From NCBI GenBank assembly GCA_919902105.1, contig CAKKQO010000017.1, forward strand, positions 3,305 to 67,304: a stretch of DNA of 64,000 bases, given 5' to 3'. Within the stretch, counting starts at the first letter, position 1. Each line of letters opens with the position of its first letter. Below the pieces are notes generated by a model that was given only the letters and a program-made list of their open reading frames with translations, had not been told where the DNA came from and searched no databases. Shown here one piece after another: positions 1 through 64,000 of the stretch. Made by a program: the position numbers and the translations under genes. The stretch is from Omnitrophica bacterium GWA2_41_15. Its GTDB lineage: Bacteria; Omnitrophota; Gorgyraeia; Ghiorseimicrobiales; Ghiorseimicrobiaceae.

Positions 1-18
1 TGATTTTGGAAAGATAAT

Positions 19-2130
19 ATGCAGAATATAAAACTAAAAATAGAAAACCAGCTTGCCTTTATTGAGTTTGACCAGCCGGATTCTAAAGCTAATGTTCTCT
101 CCGCTCCGGTAATGGCCGAATTTAAAGAAATTATTTTACAGTTGGAAGAGAGAAAAGATTTAAAAGGGGCGATTATCTTAAGTGCCAAGCCTGATATCTT
201 TATTGCCGGAGCAGATATTAAGGAGATTGAAAATATAACCGCAGTAAGCGAGGCGTGTGCCAAAGCCAAAGCAGGACAATACATTTTAAATTCACTGGAA
301 AATTTGCCTTTTCCGACCCTTGCCTTAATTAACGGTGCCTGCCTCGGCGGTGGCTTAGAACTGGCGCTTTCCTGCGACTGGCGGCTGGCAGGTTTTAGCG
401 AAAAAGTAAAAATAGGGCTTCCCGAAGTAAAACTCGGAGTTATCCCCGGCTTTGGCGGCACAAAGCGCCTTGCGCGCCTGACAGGTTTGCGCAAAGGGCT
501 GGAGCTTATCTTATCCGGGGAAGCGGTTTCGGCGGAGAGCGCTTTTAAAATCGGTTTAGTAGACGGCTTAGTTTCTCAAAGCAGGATGTCTTCCGAAGGA
601 ATAGAATTTTTAAAGAATAAAAAGAAGCGCAAGATTTTTAGGCCGAAACTAAAAGGCTTTTTAAATAAATTTTTCGACAAAACGCCTCTCGGACGAGCTA
701 TCCTGGAAAATGAATCTAGGAAATTTATTTTAAAGACGACGCACGGCCAGTACCCGGCGGTTTTGGCGGCACTTGCGGCAGTTACGCAAAATTATACTGC
801 CTCGCTTAAGGCGGCCCTTGCAAGAGAAGCGCAAGTTTTTGCTAAATTATGCGTAGGGGAAGTGTCTAAAAACTTAATCAGTGTTTTTTATCTGGTTGAG
901 AAGTATAAAAAGGCAAGCTGGGTAGACGCACAGCCCAGAAAAATTAATAAATGCGCAGTATTAGGCGCAGGGGTAATGGGCGGAGGCATAGCGCAGCTTT
1001 TTAGTTTTTTTAGATTACCTGTGCGGATGAAAGATTTAAATTATTCCGCCTTAGGCCGCGGGTTAAAGCAGGCAAGAGAAGTTTTTAGCTACTCCCTTAA
1101 GAAAAGAAAGATTAGAGCCAGCCAGCTAAATTTAGGCATGGCGCTTATTTCACCGACTACCGATTACAGCGGCTTTAACAGCGCTGATTTAATTGTGGAA
1201 GCCGTGCTTGAAGATATGCAGATTAAAAAGAAAGTCTTTAGCGAATTAGGCAGTATCGCAAAACCCGATGCTATCCTTGCCTCTAATACATCCTGCCTTT
1301 CAATTAGAGAGATGGGCGAGGGTATAAAAAATAAGGCTCGGCTTATCGGGATGCACTTTTTTAATCCTGTGCACAGGATGCCGCTGATTGAATTTATCCG
1401 CACGCAAGAGACAAGCCCAGAAACAATCGCCACGATGGTTGAATTTTCCAAAAGATTAGGCAAGACCCCAATAGTCGTAAAAGATTCCTGCGGATTTCTC
1501 ATTAACCGAATCCTGCTTCCCTATCTTATTGAGGCAGTATTTATTTTAGAAGAGGGAGCGAGTTTTGAAAGGATAGATAAGATTTGTTTAGCTTTCGGCC
1601 TGCCCATGGGGCCGTTTAGCTTGGTAGATGAAATCGGCCTTGATGTCGGCTATAAAGTGGCTTTGCTTTTGGAGGAGAGCTTCGGTCCGCGTATGGCGGT
1701 GCCTGAGATTTTGAAGAAAGTTTATGAGAAAAAGTGGTTCGGTAAGAAAACGCAGAAGGGATTCTATGTTTATAAAGGGGAAAATAAAATTGCTAATAAA
1801 GAAATCTATAATTTTATCGCTAAGCCTGATTGCCGCTATCATAGCGATGAGGAAATTTTACAGCGTATGCTTTACCGCATGATAAATGAGGCGGCAATGT
1901 GCTTAGAGGAAAAAGTTTGCGATGAGCCGTCTTGCGTAGATATCGGAATGATTATGGGCACCGGCTTCCCGCCTTTCCGAGGCGGGCTCCTGCGTTACGC
2001 CGACTCTCTCGGCTGTGAAAATATCTTAGAAAAATTAGAGAAATTTAAAAAGGAAGTAAATGAGGCGCGATTTTCTCCTTCGGATTATTTAATTTCATTA
2101 GCTAAGGAGAAAAAGGGGTTTTATAAATGA
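19..2130 (+). CDS. Fatty-acid oxidation multifunctional protein: enoyl-CoA hydratase + 3-hydroxyacyl-CoA dehydrogenase (FadB/FadJ-like)
   Basis: 703-aa ORF. N-terminal crotonase motifs (FIAGADIKE, GACLGGGLELALSCD), central Rossmann GAGVMGGGIA, C-terminal 3HCDH-like region. Confidence 0.85.
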   Translation: MQNIKLKIENQLAFIEFDQPDSKANVLSAPVMAEFKEIILQLEERKDLKGAIILSAKPDIFIAGADIKEIENITAVSEACAKAKAGQYILNSLENLPFPTLALINGACLGGGLELALSCDWRLAGFSEKVKIGLPEVKLGVIPGFGGTKRLARLTGLRKGLELILSGEAVSAESAFKIGLVDGLVSQSRMSSEGIEFLKNKKKRKIFRPKLKGFLNKFFDKTPLGRAILENESRKFILKTTHGQYPAVLAALAAVTQNYTASLKAALAREAQVFAKLCVGEVSKNLISVFYLVEKYKKASWVDAQPRKINKCAVLGAGVMGGGIAQLFSFFRLPVRMKDLNYSALGRGLKQAREVFSYSLKKRKIRASQLNLGMALISPTTDYSGFNSADLIVEAVLEDMQIKKKVFSELGSIAKPDAILASNTSCLSIREMGEGIKNKARLIGMHFFNPVHRMPLIEFIRTQETSPETIATMVEFSKRLGKTPIVVKDSCGFLINRILLPYLIEAVFILEEGASFERIDKICLAFGLPMGPFSLVDEIGLDVGYKVALLLEESFGPRMAVPEILKKVYEKKWFGKKTQKGFYVYKGENKIANKEIYNFIAKPDCRYHSDEEILQRMLYRMINEAAMCLEEKVCDEPSCVDIGMIMGTGFPPFRGGLLRYADSLGCENILEKLEKFKKEVNEARFSPSDYLISLAKEKKGFYK

Positions 2131-2133
2131 GGG

Positions 2134-4005
2134 GTGTCTATGGAGATATTCGATAAAAAGATGAGCCAGGAAAAAAAGGCAGCGCTGGAATTAGCCGAGG
2201 CCTCACGCCAGGCACAGTGGGATTACCCCAGTTTTGTGCGCGAGATTTTTCACGGTAAAGTCCCTTGGCATTTAATCAGCCCTTTTCCGAGGCAGTCCGA
2301 AGAAGATAAAAAAATCGGGACTGAATACCTGAATAAACTCAAAAGTTTTTTAGAAAAGAACCTTAATCCCGACGAGGTGGATAAAACCGGTGAAATCCCA
2401 GAAGCCGTGGTTAAGGGTTTAGCGGATTTAGGGGCCTTTGCCATAAAAATCCCTAAGGAATACGACGGTTTGGGTTTTAGCCAGGTAAATTATAACCGGG
2501 CAATCCACTTGGTGGCAAGTTACTGCGGCTCAACCGCAGTATTGCTTTCGGCCCATCAGAGCATCGGCGTTCCCTACCCTTTGACTGTTTTTGGAAATGA
2601 GGAACAGAAGAAAAAATACCTCCCCCGTTTTAGGAAAGGGGCGATTTCCGGATTTGCGCTTACAGAGCCCTCGGCAGGCTCAGACCCGCATGAGATGAAG
2701 ACAACTGCTACGCCCACTGAAGACGGAAAATATTACTTGATTAACGGCGAAAAATTATGGATTTCAAACGGAAACATCGCCGATATCTTAATTGTGATGT
2801 GCCTGACGTCTCCTAAGATAGAGAGAGGCAAGGAAAGAAAGCAGATTACTGCTTTTATCGTTGAGACAAATACGCCGGGATTTGAGGCGGCATACCGTTG
2901 TAGTTTTATGGGATTACACGGGGTAAAACTCGGCCTTTTAAAATTCAATAATGTAAGAGTGCCTAAGGAAAATATTTTATGCGCTGAAGGCCAAGGGTTA
3001 AAGCAGGCCTTTGTCACGCTAAATACCGGCCGGCTTACCGTGCCTGCGGCTGTAACCGGAATGAGCAAGTGGTGCCTTTCGGTTGCGCGGCATTGGGCGA
3101 AGGAAAGAAGGCAGTGGGGTGCGCCTGTAGGTGAGCACGAAGCAGTAGCCGTAAAACTTGCCAATATCGCCGCAAGCACCTTTGCCATGGATGCGGTTAC
3201 TTGGCTTACCTCGCATATGGCAGACGAGAAAAAGTTAGATATCCGGCTTGAGGCGGCGATGGCAAAGTTATTCTGCACCGAAGAGAGCTGGAGGGTGATT
3301 GACGATACTCTTCAAATCCGCGGCGGGCGCGGTTTTGAGACGGGGCCTTCGCTAGCGGGGCGCGGTGAAAAGGGTTATGCGGTGGAGAGAACTTTTCGCG
3401 ATGCCCGGGTAAACTTGATTATTGAAGGGACGAGCCAGATTATGCGGCTTTTTATCGCCCGCGAGGCGTTAGACCCGCATTTAAGAAGGGTACAGTCGGT
3501 TTTAAATCCCAAGAGGGATATATTCAGCCGACTAAAGAATGCCTTTTCGCTAGGTTTTTATTATGCCTTTTGGTTTCCTAAATTGTGGTTTCCTTCTTTT
3601 GGGCTAGGCACAAGCCGAGATTTACCTATTATCCTAAGCAGGCACTTGCGTTTTGTGCGAGCTGCAAGCAAGAGATTGGCCCGCGAGTTATTTTTGCAGA
3701 TGATGATTTATCAGCAGCGTTTAGAATCAAAGCAGAATGTTTTACAAAGATTTGTCGATATCGGGACAGATTTATTTGTTATCTCGACCGTTTGTTCTTA
3801 CGCGGCAAGTTTAGAGAAGGGAAAAAGCGCCCAATATGACGGCTCAGCGATAGAATTAGCGGATTTATTTTCTCGTCAGGCAAGGACGCGTATTATGCGG
3901 AATTTTAAAGACGCATGGCGTAACCACGACAAGATGTTAAACCATGTCGCCAAGCAGATTGTAGCCGGAAAGTTTGAATGGTTAGAAAACGAGATTATTA
4001 AGTAA
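2134..4005 (+). CDS. Acyl-CoA dehydrogenase, long form with C-terminal extension
   Basis: 623-aa ORF. ACAD blocks GFALTEPSAGSDP, KLWISNG, LQIRGGRGF, IIEGTSQIMRLFIAREAL. Start is GTG 2134 or ATG 2140. Follows the FadB-like gene by 3 nt. Confidence 0.85.
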   Translation: MSMEIFDKKMSQEKKAALELAEASRQAQWDYPSFVREIFHGKVPWHLISPFPRQSEEDKKIGTEYLNKLKSFLEKNLNPDEVDKTGEIPEAVVKGLADLGAFAIKIPKEYDGLGFSQVNYNRAIHLVASYCGSTAVLLSAHQSIGVPYPLTVFGNEEQKKKYLPRFRKGAISGFALTEPSAGSDPHEMKTTATPTEDGKYYLINGEKLWISNGNIADILIVMCLTSPKIERGKERKQITAFIVETNTPGFEAAYRCSFMGLHGVKLGLLKFNNVRVPKENILCAEGQGLKQAFVTLNTGRLTVPAAVTGMSKWCLSVARHWAKERRQWGAPVGEHEAVAVKLANIAASTFAMDAVTWLTSHMADEKKLDIRLEAAMAKLFCTEESWRVIDDTLQIRGGRGFETGPSLAGRGEKGYAVERTFRDARVNLIIEGTSQIMRLFIAREALDPHLRRVQSVLNPKRDIFSRLKNAFSLGFYYAFWFPKLWFPSFGLGTSRDLPIILSRHLRFVRAASKRLARELFLQMMIYQQRLESKQNVLQRFVDIGTDLFVISTVCSYAASLEKGKSAQYDGSAIELADLFSRQARTRIMRNFKDAWRNHDKMLNHVAKQIVAGKFEWLENEIIK

Positions 4006-4135
4006 GCCCCGTTAGAGATGACGCTTTTCTTATAACAAGCGGGGTTTGGTAATTATAGAAGCAGAAATTTTATCAGCAGGATTACGAAGAGTAGACGGTC
4101 GTCGATGACGACCTATCTCTAACGGGGTAAGCCCC
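4002..4135. mobile_element. Candidate MITE-like palindromic element E0 filling the whole intergenic gap
   Basis: 13-bp inverted repeat CCCCGTTAGAGAT (4007-4019) / ATCTCTAACGGGG (4115-4127). Internal hairpin GTCGTC-gat-GACGAC. 9-bp direct repeat GTAAGCCCC at 4002-4010 and 4127-4135. Confidence 0.4.
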
Positions 4136-4137
4136 TT

Positions 4138-6192
4138 ATGGATATTCCTTTTCATATTTTTAAAAAAGACCCGGATAAATCTTTCATTGTTGATTACGCC
4201 CCGATTTTTTCCGGGCTCAATATTCTCGAGAAAAACCTTATCATTGAAAAAAGCAAAGTAGTGGAATATAAAAAAGACGATTTGATTTATAAAGAACTTG
4301 ACCCTCCGGACGGATTCTATTGCGTAATTACCGGCAGGATAAAAATTGCTACCGGAAAGAAAACACTGGAATACCTCCACTGCGGAAATTATTTCGGGAT
4401 TATCTCGCTTTTAACCGGGGATGCGCATTCGGTAAATGCCATAGCCGCCAACGACTCTAAAATCCTAAAAATAGAAAAAGATGATTTTGGCGAGATTTTA
4501 AAGCGCATTCCGCACTTAGCTATTGATTTAAGCAAGACCCTTTCGCGCCGTCTGCGCAAAAAAGAGGTTAAAGAAAAAAGGATTTTTGAAAGCAATATCA
4601 TTTCGGTCTTTAGCGCCGCAGGCGTTGGCGGGCGCACGATGTATGCGGCAGACTTGGCGGTTAATTTAAGGAAAGAAACCGAAAGGAACGTTATTTTAGT
4701 TGATATAAGCAAAAACCCGGTTGGCGTATGCCGGGCATTAGGGATTATCCCGCGGGATGACTTACAGCTTCCCGCGATTAAATTAGATACGCCGTTTTTT
4801 ACCGGAGGAATAATCCAAAAGGCAATTATTAAAGACGAGGCGAAAGGTGTAGATATTTTAAATGTGGCGCATGAAAGCGCTGAAGGGAAATTCGCAGCAA
4901 ACCTAAGCGCGCTACTAACCCACCTTGCCAGCGAATACCACTACATCATTGTTGACTTACCTTGCGAAGTTGACGCTGTGGTAAACCAAGCGCTGAGGCA
5001 ATCAGACAGCATTAATATAATTACTGATAATCTCAGCGCCAACCTTATAAAAACCGAGACGTTAATTTCCGAATTAGAGACGAAGATAAATTCTGCCTTT
5101 GACAAAATAAAAATAATTTTAAATGTCAGGGCTGGCGAGAACCGCGTTAATTACGAAGAAACCCTTAGTGCGCTTAAATATAAGATATATGCTACTCTGC
5201 CGGCATTTTGGGAGAAGGCTTTAGAAGGCGCATCGATGCCAGAGAGCCTCGAAGCTGAATATAAAAAAGCAATACGCCGGATTGCCAGGGAGGTCGGGGA
5301 TGTGCGCGTGGGTTTGGCTTTAAGCGGCGGGGCGGCTTTTGGCCTTGCGCATATCGGGGTAATCAGGGTATTAGAACGGGAGAATATTCCGGTGGATGTG
5401 GTAGTCGGCTCCAGTATGGGCGCTCTTATTGCCGCCTTCTGGGCGGTAGGATTGGATAATGATGAATTAGAGAAGGTCGCCTTGGAATTTAACAGCCGCA
5501 AAAAAGCATTTCATTTGATGATGGATTTTGGTTTTCCGAAGCTCTCTTTTGCCAAAGGAAGGAGAATAAAAAAATTGTTACATAAGGTTCTCGCAGATAA
5601 AACATTTGCCGATACAAAATTTCCGCTGAAAATCGTCGCCTGTAATATAAGCAAGCGCTCTAAATTTATCTTTGAGTCGGGCCCCCTTGTGGATGCGGTA
5701 ATGGCCAGTATTGCCATTCCCGGCCTATTTGCTCCAGTTAAAGTAAATGGGGATTTGTTGGTCGATGGCGGTATAATTGAGCCGGTCCCGGTGGGGACAT
5801 TAGTCAAAATGGGGATAAAAAAGATAATTGCGGTGGATACTTTGCCACGGCCGGAAAATATCTTAGAAAATTACGAATACTACTTGAAAATGGCAGAGGC
5901 GCAAAGTAAGCAGATGGAAGGGCGCAGTTTTTTAGACAGGATTATTTCCCGCATGAAAATGCGTTTTAATCAAATGTTTTTTCCTAATATCCTTGACATC
6001 ATCGTCAATAGCATACAGACATTAGAGTCTGCTGTTTCGGAGTCCGATTGCCAAATGGCTGATATCGTGTTGAGGCCTTTTGCCGTAGGAGTAGACTGGT
6101 TTGAGTTATATAAGTCGCAAGCATTAATAAAGAAAGGCATAGAAGAGGCAAGAAGGGCCATGCCTGATATTAAAAATCTCCTCAAAGAATAA
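4138..6192 (+). CDS. Three-domain protein: cyclic-nucleotide-binding domain + degenerate MinD/ParA-like domain + patatin-like phospholipase
   Basis: 684 aa. CAP_ED-like N-terminus (YFGIISLLTGDAHSVNAIA). Middle ISVFSAAGVGGRTM resembles a deviant Walker A lacking the Lys. Patatin motifs LSGGAAFG, GSSMG (GxSxG), DGG. Confidence 0.8.
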   Translation: MDIPFHIFKKDPDKSFIVDYAPIFSGLNILEKNLIIEKSKVVEYKKDDLIYKELDPPDGFYCVITGRIKIATGKKTLEYLHCGNYFGIISLLTGDAHSVNAIAANDSKILKIEKDDFGEILKRIPHLAIDLSKTLSRRLRKKEVKEKRIFESNIISVFSAAGVGGRTMYAADLAVNLRKETERNVILVDISKNPVGVCRALGIIPRDDLQLPAIKLDTPFFTGGIIQKAIIKDEAKGVDILNVAHESAEGKFAANLSALLTHLASEYHYIIVDLPCEVDAVVNQALRQSDSINIITDNLSANLIKTETLISELETKINSAFDKIKIILNVRAGENRVNYEETLSALKYKIYATLPAFWEKALEGASMPESLEAEYKKAIRRIAREVGDVRVGLALSGGAAFGLAHIGVIRVLERENIPVDVVVGSSMGALIAAFWAVGLDNDELEKVALEFNSRKKAFHLMMDFGFPKLSFAKGRRIKKLLHKVLADKTFADTKFPLKIVACNISKRSKFIFESGPLVDAVMASIAIPGLFAPVKVNGDLLVDGGIIEPVPVGTLVKMGIKKIIAVDTLPRPENILENYEYYLKMAEAQSKQMEGRSFLDRIISRMKMRFNQMFFPNILDIIVNSIQTLESAVSESDCQMADIVLRPFAVGVDWFELYKSQALIKKGIEEARRAMPDIKNLLKE

Positions 6193-6243
6193 CCCTACCT
6201 TTTTAATTTATTAACAGAGTTATAGCCCAGAATAGGGGGAGAA

Positions 6244-6834
6244 GTGGTTAAAGTTTTGAGAAAAATGTATGATTGGACAGTGCATTGGGCAAGGACAAAA
6301 AATGCCCCTTATGCGCTCTTCGGAGTGGCTTTTATAGAAAGTTCTGTTTTCCCTATTCCTCCGGATGTTTTATTAATTGCGATGGTAGTGGCGGATAATT
6401 CAAAATGGATACGCTATGCCTTTATCTGTACGCTCGGCTCAATTTTGGGCGCACTTTTCGGCTATTTTATCGGTTGGGGCCTGTATGAAACAGTAGGAAA
6501 AGTTATCGTAGATACTTATCATCTCCAGCAGATTGTAGAGTTAATCGGGCGCAACTATGCAGAGAATGCGTTCTTGACTATATTTACCGCCGCCTTTACC
6601 CCCATACCGTACAAGGCAATTACTATAACCGCCGGCCTTTTTAGAATATCGCTGACGGTGTTTATAGTTGCTTCAATCATCGGCCGTGCCGGGAGGTTTT
6701 TCTTAGTTGCCGGCTCATTACGTATATTCGGTAAAAAGATCGCTGACTCAATAGAAAAATATTTTGACATCCTTTCGCTTGTTCTTGCCGCGCTTTTAAT
6801 AATCGGGTTTTTATTCTTAAAGTACGTGTTTTAG
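6244..6834 (+). CDS. YqaA/DedA-family (SNARE-associated) inner-membrane protein
   Basis: 196 aa, multi-TM. N-terminal pattern FGVAFIESSVFPIPPDVLLIAM is typical of YqaA/DedA proteins. GTG start. Confidence 0.7.
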   Translation: MVKVLRKMYDWTVHWARTKNAPYALFGVAFIESSVFPIPPDVLLIAMVVADNSKWIRYAFICTLGSILGALFGYFIGWGLYETVGKVIVDTYHLQQIVELIGRNYAENAFLTIFTAAFTPIPYKAITITAGLFRISLTVFIVASIIGRAGRFFLVAGSLRIFGKKIADSIEKYFDILSLVLAALLIIGFLFLKYVF

Positions 6835-6837
6835 CTT

Positions 6838-7257
6838 ATGTTCTTAGTGTCCCCAGAGAAAGAAAAAAAGTTATTTGAGCGGATGAAGGCGTTGGGCGTG
6901 CGCCAGGTCGATATTGAGGAGAAATTTATCCGTTCATCCAGTCCCGGCGGCCAGAATGTCAATAAAACCTCGACCTGCGTCTATTTAAAACATATCCCTA
7001 CCGGATTGAGGGTTAAATGCCAAAGGGAACGCGCACAGAGCCTTAATCGATACTTAGCGCGCAGGCGGCTCCTCGATTTAATTGAGCAAAAAGAAAAAGG
7101 ATTTATCGCCGCCGAAAGAGAGCGCATTGAAAAAATCCGCAGGCAGAAGAAAAGGCGCTCACGGCGGGCAAAAGAGAAAATATTGCGCAATAAACATCTG
7201 TTGTCAGAGAAGAAAAGCCAGCGTATCGGTATTAAAGCGCATTTTATCGAGGACTAA
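6838..7257 (+). CDS. GGQ-motif peptidyl-tRNA hydrolase, ArfB-like ribosome rescue factor
   Basis: 139 aa. RF-1 domain core SPGGQNVNKTSTCVYLKHIPTG followed by a highly basic C-terminal tail, as in ArfB. Confidence 0.65.
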   Translation: MFLVSPEKEKKLFERMKALGVRQVDIEEKFIRSSSPGGQNVNKTSTCVYLKHIPTGLRVKCQRERAQSLNRYLARRRLLDLIEQKEKGFIAAERERIEKIRRQKKRRSRRAKEKILRNKHLLSEKKSQRIGIKAHFIED

Positions 7258-7261
7258 GTAT

Positions 7262-7582
7262 ATGATTACTTATGATGATTTTAGGAAGGTAGAGTTAAAA
7301 GTGGCGATAATTAAGGAAGTTACAATACATCCTGATGCCGATAAGCTCTATGTTTTAAAAATTGACGCAGGCGGCATAGAGAAACAGTTGGTTGCGGGTA
7401 TCCGTCCATATTATTTGCCTGATGAATTAATCGGACGCCAGGTTATTATCGTTGATAACTTAGAGCCCAGGGCCGTGCGCGGGATGATGAGCCAAGGCAT
7501 GCTTTTAGCCGCCTCCGATGACGAAGGCTTAAGCATTCTCACCTTAGACAAACCAAGAAAATCCGGAAGCATAGTAAAATAG
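7262..7582 (+). CDS. tRNA-binding domain protein (CsaA/Trbp111-like OB fold)
   Basis: ATG at 7262 inside the 7082 ORF. FRKVELKVAIIKEV...HPDADKLYVLKIDAG...QLVAGI matches the tRNA-binding OB domain. The upstream part of the track ORF overlaps the ArfB-like gene in another frame. Confidence 0.75.
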   Translation: MITYDDFRKVELKVAIIKEVTIHPDADKLYVLKIDAGGIEKQLVAGIRPYYLPDELIGRQVIIVDNLEPRAVRGMMSQGMLLAASDDEGLSILTLDKPRKSGSIVK

Positions 7583-8965
7583 ATGAATATCACGCAATTT
7601 ATCCCGCAGGATATATGTCTTAAATGCGACGGGTGTTGCCGCTTTAACTATCCAGACACCATCTGGGCGCCTTTGGGCAGAAAAACTGTTTCCTATCAAG
7701 ACTACTATATCTGTGAATGGTTTACCCCCAAGACACATAAATGTAAAGATTATAAAAATCGCCCGCTTGATTGTTTGTTCTATCCTTTCCTCCTGCCTAA
7801 AAAAAATGAAAAAATTTATCTTGCCGTACACTTAGCATGCCCATATATAAGCGAAAAAATAAATTCGCTGGAATTTAACAATTATGCAGAACATTTATCC
7901 AATTTTTTAAAGAGCAAAGACGGAAAAAAGTTACTAAAAGAAAACCTGCATATCTGTGCCGAATACGATGGAGACTTAAAGCTCATCGCGCGACTTGATA
8001 TTGAAGAAGAGCCGCTGGGTAAACCCCTTGAAGTTGAAGATAAAATAATCTTTGAAAAGTATCTTTCTAAAACAAGGCATGAACTTTCCATCTTTTCTTT
8101 TGCCAATATCCTTATCTGGCAGGCGCATTTTGATATCCGCTACAGGATTATAAAAGATAATCTCTGTGTATTTTTCAAAGACAGGATTGGTTGTTTTATG
8201 TGCCTTCCGCCATTAGGTAAAAATGTCGGCAAGGAAACGCTCGAAGGATGTTTTAAGATTATGAATAGCCAAAATGAAGACCAGCGCATTTCGCGCATAG
8301 AGAATATAGAAGAGGGACAAGCGGATTTTTACAAAAAGTTGGATTTTAAGCTTTACCCCAAAGATAAAGAATATATCTATGAAAGAAAAGATTTGGTTAC
8401 CTTAGCCGGAGATAAATTTAAAAGTAAAAGGGCAAATTATAATTATTTCATTAAGCATTATGATTATGAATTTTCTCTTTTAGAGAAGGCGGCGATTAAT
8501 GATTGCCTCAAGACTTTAGAAAATTGGAAAAAAGAACGCCTATCCCGCCCGAACGACCCGCCCGAACGACATCTGGTCGGGCGCGGCATTCAGTCGGGCG
8601 CGGCCCGCAATAAAGATGAATTATACCGAAATATTTTAGAAGATAATTTTTTGGCGCAGAAAGAAGCTCTTTTGAATTACGGTCATCTTGGTTTATCCGG
8701 GAGAGTTATTAGGATAGAGGGAGAGGTTAAGGCGTATACTTTGGGCTTTGAGTTAAATAAGGATATTTTCTGTATTTTAGCCGAAGTCTGCGACCTGAAG
8801 TTTAAAGGGATGCCTCAGTTTTTATTCCGTGAATTTTGCCGTATGTTAGATAAATATAAATATATAAATGTGATGGATGATTCAGGCCTCGTTAATTTAA
8901 GGACGGTAAAATTATCCTACCATCCTACAAAAGAGATAAATTCCTATATCGCTGAGTCACAATGA
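7583..8965 (+). CDS. Fusion of YkgJ-type Cys-cluster domain and DUF2156-like (phosphatidylglycerol lysyltransferase C-terminal-like) domain
   Basis: 460 aa. N-terminal CLKCDGCCRF...C...C cluster. The C-terminal 300 aa resemble the DUF2156/GNAT-like fold (tentative, by eye). Contains a GC-rich repeat insert at 8544-8608. Confidence 0.5.
   Translation: MNITQFIPQDICLKCDGCCRFNYPDTIWAPLGRKTVSYQDYYICEWFTPKTHKCKDYKNRPLDCLFYPFLLPKKNEKIYLAVHLACPYISEKINSLEFNNYAEHLSNFLKSKDGKKLLKENLHICAEYDGDLKLIARLDIEEEPLGKPLEVEDKIIFEKYLSKTRHELSIFSFANILIWQAHFDIRYRIIKDNLCVFFKDRIGCFMCLPPLGKNVGKETLEGCFKIMNSQNEDQRISRIENIEEGQADFYKKLDFKLYPKDKEYIYERKDLVTLAGDKFKSKRANYNYFIKHYDYEFSLLEKAAINDCLKTLENWKKERLSRPNDPPERHLVGRGIQSGAARNKDELYRNILEDNFLAQKEALLNYGHLGLSGRVIRIEGEVKAYTLGFELNKDIFCILAEVCDLKFKGMPQFLFREFCRMLDKYKYINVMDDSGLVNLRTVKLSYHPTKEINSYIAESQ
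8544..8608 (+). repeat. GC-rich repeat insert inside a CDS: 13-nt unit x2 followed by a partly complementary 17-nt-period unit x2
   Basis: CCCGCCCGAACGA at 8544 and 8557. GTCGGGCGCGGC at 8576 and 8593. Translated in-frame as RPNDPPERHLVGRGIQSGAAR. Confidence 0.7.
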
Positions 8966-9549
8966 GATTATCCGAATTAAAATTTGTGGTATTTGATGTA
9001 GAAACCACCGGCCTTGAACCGGAGTCCGGGGATAGGATTGTAGAAATCGCTGCTTTAAAGTCTAAGGGTGAAAAGGTCGTTGATAGATTCCATTCGTTAA
9101 TTAACCCAAAAGTTCCTGTATCGGCCGGGGCATTCGCAGTAAACGGGATAACCTTGGATATGCTTAAATCTGCGCCGAGGCCATCCGAGATTATTCCTAA
9201 ATTTGTTGATTTTATAAAGCGTGATGCGCTTTTTGCCTATAATGCCAATTTTGACGCGGCATTCCTTGCGCAGGAATTAAAATTATTGGGAGAAAATCTT
9301 CCGCAGGAATTAATCATTATTGATATTCTGGCAATGGCGCGCTCACTGGTCACAAATTTATTCAGTTATAAATTGGAGTCAGTGGCTAAGCATCTTGGCT
9401 ATGCGCAGGTACAAAAACACCGCGCCTTAGAAGATGTGAAAATGAGTTTCTTTATCCTGCAGAAATTATTCGCTATTTTAAAGACACGCGGCAGAGATGA
9501 TTTTTTACAGATTAAGAATTTATATGGAATATCTTTACAAAATATATAA
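8962..9549 (+). CDS. DnaQ-like 3'-5' exonuclease (DNA polymerase III epsilon family)
   Basis: 195 aa. Exo I FVVFDVETTGL, Exo II AYNANFDAAFL, Exo III HRALEDV. Confidence 0.8.
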   Translation: MRLSELKFVVFDVETTGLEPESGDRIVEIAALKSKGEKVVDRFHSLINPKVPVSAGAFAVNGITLDMLKSAPRPSEIIPKFVDFIKRDALFAYNANFDAAFLAQELKLLGENLPQELIIIDILAMARSLVTNLFSYKLESVAKHLGYAQVQKHRALEDVKMSFFILQKLFAILKTRGRDDFLQIKNLYGISLQNI

Positions 9550-10921
9550 GTACAATAAAGACCCTTTTAAGATTTTCTCTGCCTTGCGCGATAAAAAAAA
9601 TGTGTTTTTCCTCGATAGCGGGATTAACCTTGACGGTTTAGGCAGGTTTTCTTTTTTGGGGTTTGAGCCGGAATTTATTTTAAAAACAAAAGAAGAAGAA
9701 AGCCTTTTTTTGTTGTTGCGTCATAACTTAAATAAATTTAAACTTCCCGTTCAATTAAACAGACTTTCCCCTTTTTTAGGGGGGCTATGCGGCTACTTAT
9801 CTTACGATTTAGGTTTGTCCTTAGAGAAAATAAGAAGTAAAAATTTAAATGCTCTAGATGTTCCCGTTGCTTATCTTGGTTTTTATAATGCGGTGATAAT
9901 CATCGACCATTTAAAAAAGCGCTTAGCTATTTTTGCTTGCGGCTTTCCGGAGAAAAATTCAAGACTATCCAAGTTAAAGGCAAAAGAGCGCGTAAGAGAA
10001 ATCGAGGCATTGCTAGGGAAAAACCAACACCTAAAAGACCAAGCGCCTGAAATTAAAATTAGAGATTTAAAATCAAATTTTACGCACGAAAATTATATTA
10101 GAGCCATAAATAGGGCCAAAGAGTATATTGCCGCAGGAGAAATCTATCAGATTAACCTTTCTCAGCGTTTCGAGGCACAGTGTTCTGTGGGTGGCTTTTC
10201 CTTGTACCAGCGCCTGCGCCGGTTGTTTCCGGCGGCATTTTCGGCTTATTTTGACGCAGGCAGTTTTCAGATTATCAGTTCTTCCCCAGAAAGATTTTTA
10301 TCTTTAGAGAGAAATTTGGTAACAACGCGGCCGATGAAGGGCACGCGGCCGCGCGGCAGGATTGAGGATGAGGATTTATCTTTAAAGGAAGAATTATTGA
10401 ACTCGGAAAAAGATAAGGCAGAATTGTTAATGATTGTGGATTTAGAGCGTAATGATCTTGGACGGGTCTGTGAATATGAGAGTATCAAAGTAACTAAGCC
10501 GCGTATCTTGGAAACTTATACTACAGTATTTCAGACGACGGCCGAGATAGAAGGGAGATTACACAAAGATAAAGACAGAGTTGATTTATTACGCGCCTGT
10601 TTTCCCGGCGGCTCAATTACCGGCTGTCCCAAAATCCGGGCAATGCGGATAATTGATGAGCTTGAACCCACACGGCGCAATATCTATACCGGCGCGTTAG
10701 GGTATTTGGATTTAGCCGGCAATATGGATTTTAATATTTTAATCCGCACTCTTTTGTTAAAAGACGGTAAGGTTTATTTTCATGTTGGGGGCGGGATTGT
10801 CGCCGATTCTGATCCCGAGGCGGAATATCAAGAGACTTTGGTTAAAGCCAAGGCGATTTTTGAAGCGCTGGGAGTAGGAGATGAAAGTATTCTTGGACGG
10901 CAAGTGGCTTACGCTCGATAA
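9524..10921 (+). CDS. pabB: Aminodeoxychorismate synthase component I
   Basis: Chorismate-binding enzyme blocks (SSSPERFL, PMKGTRPRG, GGSITGCPKIRAM, ERNIYTGALGY). Adjacent overlapping pabC supports PabB over TrpE. Start is 9524 ATG, or 9497. Confidence 0.8.
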   Translation: MEYLYKIYKYNKDPFKIFSALRDKKNVFFLDSGINLDGLGRFSFLGFEPEFILKTKEEESLFLLLRHNLNKFKLPVQLNRLSPFLGGLCGYLSYDLGLSLEKIRSKNLNALDVPVAYLGFYNAVIIIDHLKKRLAIFACGFPEKNSRLSKLKAKERVREIEALLGKNQHLKDQAPEIKIRDLKSNFTHENYIRAINRAKEYIAAGEIYQINLSQRFEAQCSVGGFSLYQRLRRLFPAAFSAYFDAGSFQIISSSPERFLSLERNLVTTRPMKGTRPRGRIEDEDLSLKEELLNSEKDKAELLMIVDLERNDLGRVCEYESIKVTKPRILETYTTVFQTTAEIEGRLHKDKDRVDLLRACFPGGSITGCPKIRAMRIIDELEPTRRNIYTGALGYLDLAGNMDFNILIRTLLLKDGKVYFHVGGGIVADSDPEAEYQETLVKAKAIFEALGVGDESILGRQVAYAR

Positions 10922-11702
10922 GGCAAGGGCGCCTATTGATGAACCGGGGTTTTTATATGCCCAAGGCGTATTTGAGACAATGCGCGCGGATAATGAGAAA
11001 ATTTTCCGGCTGGAGGCGCATTTAGAGCGGCTGACAAACTCGTCTAAATTGGTAAAGATAAGTTTAGGCTATTCTAAAGCGCAATTAAAAGATATAATAG
11101 AAAGAACCGTTTCTTTAAACAACTATTCCTGTTTATGCCTGCGCCTGACAGTTTGGCAAGGGCTGAATAAGGCACATATATCTGTAATTAGCAGAAAATA
11201 TAGGCCTTATCCGCAGAAGAAATATATTTCAGGTTTTAAGGCCATCTTCAGCAGTATTACACAGAATGAAACCAATTTTTTAGCCAATATTAAGGCATCG
11301 GCGCGCCTGCATTTTTTATTGGCCGAAGAGGAAGCAAAAAGTAGAGGAATGGACGAGGCAATATTATTAAATACTAAAGGCGATATTGCCGAAGGCGCGC
11401 GCAGCAATATTTTTTTAGTAAAAGACGGCGCATTGCATACGCCGGATAAGGAATCGGGCCCCCTTTTGGGTATTACGCGTAACGCAGTCTTAGACATTGC
11501 CAAAGACCTTAAAATAAAAACTTACGAGAGAAAAATTAAACCCAGCGAACTATTTTCCGCAGATGAAGCATTCCTCACCAATTCTCTAATCGGCATTATG
11601 CCGCTCCCAGATGTAGAAAAGAAAAAAATCGGCAGCGGGAAAATAGGAAGATTAACAGCGGATTTTGCGAAAAGATATCAGGAAAACTTAAAGAAAGGCT
11701 AG
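10881..11702 (+). CDS. pabC: Aminodeoxychorismate lyase / class IV aminotransferase
   Basis: 273 aa. Fold-type IV PLP enzyme pattern (GFLYAQGVFETMR, EGARSNIFLVKDG, GITR). Overlaps the pabB end. Confidence 0.75.
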   Translation: MKVFLDGKWLTLDKARAPIDEPGFLYAQGVFETMRADNEKIFRLEAHLERLTNSSKLVKISLGYSKAQLKDIIERTVSLNNYSCLCLRLTVWQGLNKAHISVISRKYRPYPQKKYISGFKAIFSSITQNETNFLANIKASARLHFLLAEEEAKSRGMDEAILLNTKGDIAEGARSNIFLVKDGALHTPDKESGPLLGITRNAVLDIAKDLKIKTYERKIKPSELFSADEAFLTNSLIGIMPLPDVEKKKIGSGKIGRLTADFAKRYQENLKKG

Positions 11703-11704
11703 AA

Positions 11705-14041
11705 ATGAAAAAGAAAAAATTAATTATTGGGCTGTTGAGTTTGGTAATTATTGGTTTTTTAATTTTTCAACTTGCGCCTGCGGATTATTATGCCAAATTA
11801 GGCAGGGTTTTTTATAAAATAGCGCTAGAGAAATACAAAAAAGAAAATACCCAAATAAGCCGCATGAAATTAGGCAAATTGTATTTTGAGTTGGGCAAAT
11901 ACGAATTAGCATATGAGACACTTTCAGGGATAAATTCTCTGCCTGCCCAGAAGGCCAGCGCCTATGCTTTATTTAAATTGAATAAATTTACCGAAGCGCT
12001 CGCCATATTTAGCAAATTAGGCAGATTAAATGACCCCGAATACCTTTATTACTATGGTCTAACCTGCGAGAAGAGCAATCTCTATGATGAAGCAGAGAAA
12101 ATTTACCGCAAAATCAGCGCTGGCGCGTATAAGCTAAAAGCAGAGGAAAGACTTCTCGCTCTTTCTCATCTGGTGGAAGGTGAAGTAAGCGCGGATATCT
12201 TAACGCTCTTGGAAAGTTCTCCGGGGCAAGTTGATTATCCGGAAGCAGGGGCATTGATATTGTCTGTTAAAGAAGAATTAGAAATATTGCCGGATAATAC
12301 TTCAGTATCTACATCGCATATCTTGGTTAAAATTTTAAACGACCGCGGCAAAGACGCCTTTTCAGAGGTGGTTTTGGGGTATGATTCTACTTATGAAAGG
12401 GTAGAACTTGATTTTGCCCGCACGATTAAACCGGATGGTATGAGTATTTCGGTAGGAGATAAAAATATCCGTGATGTCTCAGTGTATTTAAACTTTCCGC
12501 TTTACAGTAATGCCCGGGCAAAGATTATTTCTATGCCGGAGGTCGTAAGCGGATGTGTTATCGAATATAAGGCGCGTGTTTATAATGGCAAATTAATGGC
12601 GGATAGGCATTTTTCTACTGCCTATTTTCTGCAGGAAGCCGAGCCGGTCGTTTATTCAAGTTTTAAGCTGGTTGTCCCGAAAGATAGAAAGCTAAATATA
12701 AAAGTTTTGAACAGCGGATACAACAAAATCGGCGCTGATCTTAATCCTAAGATTAGCCAAGAAAACGGAAAAACAATATATTTTTTAGAAATAAAAAACA
12801 TCCCGCAGATAATCCCTGAGCCAAGCATGCCGCCTAAAGCAGAAATAGATACGATTCTTTTGATTTCCAGCTTTACTTCCTGGGATGAGATGTTTAACTG
12901 GTGGAGCAAGTTATATAAAGATAAAATCATAGCCGATGAAAATATAAAAAACAAAGTTAAGGAGTTAACCAAAGGTCTTGTTTCGGATAAGGATAAAGCA
13001 GCGGCAATTTATAATTTTTGCGCTCAAGAAATAAGGTATGTAGCGGTAGAATACGGCGATGCCGGATATGAGCCGCATTATGCCTCAGAGATATTCTTAA
13101 ATAAATACGGCGACTGTAAAGATAAAGCCATGCTCTTGATTACAATGCTTAAAGAAGCGGGCCTTTTGGCATATCCGGTTTTAATCGGGACCGAAGGAAC
13201 CATTGTTTTGCAGGATGATTTTCCCATGTCGGTCTTTAATCACGCCATCGCTGTTTTAGAACTAAACGGAGAATATATCTTTCTTGATCCGACTGCCGAG
13301 ACAGTTTCCTTCGGGGATCTTCCTTCGGCCGACCAGGCAAGGAAAGTGCTGGTATTCTTTGAAGAGAAGTTTAAAATTATGACGACAGCGGATTTTGGGG
13401 TAGAGCGCAATTTCCTGCGGTCAGAGACAACGATTAAGATAAATAATGATGAATCTATATTGGCAGACCGCTCTGTTTCTGCATCAGGAATCTATGAGCA
13501 GGCGCAGAGATACTGGCTCATTTTTACTCCGCCGTCTTTAATCGAAGAGGCCATTAAGAATAAAGTGCAGGGTTTTTCGCCTAACGGCAGGCTGCTTGAT
13601 TATAAGATTGAAAACGCCCGGGATCTAAATAAAAAAGTAATCATTAATTATCGGTTTAGCGGAGACGATTTTTTGGCTAAGGCGGGGAAAGCCCGGATTT
13701 TATCAGAGTTTTCCGGAGGGGTTGATGTTTCTGCGATAGTAAAAGATGAGCGCGCCTACCCTATATATTTCGGCATACTCTCGCAGGGTGTCGATAGTAT
13801 AAAAATAAGCATACCCGAAAATTTGCGCTTTAAATACCTGCCGGATTCTGTGTATATCGATAATGAGTGGACGAAATTTTCCTCTGATTACATTGTTAAT
13901 GGCAGCACTCTAGAATATAGAAGCGAGTATTTACATAAGAAAAAATATATCCCTGTCAGCGAATATCAGCAGTATAAAAATTTTATAGAAGGTTTGGCGC
14001 GTAAGTTAAATCAGGCAATAATCTTAGAAGAGGTAAAATGA
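11705..14041 (+). CDS. TPR + DUF3857 + transglutaminase-like cysteine protease domain protein
   Basis: 778 aa. N-terminal TM and TPR-like repeats. Transglutaminase core YGDCKDKAMLL with downstream H and D. Confidence 0.7.
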   Translation: MKKKKLIIGLLSLVIIGFLIFQLAPADYYAKLGRVFYKIALEKYKKENTQISRMKLGKLYFELGKYELAYETLSGINSLPAQKASAYALFKLNKFTEALAIFSKLGRLNDPEYLYYYGLTCEKSNLYDEAEKIYRKISAGAYKLKAEERLLALSHLVEGEVSADILTLLESSPGQVDYPEAGALILSVKEELEILPDNTSVSTSHILVKILNDRGKDAFSEVVLGYDSTYERVELDFARTIKPDGMSISVGDKNIRDVSVYLNFPLYSNARAKIISMPEVVSGCVIEYKARVYNGKLMADRHFSTAYFLQEAEPVVYSSFKLVVPKDRKLNIKVLNSGYNKIGADLNPKISQENGKTIYFLEIKNIPQIIPEPSMPPKAEIDTILLISSFTSWDEMFNWWSKLYKDKIIADENIKNKVKELTKGLVSDKDKAAAIYNFCAQEIRYVAVEYGDAGYEPHYASEIFLNKYGDCKDKAMLLITMLKEAGLLAYPVLIGTEGTIVLQDDFPMSVFNHAIAVLELNGEYIFLDPTAETVSFGDLPSADQARKVLVFFEEKFKIMTTADFGVERNFLRSETTIKINNDESILADRSVSASGIYEQAQRYWLIFTPPSLIEEAIKNKVQGFSPNGRLLDYKIENARDLNKKVIINYRFSGDDFLAKAGKARILSEFSGGVDVSAIVKDERAYPIYFGILSQGVDSIKISIPENLRFKYLPDSVYIDNEWTKFSSDYIVNGSTLEYRSEYLHKKKYIPVSEYQQYKNFIEGLARKLNQAIILEEVK

Positions 14042-15147
14042 CTCCCGCAAAAAAATACCACCAGATAAAAAACTGGTTGTTTTTAGCGCATATTATTTTG
14101 TCTTTGGCCGGGCTGTCTTTGCTTTTATTTTCGGGGCTATCCTTATATCTAAAAGATAAAATTATATTATTCGCCCAAAGTAATTTTCTGGTTGTGGCAA
14201 TATATATTTTTATCGTCTACATTGTTTCTTTTTTATTGGGTTTTCCGCTGGCTTTTTACGAAGGCTATCGCCTTGAGCATAAGTTTAAGCTCTCCGTGCA
14301 AAAACTATCCGCATGGCTCAAAGACTTGTTTAAAAAACAATTTATCGAACTGATAGTCATTTTGGCGAGCTCCGAAGCCTTATACTTTTTTTTAAGAAAA
14401 GCTGGCAATAGCTGGTGGATATATGCGGCGCTATTCTGGATATTCTTAAGCATCGTTCTGGCAAAATTAACGCCGATTTTGCTTATTCCCTTGTTTTTTA
14501 AATCCTCGCCAGTTCAGGATGAAAATTTAAAACAAAAAATCATTTCTTTGGTAGATAAAGCCGGCGCCAATATCAAAAACATCTTTATCATCGATTTTTC
14601 CAAGAAGACTAAAAAGTCGAATGCTTGTGTCTGCGGTTTAGGCAGGAGCAGAAGGATTCTTTTAGCGGACAACTTAGTCAATGAATTTGATAGAGAAGAG
14701 GTTTGTTCCGTGGTTGCCCACGAATTAGGGCACGAAGTCCATAAAGATACCATAAGATTGCTTGTTGCCGCGAGTATATTTTCATTTTTCGCCTTTTATA
14801 TCTCCGATATATTTTTAAAAGGCAATTTAAAGTGGTTTGGCTTTAAAGAAGTTTATGATATCGCCGCATTTCCTTTAATCGCGCTAGGTATTTTTCTCGT
14901 AAGTTTCTTAATACTTCCTTTGCAGAACGGTTATACCAGGAGGCGTGAAAAATATGCGGATTTATTTGCCTTAGGCCTGACTAATGACCCGCTAAGTTTT
15001 ATTTCAATGATGAAAAAATTAGGCGAAAAAAACTTAGCTGATGTTGCGCCTAATAAGATAATTGAATTTTTATTATACGACCATCCGCCGATAGAGAAGA
15101 GAATTCAGGCGGCAGAAGGGTTTTACAATGGAGAAGAAGGATCTTAA
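14038..15147 (+). CDS. M48 family zinc metalloprotease (Ste24/HtpX-like), multi-TM
   Basis: 369 aa. Several TM helices, HELGHEVHKD (HExxH) and downstream EKYAD. Confidence 0.75.
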   Translation: MTPAKKYHQIKNWLFLAHIILSLAGLSLLLFSGLSLYLKDKIILFAQSNFLVVAIYIFIVYIVSFLLGFPLAFYEGYRLEHKFKLSVQKLSAWLKDLFKKQFIELIVILASSEALYFFLRKAGNSWWIYAALFWIFLSIVLAKLTPILLIPLFFKSSPVQDENLKQKIISLVDKAGANIKNIFIIDFSKKTKKSNACVCGLGRSRRILLADNLVNEFDREEVCSVVAHELGHEVHKDTIRLLVAASIFSFFAFYISDIFLKGNLKWFGFKEVYDIAAFPLIALGIFLVSFLILPLQNGYTRRREKYADLFALGLTNDPLSFISMMKKLGEKNLADVAPNKIIEFLLYDHPPIEKRIQAAEGFYNGEEGS

Positions 15148-15784
15148 AGCAATCTTTGATAAGCTTTTTAAGGCCTTTGGCCCGCAATACTGGTGGCCCG
15201 CGAATACTCCTTTTGAGGTTATAATAGGCACAATCCTTACGCAAAATACCAACTGGGGAAATGTAGAAAAGGCCATTAATAATTTAAGGGCCAGAGGCTG
15301 CCTTTCGGCGCATAAACTGCATCAGATGCCTGCTAAAGAAATAGCGCCCTTAATTAGGCCTAGCGGTTATTTTAATATCAAGGCTAAACGTTTAAAGAAC
15401 TTTATAAATTTTCTTTTTAACCACCATGGGGGGAGCCTTAAAAAAATGTTTAACCAGGATATAGATAGTTTACGCAGGGAGCTTCTTTCTGTAAATGGCA
15501 TAGGCAGGGAGACTGCTGACTCTATAATTTTATATGCGGCAGAGTTGCCTATTTTTGTTGTCGATGCCTATACCAAAAGAGCATTCAGCCGGCATAAATT
15601 TTTTGCTAAAGACTCCGATTATGACAACGTGCAAAAATTTTTTATGGAAAATCTAAGTAAAGATGTTAAAATATTTAATGAGTTTCATGCATTGCTCGTA
15701 AGATTGGGCAAAGACTTTTGCCTTAAAAATAAACCTAAATGCGAAGTTTGCCCTATTAAGCCCTTCCTAAAAGTAGATTTTTAG
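15128..15784 (+). CDS. Endonuclease III-related HhH-GPD DNA glycosylase-like protein
   Basis: 218 aa. HhH region LLSVNGIGRETADSIILYA and C-terminal FeS-type Cys loop CLKNKPKCEVCPI. Confidence 0.7.
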   Translation: MEKKDLKAIFDKLFKAFGPQYWWPANTPFEVIIGTILTQNTNWGNVEKAINNLRARGCLSAHKLHQMPAKEIAPLIRPSGYFNIKAKRLKNFINFLFNHHGGSLKKMFNQDIDSLRRELLSVNGIGRETADSIILYAAELPIFVVDAYTKRAFSRHKFFAKDSDYDNVQKFFMENLSKDVKIFNEFHALLVRLGKDFCLKNKPKCEVCPIKPFLKVDF

Positions 15785-15819
15785 GAAGCGGGGGGGTATG
15801 AATACGGAGGAAGGGCGGG

Positions 15820-16455
15820 GTGAAAATTATACCAGCAATATTAACGGAAGATAAAGTTGACTTTAATAATAAGCTCGCTCAATCAGAAAAATTTACCGAT
15901 TTCGCACAAATTGATATTATGGATGGAAAATTTGTCCCGTCTAAAAGCGTGGGCCTTGATGTTTTGTCTTCTATTAAGACGCATCTTGGCATAGAGTTCC
16001 ATTTAATGGTGGAAGACCCGCTTAAATATTTAGATGCGGCGCAGAAATCTAAGGTGAAGAGGGTGATTTTCCATTATGAAATAAAAGATGTTGAGCCAGG
16101 GAAAATAATCAAAGAAATCCGTGCTTTAGGCTTAGAGGCAGGTTTAGCCATTAATCCTGAAACAGGGCTTAGCGAGGTAAGGCATTTATTTAATTTGATA
16201 GATGTGTTATTATTACTTTCGGTTAACCCGGGATATTACGGCAGTCCTTTTATCCCCGGGGTATTGGAGAAGGCGAAAGAGCTTTCACAAGATAAACATA
16301 ATTTTATTATCGCCTTAGACGGCGGCGTAAAGCTCGATAATATTTTAGAGATTAAAAATTCCGGAGTTGAGCTTGCCTGTGTAGGCAGTAGCATCTTTAA
16401 AGGGAGCGCTTTAGAAAATTACCGCGCCCTGAATAAGAAGATATCTGAGAATTAA
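15820..16455 (+). CDS. rpe: Ribulose-phosphate 3-epimerase
   Basis: 211 aa. IIPAILT..., DIMDGKFVP, HLMV, SVNPGYYG, DGGV motifs of the Rpe TIM barrel. GTG start. Confidence 0.8.
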   Translation: MKIIPAILTEDKVDFNNKLAQSEKFTDFAQIDIMDGKFVPSKSVGLDVLSSIKTHLGIEFHLMVEDPLKYLDAAQKSKVKRVIFHYEIKDVEPGKIIKEIRALGLEAGLAINPETGLSEVRHLFNLIDVLLLLSVNPGYYGSPFIPGVLEKAKELSQDKHNFIIALDGGVKLDNILEIKNSGVELACVGSSIFKGSALENYRALNKKISEN

Positions 16456-16486
16456 TTAAACTTTAAAGGAGAAAAAATATAAAACA

Positions 16487-17209
16487 ATGGATATTGTCCC
16501 GCGCCAGAAAGATAATATAATAGTTTTATACTTAAGCGGAGATATAAATATTGACTCTGCCAATCTTATTGAATCCGTGGGTTACTATTTGGAAAATGGC
16601 ATAACCGATATACTCTGCGATTTTACTAATATAAATCTTGTGGATTATGCCGGCCTTTCGGTTTTAGCTATTGCCTATAAGGATGTAATGAATCATCACG
16701 GAAGGATGAAGTTTACGAACGTGCCTCTACACATCAGGAATATATTTTCGACAGTCTGTTTAGACAAGGTTTTTGAGCTCCATGAAAATGAGGATTTAGC
16801 ATTAAATAGTTTTAAGGAAGATAAAATTATAGAAGAAATAAAAAAGAAACAATTACGCCGCAGGTTCAAACGCCTGCCCATACTTATCCCGGCTTATTTT
16901 AAACTAAAAAGCTCCCTGGAAGATAAGATTCAAGACGGTAAGGTATATAACTTAAGCGCTATCGGCGCATACATTCTTTGCAAGAAGATATACGCCTTAG
17001 GCGATATTTTAGCGCTTACGATGAAACTTATGCCTAAGCCGGGCGAACTGGCCCTTGAGGGTAGGGTAATCTGGATCGCCCAAAAAGAACTTATGCCTCA
17101 GCTGTATCCGGGTATGGGAGTTGAGTTTTATAATATCAGCCCAAAAATGCAGGAGCAGGTGGTGCAATTTGTCGAGCGTAATCTGCCGCTTGAAAGCACG
17201 GCGGAATAA
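16487..17209 (+). CDS. STAS (anti-sigma-antagonist-like) domain fused to PilZ c-di-GMP-binding domain
   Basis: 240 aa. N-terminal STAS pattern (LVDYAGLSVL). C-terminal PilZ motifs RRRFKR (RxxxR) and NLSAIGA (D/NxSxxG). Confidence 0.7.
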   Translation: MDIVPRQKDNIIVLYLSGDINIDSANLIESVGYYLENGITDILCDFTNINLVDYAGLSVLAIAYKDVMNHHGRMKFTNVPLHIRNIFSTVCLDKVFELHENEDLALNSFKEDKIIEEIKKKQLRRRFKRLPILIPAYFKLKSSLEDKIQDGKVYNLSAIGAYILCKKIYALGDILALTMKLMPKPGELALEGRVIWIAQKELMPQLYPGMGVEFYNISPKMQEQVVQFVERNLPLESTAE

Positions 17210-17212
17210 ACT

Positions 17213-17230
17213 TGTCCCGCCGCAGGCGGA
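17213..17230 (+). repeat. GC-rich mini-hairpin of the CCGCC-GNA-GGCGG family (intergenic copy)
   Basis: GTCCCGCC-gca-GGCGGAC directly after the STAS-PilZ stop codon. Confidence 0.6.
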
Positions 17231-17253
17231 CTCTATTAGAGGAGATTCGTAAG

Positions 17254-17469
17254 ATGCCGAAAGCAAAAGAAAAGAATAAGAACAAACAATATAAATGCCA
17301 TATCTGCGGCAGGGGTATTGACGAAAAATGCGCGCTAATGCATGTTAAGACTGAAGAATACCTAATTGATTTAATCAAAAAAGACCATCCAAATTGGCGC
17401 AATGATTCTAGCGCTTGCAGCGAATGCATTGTTTATTACCGTAAATTGATAAAAGACGCCGAAATTTAA
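17254..17469 (+). CDS. Small Cys4 zinc-ribbon-like protein, function unknown
   Basis: ATG 17254 preceded by GAGGAG. CHIC...C...CSEC arrangement. The track ORF starts earlier at a TTG inside a hairpin. Confidence 0.4.
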   Translation: MPKAKEKNKNKQYKCHICGRGIDEKCALMHVKTEEYLIDLIKKDHPNWRNDSSACSECIVYYRKLIKDAEI

Positions 17470-17471
17470 TT

Positions 17472-17840
17472 ATGGATGATTTTATTCAGAAGCTGGATAT
17501 GATCGCCGATAAAGACAAACGTTATAAGCTCGACGCTTATGATTTTGTATTGGAGGCGCTTTCTTATATTCAGAAGAAAACCAAAAAGAAAGGCCACATC
17601 AGCGGCCAGGAATTGCTTTTAGGAATAAGGGAATATGCGCTTTCGCAATTCGGCGGCTTAAGCAAAGTGGTGTTTGAACACTGGGGAGTAAGATCGACGG
17701 AAGATTTCGGAGAAATAGTGTTTAATATGGTCAATGAGAATCTGTTGTATAAGACCGAAGGCGACTCTAAAGAAGATTTTAAGGGTTTCTATGATTTTGA
17801 AGAGGCCTTTAAGGTAAAATTCGACGCAGATCCCGTCTAA
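17472..17840 (+). CDS. Conserved hypothetical protein
   Basis: 122-aa ORF tightly coupled to the previous gene. No motif recognised. Confidence 0.4.
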   Translation: MDDFIQKLDMIADKDKRYKLDAYDFVLEALSYIQKKTKKKGHISGQELLLGIREYALSQFGGLSKVVFEHWGVRSTEDFGEIVFNMVNENLLYKTEGDSKEDFKGFYDFEEAFKVKFDADPV

Positions 17841-17879
17841 ATTAATTTTCTAAACTATCCTGCCTAAATTAGAAAATCT

Positions 17880-18977
17880 ATGAAGAGATATCTTACTGAG
17901 CCTCCGATAAATAATGGGCACATTGGAGGCTTAGGTTTGAGCCAGATGCAAGGCGCGACGACGAAGGCGTGCCCAATGTGGCACGCAGAGGAGGAGCAAC
18001 GAAGCAGCAGGCCAAAGATAAGCCTCCCCTTCGGGGCTGGCCGCTTTTGGGCTGCGACTGCGTCGTTCGTCCTTGGCGTAGTGCATAGACTACGCCGGCG
18101 TCCTCACTTCTTGTCTCGCTCCAAAATCGTCACAGCCAATGTACTCATTATTTATCGGAGGCTCAGTAGCATAATTATTACATTAGGTTTGCTGCTGGCA
18201 GGCCTAAGTAGTTATGCAACGGGCAAAACCCATAGCGTTATTTACGTTACTGCCAAATCCGCTGTGGTTGTTGATGCTCGGACGAATAAAATCTTATATG
18301 CAAAGAATATTAATTTGCATATACCGCCAGCATCTTGCGCAAAAATAATGACAGCGTTACTTGTTTTAGAAAAAATAGAGCTTGATAAACTAATAACCGT
18401 TTCTAAAAGGGCGGCAAGTATTGAGCCGAGTAAGGCGGGGCTTAGATGGGGTAGTCAATATCGCTCGGCTGACCTATTAGCTGCCTGCCTAATGTCCTCT
18501 GCTAATGATGCTTCTATCGCTCTTGCCGAAGAAATTTGCGGGTCAGAAAGCGAATTTGTGAAGCTGATGAATGAAAAGGCAAAAAAAATTGGGATGGAAA
18601 ACACCCGTTTCGCCAATGCTACGGGCCTGCCTTCTAAAAAAATAGAACAATATTCTACGGTTTACGATTTAGCGCGGATGATGCGCTATGCCTTAAATAA
18701 GCCGCAAATAGTCGAACTTATGAATAAAAAAGAGAAGTTCATTTCCGGCAGTGACGGCCGCAAGATTTATTTACGGAATCATAATAAAATGCTCTGGAAA
18801 AAACCCAAGTCTATAATCGGCAAAACCGGATATACCATAAAGTCTCGGCATTGCTTTACGGGCGCTGCTGGTTCTGGCAGCAGGCAGAAAGTCGTCTTTG
18901 CCATTCTTTCTTCAAGAAGACTCTGGCAGGACATAAGCATCCTTGTTAATCACGGATTGTATTTGAAAGGGGAATAG
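17880..18977 (+). CDS. Serine-type D-Ala-D-Ala carboxypeptidase (peptidase S11, PBP5/DacA-like) carrying a 93-codon in-frame insertion in its signal peptide
   Basis: SxxK (SCAK), SxN (SAND), KTG (KTGYT) motifs. Removing 17892-18170 gives MKRY-IIITLGLLLAGLSSYA, a canonical signal peptide. Confidence 0.75.
   Translation: MKRYLTEPPINNGHIGGLGLSQMQGATTKACPMWHAEEEQRSSRPKISLPFGAGRFWAATASFVLGVVHRLRRRPHFLSRSKIVTANVLIIYRRLSSIIITLGLLLAGLSSYATGKTHSVIYVTAKSAVVVDARTNKILYAKNINLHIPPASCAKIMTALLVLEKIELDKLITVSKRAASIEPSKAGLRWGSQYRSADLLAACLMSSANDASIALAEEICGSESEFVKLMNEKAKKIGMENTRFANATGLPSKKIEQYSTVYDLARMMRYALNKPQIVELMNKKEKFISGSDGRKIYLRNHNKMLWKKPKSIIGKTGYTIKSRHCFTGAAGSGSRQKVVFAILSSRRLWQDISILVNHGLYLKGE
17892..18170 (+). 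mobile_element. 279-bp GC-rich element E1 with about 34-bp terminal inverted repeats, inserted in-frame in the dac-like gene
   Basis: Arms 17893-17926 and 18136-18169 pair at 33 of 34 positions on the + strand (31 Watson-Crick, 2 G-U). Internal hairpins GGCGTAGT-gcatag-ACTACGCC, GCGTGCC/GGCACGC, CCCC-UUCG-GGG. Length is exactly 93 codons with no stop. Confidence 0.55.
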
Positions 18978-19006
18978 ATGTATAATATAAAAATAGGGGG
19001 GTGTCT

Positions 19007-19459
19007 ATGTTAGAAGAAAAGATTTTAGCTGATTATAAGCAGGCAATGAAAAATAGGGATAGATTGCGTTCCTCTGTGCTTAGTTTCTTACGTTCAAGCC
19101 TAAAAAATTTAGCTATAGATAAAAGAAAAGATATGCTCTCTGATGAAGAGGTTATTTCAGTCATAAAAAAACAGATTAAGCAGAGGGAAGATTCTATTGA
19201 ACAGTTTAAGCGGGGCGGCAGGACTGATTTATCCGAAAAAGAAACAAAAGAGAAAGAAATTTTGGAATCATACCTTCCGGAGCAGTTAGGCGAAGAGAAA
19301 ATCCGCGCCATCGTTGACGAGATAGTTGTCTCTTTGGGCGGTACTGCCTCAATGGTAGATATGGGCAAGGTAATGAAAGAAGTGATGGCCAAAGTCGGCG
19401 CCTCTAGCGACGGGAAAATTGTAAGTTCTATTGTCAAAGATCGCCTGCAGAAGAAGTAA
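19007..19459 (+). CDS. GatB/YqeY domain protein
   Basis: About 150 aa. LEEKILADYKQAMKNRD...LSDEEVISVIKKQIKQREDSIEQF...LPEQL pattern typical of YqeY. Confidence 0.8.
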   Translation: MLEEKILADYKQAMKNRDRLRSSVLSFLRSSLKNLAIDKRKDMLSDEEVISVIKKQIKQREDSIEQFKRGGRTDLSEKETKEKEILESYLPEQLGEEKIRAIVDEIVVSLGGTASMVDMGKVMKEVMAKVGASSDGKIVSSIVKDRLQKK

Positions 19460-19528
19460 TTAATAATAACTGCCTGCCGCGTGATATCAAAAAGGATAGC
19501 ATTTATCTAAAAAATATTGGAGGTGACA

Positions 19529-19918
19529 ATGGGCAATAGAATTTTGGTATTAATTTTGATAAGTTTTTTGTTAATGAATGTATGCGGTTGTGTGGCAATT
19601 TTAGCCGGCACTGCCGGAGGCGTAGGCACAGCGGCTTGGCTTTCGGGAAAATTGACGCAGGATGTAAATGCGCCGTTTGAGCACGTTATTAAAGCCGCCA
19701 AATCTGCCTTAGAGTCGCTTAAATTGACGGTTGAAAAAGAAACTGTTGAGAAAAACTCCGGCCAGATTATCAGTAAATATTCTGACGGGAAAAATATCTG
19801 GATTGATATACACCGTCTTACTCCTACCAGGTCAAGGATTGAAATCCGTGTAGGTGTAGTCAGCCCGGACAAAGAAGCCGCCGATAAAATACTAAAGGCA
19901 ATAATTAAATATTTATAA
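19529..19918 (+). CDS. Lipoprotein, DUF3568-like
   Basis: ATG 19529 after GGAGG. Signal peptide with lipobox-like NVCGC. C-terminal IEIRVG pattern. Confidence 0.55.
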   Translation: MGNRILVLILISFLLMNVCGCVAILAGTAGGVGTAAWLSGKLTQDVNAPFEHVIKAAKSALESLKLTVEKETVEKNSGQIISKYSDGKNIWIDIHRLTPTRSRIEIRVGVVSPDKEAADKILKAIIKYL

Positions 19919-19922
19919 TATT

Positions 19923-20108
19923 GAGAAACGTAAAACTAATGGAACTTCTTCGCACACGAAATTTTTTGCCGTCTATTTCGGTTTACGTCTTTAGGTGTTA
20001 CGCTCCATAGAAGATTGTCGCTACACCTTCGCCGTAATTCCTCATAGACTTTTGCCAAAAGATTTCTTATTGTGTGCTTTCAGAAATTCCATTAGTTTTG
20101 CGTACCTC
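19923..20108. mobile_element. 186-bp rod-like palindromic element E2 (MITE-like), intergenic
   Basis: Arms GAGAAACGTAAAACTAATGGAACTTCT...GCACAC (19923-19957) and GTGTGC...AGAAATTCCATTAGTTTTGCGTACCTC (20072-20108). Pairing continues inward (GTCTAT/ATAGAC, GGTGT/ACACC). Confidence 0.45.
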
Positions 20109-20127
20109 TATAGATAGTTTAATCAGC

Positions 20128-21252
20128 ATGATTAAAAAAGAAAGGTTAATTAAGCTCACGCGGGATTTAATCCGCATAAATTCCGAAAATCCGCCAGGAA
20201 ATGAAGTAATTATTGCTGAGTTTGTAAAGAGGCACTTAGAAAAATCTGGATTAAAAACCAAGGTTTACGAGTTTAAGAAAAACAGATCTAACGTGCTGGC
20301 AAATTTAGGCGGCAAGAGCGATAAAACCCTGCTGATTTCTCCGCATTTAGATACGGTCCCAGCAGGTAAAAATTGGAAACACGAGCCATTTTCTGCAACG
20401 ATAGAGAAAGGCAGAATTTATGGCCAGGGCGCGACAGATTGTAAATGCAACTTAGCTATTGCACTTGAGGCAATAAGAAGCCTTTGTGAAGAAAAAATAA
20501 AGCCGCAATGCAATCTACTTTTTGTGGCATCGGCTGACGAAGAAGCCGGCAGTAAATACGGCCTAATACCTTTATTAGAGAAAAAAATAATTAGCCCGGA
20601 TTTTGCCTTAGCATTGGATTCCGATGAATTTAATATTGTGGTTTCACAGAAAGGCCTGATGCATTTTAAGGTAAAGATATTTGGTAAAACTGCTCACGGC
20701 GCATATCCTGAAAGGGGCATAAATGCAATTGAAATTGCCAGCCGCATAATCTGCGCTTTAAAGGAAAACAAATTTAAGTACAAGGCATTCCCATTACTTA
20801 AAGGCCCGACGGTAAATATCGGTAAGATTTCCGGCGGGGAAAAGGTAAACATCGTCGCTGGCTTCTGTGAGTTTGAAGTGGACTTAAGGTATTTGCCCGG
20901 GATGAACAAGGATGAAATTATAGGCCAGATAGAAAAGATAATCGCAAAATTCGCAAAGAGGTTTCGTATTGAATTTGACGATATTCAAAATCCTTATACA
21001 ATAGATAAAAAACATCCTTTAGTGTATTCGTTAATCGCGGCGGCAGGAGAGATAGAAATCAAGCCGCAGATAAAGGGTTCAGCAGGGGCAACAGTTATTA
21101 CTTTTTTTCGCCAGCACAATATACCGGCAATCAGTTTTGGCTGCGGCAATTCCGGATGCGCGCATGCAAGCGATGAATATGTAAAAATCGATAATCTTTA
21201 CAAAGGAGCAAAAATATTGGAGGTTTTCCTAAAAAATGGTTTGCTGAGGTAA
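20128..21252 (+). CDS. M20 family metallopeptidase (ArgE/DapE-type deacylase)
   Basis: ATG 20128. LISPHLDTVPAG, GRIYGQGATDCKCNLA and ADEEAGS motifs. The upstream part of the track ORF lies on element E2. Confidence 0.8.
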   Translation: MIKKERLIKLTRDLIRINSENPPGNEVIIAEFVKRHLEKSGLKTKVYEFKKNRSNVLANLGGKSDKTLLISPHLDTVPAGKNWKHEPFSATIEKGRIYGQGATDCKCNLAIALEAIRSLCEEKIKPQCNLLFVASADEEAGSKYGLIPLLEKKIISPDFALALDSDEFNIVVSQKGLMHFKVKIFGKTAHGAYPERGINAIEIASRIICALKENKFKYKAFPLLKGPTVNIGKISGGEKVNIVAGFCEFEVDLRYLPGMNKDEIIGQIEKIIAKFAKRFRIEFDDIQNPYTIDKKHPLVYSLIAAAGEIEIKPQIKGSAGATVITFFRQHNIPAISFGCGNSGCAHASDEYVKIDNLYKGAKILEVFLKNGLLR

Positions 21253-21255
21253 GAA

Positions 21256-21933
21256 ATGAGAAAGACAATATTATTTTTATCCTGGTTAATTTTTTACGTA
21301 GGTTCTGCCTATGCCGTGCCGATGAAAGGGCCGTATTTTTTAAAACAAGGCCAAATTGAGGTAGGCGTTGAGGCAAATTTTGTCGCCAGGCGCGATATTG
21401 AGGATATTACTACAAACATCCAAAGCAGCCAATTTTTTTATTGCATGGCCTTTGGTTTGTTTGACTGGTTAAATATCGAGGCAAAGTATGGCTCAGGCGA
21501 TATTAAGAACGATCAATATAATGACCAGAAATTTTATTATAATTACAACTGGGGCGGCGGATACGGCTTAAGAATAAAGGCATATGAAAACCATAAAATG
21601 AAAATTATCTTAGGGGCTCATCATATTAGTATCCATCCTGACCCGAACAAAAATACGGATAATTCAACCCATCGCGTAATTTTAGACGAAACGCAGTCCG
21701 ATATAACTTTAAGCCTAAAAGGAGAAAGGTTTAGCCCATACGCAGGCGCAAAAGTCGGGCATACCCGCCTTATCCGGCGCATAAATTCTGAGCGCGCGAC
21801 ATTACGCTCGGAAGAAAATTACGGTTTTGCTTTAGGGTTTGATTATATGTTTAAGAAAAACGTGCGTTTTAATTTTGAAGGCCGCTTCGTCGATGAATAC
21901 GCTTTGACCTCGAGCGTAAGCTACATATTTTAA
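21256..21933 (+). CDS. Putative outer-membrane beta-barrel protein
   Basis: 225 aa. Signal peptide (..GSAYA), alternating amphipathic strands, C-terminal ...SVSYIF. Confidence 0.5.
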   Translation: MRKTILFLSWLIFYVGSAYAVPMKGPYFLKQGQIEVGVEANFVARRDIEDITTNIQSSQFFYCMAFGLFDWLNIEAKYGSGDIKNDQYNDQKFYYNYNWGGGYGLRIKAYENHKMKIILGAHHISIHPDPNKNTDNSTHRVILDETQSDITLSLKGERFSPYAGAKVGHTRLIRRINSERATLRSEENYGFALGFDYMFKKNVRFNFEGRFVDEYALTSSVSYIF

Positions 21934-22047
21934 ATGAAGCCACAAGTTAGGGAACGTAAGTCGACATAACTTGTCTGGCTGAATTTATCCCGCCGAATAC
22001 CATAAAATTCTCTATTGATAATTTTATGGTATCTTATGAGGCGGGAG
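21934..22047 (-). repeat. Nested-hairpin boundary element (BH family), copy G, stop-codon-abutting orientation
   Basis: TAAATGAAG + AGCCACAAGTTA...TAACTTGTCTGGCT hairpin + GAATTT + ATCCCGCC[ACCATAAAATT...AATTTTATGGT]GGCGGGA. Confidence 0.7.
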
Positions 22048-22076
22048 AGCGTTTTATGTTCCGCTAATCCTAAAAT

Positions 22077-22673
22077 ATGCAAATAATTATAATTTTAGGC
22101 ATCCTTCTGGCGTTAGTGAGCTTAGCTTTGCTGAAGCTATTGATGTTACGGCGCAGGTTCTGGATAGGAGTTTGTTTTATCCTTATTTTATTGCTTGGGT
22201 TAGTGTTAAGTTTTATCGGCTATTTGTTTAGCCCATACCGTATATTTGACGAAAATAAACCCGTAGCTTTAATTGAGTCAACGCCAGTCAAGGCCGAGAT
22301 TTATGACGCAGTGCTGGCAATAAAACACCTAACTAATCCTAAAAGCCGCAGGCCAGAAAAATTTCTGCTTACGGGGAATCGATGGATAATTGAGGGTAAT
22401 ATTCTAAAAGTAAAATTAAATAAAGGTGAGATTAATTTATATAGAATAGCGCGCATAAGAAGCGGCTATATTAATCCGGGAAACCTTAGGCCTTTTCCGG
22501 AATTAGCTTATAATTTATCTAAGCGCAGAGATATATTGGGGGATTTTTTAAATAAGCAAAAATTAGATTTTATAGAAGCATTTACCGGGACAGTTAGCTA
22601 TCGCAGCGGCGATGAAAAAGCCGAGTTTTATTTGTATGCTGCAGATAGCGGATTCAGGCTAGAGAAGGAATGA
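22077..22673 (+). CDS. Hypothetical membrane protein
   Basis: 198-aa ORF with two N-terminal TM helices. No motif recognised. Confidence 0.35.
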   Translation: MQIIIILGILLALVSLALLKLLMLRRRFWIGVCFILILLLGLVLSFIGYLFSPYRIFDENKPVALIESTPVKAEIYDAVLAIKHLTNPKSRRPEKFLLTGNRWIIEGNILKVKLNKGEINLYRIARIRSGYINPGNLRPFPELAYNLSKRRDILGDFLNKQKLDFIEAFTGTVSYRSGDEKAEFYLYAADSGFRLEKE

Positions 22674-23302
22674 TTACGCAAAAAACAGGAATAGAGATTA
22701 AGGCGATATTGTTTGATCTAGGTAATGTCACGGTAAATTTTAACCATTATTTAGCCGTTGAAAGGATAAAAAATTTTACGGATAAAAGCGGCGATGAAAT
22801 TTATCGGTTATTTTTTGATTCTGACCTTACCGGCTTATTTGAAGAAGGAAAACTTAAGCCTTATGAATTTTACCGTAAGGTAAAGGAACTTCTAAAAGTT
22901 AAAATTAGCTACGAAGAATTTGTGCCTATCTGGAATGAGATATTTTTTATTAGCGAAGATAACCTAAAAATGCACGCCCTGATTAAAAAATTCAGAGAAA
23001 AATTTACGGTGGTGTTAATTTCCAATATCAATAAGTTGCACTATGATTATTTGATAAAAAAATATGATATATTTGAAGAGTTTGATAAACATATACTTTC
23101 CTACGAAGTAGGTGCGCGTAAGCCGGCTACTTTAATTTATAAAGCAGCACTTAGGGATGCAGACGCAGATATTAAAGATGTGGTTTATATCGACGATAGG
23201 GAAGATTTAGTCAAGCAGGGTAACGCCTTGGGGATAAAGAGCATATGTTTTAAAAATTATCCGGCCCTTGTAGAAAGTTTAGGCGCCCTGGGGTTAATAT
23301 AA
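22670..23302 (+). CDS. HAD-superfamily hydrolase (subfamily IA-like)
   Basis: 210 aa. Motif I AILFDLGNV, motif II ISN, C-terminal YIDDRE. Confidence 0.7.
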   Translation: MITQKTGIEIKAILFDLGNVTVNFNHYLAVERIKNFTDKSGDEIYRLFFDSDLTGLFEEGKLKPYEFYRKVKELLKVKISYEEFVPIWNEIFFISEDNLKMHALIKKFREKFTVVLISNINKLHYDYLIKKYDIFEEFDKHILSYEVGARKPATLIYKAALRDADADIKDVVYIDDREDLVKQGNALGIKSICFKNYPALVESLGALGLI

Positions 23303-23304
23303 GG

Positions 23305-23440
23305 ATTTGCGGCATCGAGAAAAATCTAATCGCCAGCCGGCAGATTTTTCTTGCGTCGCAAAAGTATTTGCGACATCAAGCAAAAAATTTACGCCAGTTG
23401 GCATTTTTTGCTTGACAACAACTATATCTTGTGTTAACTT
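23305..23440 (+). promoter_or_regulatory. Promoter-carrying hairpin repeat (P family), copy P1 with duplicated unit; TTGACA-17-TAACTT
   Basis: GAAAAATCT-aatcgccagccggc-AGATTTTTC, TCGCAAA-agta-TTTGCGA, CATC, GCAAAAAAT-ttacgccagttggc-ATTTTTTGC, then TTGACA 23412-23417 and TAACTT 23435-23440. Confidence 0.55.
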
Positions 23441-23531
23441 TAAAGTATAAACGCAAGAAATAGTTGTGGAAAACTATAAGTATAAATAAACGGGGGTAAG
23501 AAGACAAAATTGAAAAACGAGTAAATTTTAA

Positions 23532-23562
23532 AGAGGCCAAAAAATAAAGGGCCTCTTTTTTT
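23532..23562 (+). terminator. Intrinsic terminator-like hairpin inside the leader between promoter P1 and the ATP-grasp gene
   Basis: AGAGGCC-aaaaaataaag-GGCCTCT followed by a T run. Confidence 0.7.
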
Positions 23563-23621
23563 GTGATACTTTGGCTTTAGTTAGAATGGTTTGCTACTAA
23601 GAAAGAGAGAATCTTGCAATT

Positions 23622-24620
23622 ATGGCTTTAAAAGTTGGCTTAACTTACGATTTAAGAATTGATCGTCCTGTCCAGAAGGGAGAGCCACAGGATATTAACG
23701 CGGAATTTGATTTCGAAGAAACAGTTAATAATATCGCCGCCTCCATCGAGACGGGCGGCCATAAAGTGATTAAGATAGGCGGAGTGAAAAACCTGCTGAA
23801 TATGTCCGATGGCATTAAAAATAAAGTCGATATAGTTTTTAATATTTGCGAAGGCTATCTTGGCAGAAACAGGGAAGCGCAGGTTCCGGTAATTTTAGAG
23901 ATGTTGGGCGTGCCTTTTGTGGGGTCGGATGGTTTGACCTTAAGTCTTGCTTTGGATAAAGTAATGACGAAAAAAGTGCTTATATCTGAAGGGATTCCTA
24001 CGCCTAAGTATTTTGTGGTAAACAGCTACGATAGTGCATATAATTTAGACCATCTAAACTTTCCATTGATTGCAAAATTAAGATATGAAGGGGCATCAAA
24101 AGGCATAACAGAAAAATCACGCGTAGAAGATACTAAAGAATTAAAAACGCAGATAGATTACCTTGTTTCTAATTATAAGCAGGCGGTATTGGTAGAAGAG
24201 TTTATCAGGGGCCTTGAATTTACGGTGCCGATTATCGGCAATGAAAAGGCGGAAGTTTTCCCGCCCGCGCAGGTGCATATCGATAACAATGTTGATTTGG
24301 GAGACCAGTTTTACACTTTTGATTTTATCGCCTCAGATAGGTTAGGCTATGTTTATCCGGCAAAGATTCCTAAAAAATTGCAAGAGAAGTTATGCAGTTT
24401 AGCGCTAGCGACCTATAAAGCAGTAGACTGCCGCGATTTCGGCAGGGTGGATTTCCGCCTAGACTATGAAGGCAATCCTTATGTTTTAGAGATTAACCCA
24501 TTACCATCGCTTGCATTGAAAGATGTGTATAAGTTGGTTGCGGATTATAAAAGAGTTCCATATCAAAAGATAATTAACCGTATATTGGATGCGGGGATTA
24601 AAAGATATAATTTAAATTAG
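23622..24620 (+). CDS. ATP-grasp ligase of the D-alanine--D-alanine ligase family
   Basis: 332 aa. Ddl-like layout (GVPFVGS, PLIAKLRYEGASKGI, LVEEFIRG.EF, DFGRVDFRLD, LEINPLP). Confidence 0.75.
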   Translation: MALKVGLTYDLRIDRPVQKGEPQDINAEFDFEETVNNIAASIETGGHKVIKIGGVKNLLNMSDGIKNKVDIVFNICEGYLGRNREAQVPVILEMLGVPFVGSDGLTLSLALDKVMTKKVLISEGIPTPKYFVVNSYDSAYNLDHLNFPLIAKLRYEGASKGITEKSRVEDTKELKTQIDYLVSNYKQAVLVEEFIRGLEFTVPIIGNEKAEVFPPAQVHIDNNVDLGDQFYTFDFIASDRLGYVYPAKIPKKLQEKLCSLALATYKAVDCRDFGRVDFRLDYEGNPYVLEINPLPSLALKDVYKLVADYKRVPYQKIINRILDAGIKRYNLN

Positions 24621-24626
24621 AATGTA

Positions 24627-24767
24627 CTCCGCCTCATAGGATGCCCTAAAATTTTCGTGCGATAATTTTAGGGCATTCGGCGGAGTTAATCCCGCGAGAA
24701 GCGGGATCAATTCCGGCATATAACTTATGAGCGCTTCGTTCCATAAGTTATGCCGTCATTGAGGAGG
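24627..24767 (+). repeat. Nested-hairpin boundary element (BH family), copy A, start-codon-abutting orientation
   Basis: CTCCGCC[ATGCCCTAAAATT...AATTTTAGGGCAT]GGCGGAG, ATCCCGC-gagaa-GCGGGAT, CAATTCC, GGCATATAACTTATG...CATAAGTTATGCC, GTCATTGAGGAGG, then TTG start 24773. Confidence 0.75.
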
Positions 24768-24772
24768 ATAAA

Positions 24773-25957
24773 TTGGCCAATAACCAGCAGGTTTTAGAAA
24801 AACCGCAGGCACAAACAGAAAATATTTCTGCGCTTCCTAGCCGGCGCAGGACTTTTCCCATCGATTATAGCGAGCTCAGCCTTTTTAAAGATGTCTCCCC
24901 TTTAGAATGGGAAGATTGGCATTGGCAGATAAAAAATAGTATTCATACCAAAGACCATCTTTCTCAGATTATTCAATTGACGCCACAGGAAGAAGAAGGT
25001 ATACGCCGCAGCCGCGGCCGCTTAGCGGTTTCCATTACTCCTTATTGGGCAACGTTGATAGATTCAGAAGATCCGCAGTGCCCAATAAGGCGCCAGGCCG
25101 TTCCTTTAGCCGATGAATTTAATATCGGCCCGCATGAGATGGCGGACCCTTGCGCAGAAGACAGGGATTCCCCTGTGCCCGGCTTAGTCCATCGTTATCC
25201 GGACAGAGTTCTATTGCTGGTAACTGAGCAGTGCGCAATGTATTGCCGGCATTGCACACGACGCAGGATTGTCGGCGAGAAAGAACACAGAGGCCTTGAT
25301 TTAAATAAGGCAGTAGAATATATCAAAGCAAACCATAAAATCCGCGATGTGCTTATTTCCGGCGGAGACCCTTTTATGCTTGAGGATGATGATTTGGAAA
25401 AAGTTATTCAAGCCGTCCGCGGCATCTCGCATGTGGAATTTTTGCGTATCGGAACACGTGTTCCGGTAACGCTTCCCCAGCGGATTAGCGAAAAATTAGT
25501 CATAATGCTTAAGAAATACTCGCCCCTATGGATAAGCCTGCATTTTAATCATCCCCGCGAAATCACTAAAAGAGTTAAGCAGGCAATGGCGATGCTGGCG
25601 GATTCCGGCTTTCCTTTAGGGTCGCAGACGGTGCTATTAAAAGGGATTAATGATAAACCGTATATTATGCGCAAGCTTATGCATGAATTGCTGAAAGTGA
25701 GGGTGCGGCCATATTATATTTATCAGTGTGACCCTGTCAAAGGCACTGCGCATTTTAGGACGCCCGTTGCCGTGGGCATAAACATAATTGAAAAGATGCG
25801 CGGCTATACCTCAGGATATGCAGTTCCTACCTATGTGGTAGACGCACCCGGCGGAGGCGGAAAAATACCCGTCGGGCCGAATTACCTTCTTTCTCAGGAT
25901 AAAGGGCGTTATACCCTAAGAAACTACAAAGGCAAAATATATACTTATATTGAATAA
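24773..25957 (+). CDS. kamA: Lysine 2,3-aminomutase (KamA-family radical SAM enzyme)
   Basis: 394 aa. CAMYCRHCTRR radical-SAM cluster, WEDWHWQ N-terminal block, ITPYWATL and SGGDPF blocks as in KamA. TTG start. Confidence 0.85.
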   Translation: MANNQQVLEKPQAQTENISALPSRRRTFPIDYSELSLFKDVSPLEWEDWHWQIKNSIHTKDHLSQIIQLTPQEEEGIRRSRGRLAVSITPYWATLIDSEDPQCPIRRQAVPLADEFNIGPHEMADPCAEDRDSPVPGLVHRYPDRVLLLVTEQCAMYCRHCTRRRIVGEKEHRGLDLNKAVEYIKANHKIRDVLISGGDPFMLEDDDLEKVIQAVRGISHVEFLRIGTRVPVTLPQRISEKLVIMLKKYSPLWISLHFNHPREITKRVKQAMAMLADSGFPLGSQTVLLKGINDKPYIMRKLMHELLKVRVRPYYIYQCDPVKGTAHFRTPVAVGINIIEKMRGYTSGYAVPTYVVDAPGGGGKIPVGPNYLLSQDKGRYTLRNYKGKIYTYIE

Positions 25958-26007
25958 ATCAAGATACTTTATAGGTGTATTTTTTGTTTTATAGCTACAT
26001 TTATTTA

Positions 26008-26036
26008 TTGACTCCTGCCAAGCTTTGTTTTATAAT
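26008..26036 (+). promoter_or_regulatory. Sigma-70-type promoter TTGACT-17-TATAAT upstream of the EF-G-like gene
   Basis: TTGACT 26008-26013, TATAAT 26031-26036. Confidence 0.6.
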
Positions 26037-26134
26037 ATTAACAGTTTCTTAGTAAGCTCATCATTGAATTAAATCCCGCATTGGACTAAATAAACACACC
26101 AAAAATTTTGGTTTAAAATGAGGGTTTAAGTAAA

Positions 26135-28090
26135 ATGGATGCGAAGCTAAAGCGAAACTTTATCTTGCTGGGTCATGCCTCCAGTGGTAAAACTACGCTT
26201 GCGGAAAGCATCCTTTTTCTTTGTCAGGCAACTGTGCGTAAGGGGGATGTGGCAGGAGGGACTACTGCCAGCGACTATAATCCCGACGAGATAGAAAGAA
26301 AAATATCGATTAACTTAAGCCTACTCTTTTGCAATTATAAAGGCGCGAGATTCCAGCTTATCGATACTCCCGGATATGCCGATTTTATCGGAGAAGTAAT
26401 CAGCGGTTTGCGAGCCGTAGACGGCGCAGTGGTAGTAGTAGATTCCTCAAGCGGCATAGAATTAGGCACGGAAAGGGCCTGGGAATTGTTAGATGAACAA
26501 AATATACCCCGGCTTATTTTCATCAATAAATTAGATAAAGAAAATACTAGCGAAGAAAAAATAATTCTTGAGTTTAAAGAGCGGTTTTCTAATAAATGTT
26601 TACCTCTCAAAGCAATAAATAGCCAAGAGATTATTGAAGCGGCGGCTGAGCTCGACGATGCTTTGTTGGAGAAATATCTGGAAGGCAAGGAGTTATCCAG
26701 CGAAGAGGTAAAAGGCGCATTGCATAAGGGGGTTTTATCCGGAAAGATTTTCCCGATAATCTCCGGCTCAGCCTTGCAAGATAAAGGGGTTAAGGAATTG
26801 CTGGATGCCATAATAGATTTCTTGCCCAATCCTTTAGAGCGAGCGCCAATTTTAGTTGCCAGAGCTGATAGCAAAGAAGAAAAAGAGCTTATTTTTGGCG
26901 AGGATAAAAGTTTTTCCGCTTTTGTTTTTAAGACAGTATCCGACCCTTATATCGGGCAACTGACGTTATTAAGGTTATTTTCCGGAAGGCTGGCAGCTAA
27001 TAGCGCTGTTTATAATGCCACTGCCAATATAAGAGAGAGGATAGGTTCTATTTACATGTTGAAAGGAAAAGACCAGACCCTCTTGGATTATGCATCCTGC
27101 GGAGATATCGTAGCGCTGGCAAAGCTTAAGAGTACCCATGCCTCAGACTCATTGACAGACGAGAAAGAAACTTACCTGTTTAAGCCGCTGGTATTGCCTG
27201 AGCCGGTGATGTCTGCATCGATTAAGCCGAAAACCAGGGCTGATGAAGAAAAGATTTCTCTGGCACTGGCAAAGTTGATGGCGGATGATAAAAGCCTAAA
27301 GGTCAGCCGTGATAACCAAACTAAGGAGGAAATTCTCTCCGGCGTAGGAAGCCTGCACTTAGAGGTAATGGTGGCGCGCTTGCGCAGCCGTTTCCATGTA
27401 GATTTAGAGTTAGGCAAGCCCAAAGTCCCTTATAAAGAAACTATTAAAGGCCGCGCTAAGGTTCAAGGAAGATATAAGAGGCAGTCGGGCGGCAGGGGCC
27501 AATACGGCGATGTTTGGATTGAGGTTGAGCCTTTGCCAAAGGGCACAGGAGATTTTGAATTTGTGAATAAGATTTTTGGCGGCGCTATCCCGCGCAATTA
27601 TATTCCGGCGGTAGAAAAAGGAGTGCGCCAAGCTTGTTCTGAGGGAGCAATTGCCGGTTACCCCTTGACGGGACTACGGGTTATTTTGTGCGATGGTTCA
27701 TATCATGCTGTAGATTCTTCAGACATGGCCTTTCAGATTGCCGGAGCAATGGCTTTAAGGAAAGCGGTGCACGAAGCAGCGCCAACTTTACTTGAGCCGA
27801 TTATGGACGTTGAGATCCTAGTTTGTGAAGAATTTATGGGGCAGATTTCAGGAGATGTTAATTCCCGCAGAGGTAAAGTTATGGGGATGGACACGAAAGG
27901 AAAATATCAGGTGATAAAAGCAAGGATTCCTTTGGCAGAGATGTTTCAATATGCTAATGACCTGCGTTCAATGACTGGCGGCCGAGGTACTTATACGATG
28001 CATCTTGCTGATTATGAAGAGGTCCCGCACAAAATCGCCTCAACAATAATTTCTCAATATAGCGCACAAAGACAACAACACGAGGAATAA
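26135..28090 (+). CDS. Elongation factor G paralogue (EF-G2-like)
   Basis: 651 aa. G1 GHASSGKTT (EF-G2-type rather than AHIDAGKTT), DTPGYADF, NKLD, and domain IV/V blocks. Confidence 0.8.
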   Translation: MDAKLKRNFILLGHASSGKTTLAESILFLCQATVRKGDVAGGTTASDYNPDEIERKISINLSLLFCNYKGARFQLIDTPGYADFIGEVISGLRAVDGAVVVVDSSSGIELGTERAWELLDEQNIPRLIFINKLDKENTSEEKIILEFKERFSNKCLPLKAINSQEIIEAAAELDDALLEKYLEGKELSSEEVKGALHKGVLSGKIFPIISGSALQDKGVKELLDAIIDFLPNPLERAPILVARADSKEEKELIFGEDKSFSAFVFKTVSDPYIGQLTLLRLFSGRLAANSAVYNATANIRERIGSIYMLKGKDQTLLDYASCGDIVALAKLKSTHASDSLTDEKETYLFKPLVLPEPVMSASIKPKTRADEEKISLALAKLMADDKSLKVSRDNQTKEEILSGVGSLHLEVMVARLRSRFHVDLELGKPKVPYKETIKGRAKVQGRYKRQSGGRGQYGDVWIEVEPLPKGTGDFEFVNKIFGGAIPRNYIPAVEKGVRQACSEGAIAGYPLTGLRVILCDGSYHAVDSSDMAFQIAGAMALRKAVHEAAPTLLEPIMDVEILVCEEFMGQISGDVNSRRGKVMGMDTKGKYQVIKARIPLAEMFQYANDLRSMTGGRGTYTMHLADYEEVPHKIASTIISQYSAQRQQHEE

Positions 28091-28112
28091 CACCACTCCC
28101 TAAAATAATCAA

Positions 28113-28823
28113 ATGGTAAAAATTGGAATATTCGGTTTAGAAAATATTTTTTCCGGCACAAAAGCCGCTGTCGCTGATAAACGCATCGATAAGCTAAAGG
28201 ATTTATTTAAATCCGCCAAAAAAGTCTATATAGAAACAGAGTTAATTTATGAACAAGCAAACCTATCTGAGGCAGACGGAATAATTATAAATAAGGATTC
28301 GAAACTGGATTTAATCTTATCCGACTTAGAGTTTGTCGAAACAAGGTTATCCCGGACAGAAGATAGAGGAGAAAAAGAATTACTCGCTAGATTTAAAATA
28401 AGCTTAGAAAAAGAAGAGTTTCTTTCTTTTGAGCCGTTAAACGATGCCGAGAAAAAGATTATTGCCCCATTCCAGTTGTTCACCATCAGGCCGATATATT
28501 TAGTAGATACAAGTAAAGAAGTGGATAAGGATGCCATTTTACTTAACGCTTATAATGAGTTTGGGTATATTTCTTTTTTTACCGTTGGCGATAAAGATTC
28601 GCATGGCTGGCCGCTAAAAAAAGGTTTGACTGCTTGGGATGCCGCAGGAGTAATCCATTCGGATATCCAGCGCGGCTTTATCCGCGCCGAAGTAGTGCAT
28701 TATGATGATTTAATTAAGGCGGGGCACTTAAACGAGGCGCGCAATAACGGGCTTTTAAAATTAGAAAATAAAGAATATGTAGTGCAAGACGGGGATTGGA
28801 TGCTCTTTAGGTTTAATAAATGA
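28113..28823 (+). CDS. YchF-like protein retaining the C-terminal DUF933/TGS-like domain but lacking a recognisable P-loop
   Basis: 236 aa. The C-terminus FFTVGDKDSHGWPLKKGLTAWDAAGVIHSDIQRGFIRAEV matches the YchF C-terminal domain. The N-terminus KIGIFGLENIFSGTKA replaces GxxGxGKST. Confidence 0.6.
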   Translation: MVKIGIFGLENIFSGTKAAVADKRIDKLKDLFKSAKKVYIETELIYEQANLSEADGIIINKDSKLDLILSDLEFVETRLSRTEDRGEKELLARFKISLEKEEFLSFEPLNDAEKKIIAPFQLFTIRPIYLVDTSKEVDKDAILLNAYNEFGYISFFTVGDKDSHGWPLKKGLTAWDAAGVIHSDIQRGFIRAEVVHYDDLIKAGHLNEARNNGLLKLENKEYVVQDGDWMLFRFNK

Positions 28824-28895
28824 CGGCACAACTTATAGAGCCGTAAGGCGATATAAGTTGTATGCCGGAATTTATCCCGACCGAAGCGTCGGGAT
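28821..28895 (-). repeat. BH family copy B1, stop-codon-abutting orientation
   Basis: AAATGAC (the TGA is the stop of the upstream gene) + GGCACAACTTATA...TATAAGTTGTATGCC + GGAATTT + ATCCCGAC-cgaagc-GTCGGGAT. Confidence 0.75.
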
Positions 28896-28952
28896 AAGTG
28901 AGGGTTCAGCCAAGAAGTATCAGTGGGATTGAACGTTGAGATTTATTAATAC

Positions 28953-29070
28953 TTGCTCCTTGCTTTAACGCTTGTAAATTTCTTCGAAATTTACTACGCA
29001 AGCTTCGGAGTCAATTCAGCCGGATAACTTATGGCATTCTGCGAATTCCATAAGTTATGGCTTCATTGAC
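28953..29070 (+). repeat. BH family copy B2: Q module + terminal hairpin, abutting the purH start
   Basis: The 65-nt Q module (28953-29017) is about 90 percent identical to 42711-42775. Then ATAACTTATGG...CCATAAGTTAT hairpin and TTCATTGAC before ATG 29071. Confidence 0.75.
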
Positions 29071-30633
29071 ATGATTAGAGTAAAACGCGCGCTTATAAGC
29101 GTATCAGATAAGCAGGGGATATTGGAATTTGCTAGAACACTCCAAAGTTTGGATGTTGAGATAATTTCAACCGGGGGGACAGCAAAGATATTATCCGACG
29201 GCGGAGTAAAAGTTATTGAGGTTTCGGATTATACTGGTTTTCCGGAAATGCTCGATGGCAGGGTTAAAACCTTGCATCCCAAGATACACGCAGGGCTTTT
29301 GGCTGTACGGGATAAGCCCGAGCATATGAAGCAATTAGCCGAACACAAGATAGGGCTGATTGATATGGTGGTAGTAAATTTATATCCTTTCGAGAAAACC
29401 ATACAAAAAAAAGGCGTGACACTTAGCACGGCAATTGAAAATATAGATATCGGCGGGCCTTCAATGTTAAGGTCTGCTGCGAAAAATTACCGTTCGGTAG
29501 CTGTGGTCTCTAATCCGGCCAGATACGAAGAGATTTTACGGGAATTAAAAAACAATAACGGCATATTATCAGATGCGGTTTTGACCCAGCTTGCTTTGGA
29601 TGTTTTTAATCTTACCTCTTATTATGACAAAGCAATTTTTAATTATTTAAAAGGCACTTTTTCTTTGGGGGAGCTTGAAAAAATCACCTTTCCAGAAACG
29701 ATAGAGCTTAGTTTTAAAAAGCTCCAGGACTTAAGATATGGCGAAAACCCGCATCAGAAGGCGGCATTTTATGCTAATAAAAATGGCGATTTAAGAGGGT
29801 TAGCGGGCGCCAAGCAATTAAGCGGCAAAGAGCTGTCTTTTAATAACATCTTAGATTTGAATTCTGCTTGGGGATTGGCTTGCGAGTTCGATAAACCTGC
29901 GGCAGTAATCGTTAAGCATAATAACCCTTGTGGCGCGGCCGAAGATGAAAATTTGCTTAAGGCATATCAGAATGCCTATAAGTGTGATCCGTTTTCTGCT
30001 TTTGGCGGGATTATCGCCTTAAACCGGCCGGTGGATAGGGCGGTAGCACAGGCATTGGAAAAGAGCGGGTTTATTGAATGTGTCCTTGCCCCGAGTTTTA
30101 GCAAAGATGTGCTTAAGATTCTAGAAAAAAAGAAAAATCTCAGGATTTTAGAGCTAAAAGATAATGAGATAAAAGAGAGCATAGACTTTAAGAAAGTGTC
30201 CGGCGGCATGCTCTTGCAGGATAAGGATTCAAAAATTTATGCCCCGGATAATTTAAAAACAGTGACAAAAAAGAAGCCTTCTAAGAAAGAAATTGAATCT
30301 TTACTTTTTGCTTTTAAAGTGGCAAAACACGTCAAATCCAATGCCATCATTTTAGCTAAGGCCACTATGACCGTTGGTGTCGGCGCAGGCCAGATGTCGC
30401 GCGTGGACAGCGCATATATTGCCATAAAAAAGGCTGGGAAGTTAGCCAAAGGTGCAGTTGCAGCAAGCGATGCCTTTTTCCCTAAAGAGGATGCCGTTAT
30501 CCAGCTGGCCAAGGCTGGGATAAAGTCAATAATTCAACCCGGCGGTTCCATCGCCGATGCGCAAATTATTAAAACTGCGTCTAAATTAGGCGTCTCTATG
30601 GTCTTCTGCGGGATGCGGCATTTTAGGCACTAA
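29071..30633 (+). CDS. purH: Bifunctional AICAR transformylase / IMP cyclohydrolase
   Basis: 520 aa. RALISVSDK, GGTA, DGRVKTLHP, NLYPF, NIDIGGPSMLR, VIVKHNNPCG and GGSI blocks. Confidence 0.9.
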   Translation: MIRVKRALISVSDKQGILEFARTLQSLDVEIISTGGTAKILSDGGVKVIEVSDYTGFPEMLDGRVKTLHPKIHAGLLAVRDKPEHMKQLAEHKIGLIDMVVVNLYPFEKTIQKKGVTLSTAIENIDIGGPSMLRSAAKNYRSVAVVSNPARYEEILRELKNNNGILSDAVLTQLALDVFNLTSYYDKAIFNYLKGTFSLGELEKITFPETIELSFKKLQDLRYGENPHQKAAFYANKNGDLRGLAGAKQLSGKELSFNNILDLNSAWGLACEFDKPAAVIVKHNNPCGAAEDENLLKAYQNAYKCDPFSAFGGIIALNRPVDRAVAQALEKSGFIECVLAPSFSKDVLKILEKKKNLRILELKDNEIKESIDFKKVSGGMLLQDKDSKIYAPDNLKTVTKKKPSKKEIESLLFAFKVAKHVKSNAIILAKATMTVGVGAGQMSRVDSAYIAIKKAGKLAKGAVAASDAFFPKEDAVIQLAKAGIKSIIQPGGSIADAQIIKTASKLGVSMVFCGMRHFRH

Positions 30634-32079
30634 ATGACCCACCCCCAAGCAATCCGCTATTTAGAATCCTTAGTAAACTACGAGAAGAAATCCTATTATC
30701 ATTATAAACACGCATTTAAATTAGAGGGCATAAAGAATTTTTTAGAAATCTTGGGCAATCCGCAGGATTCTCTACGCTGTATTCATATTGCCGGCACTAA
30801 AGGTAAGGGTTCAACCTGTGCCTTTATTGCTCATATCTTAAGAGAGGCCGGACTTTCCGTCGGACTTTATACCTCGCCGCATTTATCGGATTTCCGCGAG
30901 CGCATTAGGATTTTAACCATACCACCTACTACCTATCACCTATCACCTGAATTTGAGGGGATGATTTCAAAACAAGCGTTATCGCGCTTGGCTTGGCGCC
31001 TAAAGCCGACAATAGATAAATTTAACCACAATTCTAAATACGGCCCGCTGACATTTTTTGAAGTTTATACGGCACTCGCCTTTATTTATTTTAAAGAAAA
31101 AAAAGTGGATTTTGCGGTTTTAGAGACGGGTTTGGGCGGAAGATTAGATGCCACAAATGTGATTAATCCTTTAGTCTGCGTAATTACCCCGATAAGTTTA
31201 GAGCATACTCAACTTTTGGGCAATACATTAACGAAAATTGCCCGCGAGAAGGTGGGTATTATCAAGAAGTTTCGCCCCTCGCCCCTCGCCCCTCGCCCCT
31301 CGGTAGTAATCAGCGCGCCGCAGGAGGAAGCAGCAGCTAGGGTGATTAGGGATAGATGTAGAAAAGTTGGCGCTAGATTATATGAAGTAGGGAAGGATAT
31401 AAGATACAAAAAATCCGAAATCCGAAATCCGAAATCCGAAATAAATCTAAAATCCAAAATCAAAAAATTTAAAATCCGCGGAATTTTTAATGAATATAAT
31501 AATTTAAAAATAAAACTTTTAGGTAAGCATCAGCTGGTGAATGCCGCCACGGCAGTGGGGGCAGTTGAGGCGTTAAAAAAATACGGCATTAGTGTAAATA
31601 TCGATGCGATAAGAAAAGGGCTTTATAATACGTTTTGGCCGGGCAGATGCGAAATTGTATCTAAGAAACCGTTAATTGTTTTAGACGGTGCGCAGAATGT
31701 TGCTTCAGCTAAGGCATTAAAAGAAACGATTAAAGAAAATTTTTCCACCGAAGGCGGATCCGCCTCCGGCGGAAAGTATAAAAAGTTAATTCTGGTTTTA
31801 GGGGCTTGTTGCGATAAAGATATTAAGGGAATATGTAATGAGTTGTGCTTGATGGCAGACGAAATCATCTTAACCAAAGCCAAAAACCCGCGGGCGGCGG
31901 AGCCGGAGCATATCAGGGTTCAGGGTTCAGGGTTAAGGGTTAAGGAAAAAATACATTTAACAGAAAATGTAGAGGAAGCGATTCAAAAAGCAGAAGAGCT
32001 TACTAGCAAAGAAGATTTAATCCTGATTACGGGGTCGTTGTTTGTGGTGGCAGAGGCGAGGGAAGTGTTGCAGAAATGA
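30634..32079 (+). CDS. folC: Folylpolyglutamate synthase / dihydrofolate synthase, with several low-complexity in-frame inserts
   Basis: 481 aa. HIAGTKGKGST P-loop, LETGLGGRLDATN, GKHQLVNAATA, LDGAQNV blocks. Start abuts the purH stop. Confidence 0.85.
   Translation: MTHPQAIRYLESLVNYEKKSYYHYKHAFKLEGIKNFLEILGNPQDSLRCIHIAGTKGKGSTCAFIAHILREAGLSVGLYTSPHLSDFRERIRILTIPPTTYHLSPEFEGMISKQALSRLAWRLKPTIDKFNHNSKYGPLTFFEVYTALAFIYFKEKKVDFAVLETGLGGRLDATNVINPLVCVITPISLEHTQLLGNTLTKIAREKVGIIKKFRPSPLAPRPSVVISAPQEEAAARVIRDRCRKVGARLYEVGKDIRYKKSEIRNPKSEINLKSKIKKFKIRGIFNEYNNLKIKLLGKHQLVNAATAVGAVEALKKYGISVNIDAIRKGLYNTFWPGRCEIVSKKPLIVLDGAQNVASAKALKETIKENFSTEGGSASGGKYKKLILVLGACCDKDIKGICNELCLMADEIILTKAKNPRAAEPEHIRVQGSGLRVKEKIHLTENVEEAIQKAEELTSKEDLILITGSLFVVAEAREVLQK
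30923..30950 (+). repeat. Heptanucleotide tandem array in folC (CACCTAT-type, 4 units)
   Basis: CACCTAC TACCTAT CACCTAT CACCTGA. Translated as PTTYHLSP. Confidence 0.85.
31272..31302 (+). repeat. Heptanucleotide tandem array in folC (TCGCCCC x4)
   Basis: TCGCCCC x4 then TCGG. Translated as RPSPLAPRPS. Confidence 0.9.
31411..31480 (+). repeat. Heptanucleotide tandem array in folC (AAATCCG x4 plus degenerate AAAATCC-type units)
   Basis: AAATCCG x4, then AAATAAATCT AAAATCC AAAATCA AAAAATTT AAAATCCGCGG. Translated as KSEIRNPKSEINLKSKIKKFKIRG. Confidence 0.9.
31742..31775. repeat. 34-bp GC-rich palindrome, folC copy (31/34 identical to the mnmE copy)
   Basis: TTTCCACCGAAGGCGGATCCGCCTCCGGCGGAAA. 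Two A-C mismatches in the stem. Translated as STEGGSASGGK. Confidence 0.85.
31923..31957 (+). repeat. Heptanucleotide tandem array in folC (TCAGGGT x3, TAAGGGT, TAAGGAA)
   Basis: Direct reading. Translated as RVQGSGLRVKE. Confidence 0.9.
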
Positions 32080-32108
32080 ACCCGGTAATTTTCTTTAGTT
32101 AAATTTAT

Positions 32109-32323
32109 GAGAATATCTTATGCCGTTTTCGCTCCAAATTGCAATTTTTTACGTCAGCTTCTCGATATTTTAAGGTGCCTGCGGAACTCCCCCACACCCA
32201 GTATGCTGGGTGTGGGGTCAGACAGTCCTCGGCACGCTTCCTCTTATTCATCGGAAGTGACCTTAAAATACCTGCGACTCCTGACTAAATTGCAAAATCG
32301 CTCAAACGACACAAGATATCCTC
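32109..32323 (-). ncRNA. Candidate rod-like structured RNA or MITE (element E3); strand assignment from wobble pattern
   Basis: 20-position outer helix 32109-32128 / 32304-32323 with three A-C mismatches on + that become G-U on -. Arms are similar for about 75 nt. Perfect 12-bp hairpin CCCCACACCCAG-tatg-CTGGGTGTGGGG (32190-32217). TAAATT direct repeat 3 nt outside each end. Confidence 0.4.
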
Positions 32324-32410
32324 CAATAAATTAGTTTAAAAATTACCAGTTTCATTTCTAAACTATTGCGAGGAGATAGGCGCAAAACGCAAAACTTTAA
32401 CTGGGAGGGG

Positions 32411-32929
32411 ATGATGAGGAAGGTATTATTAAAAGTCAGCGGTGTAATACTTATAATTTGGGGCTTAAGTTGGATTATCCCCTTATGTTTTATGCATGCA
32501 GAAAAGCGTCTATTACATACCGAAACGCGTGTTGTACATGACGTTATGCTCGGCATACCTTTATTAGGGGAAAGAATGCCCGTTATCCTGAGAAGATCCT
32601 TAAGGGTGACTGAGGAAATTATGCTATTCTTAGGTGGTCCTATCTTAATATTCGCGGGTATAAGATTATTTTCTTTTAAAAGATTGGCGCGGAAACTAGC
32701 CATATTTTCCTATTTAATAGTTTTAGCATACACTGTTTTTCTAAATATTTCTTGGTATATGTGTTCTACAGCGATAGACAACAGCGATGAAAGCCCATTT
32801 AGTATCGTAAGCATTATAGAATACTTTCGTTATTGGCCGCCACGTTATCTTATTGAGTTACTTATTCTTATGCTTATTCCCACATTTTTTATTGTTATTT
32901 TATTTAGGTATAAGGAACAATTTAAATAA
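32411..32929 (+). CDS. Hypothetical multi-TM membrane protein
   Basis: ATG 32411 after GGGAGGGG. Four or five predicted TM helices. No motif recognised. Confidence 0.4.
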   Translation: MMRKVLLKVSGVILIIWGLSWIIPLCFMHAEKRLLHTETRVVHDVMLGIPLLGERMPVILRRSLRVTEEIMLFLGGPILIFAGIRLFSFKRLARKLAIFSYLIVLAYTVFLNISWYMCSTAIDNSDESPFSIVSIIEYFRYWPPRYLIELLILMLIPTFFIVILFRYKEQFK

Positions 32930-33043
32930 CTTTACCTGCCCCAAAGTAAAGGCGCAGTTTTCTTCTGGAGGCGGATACGACTGCAGCAGTAATTAGCGGA
33001 AAGATATTAAGTATACTAAAGTAAACTTTAGATAACTTTTTTC

Positions 33044-33072
33044 TTGACAACCGGTATTTTCTGTGGTATATT
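33044..33072 (+). promoter_or_regulatory. Promoter TTGACA-17-TATATT (with TGn extended -10) for the toxin-antitoxin operon
   Basis: TTGACA 33044-33049, TGG-TATATT 33064-33072, GGAGGTG SD, ATG 33093. Confidence 0.65.
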
Positions 33073-33092
33073 TTTGTTGGAGGTGAAAGATA

Positions 33093-33320
33093 ATGCATAG
33101 AATATCTTACGCAGTTAAAATCGAGCCTTCTTTGATAAAAAAAGTAAGGGAATTTTGCCTGCAGCACGGGGTAAAACAAGGGTTTTTTATTGAAAAAGCG
33201 CTCAGGGAACAATTAGCCAGAGAGGAATTGATTGAAGACCTGATAGATTTTAAAAATCTGCGTATTCAGGAGGGTTCCGCGATTAGCTTTGAGGATTATT
33301 TGAAAAAGAGGGCTTCGTAA
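33093..33320 (+). CDS. Type II antitoxin (small DNA-binding protein upstream of a RelE/ParE toxin)
   Basis: 75 aa. Stop overlaps the toxin start (TAATG). Acidic C-terminal half. Confidence 0.6.
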   Translation: MHRISYAVKIEPSLIKKVREFCLQHGVKQGFFIEKALREQLAREELIEDLIDFKNLRIQEGSAISFEDYLKKRAS

Positions 33321-33571
33321 TGTATCGCCTCAAAATAATCGCCCATGCCCAGAAAGATCTCGATACTTTCCACGGGAAAGATTTTGAAAGCATAAAAAAG
33401 AAAATATTGAGCCTTTCGACTAATCCCCGTCCTTTTGGTGCAATAAAACTGACGCAAGAAGAAAGTTATCGTATTAGGGCAGGTGATTGGCGTATTTTAT
33501 ATAGAATAGACGATAAACAGAAAGAAGTAATTATATATCGTATCAAACATAGAAAAGAAGCCTACCGCTAA
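33320..33571 (+). CDS. RelE/ParE-family type II toxin
   Basis: 83 aa. Pattern KDLD....I...I..L..NP.P.G..KL......YRIR.GDWRILY.I.D....V.I..I.HRKEAY is typical of RelE/ParE. Confidence 0.75.
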   Translation: MYRLKIIAHAQKDLDTFHGKDFESIKKKILSLSTNPRPFGAIKLTQEESYRIRAGDWRILYRIDDKQKEVIIYRIKHRKEAYR

Positions 33572-33611
33572 AACCATTCTTAATTTTTTCGTTATTTATA
33601 GATAGTATTAT

Positions 33612-35099
33612 ATGATTGATACAAGGTTTAATCTAACCGACACAATCGCGGCGATGGGGACGGGGCTAGGGGAAGCCGGTATCGGAATTGTGCGCATTAG
33701 TGGAAAAGATGCGCTAAAGATTGCCGATAAGATTTTTGTTGGTAAAGACGGTAACAAACCGTCGCAATTTAAAACATATACGCTGCATTATGGGTGGATT
33801 GTGAATAGTCCACAGTCCATAGTCCGTAGTCCACAGAAAAAAAAGAAGAAACTACCGACTACCGACTACCGACTACCGACTAATATTATCGATGAAGTGC
33901 TTTTGACGGTAATGCGCGCGCCCAAGAGTTATACTAAGGAAGATGTAGTGGAGATAAATTGCCATGGAGGGATTGTGGCAATGCGGGCGGTATTAGATTT
34001 GGTTTTGGCGAATGGGGCGCGCCTTGCCTCTGGCGGTGAATTTACCAAGCGTGCCTTTTTAAACGGAAGGATTGATTTAAATCAGGCAGAGGCAGTTCTG
34101 GATATAATTCGCGCCAAAACAGATAGTGCGCTTAAAATAGGGACAGAGCAGTTAAGAGGGATATTGTCTTTGCAAATAAATAAACTGCATAAGGATTTGT
34201 TAGGCGTACTTACGATATTAGAAGCAAATATTGATTTTCCCGATGAAGAAATTGGCGCGGTTAATTTAAAAGAGGTTAATAAAAAGCTCAAGACCACAAA
34301 GAATAAACTAAAAGATATTGTAGATTTGGCAAAGCGCGGGCAAGTGCTGCGCGATGGTATTGGCGCGGTTATCTGCGGCAGGCCCAATGTGGGCAAATCC
34401 TCGCTTTTGAATGCGCTCTTAAGAAGGGAGCGCTCTATCGTTAGCCCGGTTGCCGGCACTACCCGTGACACAATAGAGGAAATTATCGATATAAAAGGCA
34501 TTCCAATTAGGATTGTAGATACTGCAGGAATTATTGAGCCGCGGGATTTAGTGGAAAAAAAGGCGGTTTCGCGCTCTAAGCGCGTTATTGATCTGGCGGA
34601 TTTGGTGATTTTGCTTTTTGACGGCAGCCAAAAATTAAACAAAGAAGATAGTGCGCTGATTAAAAAATTTCCTCCGAAGGCGGATCCGCCTTCGGAGGAA
34701 AGCAAAAAGCAAGTTATCGCGGTTATAAATAAAATAGACCTAAGGCAAAAAATAAAAAAAGAGAAACTAAATAAAGTATTTGAATGTGTAATTGAGCTTT
34801 CAGCGAAGAAAATAAAGAATATAAATTTATTAGAAGATGCGATTGCGGGTTTGGTGTTTGGCGGAAAAATCAATAAATCCGAGTCTCTACTGGTGAGTAA
34901 TTTAAGGCATATTGAGTTGCTTAGGGGAGCGCAAAAAACTCTTGGCCAGGCCTGCGATTCGCTGGATAATAAAGTGTCTCTTGAATTCATTGCCCAGGAT
35001 ATTAAGGCGGCCTTAGGTTATTTTGATGATATTTTAGGTAAGAAATTTTCCGAAGACCTATTGGATAAGATATTTGGGGAGTTTTGTATCGGTAAATGA
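33612..35099 (+). CDS. mnmE: tRNA modification GTPase MnmE with in-frame repeat inserts
   Basis: 495 aa. DTIAA..T, SYTKEDVVEINCHGG, GRPNVGKSSLLNAL, VAGTTRD, DTAG, C-terminal FCIGK. Confidence 0.85.
   Translation: MIDTRFNLTDTIAAMGTGLGEAGIGIVRISGKDALKIADKIFVGKDGNKPSQFKTYTLHYGWIVNSPQSIVRSPQKKKKKLPTTDYRLPTNIIDEVLLTVMRAPKSYTKEDVVEINCHGGIVAMRAVLDLVLANGARLASGGEFTKRAFLNGRIDLNQAEAVLDIIRAKTDSALKIGTEQLRGILSLQINKLHKDLLGVLTILEANIDFPDEEIGAVNLKEVNKKLKTTKNKLKDIVDLAKRGQVLRDGIGAVICGRPNVGKSSLLNALLRRERSIVSPVAGTTRDTIEEIIDIKGIPIRIVDTAGIIEPRDLVEKKAVSRSKRVIDLADLVILLFDGSQKLNKEDSALIKKFPPKADPPSEESKKQVIAVINKIDLRQKIKKEKLNKVFECVIELSAKKIKNINLLEDAIAGLVFGGKINKSESLLVSNLRHIELLRGAQKTLGQACDSLDNKVSLEFIAQDIKAALGYFDDILGKKFSEDLLDKIFGEFCIGK
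33806..33880 (+). repeat. Two heptanucleotide arrays joined by an A-run inside mnmE (TAGTCCA-type x4, ACTACCG x4)
   Basis: TAGTCCA CAGTCCA TAGTCCG TAGTCCA (33806-33833), A-rich linker, ACTACCG x4 (33851-33878). Translated as SPQSIVRSPQKKKKKLPTTDYRLPTN. Confidence 0.9.
34668..34701. repeat. Perfect 34-bp GC-rich palindrome inside mnmE
   Basis: TTTCCTCCGAAGGCGGATCCGCCTTCGGAGGAAA. Translated as FPPKADPPSEE. Confidence 0.9.
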
Positions 35100-35204
35100 A
35101 GACATAACTTATGGAGCGATAGCGAACATAAGTTATCTGTCTGAATTTATCCCGAAGCGTGTGCAGGAAATTTCAAAGAAATTTCCAAACGCTTACGCAA
35201 GGGA
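35095..35204 (-). repeat. BH family copy F, stop-codon-abutting orientation
   Basis: AAATGAA (the TGA is the mnmE stop) + GACATAACTTATG...CATAAGTTATCTGTC + TGAATTT + ATCCCGAAGCGT[GGAAATTTC-aaa-GAAATTTCC]ACGCTT..GGGA. Confidence 0.7.
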
Positions 35205-35216
35205 AAATGAGGGTTT

Positions 35217-35777
35217 ATGGATAAAAAGAAAATAGAAAAAGCGGTAAGGGATATATTAGAGGCGATAGGGGAGGACCCAAAGAGAAAAGATTTAGAGGAG
35301 ACGCCGCGGCGGGTAGCTGAGATGTATGAGGAGATATTCTCCGGTATTAAGCAAAATGCCGAGAAGGAATTAGAGGTTATTTTAGAGCAGAAGCATGAGG
35401 AAATCGTGCTTTTAAAGAATATCCCGCTTTATTCCGTGTGCGAGCATCACCTTTTGCCTTTTATCGGAAAGGCGCACGTTGCCTATATTCCTAAGCAGGG
35501 CAGGGTTACCGGCTTAAGTAAGCTTGCGCGGGTGGTAGATATCCTATCCAAGCGGCCGCAGGTGCAGGAGCGCCTGACTACCCAGATTGCCGAGATAATT
35601 ATGCATAAGCTAAAACCTCAAGGGTGTATGGTAGTCATTGAGGCAGAGCATTTATGTATGACCTTTAGGGGAGTGAAGAAGCCCGGAGTGCTTACGGTTA
35701 CTTCCGCAGTGCGAGGCGTTTTCAAGGAAAACCAAAAAACCAGGGCCGAAACCCTGGCTTTGATTAACGCTAGATAA
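35217..35777 (+). CDS. folE: GTP cyclohydrolase I
   Basis: 186 aa. [29 protein letters not shown] blocks. Confidence 0.9.
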
Positions 35778-35782
35778 TAAAA

Positions 35783-35813
35783 AACCCGCGCCAGATTCAC
35801 TTCGGCGCGGGTT
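35783..35813 (+). terminator. Terminator-like hairpin after folE
   Basis: AACCCGCGCC-agattcacttc-GGCGCGGGTT. A-run upstream and a weak T-run downstream. Confidence 0.55.
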
Positions 35814-35972
35814 AAATGTTTATTATTCTGTTAACAGCCACACGGTTTTTAGGTCCTCTTTACAGCTTTGGCAGGTTGCTTCATCTAACTTTAACTCCGG
35901 CAGTTTTTTATGTAACTTGTTGATTAGCAAATAGTTAAGTAAATAAACACTTAAAAGACGGAAATAGCGCGA

Positions 35973-36018
35973 ATATATATATATATATATTGACAAAAAT
36001 ACCCCTAACTACTACAAT
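35973..36018 (+). promoter_or_regulatory. (AT)9 tract + promoter TTGACA-17-TACAAT giving a probably leaderless transcript
   Basis: (AT)9 35973-35990, TTGACA 35990-35995, TACAAT 36013-36018, ATG at 36024 (5 nt after the -10, no SD). Confidence 0.6.
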
Positions 36019-36023
36019 AAATC

Positions 36024-36368
36024 ATGGAGCATTCTAAAATACAATTAGCCGACAAACAAGCCGACGGCTATTGTATTAACTTACGCCCTTCCTCTAAAGG
36101 TATAAGGAAGGCGTATCCTACTGGATTAGGCGCGGTTAATTTAGTCTTTATGGTTACGAATAAGGGAATGTTAGGGTGCGGCGCCTTTAATGTAGCGGTG
36201 CTGGATAAATTTAACTACCCTACCGCTGTTGTGCGTTCAACTTCCGGCTCGCCTATTGCAACCATTGACGAACTTCTCTCTGGCGTAGTCAAAGAGGCAA
36301 ATGCCTCTGCCATCAAACTTGGCGTAAAAGCCGGTATGCCGGCTAAAAATGCCTTGGAAAAATTATAA
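36024..36368 (+). CDS. DUF1805 (YunC-like) family protein
   Basis: 114 aa. NLVFMVTNKGMLGCGAF pattern resembles DUF1805. Tentative. Confidence 0.5.
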   Translation: MEHSKIQLADKQADGYCINLRPSSKGIRKAYPTGLGAVNLVFMVTNKGMLGCGAFNVAVLDKFNYPTAVVRSTSGSPIATIDELLSGVVKEANASAIKLGVKAGMPAKNALEKL

Positions 36369-36371
36369 CCT

Positions 36372-36902
36372 ATGCGGATATTTAAAATTATAATTATTCC
36401 CCTATTTATTTTTTCTTCTGTTTATCTCCATGCCCTCTATGCCGAGGAAGACAGGGCGCTTTATACGCAGGCAATGAGGGCGGTAAAAGAGAAAAATTTT
36501 AATTCTGCCTTTATGGATTTTAAGATTTTTTTAGAAGAAAACCCGGAATCGAAACTGGCGGAAGGCGCACTTTTTGCTGTCGCCGAATATTATTTTGAAA
36601 ATTCAGATTATTATGACGCTTTTTATGCATTTAATCGTTTTCTTAAAGAACATCCGCAGTCAAAAGCAAGGATTTTTGCGCTTGTTTATCTTTCAGAGAT
36701 TGCCCGTAAGCAGAATAACCAAGAGCTCGCAGAAAAATTAGAAAAGGCCATCATTTCCTCAGAGCAAATAGCCCTCTTATTCCGTGAGTCTAAGGAGTTC
36801 CGCTTCCGCTCGCCTTTTTTAAAGAAATACCTGGCCGTTTATTTTATAGACCGGGTAGAATTTTATATCGATGGCACGCCCTTTGCGCAAATACATTATT
36901 AG
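36372..36902 (+). CDS. Secreted TPR-repeat protein (YbgF/BamD-like, tentative)
   Basis: 176 aa. Signal peptide, then two or three TPR-like repeats (AEGALFAVAEYYFENSDYYDAFYAFNRFLKEHP). Confidence 0.45.
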   Translation: MRIFKIIIIPLFIFSSVYLHALYAEEDRALYTQAMRAVKEKNFNSAFMDFKIFLEENPESKLAEGALFAVAEYYFENSDYYDAFYAFNRFLKEHPQSKARIFALVYLSEIARKQNNQELAEKLEKAIISSEQIALLFRESKEFRFRSPFLKKYLAVYFIDRVEFYIDGTPFAQIHY

Positions 36903-38871
36903 GTTTTTATTATCCGTAGTTTTCCTTTTCCTGATTGCCTCAGTTGCTTTTAATAGAATAAATAATTTCTTAGAAGATAAAAAGAGAGATATAGAAAATG
37001 CGGTTTCCTCATATCTTAATTGCCAGGCTAAAATTGACGACATAAAATATATATTCCCCGCCTCCCTGCGTATTAATAATTTCCATATTCTCCAAAACAA
37101 TTATTTTAAAAAAAAGCAAGTTCTTTACTTCAAAAAAGTAAAGCTCACATTTTCAATTCTTGCCGTGGCTAGCCGAAGCAATGCATTCATCAGCCGTGTC
37201 AACGTAGAAGACGCCTCTTTTGATTATGCAGAATGTTTTTCCTTAGCTAAAGAACATTATGCAGACATCGTTAGTTTTATAAGCAGCCTTCCCAAGGATG
37301 CTGTTTTTTCATTATTATTTAAAGAGGCCTCCTTAACTTTTTCATCAAAGGATAGTTGTAGTCTATCCTTTGGTTTAAAAATAAAAAGGGGCACATTCTT
37401 TAGTTGCGGGTTGATTAAAATCGGCCCTCTAAAAGAGCATGGTTTAAATCTTTGGCGGTATAACCTTAAGGGCTATCTTACTAACGAGGGCTTAGCCATA
37501 GATAATTTGGAAATAAGGCGAAAAAATTTCTATTCACTGATCCGGGGAGTGGCAGAAGATAATGCGTTGCGTTTTAATGGCTTTTTGTCTTTAAGCAGCC
37601 ATTGGAAAGAGCTCGCGGAAAATTTTGAAGATTTTAATATTCCCCATGCTCTTAATTCATTGATAAAACGAAAAAAGACCGAATACGAATATATAATCAG
37701 GAATACAATTAGCGGGTTGAATTTATATGAATTAAGCGCAACGGTAAAGTTTAATTTGCCGCAGATAGATATTGAGAGGTCAAGGTTTATATTAAATAAC
37801 GTTCCAATCTCTTTGCAGGGGAAGGTTGTTTTTGGGCCTAAGATTTCAGTTGATGCCAGCGCAAATAGTTATCCAGATAAATCACCTGATGAGCGCCAAA
37901 AGAATCCGTTAAGTTTTGATTTATCAATAATGGGCAGGTTAGAAAAGTCTGAGTTTAACGGCGAAATGGGTTTGAATTTCAGCCGAAACATAAAAAATAA
38001 AATTGTGCAGCAAAAATTAAATTTACGCCTTAGTGATGCCTATTTTGATTTAAGCTGTCCGGAATACTTAAAGATTGATGCAGGTGAGATGAAAACAGAA
38101 TACCACTCAGGAGAAAACCAGCATAAAATTTTGCTTAGAGACGCAAATATTTTATTCTTCGTCAAAGATAATTTTCTGCGTTTAGTCAATTTAAATTGTA
38201 AAGTATACGACGGAAATCTATCGGGCACCGGCCAGATTAATCTGGCAAATATGCCTCCTAAATGCGATTTTAATTTTCTCATAAGCAATGCAGGCGCCGG
38301 AAAATTTAAAGATTTATTAGAGTATTTTTCAAAAGTGGAAGGCACATTAGAGAGCAGCATTCGTTATAAAAATTACCCGTATTCGACTTTAAGCGGAAGA
38401 ATGGATATCTCTAACGGATACTTAAATAATTTCGAGTTTTTTAAATGGCTGGCAGATTTTTTTGTGCTTCCGTCATTAAGGCGCATAGATTTTGATAAAG
38501 TTTCATTTGATTTTTTCGTAAATGGTGATGCAGCAAAAATGGAGAATATTAAATTAGTTGCTAAGGACGTTGCGGCAGGCGGTTATTTCGGAATTTATAG
38601 CGGCGATTTAGTTAAAAGCGCCGTCTCCCTAACTTTATCTAAGGATATTGTAAATCAATCCGAAAAACTTAAACCTTTAATTCGGCTTTTAAGGGAAAAT
38701 TTTACGAGTCTGGACTTTGATTTTCAGCTTTCGGGAATATTTAAGGCGATGAATTTTCAGTGGTTAAAATCTGATTTTAAGAATAAAGTCCAGGATGCCC
38801 TGCCCGGTTTTATCGAAAGAGGTATTGAGAGAAAAGTAGAAGAGGCAATAGAAGCTATTGGCGAGGAGTGA
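36871..38871 (+). CDS. Large membrane-anchored hypothetical protein (AsmA-like, tentative)
   Basis: 666-aa ORF with an N-terminal TM helix and beta-rich repetitive body. No catalytic motif. Confidence 0.35.
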   Translation: MARPLRKYIIRFLLSVVFLFLIASVAFNRINNFLEDKKRDIENAVSSYLNCQAKIDDIKYIFPASLRINNFHILQNNYFKKKQVLYFKKVKLTFSILAVASRSNAFISRVNVEDASFDYAECFSLAKEHYADIVSFISSLPKDAVFSLLFKEASLTFSSKDSCSLSFGLKIKRGTFFSCGLIKIGPLKEHGLNLWRYNLKGYLTNEGLAIDNLEIRRKNFYSLIRGVAEDNALRFNGFLSLSSHWKELAENFEDFNIPHALNSLIKRKKTEYEYIIRNTISGLNLYELSATVKFNLPQIDIERSRFILNNVPISLQGKVVFGPKISVDASANSYPDKSPDERQKNPLSFDLSIMGRLEKSEFNGEMGLNFSRNIKNKIVQQKLNLRLSDAYFDLSCPEYLKIDAGEMKTEYHSGENQHKILLRDANILFFVKDNFLRLVNLNCKVYDGNLSGTGQINLANMPPKCDFNFLISNAGAGKFKDLLEYFSKVEGTLESSIRYKNYPYSTLSGRMDISNGYLNNFEFFKWLADFFVLPSLRRIDFDKVSFDFFVNGDAAKMENIKLVAKDVAAGGYFGIYSGDLVKSAVSLTLSKDIVNQSEKLKPLIRLLRENFTSLDFDFQLSGIFKAMNFQWLKSDFKNKVQDALPGFIERGIERKVEEAIEAIGEE

Positions 38872-38877
38872 ATTTAA

Positions 38878-40443
38878 ATGTTGGCAAAGGTATTTTCTTC
38901 TTGTGTTTTTGGTTTAGAGGTCTATCCAATAGATATTGAAGTAGATATTGCGCAAGGGCTGCCGTCAGTAACGGTGGTCGGGCTTCCGGATACGGCAGTT
39001 AAGGAAAGCAAAGACCGCGTCAAATCCGCTATAAAAAATTCCGGCTACCATTATCCAGCAGAACGCATTACCGTTAATCTTGCTCCCGCAGATATAAAAA
39101 AAGAAGGCCCTTGTTTTGATTTGCCCATTGCTTTAGGGGTATTAGCCGCTTCTGGGCAGCTCAATAATGAGAAACTAAACGAGTATGTTATCTTAGGCGA
39201 ACTTGCTTTAGAGGGAAAAGTAAGGCCGATAAAGGGGGCGTTGCCTGTCGCCCTAAGCCTTAGGAAAAATAAAAAAAGAAAATTCCTTCTGCCGCAAGAA
39301 AATGCTCAAGAAGCAGCGGCAGTTACGGATATAGAAGTTTATGCAATAGAGAATTTAGCCCAGGCAGTGGGTTTTATCAGCGGCGATGTTAATCTTTCGG
39401 CTTATAAGGTAGACCTAAAGGCATTATTAGAAGGGGCCGTAAGATATGATGTGGATTTTTGCGATGTCAAGGGCCAGATTTTAGTAAAGAGGGCTTTAGA
39501 AATTGCCGCAAGCGGCGCCCACAACATCCTAATGATTGGTCCGCCCGGTGCGGGCAAGACTATGTTGGCGAAAAGGTTTACCTCTATACTTCCGGATATG
39601 ACATTTGAGGAGATATTAGAGGTAACCAAGCTTTATAGTGTCAGCGGCCTGCTTTGCGCTCATCAGGCTTTGGTGGTAACACGTCCATATCGCTCCCCGC
39701 ATCATACGGCAAGCGACATCGCCCTTGTCGGCGGGGGAACTTTCGCCCGCCCCGGAGAAATAAGCCTGGCTCATAACGGAGTGTTATTCCTGGATGAATT
39801 GCCGGAGTTCCATCGCGATGTATTAGAGGTATTGAGGCAGCCCTTAGAAGACGGTTATATTAATATCTCACGTATTGCTAAATCAACGCGTTATCCCAGC
39901 CGTTTTTTATTGATAGCGGCGATGAACCCCTGCCCCTGCGGCTATTTTGGCGGCGGCTCGCATTCCCGGAGTTGTCATTGCAGCCCCGCGTCAATTCAGC
40001 GCTACCGGGCTAAAATCTCAGGGCCTCTGTTAGATAGGATTGATATACATATTGAAGTCCCGGTATTAAAATCAGAGGTGTTAATGGGAGAGGCCAGAGC
40101 CGAGACCTCAAAACAAGTTAAACAAAGGGTAAATAAAGCAAGGAAAATCCAGCTTGAAAGATTTTCCGCTGAAGGCGCAGGCGTTGGCGGAAAAAATGAG
40201 AGCACTTTCTTTAACTCTCAGATGAATCATAAGCAGATTAAGAAATATTGCGCATTAGGCAAAGAGGCAGAGGAATTATTGAAAGCAGCCATAAATGAGC
40301 TAGGATTTAGCGCCCGGGCATATGATAAGATATTGAAAGTTTCAAGGACCATAGCGGATTTAGCCGATTCAGGCGAAATCCTTGCTGAGCATGTATCGGA
40401 GGCAATACAATACCGCTCTCTGGATAGGCAGTTATGGGTCTAA
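38878..40443 (+). CDS. YifB/ComM-family Mg-chelatase-like AAA+ ATPase
   Basis: 521 aa. Lon-like N-domain, Walker A GPPGAGKTMLA, LFLDELPEF, CPCGY zinc motif, C-terminal ARAYDKILKVSRTIADL. Confidence 0.85.
   Translation: MLAKVFSSCVFGLEVYPIDIEVDIAQGLPSVTVVGLPDTAVKESKDRVKSAIKNSGYHYPAERITVNLAPADIKKEGPCFDLPIALGVLAASGQLNNEKLNEYVILGELALEGKVRPIKGALPVALSLRKNKKRKFLLPQENAQEAAAVTDIEVYAIENLAQAVGFISGDVNLSAYKVDLKALLEGAVRYDVDFCDVKGQILVKRALEIAASGAHNILMIGPPGAGKTMLAKRFTSILPDMTFEEILEVTKLYSVSGLLCAHQALVVTRPYRSPHHTASDIALVGGGTFARPGEISLAHNGVLFLDELPEFHRDVLEVLRQPLEDGYINISRIAKSTRYPSRFLLIAAMNPCPCGYFGGGSHSRSCHCSPASIQRYRAKISGPLLDRIDIHIEVPVLKSEVLMGEARAETSKQVKQRVNKARKIQLERFSAEGAGVGGKNESTFFNSQMNHKQIKKYCALGKEAEELLKAAINELGFSARAYDKILKVSRTIADLADSGEILAEHVSEAIQYRSLDRQLWV
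40163..40194 (+). repeat. GC-rich hairpin of the TTTCCGC...GCGGAAA family inside the ComM-like gene
   Basis: TTTTCCGC-tgaaggcgcaggcgttg-GCGGAAAA. Translated as FSAEGAGVGGKN. Confidence 0.6.
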
Positions 40444-40497
40444 TTTTCTTGCTTTTTTGTGATTTTATAATATAATAAGGTTAATTTGAAGTGAGAA

Positions 40498-41130
40498 ATG
40501 GCGGAAATTGGGAGGGCGAGCAAAATGAAAGGGAAGACGGAAATATTTGTTTTAATCATAATCTTCCTCTGCGGCTTGGCAGGCTTTTCTTTATATAAGT
40601 ACGCAGGGATAAATATAGATTTAGGCCGCGAGAAGAAGCAGTTGATAGAGTTAGAAGCAAGAAATAATGCAATAACTCAAGAATTAGGAGAACAGAAAGT
40701 GCGCCTTAGCCAAGTAAACGAGGAGAAGAAAAACCTTGAAGAAGAAGTAACTCTCGGCAGGCAAAATTTAGGCCAGCTGAAGCTAGAATTAGCGGATAGC
40801 CGCAAGTCACTGGCAAGTTTACAAAGGACGGTCGAAGAATTAACTGCCGTTAATCAGAATTTAAATCAGGAACAGGCTGCTCTAAAGGCAAAAATCGAAG
40901 AATTAACCAGCCGAAAAAATACTTTAGAGGCGAAGATAAGTTCTGTAGAAGAACTTAAACAGATGTTGAAAGATTTAATAAAGTCAAAAAGAACCCAGCG
41001 CCACAGGAAGGCGAGAGCAAAGATAAACACAGAACAAGAATCAAAAGATAAAAACCATGGTTATATCATTTATCAGGGAAAACCTACCTTTAAGCCTAAG
41101 ATTTCTATACAGGTAAGACCCGTCCTTTAA
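40498..41130 (+). CDS. Membrane-anchored coiled-coil protein
   Basis: 210 aa. One TM helix, then a long heptad-rich segment (LEEEV..LKLELADSRKSLASLQ..). The start could be ATG 40525. Confidence 0.4.
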   Translation: MAEIGRASKMKGKTEIFVLIIIFLCGLAGFSLYKYAGINIDLGREKKQLIELEARNNAITQELGEQKVRLSQVNEEKKNLEEEVTLGRQNLGQLKLELADSRKSLASLQRTVEELTAVNQNLNQEQAALKAKIEELTSRKNTLEAKISSVEELKQMLKDLIKSKRTQRHRKARAKINTEQESKDKNHGYIIYQGKPTFKPKISIQVRPVL

Positions 41131-41216
41131 AGGTATCAGGACGGTCTACCCTTGTAGGGTAAGACCCGTCCTTTAAAGGTATCAGGACGGTCTACCCTTG
41201 TAGGGTAATACCCGCC
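41112..41216 (+). repeat. 46-nt tandem duplication (2.3 copies) spanning the gene end; each unit forms a hairpin
   Basis: GGTAAGACCCGTCCTTTAAAGGTATCAGGACGGTCTACCCTTGTAG at 41112 and 41158, with a partial third copy. Contains AGACC(C)GTCCT/AGGACGGTCT and TACCC/GGGTA stems and a GTAG motif. Confidence 0.85.
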
Positions 41217-41234
41217 CAATAAAAAGGATAAACA

Positions 41235-41684
41235 GTGCAGGAATTTTTTACCGCTGTCTTTAACAATAAGGTGTTAGTTACAACTATCTGGGGATGGTTT
41301 ATCGCCCAGAGTATTAAGGTTTTTATCGGCGTTATTGTAAAAAGGAAATTTGATTTCCGCTGGTTCGTAGGCACAGGAGGAATGCCTTCTGCCCATGCTT
41401 CAGGGGCAAGCGCTTTAGCTACGGCTACCGGTATGCATTTTGGTTTCGATTCGCCTTTATTTGCTTTAGCGGTGATGTTTGCCTTGGTGACAATGTTTGA
41501 TGCCCAAGGGGTAAGGCGTTCTACTGGCAAGCAGGCAGAGATTCTTAATAAAATAATGGAAGACCACTGGTCAGGCAAAGCAGGAGAAGATAGGCTCAAG
41601 GAACTTATTGGGCATACGCCGTTACAGGTGATCATTGGTTCTATCTTAGGGATAACTATTGCGCTTTTGATGAGTGCAAGATAA
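41235..41684 (+). CDS. Divergent PAP2 family membrane protein (DUF212)
   Basis: 149 aa. GGMPSAHAS and FDAQGVRR motifs of DUF212. GTG start. Confidence 0.7.
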   Translation: MQEFFTAVFNNKVLVTTIWGWFIAQSIKVFIGVIVKRKFDFRWFVGTGGMPSAHASGASALATATGMHFGFDSPLFALAVMFALVTMFDAQGVRRSTGKQAEILNKIMEDHWSGKAGEDRLKELIGHTPLQVIIGSILGITIALLMSAR

Positions 41685-41694
41685 TGTTTACTTT

Positions 41695-41815
41695 ATCCCG
41701 TTTCGTAAGATGCGTCAAAATTCTATTCTACAATTTTGACGCACTCAACGGGATCAATTCCGACATATAATTTACGTAAACTTTGTTTACGTAAATTATG
41801 TCGTCATTTAGGAGC
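41695..41815 (+). repeat. BH family copy D, start-codon-abutting orientation
   Basis: ATCCCGTT[GCGTCAAAATT...AATTTTGACGC]AACGGGAT, CAATTCC, GACATATAATTTACGTAAA...TTTACGTAAATTATGTC, GTCATTTAGGAGC, then ATG 41820. Confidence 0.75.
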
Positions 41816-41819
41816 AGAT

Positions 41820-42641
41820 ATGAATAAAAAATTAATTTTCATTATTTCCATCTCTATACTTATTACGGCAGGCCTTTATATACTTATAAAGAATGTTTCG
41901 TTTAAATCTAATAAATCAGCGCCTAATGCAGCATCCGCCCGTCAACTTTTTGAGTTAGCCAAGGGCCAAGAATTAAATAATGAATTGCTTCTTGCAAAAG
42001 CCACGTATCGAGAAATTATTAATAATTATCCTGATTATCGAGAAATACAAGATGTCGAGAAAAAAATAGAAGATTTGAATACAAGGATTATTTTTTTACC
42101 TACGCTTATTGCGCCTACAAGCATATTCTACTTCGTCGCACCCGGAGATAGCCTAAACAAGATTGCCAGAGAATTTAATACTACCGTCGAATTAATCTCG
42201 AAAATAAATATGCTTAAGTCTGGGATAATCCGGCCGGGAATAAAGCTTAAGATTTGGACGGGTAAGTTTAGCGTATTGGTGGATAAATCTCAGAATATAC
42301 TAATGCTTAAGTCTGATAATGAGATAATCAAGGTCTATACGGTTTCAACGGGTATAAATAACTCTACCCCGGTCGGGGCTTTTAAGATTAAGGATAGAAT
42401 TGTTAACCCTCCTTGGTTTAAGCCGGGGGCGCCTAAGCCTATTCCGGCAGGGAACCCGGAAAATATTTTGGGCACGCGCTGGCTGGGTTTTGATTTACCT
42501 AGTTATGGAATACACGGGACTATTGATCCCAAAACGCTGGGTCAGCAGGTTACTAATGGCTGCGTCAGGATGAAGAACGAAGATGTGGAGGAGCTATTCT
42601 CTTTGTTGCCGCCAGATACGGAAGTAACGATTATCGATTAA
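41820..42641 (+). CDS. LysM domain + YkuD-type L,D-transpeptidase
   Basis: ATG 41820 (MNKKLIF, TM/signal). LysM YFVAPGDSLNKIAREF. YkuD catalytic HGT...GCVRM. Confidence 0.8.
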   Translation: MNKKLIFIISISILITAGLYILIKNVSFKSNKSAPNAASARQLFELAKGQELNNELLLAKATYREIINNYPDYREIQDVEKKIEDLNTRIIFLPTLIAPTSIFYFVAPGDSLNKIAREFNTTVELISKINMLKSGIIRPGIKLKIWTGKFSVLVDKSQNILMLKSDNEIIKVYTVSTGINNSTPVGAFKIKDRIVNPPWFKPGAPKPIPAGNPENILGTRWLGFDLPSYGIHGTIDPKTLGQQVTNGCVRMKNEDVEELFSLLPPDTEVTIID

Positions 42642-42710
42642 GGCATATCCCACCTCAGAAGGCATAGTAAGTCCTATCCTTATTATTAGGATTAGGCGAG
42701 AACAGAAATC

Positions 42711-42826
42711 TGCTCCTTGCTTGAGCGCTAGTAAATTTCTTACGAAATTTACTACGCAAGCTGCGGAGTCAATTCGCGCAAAATAATTTACATCAGCTTC
42801 GCTTCTGTAAATTATGCGCTCATTGA
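42711..42826 (+). repeat. BH family copy C: Q module + terminal hairpin, abutting the accA start
   Basis: Q module 42711-42775, GCGCAAAATAATTTACA...TGTAAATTATGCGC hairpin, then TCATTGA directly fused to ATG 42827. Confidence 0.75.
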
Positions 42827-43792
42827 ATGGCTAATTTAGATTTTGAACGGCCTATAAAAGAATTAGAAAAAAAAATAGAAGAGTTAAAGCATTTTTCTTC
42901 CGAGCGCAAGGTTGATTTATCTACAGAGATTAAAACCTTAGAAGAGAAGTTATTAAAATTACGTAAAGAAACCTACCAGAATCTAACTGCTTGGCAGAGG
43001 GTGCAGATTGCCCGCCATCCTAGGCGGCCATATACTATAGATTATATAAAACTCATTACTACAGATTTTATTGAACTGCACGGTGACAGGCTTTTTGGCG
43101 ACGATAAAGCTATAATTTCTGGCTTTGCAAAGATAGAACCGTATAAAGTTTTGATTATCGGCCAGCAAAAAGGCCGCGATATCAAGGAAAATATTTTACG
43201 TAACTTTGGCTGCGCGCATCCAGAGGGTTTTAGAAAAAGTATGCGCCTGATGAAGCTTGCCGCACAGTTTAATCTGCCTATTGTGGTTTTTATTGATACG
43301 CCAGGCGCCTATCCGGGAATCGGCGCAGAAGAAAGAGGCCAGGCGCAGGCAATTGCAGAAAACCTGCGCGATATGACAAAAATAAATGTGCCGATAGTGG
43401 TGATTGTAATCGGCGAGGGGGGCTCAGGCGGTGCACTCGGTATAGGCGTTGGGGACAGGGTCTGTATTTTAGAAAACGCCTACTATTCGGTTATCTCTCC
43501 TGAGGGGTGCGCGGCTATCCTCTGGAAAGATAGCGCAAAGGCGCCACTTGCGGCTGAGGCGCTTAAGCTGACCTCAGAAGATTTGTTTAAGGCAGGTTTA
43601 ATCGACGAAATTATCCCTGAGCCGTTAGGGGGGGCGCATAACAATCCCCAAGAGACAGCTCGGAGTATCAGACAAACCATCCTTAAATATCTAAAAGAGC
43701 TAAACTTGATTCCTGAAGATAAACTGCTGGAATTAAGATACGAAAAGTTTAGAAAAGTAGGCAGAATTAGCCCTTCGACTCCTTCGGGGTAA
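42827..43792 (+). CDS. accA: Acetyl-CoA carboxylase carboxyltransferase alpha subunit
   Basis: 321 aa. [41 protein letters not shown] blocks. Short GC-rich C-terminal tail ISPSTPSG. Confidence 0.9.
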
Positions 43793-43821
43793 CCCCCCTT
43801 CCTAAAAACCGCTTTAACAAA

Positions 43822-44844
43822 ATGGAAAAACAAGATATAAAAAATCTGTCTTTGGCAGAATTAAAGGCAGATTTACTTGCCTTATCTTTTGCTCCTTATG
43901 TAGCAGAGCAAATTTTCACTTGGCTCTATAAAAAGAGAATAAGTAGTTTTTCTGGAATGTCCAATATCTCTAAGGGCAATATTTCTAAATTAAAAAATAA
44001 ATTTTATATCGGTGATATAGCCTTGAAAGATAAGTTGATATCCAAAGACGGAACAATAAAATTTCTCTTTGGATTAATAGATAAAGAGGCGGTAGAGACC
44101 GTATTTATTCCCGCCAAAAACAGGAATACCCTTTGCCTTTCTTCACAGGTAGGCTGTAAATTCAGGTGTTTATTTTGCGCCAGCGGCAAGAGTTTTGTCA
44201 GAAATTTATCCGTTTCTGAAATCACTTCGCAGTTATCCAGAATAATTGAGATTACAGGCGCCGCGGTAAGCCACCTCGTATTTATGGGAATAGGCGAGCC
44301 GTTGGATAATTATGATAATGTATTTAAAGCCGTACGGATTTTTAACGCTCCTTCGGCTTTTAATATCGGCGCGCGCCGCATTACCATTTCTACCTGCGGC
44401 ATAATCCCTGCGATTGAAAATTTAGCACGGCAAGGCCTGCAGGTAGAATTATCCATATCTTTACATGCGGCAGATAATGAGCTAAGGAATAAGCTTATGC
44501 CCGTGAATAAAAGGTACCCTTTGGATAAATTAATTTCCTGCGTGCGCGAGTATATAAAACAAACTAACCGCCAGATTACCTTCGAGTATATTTTAATAAA
44601 AGGATTAAATGATAGTTTATCTTGCGCCGATAAATTGTCTAAGCTTTTATCCGGGCTAAATTTTAAAGTTAACCTTATTCTATTTAATCTGCAGGAAGGG
44701 TCTTGTTTTCAGCCGCCAGACAAAAAACTTGTCTTAGGTTTTAAAGAGCGGCTGATAAAAAATGGCACTCATGCAACTACAAGAGCATCACGCGGCCAGG
44801 ATATTCGTGCTGCCTGCGGGCAATTAAGAATAGCGCATAATTAG
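43822..44844 (+). CDS. rlmN: 23S rRNA/tRNA (adenine-C2)-methyltransferase RlmN (radical SAM)
   Basis: 340 aa. CLSSQVGCKFRCLFCASG, MGIGEPLDN, C-terminal IRAACGQL. Confidence 0.85.
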   Translation: MEKQDIKNLSLAELKADLLALSFAPYVAEQIFTWLYKKRISSFSGMSNISKGNISKLKNKFYIGDIALKDKLISKDGTIKFLFGLIDKEAVETVFIPAKNRNTLCLSSQVGCKFRCLFCASGKSFVRNLSVSEITSQLSRIIEITGAAVSHLVFMGIGEPLDNYDNVFKAVRIFNAPSAFNIGARRITISTCGIIPAIENLARQGLQVELSISLHAADNELRNKLMPVNKRYPLDKLISCVREYIKQTNRQITFEYILIKGLNDSLSCADKLSKLLSGLNFKVNLILFNLQEGSCFQPPDKKLVLGFKERLIKNGTHATTRASRGQDIRAACGQLRIAHN

Positions 44845-44880
44845 GGACACATCCCATTTTTAAAAAATGGGATGTGTCCC
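44844..44880. repeat. Perfect 18-bp-arm palindrome between rlmN and the deacetylase gene
   Basis: GGGACACATCCCATTTTT / AAAAATGGGATGTGTCCC with no spacer. Overlaps the last base of the rlmN stop codon. Confidence 0.85.
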
Positions 44881-44891
44881 TAATAAATAAT

Positions 44892-45797
44892 ATGCACATA
44901 ATTTACTCTCCCAAATACGAAGTGGATATTGGCGGTCATGTTTTTCCGACGGCAAAATACCGCCTGATAAAAGAAAGGTTGGCCAAGGAAGGCATAGCGG
45001 CTAAGCAAGATTTTATCCAACCGCAAAAGGCAACGGATGACGAGGTGGGCTTGGCACATACTTCCGCCTATATTGAGAAGTTAAAAACAGGAACGTTAAC
45101 TTACGTTGAGATGTTAAAACTAGAACTACCGTATTCTAAAGATTTGGTTGATGCATCATATCTTTGCGCCGGAGGGACTATTTTAGCTGCGCGCCAGGCG
45201 CTCAAAGAAAAAATAGCCGTGCATTTAGGCGGGGGATTTCATCATGCGTATGCCGACCACGGCGAAGGATTTTGTGTTTTTAATGATGCAGCCATTGCGA
45301 TAAAGGTTTTACAAAGTGAACATTTGATTAAAAAAGCAGTAGTTATTGATGTGGATTTACATCAGGGAAACGGAACGGCAAAAATTTTTCAGGGAGATAA
45401 AAACGTTTTTACTTTTTCTATCCATCAGGAAAATCTTTATCCCTACCCTAAGGGAAAAAGCAATTGGGATATCGGCCTTGAAGATGGATGTGGCGATAAA
45501 GAGTATTTAGGGTTTTTGAAGGAAGCAGTCGAAAAAATAATTAGAGAGTTTAAGCCTGATTTTGCTATCTATTTGGCCGGAGCTGACCCCTATCAAGATG
45601 ACCAATTGGGTAGTTTGGATATTTCACTTGCAGGATTAAAAGAAAGGGATGAATTTACCTTAAGGTCCCTATATAAAAACAATGTCCCTGTGGCAATTGT
45701 CTTAGGCGGAGGGTATGCCTGTGACATAGAAGATACGGTTACAATACATGCCAATACCGTAAAATCCGCTTTAAATTTGCCCAAAATTACACCTTAA
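44892..45797 (+). CDS. Histone deacetylase-family (class II/AcuC-like) zinc deacetylase
   Basis: ATG 44892. GGGFHHA, GFCVFND, DVDLHQGNGT, GADPY motifs. Confidence 0.8.
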   Translation: MHIIYSPKYEVDIGGHVFPTAKYRLIKERLAKEGIAAKQDFIQPQKATDDEVGLAHTSAYIEKLKTGTLTYVEMLKLELPYSKDLVDASYLCAGGTILAARQALKEKIAVHLGGGFHHAYADHGEGFCVFNDAAIAIKVLQSEHLIKKAVVIDVDLHQGNGTAKIFQGDKNVFTFSIHQENLYPYPKGKSNWDIGLEDGCGDKEYLGFLKEAVEKIIREFKPDFAIYLAGADPYQDDQLGSLDISLAGLKERDEFTLRSLYKNNVPVAIVLGGGYACDIEDTVTIHANTVKSALNLPKITP

Positions 45798-45806
45798 CAT
45801 GGGCAA

Positions 45807-45836
45807 ATTTACCCTGAGCGTATTCGAAGGGTAAAT
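45807..45836. terminator. Hairpin between convergent genes (possible bidirectional terminator)
   Basis: ATTTACCCT-gagcgtattcga-AGGGTAAAT. Confidence 0.55.
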
Positions 45837-45851
45837 ATCGCAATAAATAAC

Positions 45852-46139
45852 TTATTTTGTTTTTTTCGCTTTACTTGAAGACTTGGCAGGTTTTTCTGGT
45901 TTTATATTGATAAGGGTGTGTATGTTACTTTTTCTGTAGGCGCTTCTTTTCTTGGTAAAATAGACTGTCCCGTCTGCCTTAGCAAAAAGCGTGCCTTCGC
46001 CCGCAACATTTAGGCCCCTTTTCCACTTGTCGCCTTGACGGGTTAGAATTGAGCCGCTTCTCACAAATTGTCCCGCATTGACTTTTAAACCCCGCGTTTC
46101 TTTATAATGTATATGGGATAACCCCCCGCGTTGTGCCAT
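45852..46139 (-). CDS. rpmA: Ribosomal protein L27, divergent N-terminus and extended basic C-terminus
   Basis: 95 aa. GSILTRQ.....G.NV..G.GTLFAKADGTVYF aligns by eye with the E. coli L27 core. The canonical N-terminal AHKKAGGSTRNG is replaced by AQRGGLSHIHYK. Confidence 0.7.
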   Translation of the reverse strand: MAQRGGLSHIHYKETRGLKVNAGQFVRSGSILTRQGDKWKRGLNVAGEGTLFAKADGTVYFTKKRSAYRKSNIHTLINIKPEKPAKSSSKAKKTK

Positions 46140-46147
46140 AGTAAAAT

Positions 46148-46269
46148 CCTCCTCAATGACGACACGACTTATGGAAATCGTAGATTGATATAAGTCGTAT
46201 GTCGGAATTGATACCGAAAGCTGCGATAAAAATTTGGAACAAATTTTTGAAGCGTTTTACTTTCGGTAT
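46148..46269 (-). repeat. BH family copy E (minus orientation), abutting the rpmA start
   Basis: On the - strand: ATACCGAAAG[...AAAAATTT..AAATTTTT...]CTTTCGGTAT, CAATTCC, GACATACGACTTAT...ATAAGTCGTGTC, GTCATTGAGGAGG, 8 nt, ATG. Confidence 0.75.
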
Positions 46270-46348
46270 TAATGCTAAAAATTTCTAATTTTATTCACTG
46301 ATTCAAAGCGCCATATTATATGTAATTTGAGCCATTTTGTCAATGGGC

Positions 46349-46377
46349 TTGACATTTAATGTTTCTTAGGTTATACT
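46349..46377 (+). promoter_or_regulatory. Promoter TTGACA-17-TATACT for the marR-efflux operon
   Basis: TTGACA 46349-46354, TATACT 46372-46377. Confidence 0.65.
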
Positions 46378-46426
46378 TCTTAATAGAGTTAATAGTTAAT
46401 ATACTTAAATATTATGGGGATTAAAT

Positions 46427-46882
46427 ATGCCAGAGATTTCACTCTCGGAATTTGCCGATAAATTAAACCAGCTTATGCCAGCTATTATCAAGGAATTTGC
46501 CCGCAGGCAGACAAATGAATTATATAAAGGAAAGATTACCCTGCCGCAATTTTTGATTCTTGGTTTTTTAGAGAGAGGGGGCGAGTCTAGGATGACCGAT
46601 ATTGCCCGTTTTATGGGGATAACTACTGCCGCTTCAACCGGTATCGTAGATAGATTAGTAAGGGCAGGTTATACTGTAAGAAGCTATGATATTAATGACC
46701 GGCGGATTATCCGGATGAAACTGACTCAATCAGGCAGTATCTTGGTAAAAAAGGTAAATAAAGAGCGTAGAGCGATGATTATCGATATCTTTGGAAAAAT
46801 CTCACAAGCTGAACGCGAGAAATACTTAGAGATATTGACGCATATTTATAGTATTTTAACAGCGCATCAAACAAGGGCGTAA
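46427..46882 (+). CDS. MarR-family transcriptional regulator
   Basis: 151 aa. Winged-helix pattern LPQFLILGFL...MTDIARFMGITTAASTGIVDRLV..GY..R.....DRR. Confidence 0.8.
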   Translation: MPEISLSEFADKLNQLMPAIIKEFARRQTNELYKGKITLPQFLILGFLERGGESRMTDIARFMGITTAASTGIVDRLVRAGYTVRSYDINDRRIIRMKLTQSGSILVKKVNKERRAMIIDIFGKISQAEREKYLEILTHIYSILTAHQTRA

Positions 46883-46888
46883 GGTTAG

Positions 46889-48154
46889 ATGAATAAAATA
46901 GGCCTGTGTCTAATAATTTTTACCCTTTTTGCTTCTCGGTTAGCTTTGGCGGAAGAAGTGACTCTTTCTTTGGAGGAGGCAGTGGTTTTGGCTTTAAGGG
47001 ACAACAGCGATATTTTACTAAAAGCCGAAGAAATAGAAAAAGCAAAGGCAAAAATTGCCGAGGCCAATGCCGCGCTTTTTCCGACACTGAATTTTACCAG
47101 CACTTATTCTCAAACCCTAGGGTTATACTCAAATAATTTAAGCCAAGACAGCTTCCAACTTACGCTGAAAGAATATTTATATAAGGGCGGCAAGATTATT
47201 AATACTATTGAGCAGAATAAACAAAAATTAGTTGTCGCATCTCTCTTATTGGAAAAAGCGAGATTAGAGACGGTTTTAAAAGTAAAGAAGGCGTTTCTTA
47301 CGCTTTTATTATCGCAAGAATTTACAAAGTTAAACAAGGAGATATTGGATAATACAGAAAAACACCTCGATTCGTTAAAAGAACGTTACAAAAAAGGTGA
47401 GGCATCGGAATCAGATATTTTACGCATTGAGTCACCTTTTGCTGCAGCAAAGGAGGCTTTTGAAGCGGCGCTTAGCGATGTAGATGCAACTCGCGAATTA
47501 TTACGTAATTTATTGTATTTGAGTGAAGAGGTAAATATCAAGCCCAAAGGCGAATTTATCTATTCCGGCCGGCAGATTGCCTTAAGCGAAGCCTTTTTAA
47601 AGGCGCTTAAGGAGCGCCCTGAGATAAAACAGTACGCAGCGCAAGAAGAGGCGGATAAAAAAGCCATCGAGATTGCAAAAGCGGATGCGCGGCCGTCTAT
47701 TTATGTCTCAGGAGATTATTATAATCGTTCGCATCTTAGTGCGACAGAGGCGCGTAACCGCAACGATTATGCTGTCGCGGGTATAACTTTGTCTTGGCCG
47801 ATATTCGACGGATGGCTGACTAAGGCAAAGATAGAGCAGGCTATTTCTGATTTAAGACAGACTCAACTGACAAAAGAAAAAATAATTAAAGATATTGCTT
47901 TAGAATTAAGGCAGGCCTATTTGGGATTAAAGGATGCGCTTGCTAAAATTAGGACTAAATTTTCAGAATTATTATTTTTTAAAGATAATTTTTCTGTAGT
48001 AAAACAAAAGTATGAAGAAGGGTTGGCGAGCTCTTTAGATTTAGAGGATACCGCTTTAAAATATAACCTATCATTATTTAATCAAAAGCAGGCAATTTAT
48101 GATTATTTATTGGCAAGCGCCGACTTTGAAAAGGCAAGCGGCGAATCGAGGTGA
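46889..48154 (+). CDS. TolC-family outer-membrane efflux channel
   Basis: 421 aa. Signal peptide and two-repeat OEP architecture (LSLEEAVVLAL..N.D.., repeated coiled segments). Confidence 0.8.
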   Translation: MNKIGLCLIIFTLFASRLALAEEVTLSLEEAVVLALRDNSDILLKAEEIEKAKAKIAEANAALFPTLNFTSTYSQTLGLYSNNLSQDSFQLTLKEYLYKGGKIINTIEQNKQKLVVASLLLEKARLETVLKVKKAFLTLLLSQEFTKLNKEILDNTEKHLDSLKERYKKGEASESDILRIESPFAAAKEAFEAALSDVDATRELLRNLLYLSEEVNIKPKGEFIYSGRQIALSEAFLKALKERPEIKQYAAQEEADKKAIEIAKADARPSIYVSGDYYNRSHLSATEARNRNDYAVAGITLSWPIFDGWLTKAKIEQAISDLRQTQLTKEKIIKDIALELRQAYLGLKDALAKIRTKFSELLFFKDNFSVVKQKYEEGLASSLDLEDTALKYNLSLFNQKQAIYDYLLASADFEKASGESR

Positions 48155-49074
48155 AGAAAATGAAAAAAATAACCATATTTATAGGGTTGCTTTTGGCCGG
48201 CTTTATTCTTTTTAAGCTGTTTTATCAGAGGCCTGCTTTAAAAGAAGAGGCTTTGCCTAAGGGCCTAACCCAAAGTATAGCAGTTAAGGCCACGCAAGTT
48301 AAAAAAGAGGATTTGAATCTTATGCTCTCCTATGCCGGGACCATTAAGGCAAAAGAAGAGGTCAGGGTTTATTCAAAAGTTACGGGTAAATTAGCAGAAT
48401 ATCTGGTCAGAGAGGGCGAGCATATAGAAAAAGGCCAGACGATTGCCCTTGTCGACAGGGATGAAACCGGCCTTAAATATGAATTGGCTAAAGTAGAATC
48501 CCCCATATCCGGTATTGTCGGAGAAACCATGCTGGATAAGGGGGCTGTGGTTTTACCTACTTCAGGGATAGTCCCCGGAACCACCTTAGCTATAGTTGTA
48601 GACATGGATAAGATGACTGTAAAATTAGACATCCCGGAAGTGGACGTGCCTTATTTTAAGAATGGCCTAAAGGCAAAGGTGCAGGCAGACGCCTATCCGA
48701 ATGAAGATTTTTTAGGCGAGGTTTCTAAGGTGAGCGAGGTAGTGGATACGGCGACGCGTACGCTACCCGTGGAAATAACTATTTCTAATGATGAACATCG
48801 CCTTAAGTCCGGGATGTTTGCCCGGATAAAAATATACGCCGCAGAGTTAAAAGACAGGTTGGTCCTGCCGCAGGACGCCCTGATTCAGGAATTAGGGCAG
48901 AATTATGTTTTTCTGGTAGAGGATAACACTGCCAAGAAGAAAAAAGTAACTTTAGGCGTGCACGATGATGGCAATGTGGAAATAACCGAAGGCGTAAGTT
49001 TCGGCGACAAGATAATTGTCTTTGGGCAGCAGGGTTTAAAAGACGGCACACCTGTGGAACTAAGAGAGGAATAG
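48151..49074 (+). CDS. RND efflux periplasmic adaptor (HlyD/MFP family)
   Basis: 307 aa. TM anchor, then lipoyl and beta-barrel segments (SPISGIV, LPQDALI, VFLVEDN.AKKK.V.LG). Confidence 0.8.
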   Translation: MKKMKKITIFIGLLLAGFILFKLFYQRPALKEEALPKGLTQSIAVKATQVKKEDLNLMLSYAGTIKAKEEVRVYSKVTGKLAEYLVREGEHIEKGQTIALVDRDETGLKYELAKVESPISGIVGETMLDKGAVVLPTSGIVPGTTLAIVVDMDKMTVKLDIPEVDVPYFKNGLKAKVQADAYPNEDFLGEVSKVSEVVDTATRTLPVEITISNDEHRLKSGMFARIKIYAAELKDRLVLPQDALIQELGQNYVFLVEDNTAKKKKVTLGVHDDGNVEITEGVSFGDKIIVFGQQGLKDGTPVELREE

Positions 49075-49076
49075 GT

Positions 49077-52000
49077 ATGAAATTACCCCAATTTGGCGTA
49101 AAATTTCCGGTTACTAATATTATGATTTTCTTCGCGGTGTTAGTATTGGGGCTGGTAGCGTTGTCTAAACTGCATATCGATCTTATGCCTGAGATTGAGC
49201 CGCCGGTGATCTCGGTAATTACCGTTTATGAAGGGGCGGGCGCCGAAGACGTTGAGACAAAGGTCACGGAAATTATCGAGAATAATTTAGCCACCGTTTC
49301 AAACTTAGATAAGATAACATCGCGTTCGCTGGAAGGCCTTTCTGTTGTCAGCTGCCGTTTTAATTGGGGGACAAACCTTGATGAGGCATCCAACGATGTG
49401 CGCGATAAATTAGAATTTGCCAAGCGGCTCTTACCCGAAGAGATAGAAACGCCCATAGTATTTAAGTTTAATACCGCGATGATTCCGATATTATTTGTCG
49501 GGGTAAGTTCTCCAGCTGAAAAATACCCCCAGCTGTATCATTTAGTAGATAAAGAGGTTAGCGACGAACTAAAAAGAATCCCGGGAGTGGGCGCAGTACA
49601 GATGTACGGAGGCCTGGAGCGCCAGATTAACGTTAAGCTCGACCGCGCGCGCATGGAAGCATATAACCTCTCTACCCAAAAAATAATAGAAAGGCTATCG
49701 CAGGAAAATATCACCCTGCCGGCGGGTAATCTAAAAACCGGATATCTCGATTATACTTTAAGGCTTATCGGAGAATTCCGCAGCCCCGCGCAATTAAGAG
49801 ATGTTATTTTGGCGCAGGCAGGCGAGAAGAAGGTCTATTTAAAAGACGTAGCGGAAATAGAGGATTCCTACAAAGAAGAAACCATGGTCCTAAGGACCAA
49901 CGGTAAGCCAGGTGTAATGATGATGGTGCAGAAGCGCTCCGGAGCAAATACCGTAGATATAGCCCGGAAAATAAAAGCCGAGCTGAAAAAAATAGAAAAA
50001 CGTCTTCCACAAGACATAAAATTTTCTATTCTTATGGACAGCTCAGAGCATATTATTCAGTCTATCAGGGATTTAACACAGACACTTTACTGGGGCGGCA
50101 TATTCGTTGTTTTGGTAGTGTATATATTTTTACGCCAAATCCGCCCGAGCTTGATTATCGCCCTGACTATACCGTTTTCCCTGATTATTTCTTTTATCTT
50201 TATGTATTTTTTCGGCTACACGCTTAATATTCTTTCACTTTCCAGTCTTGCCATTGCTATCGGTATGGTGGTAGATAATGCTATTGTTATTGTAGATAAC
50301 GCCTATCGCCATCGTGAGCGCGGGGAAAGCCCGCATGATGCGGCGATAAACGGCGCCTCCGAGGTAGGGCTGGCAGTTTCCGCCTCAACATTTACCACGG
50401 TAGTCGTATTTCTTCCTATGATTTTTTTAAGCGGTATTACCGGCATAATGTTTAAACAGCTGGCGATAGTTATTACGGTAACGCTTCTGGCGTCACTTTT
50501 TACTGCTTTAACTTTTAGCGCAATGCTCTGCTCAAAATTATTAACCGTTCCTCCGCCCGAGAGATTTAACAATAAAAATAAATCATTATATCAGCGGTTT
50601 TACGCAATAAGCGGCAAGTTATTTACTTCTTTAGAGAGCGCCTATGGAAGGCTTTTAAACTGGGCGCTAAAACATAAAAAAACTACTGTTTTTATTGCTC
50701 TCGGAGTTTTTGTCTTGAGCCTAGCTTTGGTGCCGAAAATAGGCACGGAATTTATCCCTGAGGAAGATACAGGCGACTTAAATATCCAGATAGAGCTTCC
50801 TGTCGGGACTCGGGTTGAGGAGACGGATAAAATCGCAAAACAAGTAGAGGGAATTTTTAAAGAAGATGTTCCCGAGACAAGGACGATTTTTTCCCGGGTC
50901 GGCTATTCCAGCACCTCGCGTTTCGGCTCTGCTTTTGGGCAGAAATTAGGCTCTAATATTATTACGGTGGGAGCAAAGTTATCTTCCTTAACCGAGCGTA
51001 AGCGCACGGTGAAAGAAATCGCCGAAAATATCCGCCCTAAGATCCGTTCTCTTTTAGGTGTAAAGAAAATAAATATACAGGCAGGCAGCCCATTTTCTAG
51101 GATTTTATTCGGAGGAGGAAAGCCGATTTTAATAGAAATCTTAGGCCATGATTTAGAGATTACCGATAACATCGCCTATAAATTAAGGGATGAAATATCT
51201 CAAATAAAAGGCGTAACCGATGCGACCATTTCGCGCGAATTGGGTAAGCCGGAATTACAGGTAGATGTAGACAGGCTAAAGGCCGCGTCTTTGGGCCTGA
51301 ATATGGATTTGATTACAGATACACTGCGGACTTATTTTTACGGCAAAGCCGCTACCAAATACCGGGAGGCAGGCGATGAATACGATATCTTCGTGCGCTT
51401 AAAAGATTCCGACCGCAGGACTGTCAAAGATATAGAAGATATCCCGATAATCTCGGCAGGCGGTAAGATTGTCCGTTTAAATAACGTTGCCCAAGTGATA
51501 CACCGCACCGGCCCTATTGAAATTGAACGCCAGAACCAGGATAGAATTGTTAGGGTGGAAGCAAATACTTTCAAACGTTCTTTAGGCCAGATTACCAAAG
51601 ACATAAAAGAAGTTATCGTAAAAACCAATATCCCGTATGATGTCAGGATTAATTTAGGGGGCGATATAGAAGAGCAGGCTAAATCATTCCGCGATTTATT
51701 CGTGCTTTTTATTTTAGGCGGGATTTTGGTTTATATGGTAATGGCATCACAATTTGAGTCAATGCTTGACCCTTTTGTCGTAATATTCTCTGTGCCTTTC
51801 GCCTTCTGCGGCACTGCCTTCGGGCTTTTTTTAACCGGTATCCCCTTAAGCATAAATGCCTTTATCGGGCTGATTATGCTCGTCGGTATCGTAGTCAATA
51901 ACGCCATTGTTTTGGTGGACTATATTAATATCTTACGTAAGCGCGGCCTTTCAATACAAGAGGCAGTTACCATCGGCGGAGCAAATCGCCTGCGCCCCAT

Positions 52001-52196
52001 CCTCATGACTACCATCACTACTATATTCGGTATGCTTCCCTTGGCTTTATCCCGCGGCGAGGGTTCAGAACTCTGGCGGCCATTAGGTATCAGCATGCTC
52101 AGCGGACTAAGTCTATCAACCTTGGTTACTCTGGTGCTTGTGCCTGTAATTTACACACTTTTTAAACAGAAATCACAATTGCAGAAAATAAAATAG
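49077..52196 (+). CDS. RND-family efflux permease (AcrB/HAE1-like)
   Basis: 1039 aa with 12-TM two-lobe architecture and the conserved AIGMVVDNAIVIVDN and LVGIVVNNAIVLVDY motifs. Confidence 0.9.
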   Translation: MKLPQFGVKFPVTNIMIFFAVLVLGLVALSKLHIDLMPEIEPPVISVITVYEGAGAEDVETKVTEIIENNLATVSNLDKITSRSLEGLSVVSCRFNWGTNLDEASNDVRDKLEFAKRLLPEEIETPIVFKFNTAMIPILFVGVSSPAEKYPQLYHLVDKEVSDELKRIPGVGAVQMYGGLERQINVKLDRARMEAYNLSTQKIIERLSQENITLPAGNLKTGYLDYTLRLIGEFRSPAQLRDVILAQAGEKKVYLKDVAEIEDSYKEETMVLRTNGKPGVMMMVQKRSGANTVDIARKIKAELKKIEKRLPQDIKFSILMDSSEHIIQSIRDLTQTLYWGGIFVVLVVYIFLRQIRPSLIIALTIPFSLIISFIFMYFFGYTLNILSLSSLAIAIGMVVDNAIVIVDNAYRHRERGESPHDAAINGASEVGLAVSASTFTTVVVFLPMIFLSGITGIMFKQLAIVITVTLLASLFTALTFSAMLCSKLLTVPPPERFNNKNKSLYQRFYAISGKLFTSLESAYGRLLNWALKHKKTTVFIALGVFVLSLALVPKIGTEFIPEEDTGDLNIQIELPVGTRVEETDKIAKQVEGIFKEDVPETRTIFSRVGYSSTSRFGSAFGQKLGSNIITVGAKLSSLTERKRTVKEIAENIRPKIRSLLGVKKINIQAGSPFSRILFGGGKPILIEILGHDLEITDNIAYKLRDEISQIKGVTDATISRELGKPELQVDVDRLKAASLGLNMDLITDTLRTYFYGKAATKYREAGDEYDIFVRLKDSDRRTVKDIEDIPIISAGGKIVRLNNVAQVIHRTGPIEIERQNQDRIVRVEANTFKRSLGQITKDIKEVIVKTNIPYDVRINLGGDIEEQAKSFRDLFVLFILGGILVYMVMASQFESMLDPFVVIFSVPFAFCGTAFGLFLTGIPLSINAFIGLIMLVGIVVNNAIVLVDYINILRKRGLSIQEAVTIGGANRLRPILMTTITTIFGMLPLALSRGEGSELWRPLGISMLSGLSLSTLVTLVLVPVIYTLFKQKSQLQKIK

Positions 52197-52227
52197 CCTA
52201 ACTTTCAACAACGAGTTAGGCTATTTT
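52194..52227 (+). terminator. Intrinsic terminator after the RND gene
   Basis: TAGCCTAAC-tttcaacaacga-GTTAGGCTA + TTTT. Confidence 0.8.
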
Positions 52228-52231
52228 AGAT

Positions 52232-52317
52232 TGGTGCCGAAGAAGGGAGTTGAACCCTTACGAGCTTACGCTCATCGGTTTTTGAGACCGACGTGTATGC
52301 CATTCCACCACTTCGGC
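52232..52317 (-). tRNA. tRNA-Leu (anticodon CAA), class II with long variable arm, CCA encoded
   Basis: Reverse complement GCCGAAG-TG-...TCGGT-CTCAAAA-ACCGA...AAGGGTTCAACTCCCTT-CTTCGGC-ACCA folds as a cloverleaf with anticodon loop CU-CAA-AA. Confidence 0.9.
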
Positions 52318-52322
52318 AGTAT

Positions 52323-52736
52323 TTATTTAAATTTTTCTTTTACGCGATTACGCGTAAAGTAGAGTATAATGATGCTGTGGTAGATTATAGAAATTATATG
52401 TTTTACCGGGCTAGGTATAGTTGTTTCCAGCGCGCCGTTGATACTAATAATTTTAGCAAAGATCAAGATTTTACTTAAAACAATTATACTGGAAAAGTAA
52501 AGTAATAACCTGTAACAATTTAAGTTATGCCTTAGTATGCCGATGCCTATGCCTAATGAGGTTAAGGCAGTAAATAAGACAAATAAAAGCACATTCAGCG
52601 GTTTTGCGGATTTGCCTTGGATAAGGCTTAAAACCACCGCAAAAAGTGTAACCGCGCCGATAAAAATTTCTATCAAGCCAAATAGTCTTATGCCCAAATT
52701 ACGTTTCATTCTCAAATAAGATTTAGTTGACGCCAC
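52323..52736 (-). CDS. Hypothetical four-TM membrane protein
   Basis: 137-aa ORF, hydrophobic throughout, directly upstream of tRNA-Leu on the same strand. Confidence 0.35.
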   Translation of the reverse strand: MASTKSYLRMKRNLGIRLFGLIEIFIGAVTLFAVVLSLIQGKSAKPLNVLLFVLFTALTSLGIGIGILRHNLNCYRLLLYFSSIIVLSKILIFAKIISINGALETTIPSPVKHIISIIYHSIIILYFTRNRVKEKFK

Positions 52737-52893
52737 CTATTTTATATTCTAAAATATCAAAGGTCAAGAGGTTAATTTGTCATTGGGGCTTGGTCATTAG
52801 AATTTTTAAGATGGGGCTGTCCCGAATGTTGTAAACTGATAATGTTTAACTTCGGGACGCCCCGAAGAGACACTTGGATAGCAAACTACATTC

Positions 52894-52969
<76 letters not shown>

Positions 52970-52973
52970 TTAC

Positions 52974-53005
52974 AGGGCGCTGAATAAGTAAAGCAGCGCC
53001 TTTTT
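52974..53005 (+). terminator. Intrinsic terminator after tRNA-Ala
   Basis: GGCGCTG-aataagtaaag-CAGCGCC + TTTTT. Confidence 0.8.
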
Positions 53006-53040
53006 AATTCTACGATAAATTTTTCGTCGGGAGGCCGCCC

Positions 53041-53069
53041 TTGAAAGAAGCCAGATTCTGTGTTATACT
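53041..53069 (+). promoter_or_regulatory. Promoter TTGAAA-17-TATACT with extended -10 TG, driving the candidate sRNA
   Basis: TTGAAA 53041-53046, TGT-TATACT 53061-53069. Shares the TTGAAA...TTCTGTGTTA core with the promoter at 53266. Confidence 0.6.
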
Positions 53070-53075
53070 ATAAGT

Positions 53076-53240
53076 AGCCGATAAAGGTAGGCCGTCAAAA
53101 AGTGCGGAGAAGAAGGTGAGGCACAACTCCTAAAGCACATGTAACTTAAGGAACGGCCGGAAGTTAGATGAAGGTGAGTTGTAAAGTTATCGCCTTTGTC
53201 GGCGTTTCTTATTAATCCCAACAGATTGTTGGGATTTTTT
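53076..53240 (+). ncRNA. Candidate structured small RNA or cis-regulatory leader of about 165 nt with its own promoter and terminator
   Basis: Closing helix GCCGAUAAAGG (53077-53087) / CCUUUGUCGGC (53192-53202). Internal GGCCGU/ACGGCC and ACAACUC/GAGUUGU pairings. Duplicated GAAGGUGAG motif. Terminator AATCCCAACA-gat-TGTTGGGATT + T run (53214-53240). Confidence 0.5.
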
Positions 53241-53265
53241 GTTGGCTTGGAACGCAAAATCTGGA

Positions 53266-53293
53266 TTGAAAATATTCGTTTCTGTGTTAAAAT
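53266..53293 (+). promoter_or_regulatory. Promoter TTGAAA-16-TAAAAT with extended -10 TG for the ybjQ-like operon
   Basis: TTGAAA 53266-53271, TGT-TAAAAT 53285-53293, SD AAGGAGG, ATG 53319. Confidence 0.6.
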
Positions 53294-53318
53294 AGTCTAA
53301 AAAGAAAGGAGGCAAAGT

Positions 53319-53633
53319 ATGCTGCTTACGAATATTGAGTCAATACCGGGTAAAAGAATTGTGGAGCATTTTGGCTTGGTTGCCGGTAGTACAGTAAGGG
53401 CTAAAAATGCTTTTAAGGATTTCGGCGCTGGCCTAAAAAATATTTTTGGCGGTGAACTGAAGAGCTACACTGCGTTATTAGAAGAATCCCGTAATCAGGC
53501 CATTGAGCGCATGGTAAAACAGGCAGAGCAATTGGGGGCAAATACGGTGGTAAATGTGCGTTTTGCTACTTCCAATATTGCCCAAGGCGCTTCAGAATTA
53601 TACGTCTATGGCACGGCAGTAAGAATAGAATAA
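53319..53633 (+). CDS. YbjQ/UPF0145 family protein
   Basis: 104 aa. IPGK.I....G.V.G..VRAKN.F.D..AG.KNIFGGEL..Y...L...R..A..RM...A...GANTVVNVRF....I..G..E...YGTAV. Confidence 0.75.
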   Translation: MLLTNIESIPGKRIVEHFGLVAGSTVRAKNAFKDFGAGLKNIFGGELKSYTALLEESRNQAIERMVKQAEQLGANTVVNVRFATSNIAQGASELYVYGTAVRIE

Positions 53634-53644
53634 AAGGGGGAATA

Positions 53645-54073
53645 ATGGGTGAATTAATATACCTTATTATTTTAATCGCGTTGGGCTATTTTGTGGGAAC
53701 AAGGGTTGAAAGGCGGCACTACCGGTTGATAGAAGAGCGCGAGAGGAACTTATTGCATCTTCCTGCTGTCTGCGGCAAGGATTTTTTAGAAGATAGAGCC
53801 ATAAGCGAGAGCCGGTTAGTTTATGGAAGCGTAGTGGTTTCTACTGATTATTTTAAATTGATTCTGGCAGGGTTAAGGAATCTGTTGGGAGGAGAAATTT
53901 CTGCCTATGAGAGTATTCTTGACCGCGGCAGAAGGGAATCAGTCCTGCGCATGAAAGAAAAGGCCGTTGGTGCAGACATAATACTGAACCTGCGCATTGA
54001 AACTTCACGGATTACCGAAATGGGCTCTATGGAAGTTTTTGCCTACGGCACAGCGGTTTATTACAACAGATAA
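53645..54073 (+). CDS. YbjQ/UPF0145-like protein with N-terminal TM anchor
   Basis: 142 aa. One TM helix, then a second, more divergent YbjQ-like domain (LLGGEISAYE...FAYGTAV). Confidence 0.6.
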   Translation: MGELIYLIILIALGYFVGTRVERRHYRLIEERERNLLHLPAVCGKDFLEDRAISESRLVYGSVVVSTDYFKLILAGLRNLLGGEISAYESILDRGRRESVLRMKEKAVGADIILNLRIETSRITEMGSMEVFAYGTAVYYNR

Positions 54074-54888
54074 TGAAATATACCGCCCGGGAAATCAAGG
54101 GTAATGATAATATATCGGCCAGTTCGCCTGTTAAAGATTTTTTTGAGCTGATATTTAAGATTCTGGGAATCCTTTTGGCTGTATATATAGGGTTAGGATT
54201 TTTAGTTGATTATCTTGCCCCGCGGATTTCCTCAAGTTTAGAATTAAAATTAGGCAGGGCCTTTTCTAAAAAATTCGACGAAAAGCCGCTTTCAAAGGAA
54301 GAAAAAGAACTACAAAGAATTTTGGAAAATCTGCTAAAACACGCCGATTCCCTGCCGAAATTTGATTATAAAGTAAATATAGAGGAGTCTAAACAAGTTA
54401 ACGCCTTCGTTCTTCCGGGAGGCCGTATTGTCGTCTTAAACGCTTTATTAAAAAAAGTAGGTTCCGAAAATGAAATTGCTATGGTCCTCGGGCATGAATT
54501 GGGGCATTTTGCCTACCGTGACCATTTGCGCGGCCTCGGTCGTAACCTAATAGCTCTATTAATTTCTTCTTTCTTATTCGGCTCAGACAGCTCTATCAGC
54601 CAAGCCGTAAGTAATTCTATCACCAATGCCGAAATGAGATTTTCGCAAAGCCGGGAAAGGGCCGCAGACATTTATGGTTTAGAGTTATTAAATAAAGCCT
54701 ACGGGAATGTTTCCGGGGCAACGGATTTTTTTGAAAAGATGGGTGCAGAGGAAAAAGCGGGATGGTTTTTTTATATTTTTGCCAGCCATCCTTATCCGAA
54801 AAGCCGGGTAGCGGCGCTAAAGGAAGCGATTAAGACAAAAAGATACAGCATAGCCCAGAAGATACCTTGGCCCGGCTCAGGAGAATAA
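54073..54888 (+). CDS. M48 family zinc metallopeptidase
   Basis: 271 aa. TM helix, HELGHFAYRDH (HExxH), downstream ERAAD. Start overlaps the previous stop (ATAATG). Confidence 0.75.
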   Translation: MKYTAREIKGNDNISASSPVKDFFELIFKILGILLAVYIGLGFLVDYLAPRISSSLELKLGRAFSKKFDEKPLSKEEKELQRILENLLKHADSLPKFDYKVNIEESKQVNAFVLPGGRIVVLNALLKKVGSENEIAMVLGHELGHFAYRDHLRGLGRNLIALLISSFLFGSDSSISQAVSNSITNAEMRFSQSRERAADIYGLELLNKAYGNVSGATDFFEKMGAEEKAGWFFYIFASHPYPKSRVAALKEAIKTKRYSIAQKIPWPGSGE

Positions 54889-54898
54889 TTGAGGAAAA

Positions 54899-55393
54899 AT
54901 GGCGAATTTTTCTTTTGATATTGTTTCAGAAGTAGATATGCAGGAAGTGGATAACGCCATAAATCAGGCCAAAAAAGAGCTTGTCCAGCGCTATGATTTT
55001 AAGGGCAGTAAGTCTTCGATTGAATTTGACCGTAGCGAAAAAAAATTGACCCTAATCGGAGATGATGATTTTAAACTGCGCGCCTTAAGGGATATTTTAG
55101 CAGGGCGCCTTGCCAAAAGAGGAGTCTCGTTTAAATTTCTTACTTTTAAAGAGCCGGAAAAGGCATTTGAGGGGACCTTGCGCCAGCAGGTGGAAATTGT
55201 AAGCGGCATAGACAAAGAAAAAGCCAGAGATTTAAATAAGATTATAAAGGAGTTAGGGCTAAAGGTGCAGACGCAGATTGAGGGAGAAAAAATCCGGGTA
55301 ATATCAGCAAAAAAAGACGACTTGCAGACAGTGATTGCGCATTTAAGAAGCATTGATTTTCCGCTCCCGCTTTCCTTTTGTAATTATAGGTAA
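54899..55393 (+). CDS. YajQ family nucleotide-binding protein (UPF0234)
   Basis: 164 aa. SFDIVSEVDMQEVDNAINQAKKE...RYDFKGS pattern is diagnostic of YajQ. Confidence 0.8.
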   Translation: MANFSFDIVSEVDMQEVDNAINQAKKELVQRYDFKGSKSSIEFDRSEKKLTLIGDDDFKLRALRDILAGRLAKRGVSFKFLTFKEPEKAFEGTLRQQVEIVSGIDKEKARDLNKIIKELGLKVQTQIEGEKIRVISAKKDDLQTVIAHLRSIDFPLPLSFCNYR

Positions 55394-55397
55394 GCCT

Positions 55398-57833
55398 ATG
55401 CAATACGATTTTTCCCAAATAGAAGCTAAATGGCAGAAGTTCTGGCAGAAAAACAAGAGCTTTCGCGCCGCCATCGATAAAACCCGCAAAAAGTTTTACT
55501 GCCTTGAGATGTTTCCTTATCCCTCAGGTAGGATACATATGGGCCATGTGCGTAATTATACTATCGGTGATGTAATTGCCCGCTATAAGTGGATGCAGGG
55601 TTTTAATGTGCTGCATCCAATGGGCTTTGACGCCTTTGGCCAGCCGGCAGAAAACGCCGCGATAAAGAATAATTCCGACCCCAAAGAATGGACCTATAAA
55701 TGCATAGATTGGATGAAGGCTCAACTTAAGAAGATGGGGTTTTCCTATGATTGGGAAAGGGAAGTTGTGACCTGTGGCCCCGCATATTATCGCTTCAACC
55801 AGTGGATATTTTTAAAGATGCTCGAGCGCGGGCTTGCTTATAAGAAGGCATCAACCGTTAACTGGTGCCCGAGCTGCGAGACAACGCTCGCCAATGAAGA
55901 AGTTATTGACGGCGCATGCTGGCGCTGCAAGAACGCTGTAGCCCAAAAAGATTTAGAGCAGTGGTACCTTAAAATTACCGCCTATCAGGAAAGGTTATTG
56001 GAAGATTTAAAGCAATTAGCGCATTGGCCCGAACAAGTAATTGCGATGCAAGAGAATTGGATAGGCAAGAGCTCCGGGTGCGAAATTTATTTTAAGCTTC
56101 GCGATAGCGGGGAGATTATCCCGGTTTTTACCACCCGCGCAGACACTATTTTTGGCGTAACTTATATCGTGCTGGCGCCGGAGCATACAATAATATCAAA
56201 AATTTCTGCCGAAGGCGGAAAAGGCCATATATCAAACCTCAAAGAAGTTGAGCAATATATTGAAGCAGCGAAAAAGAAAACAAAATTAGAAAGAATTGAA
56301 AGAGATAAAACCGGCATACAGTTAAAAGGTATTACAGCCATAAACCTGGTAAACAACGAAGAAATACCTGTTTTTATTGCCGACTATGTGCTTATGGAAT
56401 ATGGCACCGGCGCAATTATGGCTGTCCCTACGCACGACCAGCGGGATTTTCTCTTTGCCAAAGAGCATAATCTGCCGATGCGGATTGTAATTCAGGCTCC
56501 AGGCTCCAGGCTGCAAGCTCCAAGCGAAATGAAAGAAGCATACGAGGGCGATGGGGTGCAAGTTAATTCTGGAGAATTTGACGGTTTACCTAACCAAGAA
56601 GCGAAGATAAAGATTGCGCAGTGGATAGAAGATAAGGGTATGGGAAAAATCTCCACCCAATGGCGCCTAAAGGATTGGCTGATTTCCCGCCAGCGTTATT
56701 GGGGGACACCCATTCCGGTGATTTACTGTCCAAAGTGCGGTATTGTCGGTGTGCCTTACGAAGACCTGCCGGTTGAGTTACCTGAAAAAGTAAAGATTAC
56801 AGGCGTTGGCGGAAGCCCGCTTTCTAAGGTAAAGGAATTTGTTGTGGTAAAATGCCCGAAATGTAGCGGCCGCGCCCTTCGGGAAACTGATACTATGGCG
56901 ACTTTTATTGATTCTTCGTGGTATTTCTTAAGATACTGCTCGCCGGATTTTGACAAGGCGCCGTTTGATAAAGACGAGGCGGCCTATTGGATGAAGGTGG
57001 ATCAGTATATCGGCGGCATTGAGCATGCGGTCCTGCATTTATTATATTCGCGTTTTTTTACCAAATTTTTTAAGGATTTAGGGATGCTTGATTTTTCCGC
57101 CGAAGGCGGAGATGAGCCGTTTGATAAATTGCTTACCCAGGGGATGGTGCTTAAAGACGGCGAGGTAATGTCAAAATCACGCGGCAATATAGTGGATCCG
57201 GATGAGATTATTAATAAATATGGCGCAGACACCCTGCGGCTTTTTATTCTTTTTGCCGCACCACCCGAAGCGGAACTTGAATGGAACGATACAGCCATAG
57301 ACGGCTCTTTTAAATTTTTAATGCGCATCTTTCGCCTTTTAGAAAAAGCCGCTGATAAAACTCCGAGCGCCGAACTCTTGCGCCGCCTGCATAGTACGAT
57401 TAAAAAAGTTACTGAAGATATGGAGGGCGGTTTTAAGTTTAACACTGCGATTAGCGCAATTATGGAATTAGTCAACGAAATCTATAAAAGTGATTCCGTA
57501 AACAAGGAAATTCTAAAGACGCTTACGATTTTAATCTCGCCGTTTGTCCCGCATATGGCAGAAGAGATGTGGCAGGCACTCGGTGCAAAAGAAAGCATCT
57601 TAAAAGTCCGCTGGCCTGAGTTTAAGCCTGAGTTTTTAAAATTAGACAAAGTTACGCTGGTTGTGCAGATTAACGGCAAGGTGCGCGAAAAAATAGAAGC
57701 AGAAGTTGATATAGATAAAGAAAGCCTAAAAGAATTAGTTTTAGCCAGCAATACTGTAAAGAAATGGATTGAAAATAAGCCGGTCAAAAATTTTGTAATT
57801 GTGCCGAATAAATTAGTAAATATCGTAGTTTAA
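55398..57833 (+). CDS. leuS: Leucyl-tRNA synthetase
   Basis: ATG 55398. FPYPSGRIHMGHVRNY (HIGH), KMSKSRGN-type VMSKSRGN (KMSKS), and CP1/zinc motifs. Confidence 0.9.
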   Translation: MQYDFSQIEAKWQKFWQKNKSFRAAIDKTRKKFYCLEMFPYPSGRIHMGHVRNYTIGDVIARYKWMQGFNVLHPMGFDAFGQPAENAAIKNNSDPKEWTYKCIDWMKAQLKKMGFSYDWEREVVTCGPAYYRFNQWIFLKMLERGLAYKKASTVNWCPSCETTLANEEVIDGACWRCKNAVAQKDLEQWYLKITAYQERLLEDLKQLAHWPEQVIAMQENWIGKSSGCEIYFKLRDSGEIIPVFTTRADTIFGVTYIVLAPEHTIISKISAEGGKGHISNLKEVEQYIEAAKKKTKLERIERDKTGIQLKGITAINLVNNEEIPVFIADYVLMEYGTGAIMAVPTHDQRDFLFAKEHNLPMRIVIQAPGSRLQAPSEMKEAYEGDGVQVNSGEFDGLPNQEAKIKIAQWIEDKGMGKISTQWRLKDWLISRQRYWGTPIPVIYCPKCGIVGVPYEDLPVELPEKVKITGVGGSPLSKVKEFVVVKCPKCSGRALRETDTMATFIDSSWYFLRYCSPDFDKAPFDKDEAAYWMKVDQYIGGIEHAVLHLLYSRFFTKFFKDLGMLDFSAEGGDEPFDKLLTQGMVLKDGEVMSKSRGNIVDPDEIINKYGADTLRLFILFAAPPEAELEWNDTAIDGSFKFLMRIFRLLEKAADKTPSAELLRRLHSTIKKVTEDMEGGFKFNTAISAIMELVNEIYKSDSVNKEILKTLTILISPFVPHMAEEMWQALGAKESILKVRWPEFKPEFLKLDKVTLVVQINGKVREKIEAEVDIDKESLKELVLASNTVKKWIENKPVKNFVIVPNKLVNIVV
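56203..56221 (+). repeat. GC-rich mini-hairpin TTTCTGCC-GAA-GGCGGAAA inside leuS
   Basis: Direct reading. Translated as SAEGGK. Confidence 0.6.
56493..56527 (+). repeat. Heptanucleotide tandem array in leuS (CAGGCTC-type, 5 units)
   Basis: CAGGCTC CAGGCTC CAGGCTG CAAGCTC CAAGCGA. Translated as QAPGSRLQAPSE. Confidence 0.85.
57094..57110 (+). repeat. GC-rich mini-hairpin TTTCCGCC-GAA-GGCGGA inside leuS
   Basis: Direct reading. Translated as FSAEGGD. Confidence 0.6.
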
Positions 57834-57861
57834 TATAAATTAATAGCTATACGCTGTATAT

Positions 57862-58209
57862 ATGTTTCAGCTTAACCTTACCCGTCAGGAAAAGAATGTA
57901 ATTTTAGTGGTTATTCTTGCAGCACTTGTTGGCATCGGCATAAGTTATTTATTTAAAGCAATACCTAAGGCAGACGAGGCATATAATGCCTCTTTTGATA
58001 AGCCGTTAAAGGTAAATATCAACACCGCCTCGTTCGATGAGTTAATTAAGCTTCCTGAAATCGGCCCTAAGACCGCAGAAAGAATCATAAACTTCCGCGG
58101 CAAAAACGGAAAATTTTCTGAAATAGACCAATTAAAACAAATCCAAGGCATTACAGATAAAAAATTAACGCGCATAAAAGAATTCCTTGTTCTTGAAGAG
58201 CCAAAATAA
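57862..58209 (+). CDS. comEA: ComEA-family helix-hairpin-helix DNA-binding protein
   Basis: 115 aa. TM anchor, then VNINTASFDELIKLPEIGPKTAERII..R...G.F..I..L..I.GI. Confidence 0.75.
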   Translation: MFQLNLTRQEKNVILVVILAALVGIGISYLFKAIPKADEAYNASFDKPLKVNINTASFDELIKLPEIGPKTAERIINFRGKNGKFSEIDQLKQIQGITDKKLTRIKEFLVLEEPK

Positions 58210-59632
58210 AAAAATAAATTTTGTTCTTGTCCCTATCGCTGTTTGCTTTTCTTTGGGGATATCGGCGGCGAGTTTCACTAATATCCCTTTTTTTATTTGT
58301 TATCCGCTTTCTGCCATTCTGCTCATTGTTTGTTTATTCCTAAGAGATGATGAGGCGTTTAGCATAAATTTATTGGGCCTGGCTTTTTTTATCGGGGCAG
58401 CGCATTTATCCTCTTATCAGACCCTACCTAAAAATCACATTGCTGATGCTAATAATCGCTGGATATTTTGGCAGGATGGTATTTTGGCAAGGGGTCTTAT
58501 TATCGATGAGCCGCAAATTAAAGAGGGAAGAGCTAAGTTTATATTATATTTGTCAGAGATAAAGGTTGGGGGTGGGGAACAAAAAGCAACAGTAAGGGGA
58601 AAAATTTTAGTTACGGTTTTTGACGGAGAAGTATTGCCAAAAATATCTTACGGCGATGAGGTAATTTTGGAGGGAAAATTTTTCAGGCCGCATAATTTTG
58701 GTAAAAAAAGCAATTTCGACTATCGCCGTTATTTAACGCGCCGAGGCATATACGGTGCATTAAATGTCAGAAAAGGCGCGCCTTTTAAAATAACCGCGCA
58801 TAATAGAGGGAATTTTATTAAGCAATTGGCGATTAAATTTAAAAATAAAATAGAGTCTGGCTTTTACGCTAATATGCCTGAAAGCTACGCGGCGGTCTTA
58901 TCAACAATGTTATTAGGGGATAGGTCGAGTTTACCTAAAGGGATTTTAGAAGTATTTGTCAGGACCGGCACCGCCCATATTCTGGCTATAAGCGGCATGA
59001 ATATCGCGATAACCGCTTTTATTCTGCTTGTATTTCTAAAAGTAATGCGCATTCCCAGAAAGCCGCGTTATATTTTAACCATCCTGCTCCTTGTATTTTA
59101 TAATTTTATTACCGGCGCACAGCCGTCTGTAAGCCGAGCAGTGATTATGGGCTCGGTTTTGTTAGTCGGATTGTTGCTTGAGAGGGAGGTAAATATCTAT
59201 AATTCTCTGGCTTTGGCAGCGTTAATCCTACTGGCACAAAATCCCTTGCAAATACAAGAGATAGGGTTTCAACTGTCTTTTGTCAGCGTTATCTCAATAG
59301 TTTATCTTTCCCCAAAGATAGAAAGGTTTTTACGCCTGAATAATTTTATTCTAAAATCTTTTTCTGTATCGCTGGCGGCGTGGCTTGGCACATTCCTATT
59401 CATAATTTATTACTTTAAGATTATTTCGCCGGTGACTATTTTGGCTAATTTAGTTATTGTGCCTTTGGTAACGGTGCTTACGGTGGCAGGGTTTATTTTG
59501 ATGTTGGGGATATTTATTCTACCGGCTTTTGTTCACGTATTTGGCCTGACTGCGGGTGCAAGCGTTTATCTCTTGATTAAATCCGCTGAACTTTTCTCCC
59601 TCATCCCCGGCGCATATTTTTATTTAAAATAA
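58187..59632 (+). CDS. comEC: ComEC/Rec2 DNA internalisation channel (DUF4131 + competence domain; no metallo-beta-lactamase domain)
   Basis: 481 aa, multi-TM. Conserved GTAHILAISGMNI and SRAVIMG blocks. TTG start uncertain. Confidence 0.7.
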   Translation: MFLKSQNKKINFVLVPIAVCFSLGISAASFTNIPFFICYPLSAILLIVCLFLRDDEAFSINLLGLAFFIGAAHLSSYQTLPKNHIADANNRWIFWQDGILARGLIIDEPQIKEGRAKFILYLSEIKVGGGEQKATVRGKILVTVFDGEVLPKISYGDEVILEGKFFRPHNFGKKSNFDYRRYLTRRGIYGALNVRKGAPFKITAHNRGNFIKQLAIKFKNKIESGFYANMPESYAAVLSTMLLGDRSSLPKGILEVFVRTGTAHILAISGMNIAITAFILLVFLKVMRIPRKPRYILTILLLVFYNFITGAQPSVSRAVIMGSVLLVGLLLEREVNIYNSLALAALILLAQNPLQIQEIGFQLSFVSVISIVYLSPKIERFLRLNNFILKSFSVSLAAWLGTFLFIIYYFKIISPVTILANLVIVPLVTVLTVAGFILMLGIFILPAFVHVFGLTAGASVYLLIKSAELFSLIPGAYFYLK

Positions 59633-59633
59633 A

Positions 59634-59729
59634 TTTTTCTTGCGCCACAAAAGTCTTTGCGGCATCGCGCAAAAAATTTACGCCAGAAGGCATTTTTTGC
59701 TTGACAAACAAAATCGGATTGATTAAAAT
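59634..59729 (+). promoter_or_regulatory. P-family hairpin repeat copy P2 with TTGACA-17-TAAAAT; leaderless start
   Basis: CTTGCG, CCACAAA-agtc-TTTGCGG, CATC, GCGCAAAAAAT-ttacgccagaaggc-ATTTTTTGC, TTGACA 59701-59706, TAAAAT 59724-59729, ATG 59737. Confidence 0.6.
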
Positions 59730-59736
59730 ATTGCAT

Positions 59737-60651
59737 ATGGTCAAAAAGAGCTTAATCATCTTAGCTATTTTTAATTGTTTTGTATTTCCTGCCTTTGCGT
59801 TAGACTCCGAAGAGTCCTCAGATAAACAAACTACTTCACAAGCGCTAGATAATCAACAAGACATACCTGACTGGCTAACGCGCACGAGCTTCGGCCTAGA
59901 GGGCGGATCGGACAAGAAACTAAAATATTTCATTGAAACCGTTCAGCCGCTTTTAGGCACAGAGGAAGAAATTATCACATTATTTAACCACACCCGTCTT
60001 TCACTGCAAGACGAAAGGCAAATCTTTAACACCGGTTTTGGCATAAGAAAAATATTTAACGAAAGTTACCTCTTGGGTATCAATGCCTTTTACGACTACC
60101 AGGATTTAAACAAGCATAGCCGGGGAGGAATTGGCTTTGAAGCAGTAAATGACTTTGGCCTTGAAGCGCGCCTAAATACGTATTTTAGAATTTCCCATGA
60201 ACAGATTGTAGAAGACGCAGGCGCTAGCCAGTTTTATGAAAAAGTGGCAAATGGCTTTGATTGGGAAGTAGGCTGTCCCATTCCTTATTTATCAGCCATA
60301 CGCCTTTATGGAGGCGGCTATCTCTACGACTTTGAGCATTTCCGGAATAAAGCGGGATGGAAGTCAAGAATGGAATACACCCCTATTAAGAATTCTCGTC
60401 TCGTCCTTGAGATGTTCGATGATAACAAGCGCGATGATATCGGCTTCCGCGTAGAAGGCGTAATTACCTTGGCATTTACGTCGTTTAATTGGAAGGATAT
60501 CTTAAAAGACTTGAAATTAGCAAAAGAGCCTTTCTCTAAAATTGATCTAAATAATAGAAAATTAGACAGGGTAGTCAGGGATTTTGATATTACGGTAATA
60601 AAGTCTACTAAATCCGGCGGTTTGGTAATAGAGGGCGGCAGGAGCAATTAA
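59737..60651 (+). CDS. Stand-alone inverse-autotransporter (intimin/invasin-type) beta-barrel domain protein
   Basis: ATG 59737 with signal peptide. Blocks VQPLLG, TLFNHTRLS, NTGFGIRK, LLGINAFYDYQ, HSRGGIGFE, NTYFRIS, ANGFDWE and EYTP match the IAT_beta pattern as I remember it. Confidence 0.7.
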   Translation: MVKKSLIILAIFNCFVFPAFALDSEESSDKQTTSQALDNQQDIPDWLTRTSFGLEGGSDKKLKYFIETVQPLLGTEEEIITLFNHTRLSLQDERQIFNTGFGIRKIFNESYLLGINAFYDYQDLNKHSRGGIGFEAVNDFGLEARLNTYFRISHEQIVEDAGASQFYEKVANGFDWEVGCPIPYLSAIRLYGGGYLYDFEHFRNKAGWKSRMEYTPIKNSRLVLEMFDDNKRDDIGFRVEGVITLAFTSFNWKDILKDLKLAKEPFSKIDLNNRKLDRVVRDFDITVIKSTKSGGLVIEGGRSN

Positions 60652-61256
60652 TGAAAAATAGACATATTATCTCTATTATTTTAGCAATTTTAGCATTTTT
60701 TACATCTTCAGCTTTTGCCGATACGAGCGTTACAAACAAATACCAGGTATCTCTTACTAAATTTGAGCTTTTTAACAGCGGCACAAATCAATGGGTTACC
60801 TTATATGAGGGTAACAGTGTCACGTTAGACATTGCTTCGGTTTCAGTAAATCAGGCCGTGGGTAATTTTATGTCCGGCTTAAGCGTTCCAGACGGAACAT
60901 ACACAAAGGCGAGGGCGACACCATCTACAACTTTCGTAATAAAAGGGAGCGTGACATCCGGCGGAACCACCTATTATACTACCGCCACAACTCTGGCTAG
61001 CGGCGGCAGGACAGTTTCCTCTGCTTCGACCACCGCGTCTGATGAGGCCGACTGCACCATAGCGATACTTACCACGGATGTAGCCCCAAACACTGACGGC
61101 GTGAGCTTTAGCTCGCCGCTTACAATTACCGATGGAAACCCAAATAAAAAAATACGTGTTAAATTTGATTTAAGCAACACCTTGGTTTATGTAGCAGCCG
61201 GGCCGAATAATCTAGTCTATCCCGGGCCACCGACCGTAACAATGACATTGGAGTAG
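60651..61256 (+). CDS. Secreted Thr/Ser-rich beta-sandwich-like protein (DUF4382-like, tentative)
   Basis: 201 aa. Signal peptide ..SSAFA. Motifs VPDGTYTKAR and IRVKFDLSNTL. ATG overlaps the upstream TAA by 1 nt. Confidence 0.45.
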   Translation: MKNRHIISIILAILAFFTSSAFADTSVTNKYQVSLTKFELFNSGTNQWVTLYEGNSVTLDIASVSVNQAVGNFMSGLSVPDGTYTKARATPSTTFVIKGSVTSGGTTYYTTATTLASGGRTVSSASTTASDEADCTIAILTTDVAPNTDGVSFSSPLTITDGNPNKKIRVKFDLSNTLVYVAAGPNNLVYPGPPTVTMTLE

Positions 61257-61273
61257 GCGTCAAAAGATTTTAT

Positions 61274-61301
61274 TTGACTTTTTTTATTTTTGTGGTATAA
61301 T
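61274..61301 (+). promoter_or_regulatory. Promoter TTGACT-16-TATAAT with extended -10 TG
   Basis: TTGACT 61274-61279, TGG-TATAAT 61293-61301. Confidence 0.55.
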
Positions 61302-61341
61302 TAAAATGTAAGCGCGAAGCAGCGCTTAAAAGACAAGGCAG

Positions 61342-61369
61342 TCCGCAAAAGATAATTTTGCGGATTTTT
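61342..61369 (+). terminator. Intrinsic terminator-like hairpin
   Basis: TCCGCAAAA-gataa-TTTTGCGGA + TTTTT. Confidence 0.7.
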
Positions 61370-61370
61370 A

Positions 61371-61451
61371 TTGAGGCCACAACTTATGGAGCGAATGCGC
61401 TCATAAGTTGTATGGCCGAAATAATCCCGCGGATAGTTTACGAAGCGGGAT
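61371..61451 (-). repeat. BH family copy H
   Basis: TTATTGAG + GGCCACAACTTATG...CATAAGTTGTATGGCC + GAAATAA + TCCCGC-ggatagtttacgaa-GCGGGA. Confidence 0.7.
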
Positions 61452-61469
61452 AGAAGAATGAAGGGAGTA

Positions 61470-61506
61470 AAGGCGCTCCGGTAAAACGGAGCGCCTTTTT
61501 ATTTTT
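61470..61506 (+). terminator. Strong intrinsic terminator
   Basis: AAGGCGCTCCG-gtaaaa-CGGAGCGCCTT + TTTATTTTT. Confidence 0.85.
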
Positions 61507-61556
61507 AATGAGTGCATAACTTAGAGAGCTCGATAGAGCGATATAAGTTATATACA
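61507..61556 (-). repeat. Solo BH-type terminal hairpin (copy I)
   Basis: TAATGAG + GTGCATAACTTA-gagagctcgatagagcgata-TAAGTTATATACAC. Confidence 0.55.
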
Positions 61557-61627
61557 CGAATTAACTTCGAAGTTTACCGTGAAAATATCGTAAGAAATTT
61601 TCATGGTGTTTAAACGAGGAGTAGATC

Positions 61628-62152
61628 ATGGAATTTAGTGAATTTATCAGCCAATTTAAATCCGGGATTAGGGCTATAGCCAATAAGCATATGCCGCAAT
61701 GCGGGTTTCTTGACGCAGACGACCTTGTGCAGGAGGCACTGCTTTCCATCTGGCTTAAATGGAAGAAAGACGGCCTTAAAGACAAGAATAAAAGCTATGT
61801 CCTTAAAGGCTGTTACTTTGAAATGAAGAATTTCCTGCGCAAGTCTCTGGATAGGGTTACGCCGGTAAGTTTAGATATGCCAATAGATGAAGAAGGCGCA
61901 ACTTTAGAAGAAGTTATTCCGGATGCACGTTTCTATAGCAATAGTCGGGATATGGAGGCAAATCATTTGATAGATACGATTAGGAATGACGGTTTAACTC
62001 TGCGTGAAAAAGATGTATTTGAATACTTTCTACAAGGTTTGAATACCCGCCAGATAGGGAAAAAATTAGGCATTTCACATGTGCGGGTGGTAAAGATAGA
62101 GAAGAGCATCTGGACTAAGACGCGCGCTAAAATAGGACAGAATGATCGATAA
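61628..62152 (+). CDS. Sigma-70 family (ECF-like) RNA polymerase sigma factor
   Basis: 174 aa. Region 2 DADDLVQEALLSIWLKW. Region 4 HTH LTLREKDVFEYFLQGLNTRQIGKKLGISHVRV. Confidence 0.7.
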   Translation: MEFSEFISQFKSGIRAIANKHMPQCGFLDADDLVQEALLSIWLKWKKDGLKDKNKSYVLKGCYFEMKNFLRKSLDRVTPVSLDMPIDEEGATLEEVIPDARFYSNSRDMEANHLIDTIRNDGLTLREKDVFEYFLQGLNTRQIGKKLGISHVRVVKIEKSIWTKTRAKIGQNDR

Positions 62153-62252
62153 TATTTTAGTCTTACAGCATATTGAATGTGAACCGCTTGGCATCTTGGA
62201 AGACCTAGATTCAAAAGGCGCCCTATTCTTTAACAAATTCCTTAACCTCTAA
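62142..62252 (+). pseudogene. Possible truncated remnant of a class I glutamine amidotransferase gene
   Basis: The 36-codon ORF MIDNILVLQHIECEPLGILEDLDSKGA... looks like the first beta-alpha unit of GATase1 proteins and stops just before the P3 repeat. Confidence 0.3.
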
Positions 62253-62274
62253 GCATGTAAGGATAGGCCTTTTT

Positions 62275-62376
62275 CCTTGCGTCGTAAAAGTTTTTACGAC
62301 ATCAGCAAAATCTAATCGCAAGTTTGTAGATTTTGTTTGACAGAACAAGTCTAATAAAGTATATTAGTGTATACTT
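62275..62376 (+). promoter_or_regulatory. P-family hairpin repeat copy P3 with TTGACA-17-TATATT and an overlapping 7-6-7 inverted repeat (candidate ArsR operator)
   Basis: CTTGCG, TCGTAAA-agtt-TTTACGA, CATC, CAAAATCT-aatcgcaagtttgt-AGATTTTG, TTGACA 62337-62342, TATATT 62360-62365, AAGTATA-ttagtg-TATACTT 62357-62376. Confidence 0.55.
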
Positions 62377-62401
62377 AATTAGTTTAATTCTTGAGATAAT
62401 T

Positions 62402-62728
62402 ATGCAAGAGACAGCGGAATTATTTAAAATACTATCGGTTGATAAAAGAATAGGGATTCTGGAATTGCTTAAAAAAGGAGTGATGAGCGTTAATGCTATA
62501 GCTAAGGCTTTGGCAGTAACACAATCGGCAGTATCTCAGCATTTAAGAGTGCTTAAAAACGCCGGCTTTGTAAATGGCCAGAGGCGGGGATATTGGATAT
62601 ATTATTCATTAGACCGCAATACGCTTGAAAAATGCCGCCAAAGGCTTAATCGTATCTGTGTCTGCGGATGCTTGAATAAAGAGGCAGGCATGGGAATAAA
62701 CCAGAAAGAGCGGCTGCGAGCAAAGTAG
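62402..62728 (+). CDS. ArsR/SmtB-family metalloregulator with C-terminal Cys cluster
   Basis: ATG 62402. HTH LFKILSVDKRIGILELL...VNAIAKALAVTQSAVSQHLRVLKNAGFV. C-terminal CVCGC. Confidence 0.75.
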   Translation: MQETAELFKILSVDKRIGILELLKKGVMSVNAIAKALAVTQSAVSQHLRVLKNAGFVNGQRRGYWIYYSLDRNTLEKCRQRLNRICVCGCLNKEAGMGINQKERLRAK

Positions 62729-62793
62729 CGTTTTTTAAAACCTATTTATTTAAGTAAATACGCATATACTTAAACAGAAAGGAGATGATAACA

Positions 62794-62907
62794 ATGACAA
62801 GAGGAAAAAGAAAGATAGGCAAGGGTTTTCTGAAACAGCCGCAAGGTAAAAATAAAGCAAAGAACTTCTGCGGTTGCGGCTGTGTTCCGCATGGAAAAAA
62901 GAAATAA
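62794..62907 (+). CDS. Small basic Cys-rich peptide (37 aa), not in the ORF track
   Basis: AAAGGAG SD 8-9 nt upstream. MTRGKRKIGKGFLKQPQGKNKAKNFCGCGCVPHGKKK. Lies between arsR and the membrane gene on the same strand. Confidence 0.35.
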   Translation: MTRGKRKIGKGFLKQPQGKNKAKNFCGCGCVPHGKKK

Positions 62908-62934
62908 GAATCGGTTTAAACAAGGGGAGGGGAA

Positions 62935-63408
62935 GTGAGAGGATTAATATTGATAGTGTCGTATTGGATACATCTTGTTGCTTCGGTTATCTGGATCGGC
63001 GGAATTGCCTTTGTCCTTTTTATCGCAATACCGAAAGCAAAACAAGTCTTAGGAGCAGAGGCGTCCAAACTAATGGTTGAATTTGGGAAAAGGTTTACTC
63101 TATTGGTAAATTACAGCATTGCCTTTCTAGCGCTTACCGGAATTGCCCTGATATCGTTAAACAGGGCTCCTTTGGCCGGTGAGATTTTTGAAAAGAGGTG
63201 GATGATTATAGCCATAAAGCATATTGTATTTCTGGCAATGATTATTATTCATTTCTACAGGGGCCTTGTTTTGGCGCCGAAGATTGGCAAAGCCGCCTCT
63301 AGCGCGGAAAAGGCAAATTTGCAGAAATTATCCCTTAGTTTGGTTAAGGTAAATTTTGGATTGGGATTAATCACACTATTATTAAGCGGAATTTTACATA
63401 TTGCCTGA
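62935..63408 (+). CDS. Four-TM membrane protein, CopD-like (tentative)
   Basis: 157 aa. GTG start after GGGGAGGGG. WIHLVASVIWIGG pattern resembles the CopD/DUF2269-type helix 1. Confidence 0.4.
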   Translation: MRGLILIVSYWIHLVASVIWIGGIAFVLFIAIPKAKQVLGAEASKLMVEFGKRFTLLVNYSIAFLALTGIALISLNRAPLAGEIFEKRWMIIAIKHIVFLAMIIIHFYRGLVLAPKIGKAASSAEKANLQKLSLSLVKVNFGLGLITLLLSGILHIA

Positions 63409-63456
63409 AATTTTTAAAGCACAGCCGAGAGGAAGGAAAAAACATCAATTAAAAAC

Positions 63457-63506
63457 TTGACAAATGACGCTTGGCTTGCTATGTTTATAATTGAGCAACT
63501 GTTCAA
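63457..63506 (+). promoter_or_regulatory. Promoter TTGACA-17-TATGTT followed by imperfect palindrome TTGAGCAACTGTTCAA (candidate ArsR/SmtB operator)
   Basis: TTGACA 63457-63462, TATGTT 63480-63485, palindromic skeleton TTGAnCAnnTGnTCAA 63491-63506. Confidence 0.4.
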
Positions 63507-63528
63507 GTGAATAAAGGGAGTTTTTATT

Positions 63529-63891
63529 ATGTTGGGAAAGCATACCGATGTATGTGAATTATTTTGCTACAATAAAGCAAAGGTAAATATTCTTAAGAAG
63601 TTCCTACCTTCGGCTAATAAACTTACTAAACTTGCAGAAATATTTAAGGTGTTGGGTGATACAACGCGTGCAAAGATATTGCTTTCTCTATCAAAAGGCG
63701 AGCTCTGCGTATGTGATATAGCCCATGTCTTGGGCTTAAGTATTTCTGCGGTTTCTCATCAGCTCAGACTATTGCGCAGTTTGGGATTGGTAAAATATCG
63801 CAGCGAAGGCAGGATGGCTTTTTATACTTTAGATAATGAGCATGTTATGAGATTGATCGATGAAGGCATAAGGCATATCGGAAAGGAATAA
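63529..63891 (+). CDS. ArsR/SmtB-family metal-sensing repressor (CadC/SmtB-like)
   Basis: 120 aa. LAEIFKVLGDTTRAKILLSL..GELCVCDIAHVLGLSISAVSHQLRLLR. The ELCVCD metal site is present. Confidence 0.8.
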   Translation: MLGKHTDVCELFCYNKAKVNILKKFLPSANKLTKLAEIFKVLGDTTRAKILLSLSKGELCVCDIAHVLGLSISAVSHQLRLLRSLGLVKYRSEGRMAFYTLDNEHVMRLIDEGIRHIGKE

Positions 63892-64000
63892 TTCTATAGT
63901 GAAGGATAAATTTAGAAAAGCACTAATAACTCTATCAACATTCATAATAGTCTTTATTCTGCATATTTTCTATTTTAAAGTTACCGAGGGAGGATGTGGA

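What the first reader, a model, noticed from the sequence alone, without database searches (positions are those of the whole stretch)
56493..56527. Heptamer array (CAGGCTC-type x5) inside leuS
CAGGCTC CAGGCTC CAGGCTG CAAGCTC CAAGCGA encodes QAPGSRLQAPSE, just upstream of the conserved EAY.G.G...NSGEFDG block. This is the third essential gene in the window with the same period-7, roughly 4-unit design and decaying terminal units. That pattern supports a common generating process such as slippage, templated repair or an unknown element.
Basis: seen in the sequence. Interest (0 to 1): 0.55.

Follow-up and report, generated by a model that had tools for sequence, protein, structure and literature searches.

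The report
In-frame heptamer repeat in leuS loop
A 33-base run of a 7-base repeat sits in frame in a tolerant loop of the essential leucyl-tRNA synthetase gene of an uncultured Omnitrophota bacterium, and in related bacteria that same loop is spelled by dozens of different 7- or 8-base repeats, which points to repeat slippage operating inside essential genes rather than to a new gene or element.

Summary
Window 56493-56525 is a period-7 tract (CAGGCTC, 4.7 copies, 3 mismatches) read in frame as QAPGSRLQAPS in leuS. It is one of eight ~30-nt heptamer tracts in the window, all in folC, mnmE and leuS; no other period gives such tracts.

The array encodes 10-11 of the 14 residues of a loop in the CP1 editing domain. 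The loop is no longer than in array-free LeuRS. Of 124 related leuS sequences, 42 carry a tandem array at exactly this site (35 heptamer, 7 octamer, more than 25 units), and all are in frame.

Units differ between lineages in every copy at once. One non-coding element pair differs by exactly one 7-nt unit. One folC site differs by exactly three units (21 nt).

Best reading: an ordinary heptanucleotide microsatellite that changes by slippage or out-of-register repair, filtered by reading frame and loop length, with some recombination between lineages.

Unexplained: the exclusive 7-8 nt period, the ~31-nt tract size, and replacement of the loop without a length change.

Verdict: a new variant of a known repeat kind, of moderate interest.

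The parts
55398..57833 (+). leuS (leucyl-tRNA synthetase), 811 aa, from the ATG that aligns with homologue N-termini. The mechanical ORF starts at TTG 55353.
   Evidence: PF13603 editing domain at residues 219-410; PF00133; PF08264; Thermus LeuRS 1h3n/2v0c.
56493..56525 (+). Heptamer tract (CAGGCTC)x4.7: 33 nt, 3 mismatches, in frame, encoding QAPGSRLQAPS.
56493..56534 (+). The 14-codon variable loop (QAPGSRLQAPSEMK) of the CP1 editing domain that the tract occupies. It corresponds to Thermus LeuRS ERPGEPLPEPLER.
   Evidence: The structure model shows coil at residues 367-374, but the model is of mediocre quality.
56478..56492 (+). Conserved left border, codons MRIVI.
56535..56555 (+). Conserved right border, codons EAYEGDG.
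30920..30948 (+). Sister tract in folC, unit CACCTAT-type: 29 nt, imperfect, encoding IPPTTYHLSP.
31272..31302 (+). Sister tract in folC, (TCGCCCC)x4.4, perfect. At this site array-free relatives are exactly 21 nt shorter than an array-bearing one.
31411..31476 (+). Two adjacent sister tracts in folC: (AAATCCG)x4.6, perfect, and a decayed AAATCTA-type tract.
31913..31945 (+). Sister tract in folC, (TCAGGGT)x4.7.
33807..33836 (+). Sister tract in mnmE, (AGTCCAC)x4.3.
33851..33882 (+). Sister tract in mnmE, (ACTACCG)x4.6, perfect.

Best explanation
The tract is a heptanucleotide microsatellite living inside a structurally tolerant loop of the LeuRS CP1 editing domain. It is not a gene, a signal or a discrete mobile element. 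Because 7 is not a multiple of 3, the ribosome reads the repeat in all three frames, which gives a peptide with a 7-residue period (QAPGSRL-QAP).

Proposed mechanism (inferred): misalignment of the repeat during replication or repair adds, removes or copies units. This includes slipped-strand mispairing and out-of-register gap or break repair. In an essential gene only outcomes that keep the frame and an acceptable loop length survive, meaning steps of +/-3 units (21 nt) or conversions with no net length change. The same misalignment keeps the units alike, so a point mutation in one unit either disappears or spreads to all units. Whole arrays therefore drift in sequence while staying perfect.

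Short-patch recombination between related lineages additionally moves array alleles. comEA and comEC lie just downstream of leuS.

The window's copy was homogenised as CAGGCTC and now carries 3 departures from that unit in 33 nt, through either decay or incomplete homogenisation. Its effect on the enzyme is probably neutral.
For: Shown directly:
- The tract is real, in frame and non-random.
- The excess is specific to period 7, with a little at period 8, and is independent of sequence: 47 perfect heptamer tracts against none at periods 5, 6 or 9-12 in 1.05 Mb, and 93 units among 135 arrays.
- The same loop holds tandem arrays in 42 of 124 related leuS sequences, with more than 25 units. The arrays always span loop nt ~3-31 with sharp edges at the conserved codons. 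All 124 loops are in frame.
- Concerted change is visible. Perfect (ACCATCG)n and perfect (ACCGTCG)n differ in every copy. Heptamer GTCACCG and octamer GTCACCAG differ by 1 nt per unit, and the loop goes from 14 to 15 aa. L169 has units homogenised in place relative to L185, with no length change.
- Unit-step length changes are seen. Two 97%-identical copies of a non-coding hairpin element differ by exactly one unit, ATAGACC. At one folC site, array-free AAA-AATCAAA-ATTTA compares with AAA-(ATTCAAA)x4-ATTTA, a difference of exactly 21 nt. Units at that site share xxTCxxx in register across lineages.
- Four-fold degenerate sites between the window and its closest relative are only 40% identical, which is about 1.2 substitutions per site. 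Perfect 31-32-nt arrays must therefore be young or actively homogenised.
- There are recombination signals. L120 and L169 are 15.0% diverged within 90 nt of the loop but 6.2% further away (p=0.0014). L094 and L137 share an identical array, with nearer flanks more similar than distant ones (p=0.035).
- The site is permissive. Other LeuRS lineages carry 150-400-residue inserts at this site, some with motifs resembling Nudix or alpha/beta-hydrolase domains as read by eye.
- In the fetched loci, about half of the arrays outside the leuS loop (47 of 96) lie outside long ORFs, so arrays are relatively depleted in coding DNA. That fits a selective filter.

Background from the literature: over-representation of heptameric repeats in bacteria and a polymerase-slippage explanation have been proposed before (Mrazek 2007, as summarised in PMC4692102 and PMC4679880).
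Against: - At the leuS loop itself, no contracted state (7-aa loop) or expanded state (7.4 copies, 21-aa loop) was seen among 124 DNA sequences and 120 protein sequences. The DNA search pattern could not have matched loops shorter than 10 aa, so for contracted loops only the protein set counts. The +/-21-nt route is therefore shown only at folC.
- The array replaces 10 of 14 ancestral-type loop residues with no net length change. Simple expansion does not produce that.
- A one-step jump from 1.4 to 4.4 copies is mechanistically awkward, and single-unit intermediates would be lethal frameshifts.
- Tracts outside long ORFs also peak near 31 nt (median 31). Perfect tracts outside ORFs, however, are all 25 nt or shorter.
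- Some relatives with 84-93% identical flanks have unrelated loops without a clear recombination patch, for example L150/L162.
- The window and L001/L174 share CAGGCTC in the same register despite near-saturated silent sites and unremarkable flanks.
- Nothing here explains why the period is 7-8 nt.
Confidence: 0.6

Rival explanations
1. A dedicated, sequence-independent 'tract-writing' activity, such as a repair or primase-type polymerase or a templated patch mechanism, repeatedly overwrites about 31 nt (three helical turns) at permissive sites with a freshly reiterated 7-8-nt unit, with no net length change.
For: - Tract length is narrow (29-34 nt) for eight different units in the window, and the perfect tracts in related loci peak at 31-33 nt.
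- Heptamer and octamer arrays have similar total lengths at the same site.
- The arrays replace the LeuRS loop in place.
- Loops are unrelated among close relatives.
- Tracts outside ORFs have a similar modal length.
- The L003 leuS-loop array shares 21 of 22 nt with the arm of a hairpin element 1.3 kb downstream, so sequence does pass between arrays.
Against: - Frame plus loop-length selection already predicts about 4.4 copies in coding DNA. Perfect tracts of 30-35 nt are seen in ORFs and not outside them.
- Single-unit and three-unit step changes are seen directly.
- Gradual, related unit families exist.
- One case of wholesale loop replacement carries a recombination patch.
- No candidate enzyme or template was found, and units are too diverse for a fixed template.
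Confidence: 0.13
2. The window's array was not made in this lineage but was imported as a short patch by homologous recombination from another Omnitrophota lineage that carries the CAGGCTC allele. This explains where the allele came from, not how arrays are made, so it complements the main explanation.
For: - The same unit, register and site occur in L001/L174, whose LeuRS is only about 70% identical. The closest relative, L002, has AAACCCG instead.
- Recombination signals exist in other pairs.
- comEA and comEC are adjacent.
Against: - The 60-nt and 300-nt flanks of the window against L001/L174 are no more similar than average: 78-82%, rank 32-37 of 115.
- Related CARGCTC-family units are widespread (L114, L178, L196, L162, L146), which is compatible with descent.
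Confidence: 0.15
3. Protein-level selection: the loop is under diversifying or compositional selection, for example as a flexible linker or to evade a factor that binds LeuRS, and the DNA periodicity is secondary.
For: - The loop is hypervariable and rich in P, S, Q, G, T and K.
- Prolines recur at loop positions 3 and 10.
Against: - The regularity is in the nucleotides. Perfect 31-nt DNA repeats occur, and unit changes alter several residues at once regardless of chemistry, for example QTIDHRPSTID against QTVDRRPSTVD.
- The same kind of tract occurs in non-coding DNA and in unrelated proteins.
- No peptide is conserved.
Confidence: 0.05
4. A contingency (phase-variation) switch: gain or loss of one unit turns leuS off and on.
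For: The unit length is not a multiple of three, as in classical contingency loci.
Against: - leuS is essential and, in this window, present as a single copy.
- The tract lies mid-gene.
- 0 of 124 assembled alleles are out of frame.
- The same design is found in folC and mnmE.
Confidence: 0.02
5. Chance, or a by-product of codon usage.
For: None.
Against: - 0 of 4000 shuffles reach the observed score.
- Simulations expect 0.0 such tracts per window.
- The site recurs in independent assemblies.
Confidence: 0.01

Closest known systems
STRR (short tandemly repeated repetitive) heptamers of heterocystous cyanobacteria. Source: my own knowledge (Mazel et al. 1990); PMC4692102 mentions the Calothrix PCC 7601 heptanucleotides.
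   Same: - Tandem 7-nt units, many arrays per genome, specific to period and lineage.
- Arrays within one genome tend to share units and occur as inverted pairs. This is also seen in the cyanobacterial control loci L046, L043 and L072.
   Different: - STRRs use a few genome-typical units, are mostly intergenic, and vary widely in length (3-28 copies in the control loci).
- Here 135 arrays use 93 units, tracts cluster at about 4.4 copies, and many sit in frame in conserved genes.
Over-represented heptameric long simple sequence repeats in prokaryotes (Mrazek, Guo & Shah 2007, as summarised in PMC4692102 and PMC4679880).
   Same: - A specific excess of period 7 over neighbouring periods.
- A proposed polymerase-slippage origin.
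   Different: That work reported that repeats with units not divisible by three are avoided in coding regions. Here they populate loops of essential proteins, and one site is occupied across dozens of lineages.
GGGAATC (Xanthomonas) and GGGGAYT (Nostoc) repeats (Rehm et al. 2015, PMC4692102).
   Same: - Heptamers with a marked preference for about four units.
- Sequence and length vary between close relatives at the same locus.
   Different: [quoted passage not shown]
- The four-unit preference there was attributed to G4 formation, which cannot apply to units such as AAATCCG or ACTACCG.
TAACTGA direct repeats of Beggiatoaceae, cyanobacteria and some Bacteroidetes (MacGregor 2015, PMC4679880).
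   Same: - Heptamer arrays of 2-6 copies scattered in a genome.
- Patchy phylogenetic distribution, and no known mechanism.
   Different: A single unit sequence, placed mostly in 5' untranslated regions, with a proposed regulatory role.
Rickettsia palindromic elements inserted in frame in protein genes. Source: my own knowledge (Ogata et al. 2000).
   Same: Non-coding-type repeat DNA tolerated inside essential genes at surface loops and translated as part of the protein.
   Different: - RPEs are 100-150-bp dispersed palindromic elements, not 31-nt tandem arrays.
- The better analogue of RPEs in this window is the 15/30-nt GC-rich palindromic insert listed under things noticed in passing.
Contingency loci (phase-variable simple sequence repeats).
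   Same: Tandem repeats inside a coding region with a unit length not divisible by three.
   Different: - The gene here is an essential housekeeping gene.
- No frameshifted alleles were found.
- Only frame-preserving states are seen.

Membership tests
Heptanucleotide simple sequence repeat (STRR / long-SSR class) | Head-to-tail tandem copies of a 7-nt unit, at least 3 copies | tested here: met
   4.3-4.7 copies at 56493-56525.
Heptanucleotide simple sequence repeat (STRR / long-SSR class) | Genome-wide excess of period 7 over other periods and over chance | tested here: met
   In the window, 5 strong tracts at period 7 against an expectation of 0.0. In related loci, 47 perfect heptamer tracts against 0 at periods 5, 6 and 9-12.
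Heptanucleotide simple sequence repeat (STRR / long-SSR class) | Length changes in whole-unit steps between copies or relatives | tested here: met
   A one-unit indel between the L003 elements and a three-unit (21-nt) difference at folC. Not observed at the leuS loop itself.
Heptanucleotide simple sequence repeat (STRR / long-SSR class) | Predominantly intergenic location (classical STRR) | tested here: not met
   All eight window tracts are inside genes. In related loci, about half of the arrays outside the leuS loop lie in long ORFs.
Heptanucleotide simple sequence repeat (STRR / long-SSR class) | A few genome-typical unit sequences (classical STRR1-3) | tested here: not met
   Eight different units in the window; 93 units among 135 arrays.
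Phase-variable contingency locus | Alleles differing by non-triplet repeat steps that switch the reading frame | tested here: not met
   0 of 124 loop alleles are out of frame.
Phase-variable contingency locus | Located in a dispensable surface, restriction-modification or virulence gene | tested here: not met
   The host genes are leuS, folC and mnmE.
Diversity-generating retroelement variable region | A template repeat copy elsewhere, with adenine-specific differences | tested here: not met
   No second copy of the tract in 64 kb at up to 3 mismatches. Differences between alleles are not adenine-specific.
Diversity-generating retroelement variable region | A reverse transcriptase gene nearby | not tested
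   Only the 10 ORFs around leuS were scanned against Pfam, and none is a reverse transcriptase. The rest of the window was not scanned.
In-frame dispersed mobile element (RPE- or MITE-like) | The same element sequence dispersed at many loci | tested here: not met
   The CAGGCTC tract is unique in the window. Among the 205 loci fetched, it occurs elsewhere only at the same leuS site, in L001 and L174.

The most novel reading that the evidence does not exclude
Some Omnitrophota and neighbouring lineages possess a sequence-independent activity that writes tandem tracts of about 31 nt with a 7-8-nt register into permissive DNA, including loops of essential proteins, and that overwrites earlier tracts without changing length. 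The heptamer arrays, the inverted-array hairpin elements and perhaps the 15/30-nt palindromic in-frame inserts would then be products of one unrecognised small-DNA turnover system. That system would make essential-protein loops hypervariable.
Probability: 0.12. Interest if true: 0.85.

Novelty: new variant of a known kind. Interest (0 to 1): 0.58.

Why it matters
Heptamer repeats have been known to be over-represented in bacteria since 1990 and 2007, yet nobody knows why the period is 7 or how the arrays turn over. This LeuRS loop offers a natural experiment. It is one orthologous, essential, single-copy site where dozens of lineages carry different perfect 7- or 8-nt arrays of the same total length, flanked by conserved codons that allow exact alignment.

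That makes three things directly measurable from public metagenomes: the rates of homogenisation, of unit substitution and of recombination.

The site also shows that repeats with units not divisible by three can persist inside essential genes. There they generate 7-residue-periodic peptides and rapid loop diversification. This matters for gene calling, for alignment-based phylogenomics of uncultured phyla, and for ideas about how new loop sequence arises.

For the enzyme itself the array is probably neutral.

Tried and rejected
- Recent transfer as the reason the window and L001/L174 share CAGGCTC: the flanks are not unusually similar, so no support was found. A very short patch cannot be excluded.
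- A second (template) copy of the tract in the window: none found.
- Looking up the window's own genome through its FolC protein (P0121), to find strain variants: not on record.
- A neighbour-joining tree from 200 flanking residues, to test single against multiple origins of the loop array: too poorly resolved to decide. Arrays and array-free loops are interleaved.
- An AlphaFold2 model of LeuRS from a 28-sequence alignment: mean pLDDT 65.8. It was used only to note coil at residues 367-374 and was not used for a fold search.
- The genome-collection scan with the LeuRS alignment hit universal motifs and returned mostly other phyla. These served as outgroups and as cyanobacterial controls but gave few Omnitrophota.
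- Literature searches for heptamer repeats in Omnitrophota or in coding regions found nothing specific. The main Omnitrophota genomics paper does not mention repeats. Elhai et al. 2008 could not be retrieved.
- The idea that the ~31-nt tract size is entirely a reading-frame effect was checked. It holds for perfect tracts but not clearly for imperfect tracts outside ORFs.
- A search for contracted 7-aa loops among 150 distant LeuRS representatives was started, but only eight were read. It showed instead that this site accepts large domain insertions.
Full report
**1. The observation**

Window 56493-56527 reads CAGGCTC CAGGCTC CAGGCTG CAAGCTC CAAGCGA. Tandem Repeats Finder calls 56493-56522 as period 7, 4.3 copies, 86% matches. 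Extending while the period holds gives 56493-56525: 33 nt with 3 mismatches to (CAGGCTC)n.

The tract lies in a + strand ORF (55353-57833; the likely start is ATG 55398). That ORF is leuS:
- Pfam finds the LeuRS editing domain (PF13603, residues 219-410), PF00133 and PF08264.
- The best database relatives are LeuRS of Candidatus Omnitrophota, at up to 80% identity.
- The segment aligns to Thermus thermophilus LeuRS structures.

The tract begins on the first base of a codon and encodes QAPGSRLQAPS, residues 366-376, just before EMK-EAYEGDGVQVNSGEFDG.

The best period-7 run score in leuS is 14. None of 2000 synonymous-codon shuffles (mean 5.0, maximum 13) and none of 2000 codon-order shuffles (mean 5.4, maximum 10) reach it at any period from 4 to 12.

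**2. The window as a whole**

The window has eight period-7 tracts of 3.7-4.7 copies and nothing comparable at other short periods. Order-2 Markov simulations expect 0.0 strong tracts per 64 kb at any period from 5 to 10, against 5 observed at period 7.

- Five tracts are in folC (30634-32079).
- Two are in mnmE (33612-35099).
- One is in leuS.

The identities of folC and mnmE rest on matches to solved FolC and MnmE structures.

All tracts are 29-34 nt long. They start at codon phases 1, 2, 0, 2, 1, 0, 2, 0, use eight different units and share no flanking sequence.

**3. What the leuS tract replaces**

In an alignment of 28 Omnitrophota LeuRS sequences, the tract is not an insertion. The stretch between MRIVI and EAYEGDG is 14 residues in the window and in most homologues.

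Array-free LeuRS from Velamenicoccus, deltaproteobacteria, Nitrospinota and others has a 13-14-residue loop here, of the type QPKDQPLVVETMQ or QPEGETLDAAAMT. Thermus has ERPGEPLPEPLER.

The site lies in the CP1 editing domain, about 20 residues after the conserved HDQRD motif. It is clearly permissive, because other lineages carry 150-400-residue inserts at this site.

**4. The same loop in relatives**

- The contig of the closest relative (L002, 80% identical protein) has a perfect (AAACCCG)x4.3 at this loop.
- A 70%-identical relative (L001) has a perfect (CAGGCTC)x4.4, the window's own unit in the same register.
- A degenerate DNA pattern anchored on the conserved flanks recovered 120 further metagenomic leuS loci.

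Of 124 loops, 42 carry a strong tandem array: 35 with period 7 and 7 with period 8. They use more than 25 different units, including CAGCATC, GGGGCAA, ACCATCG, ACCGTCG, CAGCCAT, AAGGACC, ACACAAT, GAACCAC, CAGTCGT, GAAGCTG, AAATCCC, GTCACCG and the octamers GTCACCAG and GAACTTGC.

In 34 unique heptamer loops the array always spans loop nt ~3 to ~31. It has sharp edges at the conserved first codon and at the xE[ED][LM]T end, and the central units are the cleanest. All 124 alleles are in frame.

At the protein level, many of 120 database LeuRS sequences show the expected 7- or 8-residue periodicity in this loop.

**5. Signs of how the arrays change**

(a) Concerted change.
- Perfect (ACCATCG)n and perfect (ACCGTCG)n differ by one base in every copy.
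- Heptamer GTCACCG and octamer GTCACCAG/GTCACCGG differ by one inserted base per unit, which turns a 14-residue loop into a 15-residue one.
- L169 has three units homogenised in place relative to the decayed octamer array of L185, with identical total length.

(b) Unit-step length change.
- Two 97%-identical copies of a non-coding hairpin element in L003 differ by exactly one unit, ATAGACC.
- At the folC site after GIIK, the array-free allele reads AAA-AATCAAA-ATTTA and an array allele reads AAA-(ATTCAAA)x4-ATTTA. That is exactly +21 nt, or 7 codons.
- The units at this site in four lineages share xxTCxxx in register.

(c) Age.
- Four-fold degenerate sites between the window and its closest relative are 40% identical, against 26% expected at saturation. 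That corresponds to about 1.2 substitutions per site.
- The perfect 31-32-nt tracts in folC and mnmE, and in relatives' leuS, must therefore be recent or actively homogenised.
- The leuS tract, with 3 mismatches in 33 nt, is somewhat older or only partly homogenised. Its two 3' units match variants present in L114.

(d) Recombination.
- L120 and L169 have unrelated loops. Their divergence is 15.0% within 90 nt of the loop and 6.2% further out (p=0.0014).
- L094 and L137 share an identical perfect array, with near flanks more similar than far flanks (p=0.035).
- Other pairs show no patch.
- comEA and comEC lie directly downstream of leuS.

(e) Sequence passes between arrays within a genome.
- Arrays in the same locus share a unit in 15.5% of pairs, against 3.0% for pairs from different loci, and often form close inverted pairs.
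- The L003 leuS-loop array shares 21 of 22 nt with an arm of the terminator-like hairpin element 1.3 kb downstream.

**6. How general the pattern is**

In 1.05 Mb of Omnitrophota-type loci, perfect tandem tracts of at least 3 copies number 47 at period 7, 3 at period 8, and none at periods 5, 6 or 9-12. Their lengths peak at 31-33 nt with a maximum of 39. Six cyanobacterial control loci show 22-57 nt.

Outside the leuS loop, tracts within long ORFs have a median of 32 nt and tracts outside them a median of 31 nt. Perfect tracts of 30-35 nt occur only in ORFs.

135 unique arrays use 93 canonical units, so there is no fixed template.

The other window sites behave like the leuS loop. Every folC and mnmE tract sits at a variable loop where relatives have arrays with other units, including a perfect octamer array in L204 mnmE, or have no array at all.

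**7. Interpretation**

The best-supported reading is a heptanucleotide microsatellite of the kind long known from cyanobacteria and other bacteria (PMC4692102, PMC4679880). Here it colonises permissive loops of conserved proteins.

- Misalignment during replication or repair supplies gains, losses and conversions of units.
- Selection for reading frame and loop size leaves only the ~4.4-copy state in coding DNA.
- Homogenisation keeps arrays perfect while their unit drifts.
- Recombination shuffles array alleles between lineages.

What was shown directly: the periodicity, the site recurrence, the concerted unit differences, the 7-nt and 21-nt steps and the in-frame rule. What is inferred: the molecular mechanism of misalignment and the neutrality of the peptide.

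What does not fit comfortably:
- Contracted or expanded states are absent at the leuS loop.
- The loop is replaced in place without a length change.
- A one-step three-unit jump is mechanistically awkward.
- Tracts outside ORFs also have a mode near 31 nt.
- The period is exclusively 7-8 nt.
- The unit CAGGCTC is shared with a distant lineage.

These points keep open, at roughly one chance in eight, a dedicated tract-writing activity. Chance, protein-level selection and phase variation are disfavoured.

**8. Novelty**

Heptamer excess and STRR-type repeats are known. In the searchable literature I found no description of any of the following:
- heptamer arrays in Omnitrophota;
- frequent in-frame heptamer or octamer tracts in essential genes;
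- a single orthologous loop occupied by dozens of different arrays of constant length.

I rate it a new variant of a known kind, of moderate interest.

Noticed in passing
window 56205-56225 and 57093-57113 (leuS); 31744-31773 (folC); 34671-34700 (mnmE): A second class of in-frame mini-insert, in the same three genes as the heptamer arrays. It is a GC-rich 15-nt hairpin, TCCGCC-GAA-GGCGGA (peptide SAEGG), and its 30-nt double or palindromic form (STEGGSASGG; PPKADPPSEE = CCTCCGAAGGCGGATCCGCCTTCGGAGGA). The mnmE copy is an exact 10-codon insertion relative to L203, L204 and L205. The folC copy is absent in L204. Related inserts are present or absent among LeuRS and FolC homologues. It resembles Rickettsia palindromic elements in miniature.
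   Followed up: partly
L003 12440-12580 and 14768-14915; L040 3913-4006, 6098-6171, 9547-9618, 21846-21919; L002 12437-12495, 19550-19663: In relatives, intergenic heptamer arrays often come as inverted pairs, with unit U on one arm and its reverse complement on the other. These form long hairpins (L003: -39.9 kcal/mol, z = -5.6, followed by a T-run) and are dispersed in several copies per contig. They look like terminator-like or MITE-like elements built from heptamer arrays.
   Followed up: partly
P0271, P0284, P0288, P0295, P0317, P0380 (LeuRS of other lineages), at the position equivalent to window 56493-56534: LeuRS proteins of 950-1220 residues carry inserts of 150-400 residues at this same editing-domain loop. 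Read by eye, some contain a Nudix-like motif and others an alpha/beta-hydrolase-like motif (HSLG). No domain search was run on them.
   Followed up: no
L011 1204-1236, 2031-2069, 2194-2227: A groundwater MAG labelled Nitrospinota has three separate heptamer arrays inside its leuS, one of them at the same loop, plus two more arrays just downstream. That is six arrays in 4.5 kb.
   Followed up: no
L204 mnmE (about 4345-5763; site equivalent to window 33807-33882): A perfect octamer array, (GTGCTCCA)x4.1 (33 nt), sits at the mnmE N-terminal site where the window has two heptamer arrays, L205 has a decayed heptamer array and L203 has nothing.
   Followed up: partly
window 41112-41214: An intergenic tandem repeat of a 46-nt unit, 2.2 copies, 98% identical. 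Each unit contains an inverted repeat, GACCCGTCC...GGACGGTC.
   Followed up: no
window 44840-44884: A perfect 22-nt palindrome, ATTAGGGACACATCCCATTTTT / AAAAATGGGATGTGTCCCTAAT, with a 1-nt loop, lying between two + strand ORFs.
   Followed up: no
window 1-64000: Almost every long ORF is on the + strand, and GC skew is positive throughout (cumulative skew rises monotonically). Two tRNA genes lie at 52235-52317 (-) and 52894-52966 (+).
   Followed up: no
window 57862-59632: comEA-like (HHH_3) and comEC (Competence, DUF4131) genes lie directly downstream of leuS. The arrangement is conserved in L001 and L002. This is relevant to recombination between lineages.
   Followed up: partly
P0003, P0132, P0190 (LeuRS and FolC homologues): Larger in-frame inserts share peptide ends of the type NPVR...ISNGV and occur in different proteins. 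They may represent a third kind of insert.
   Followed up: no
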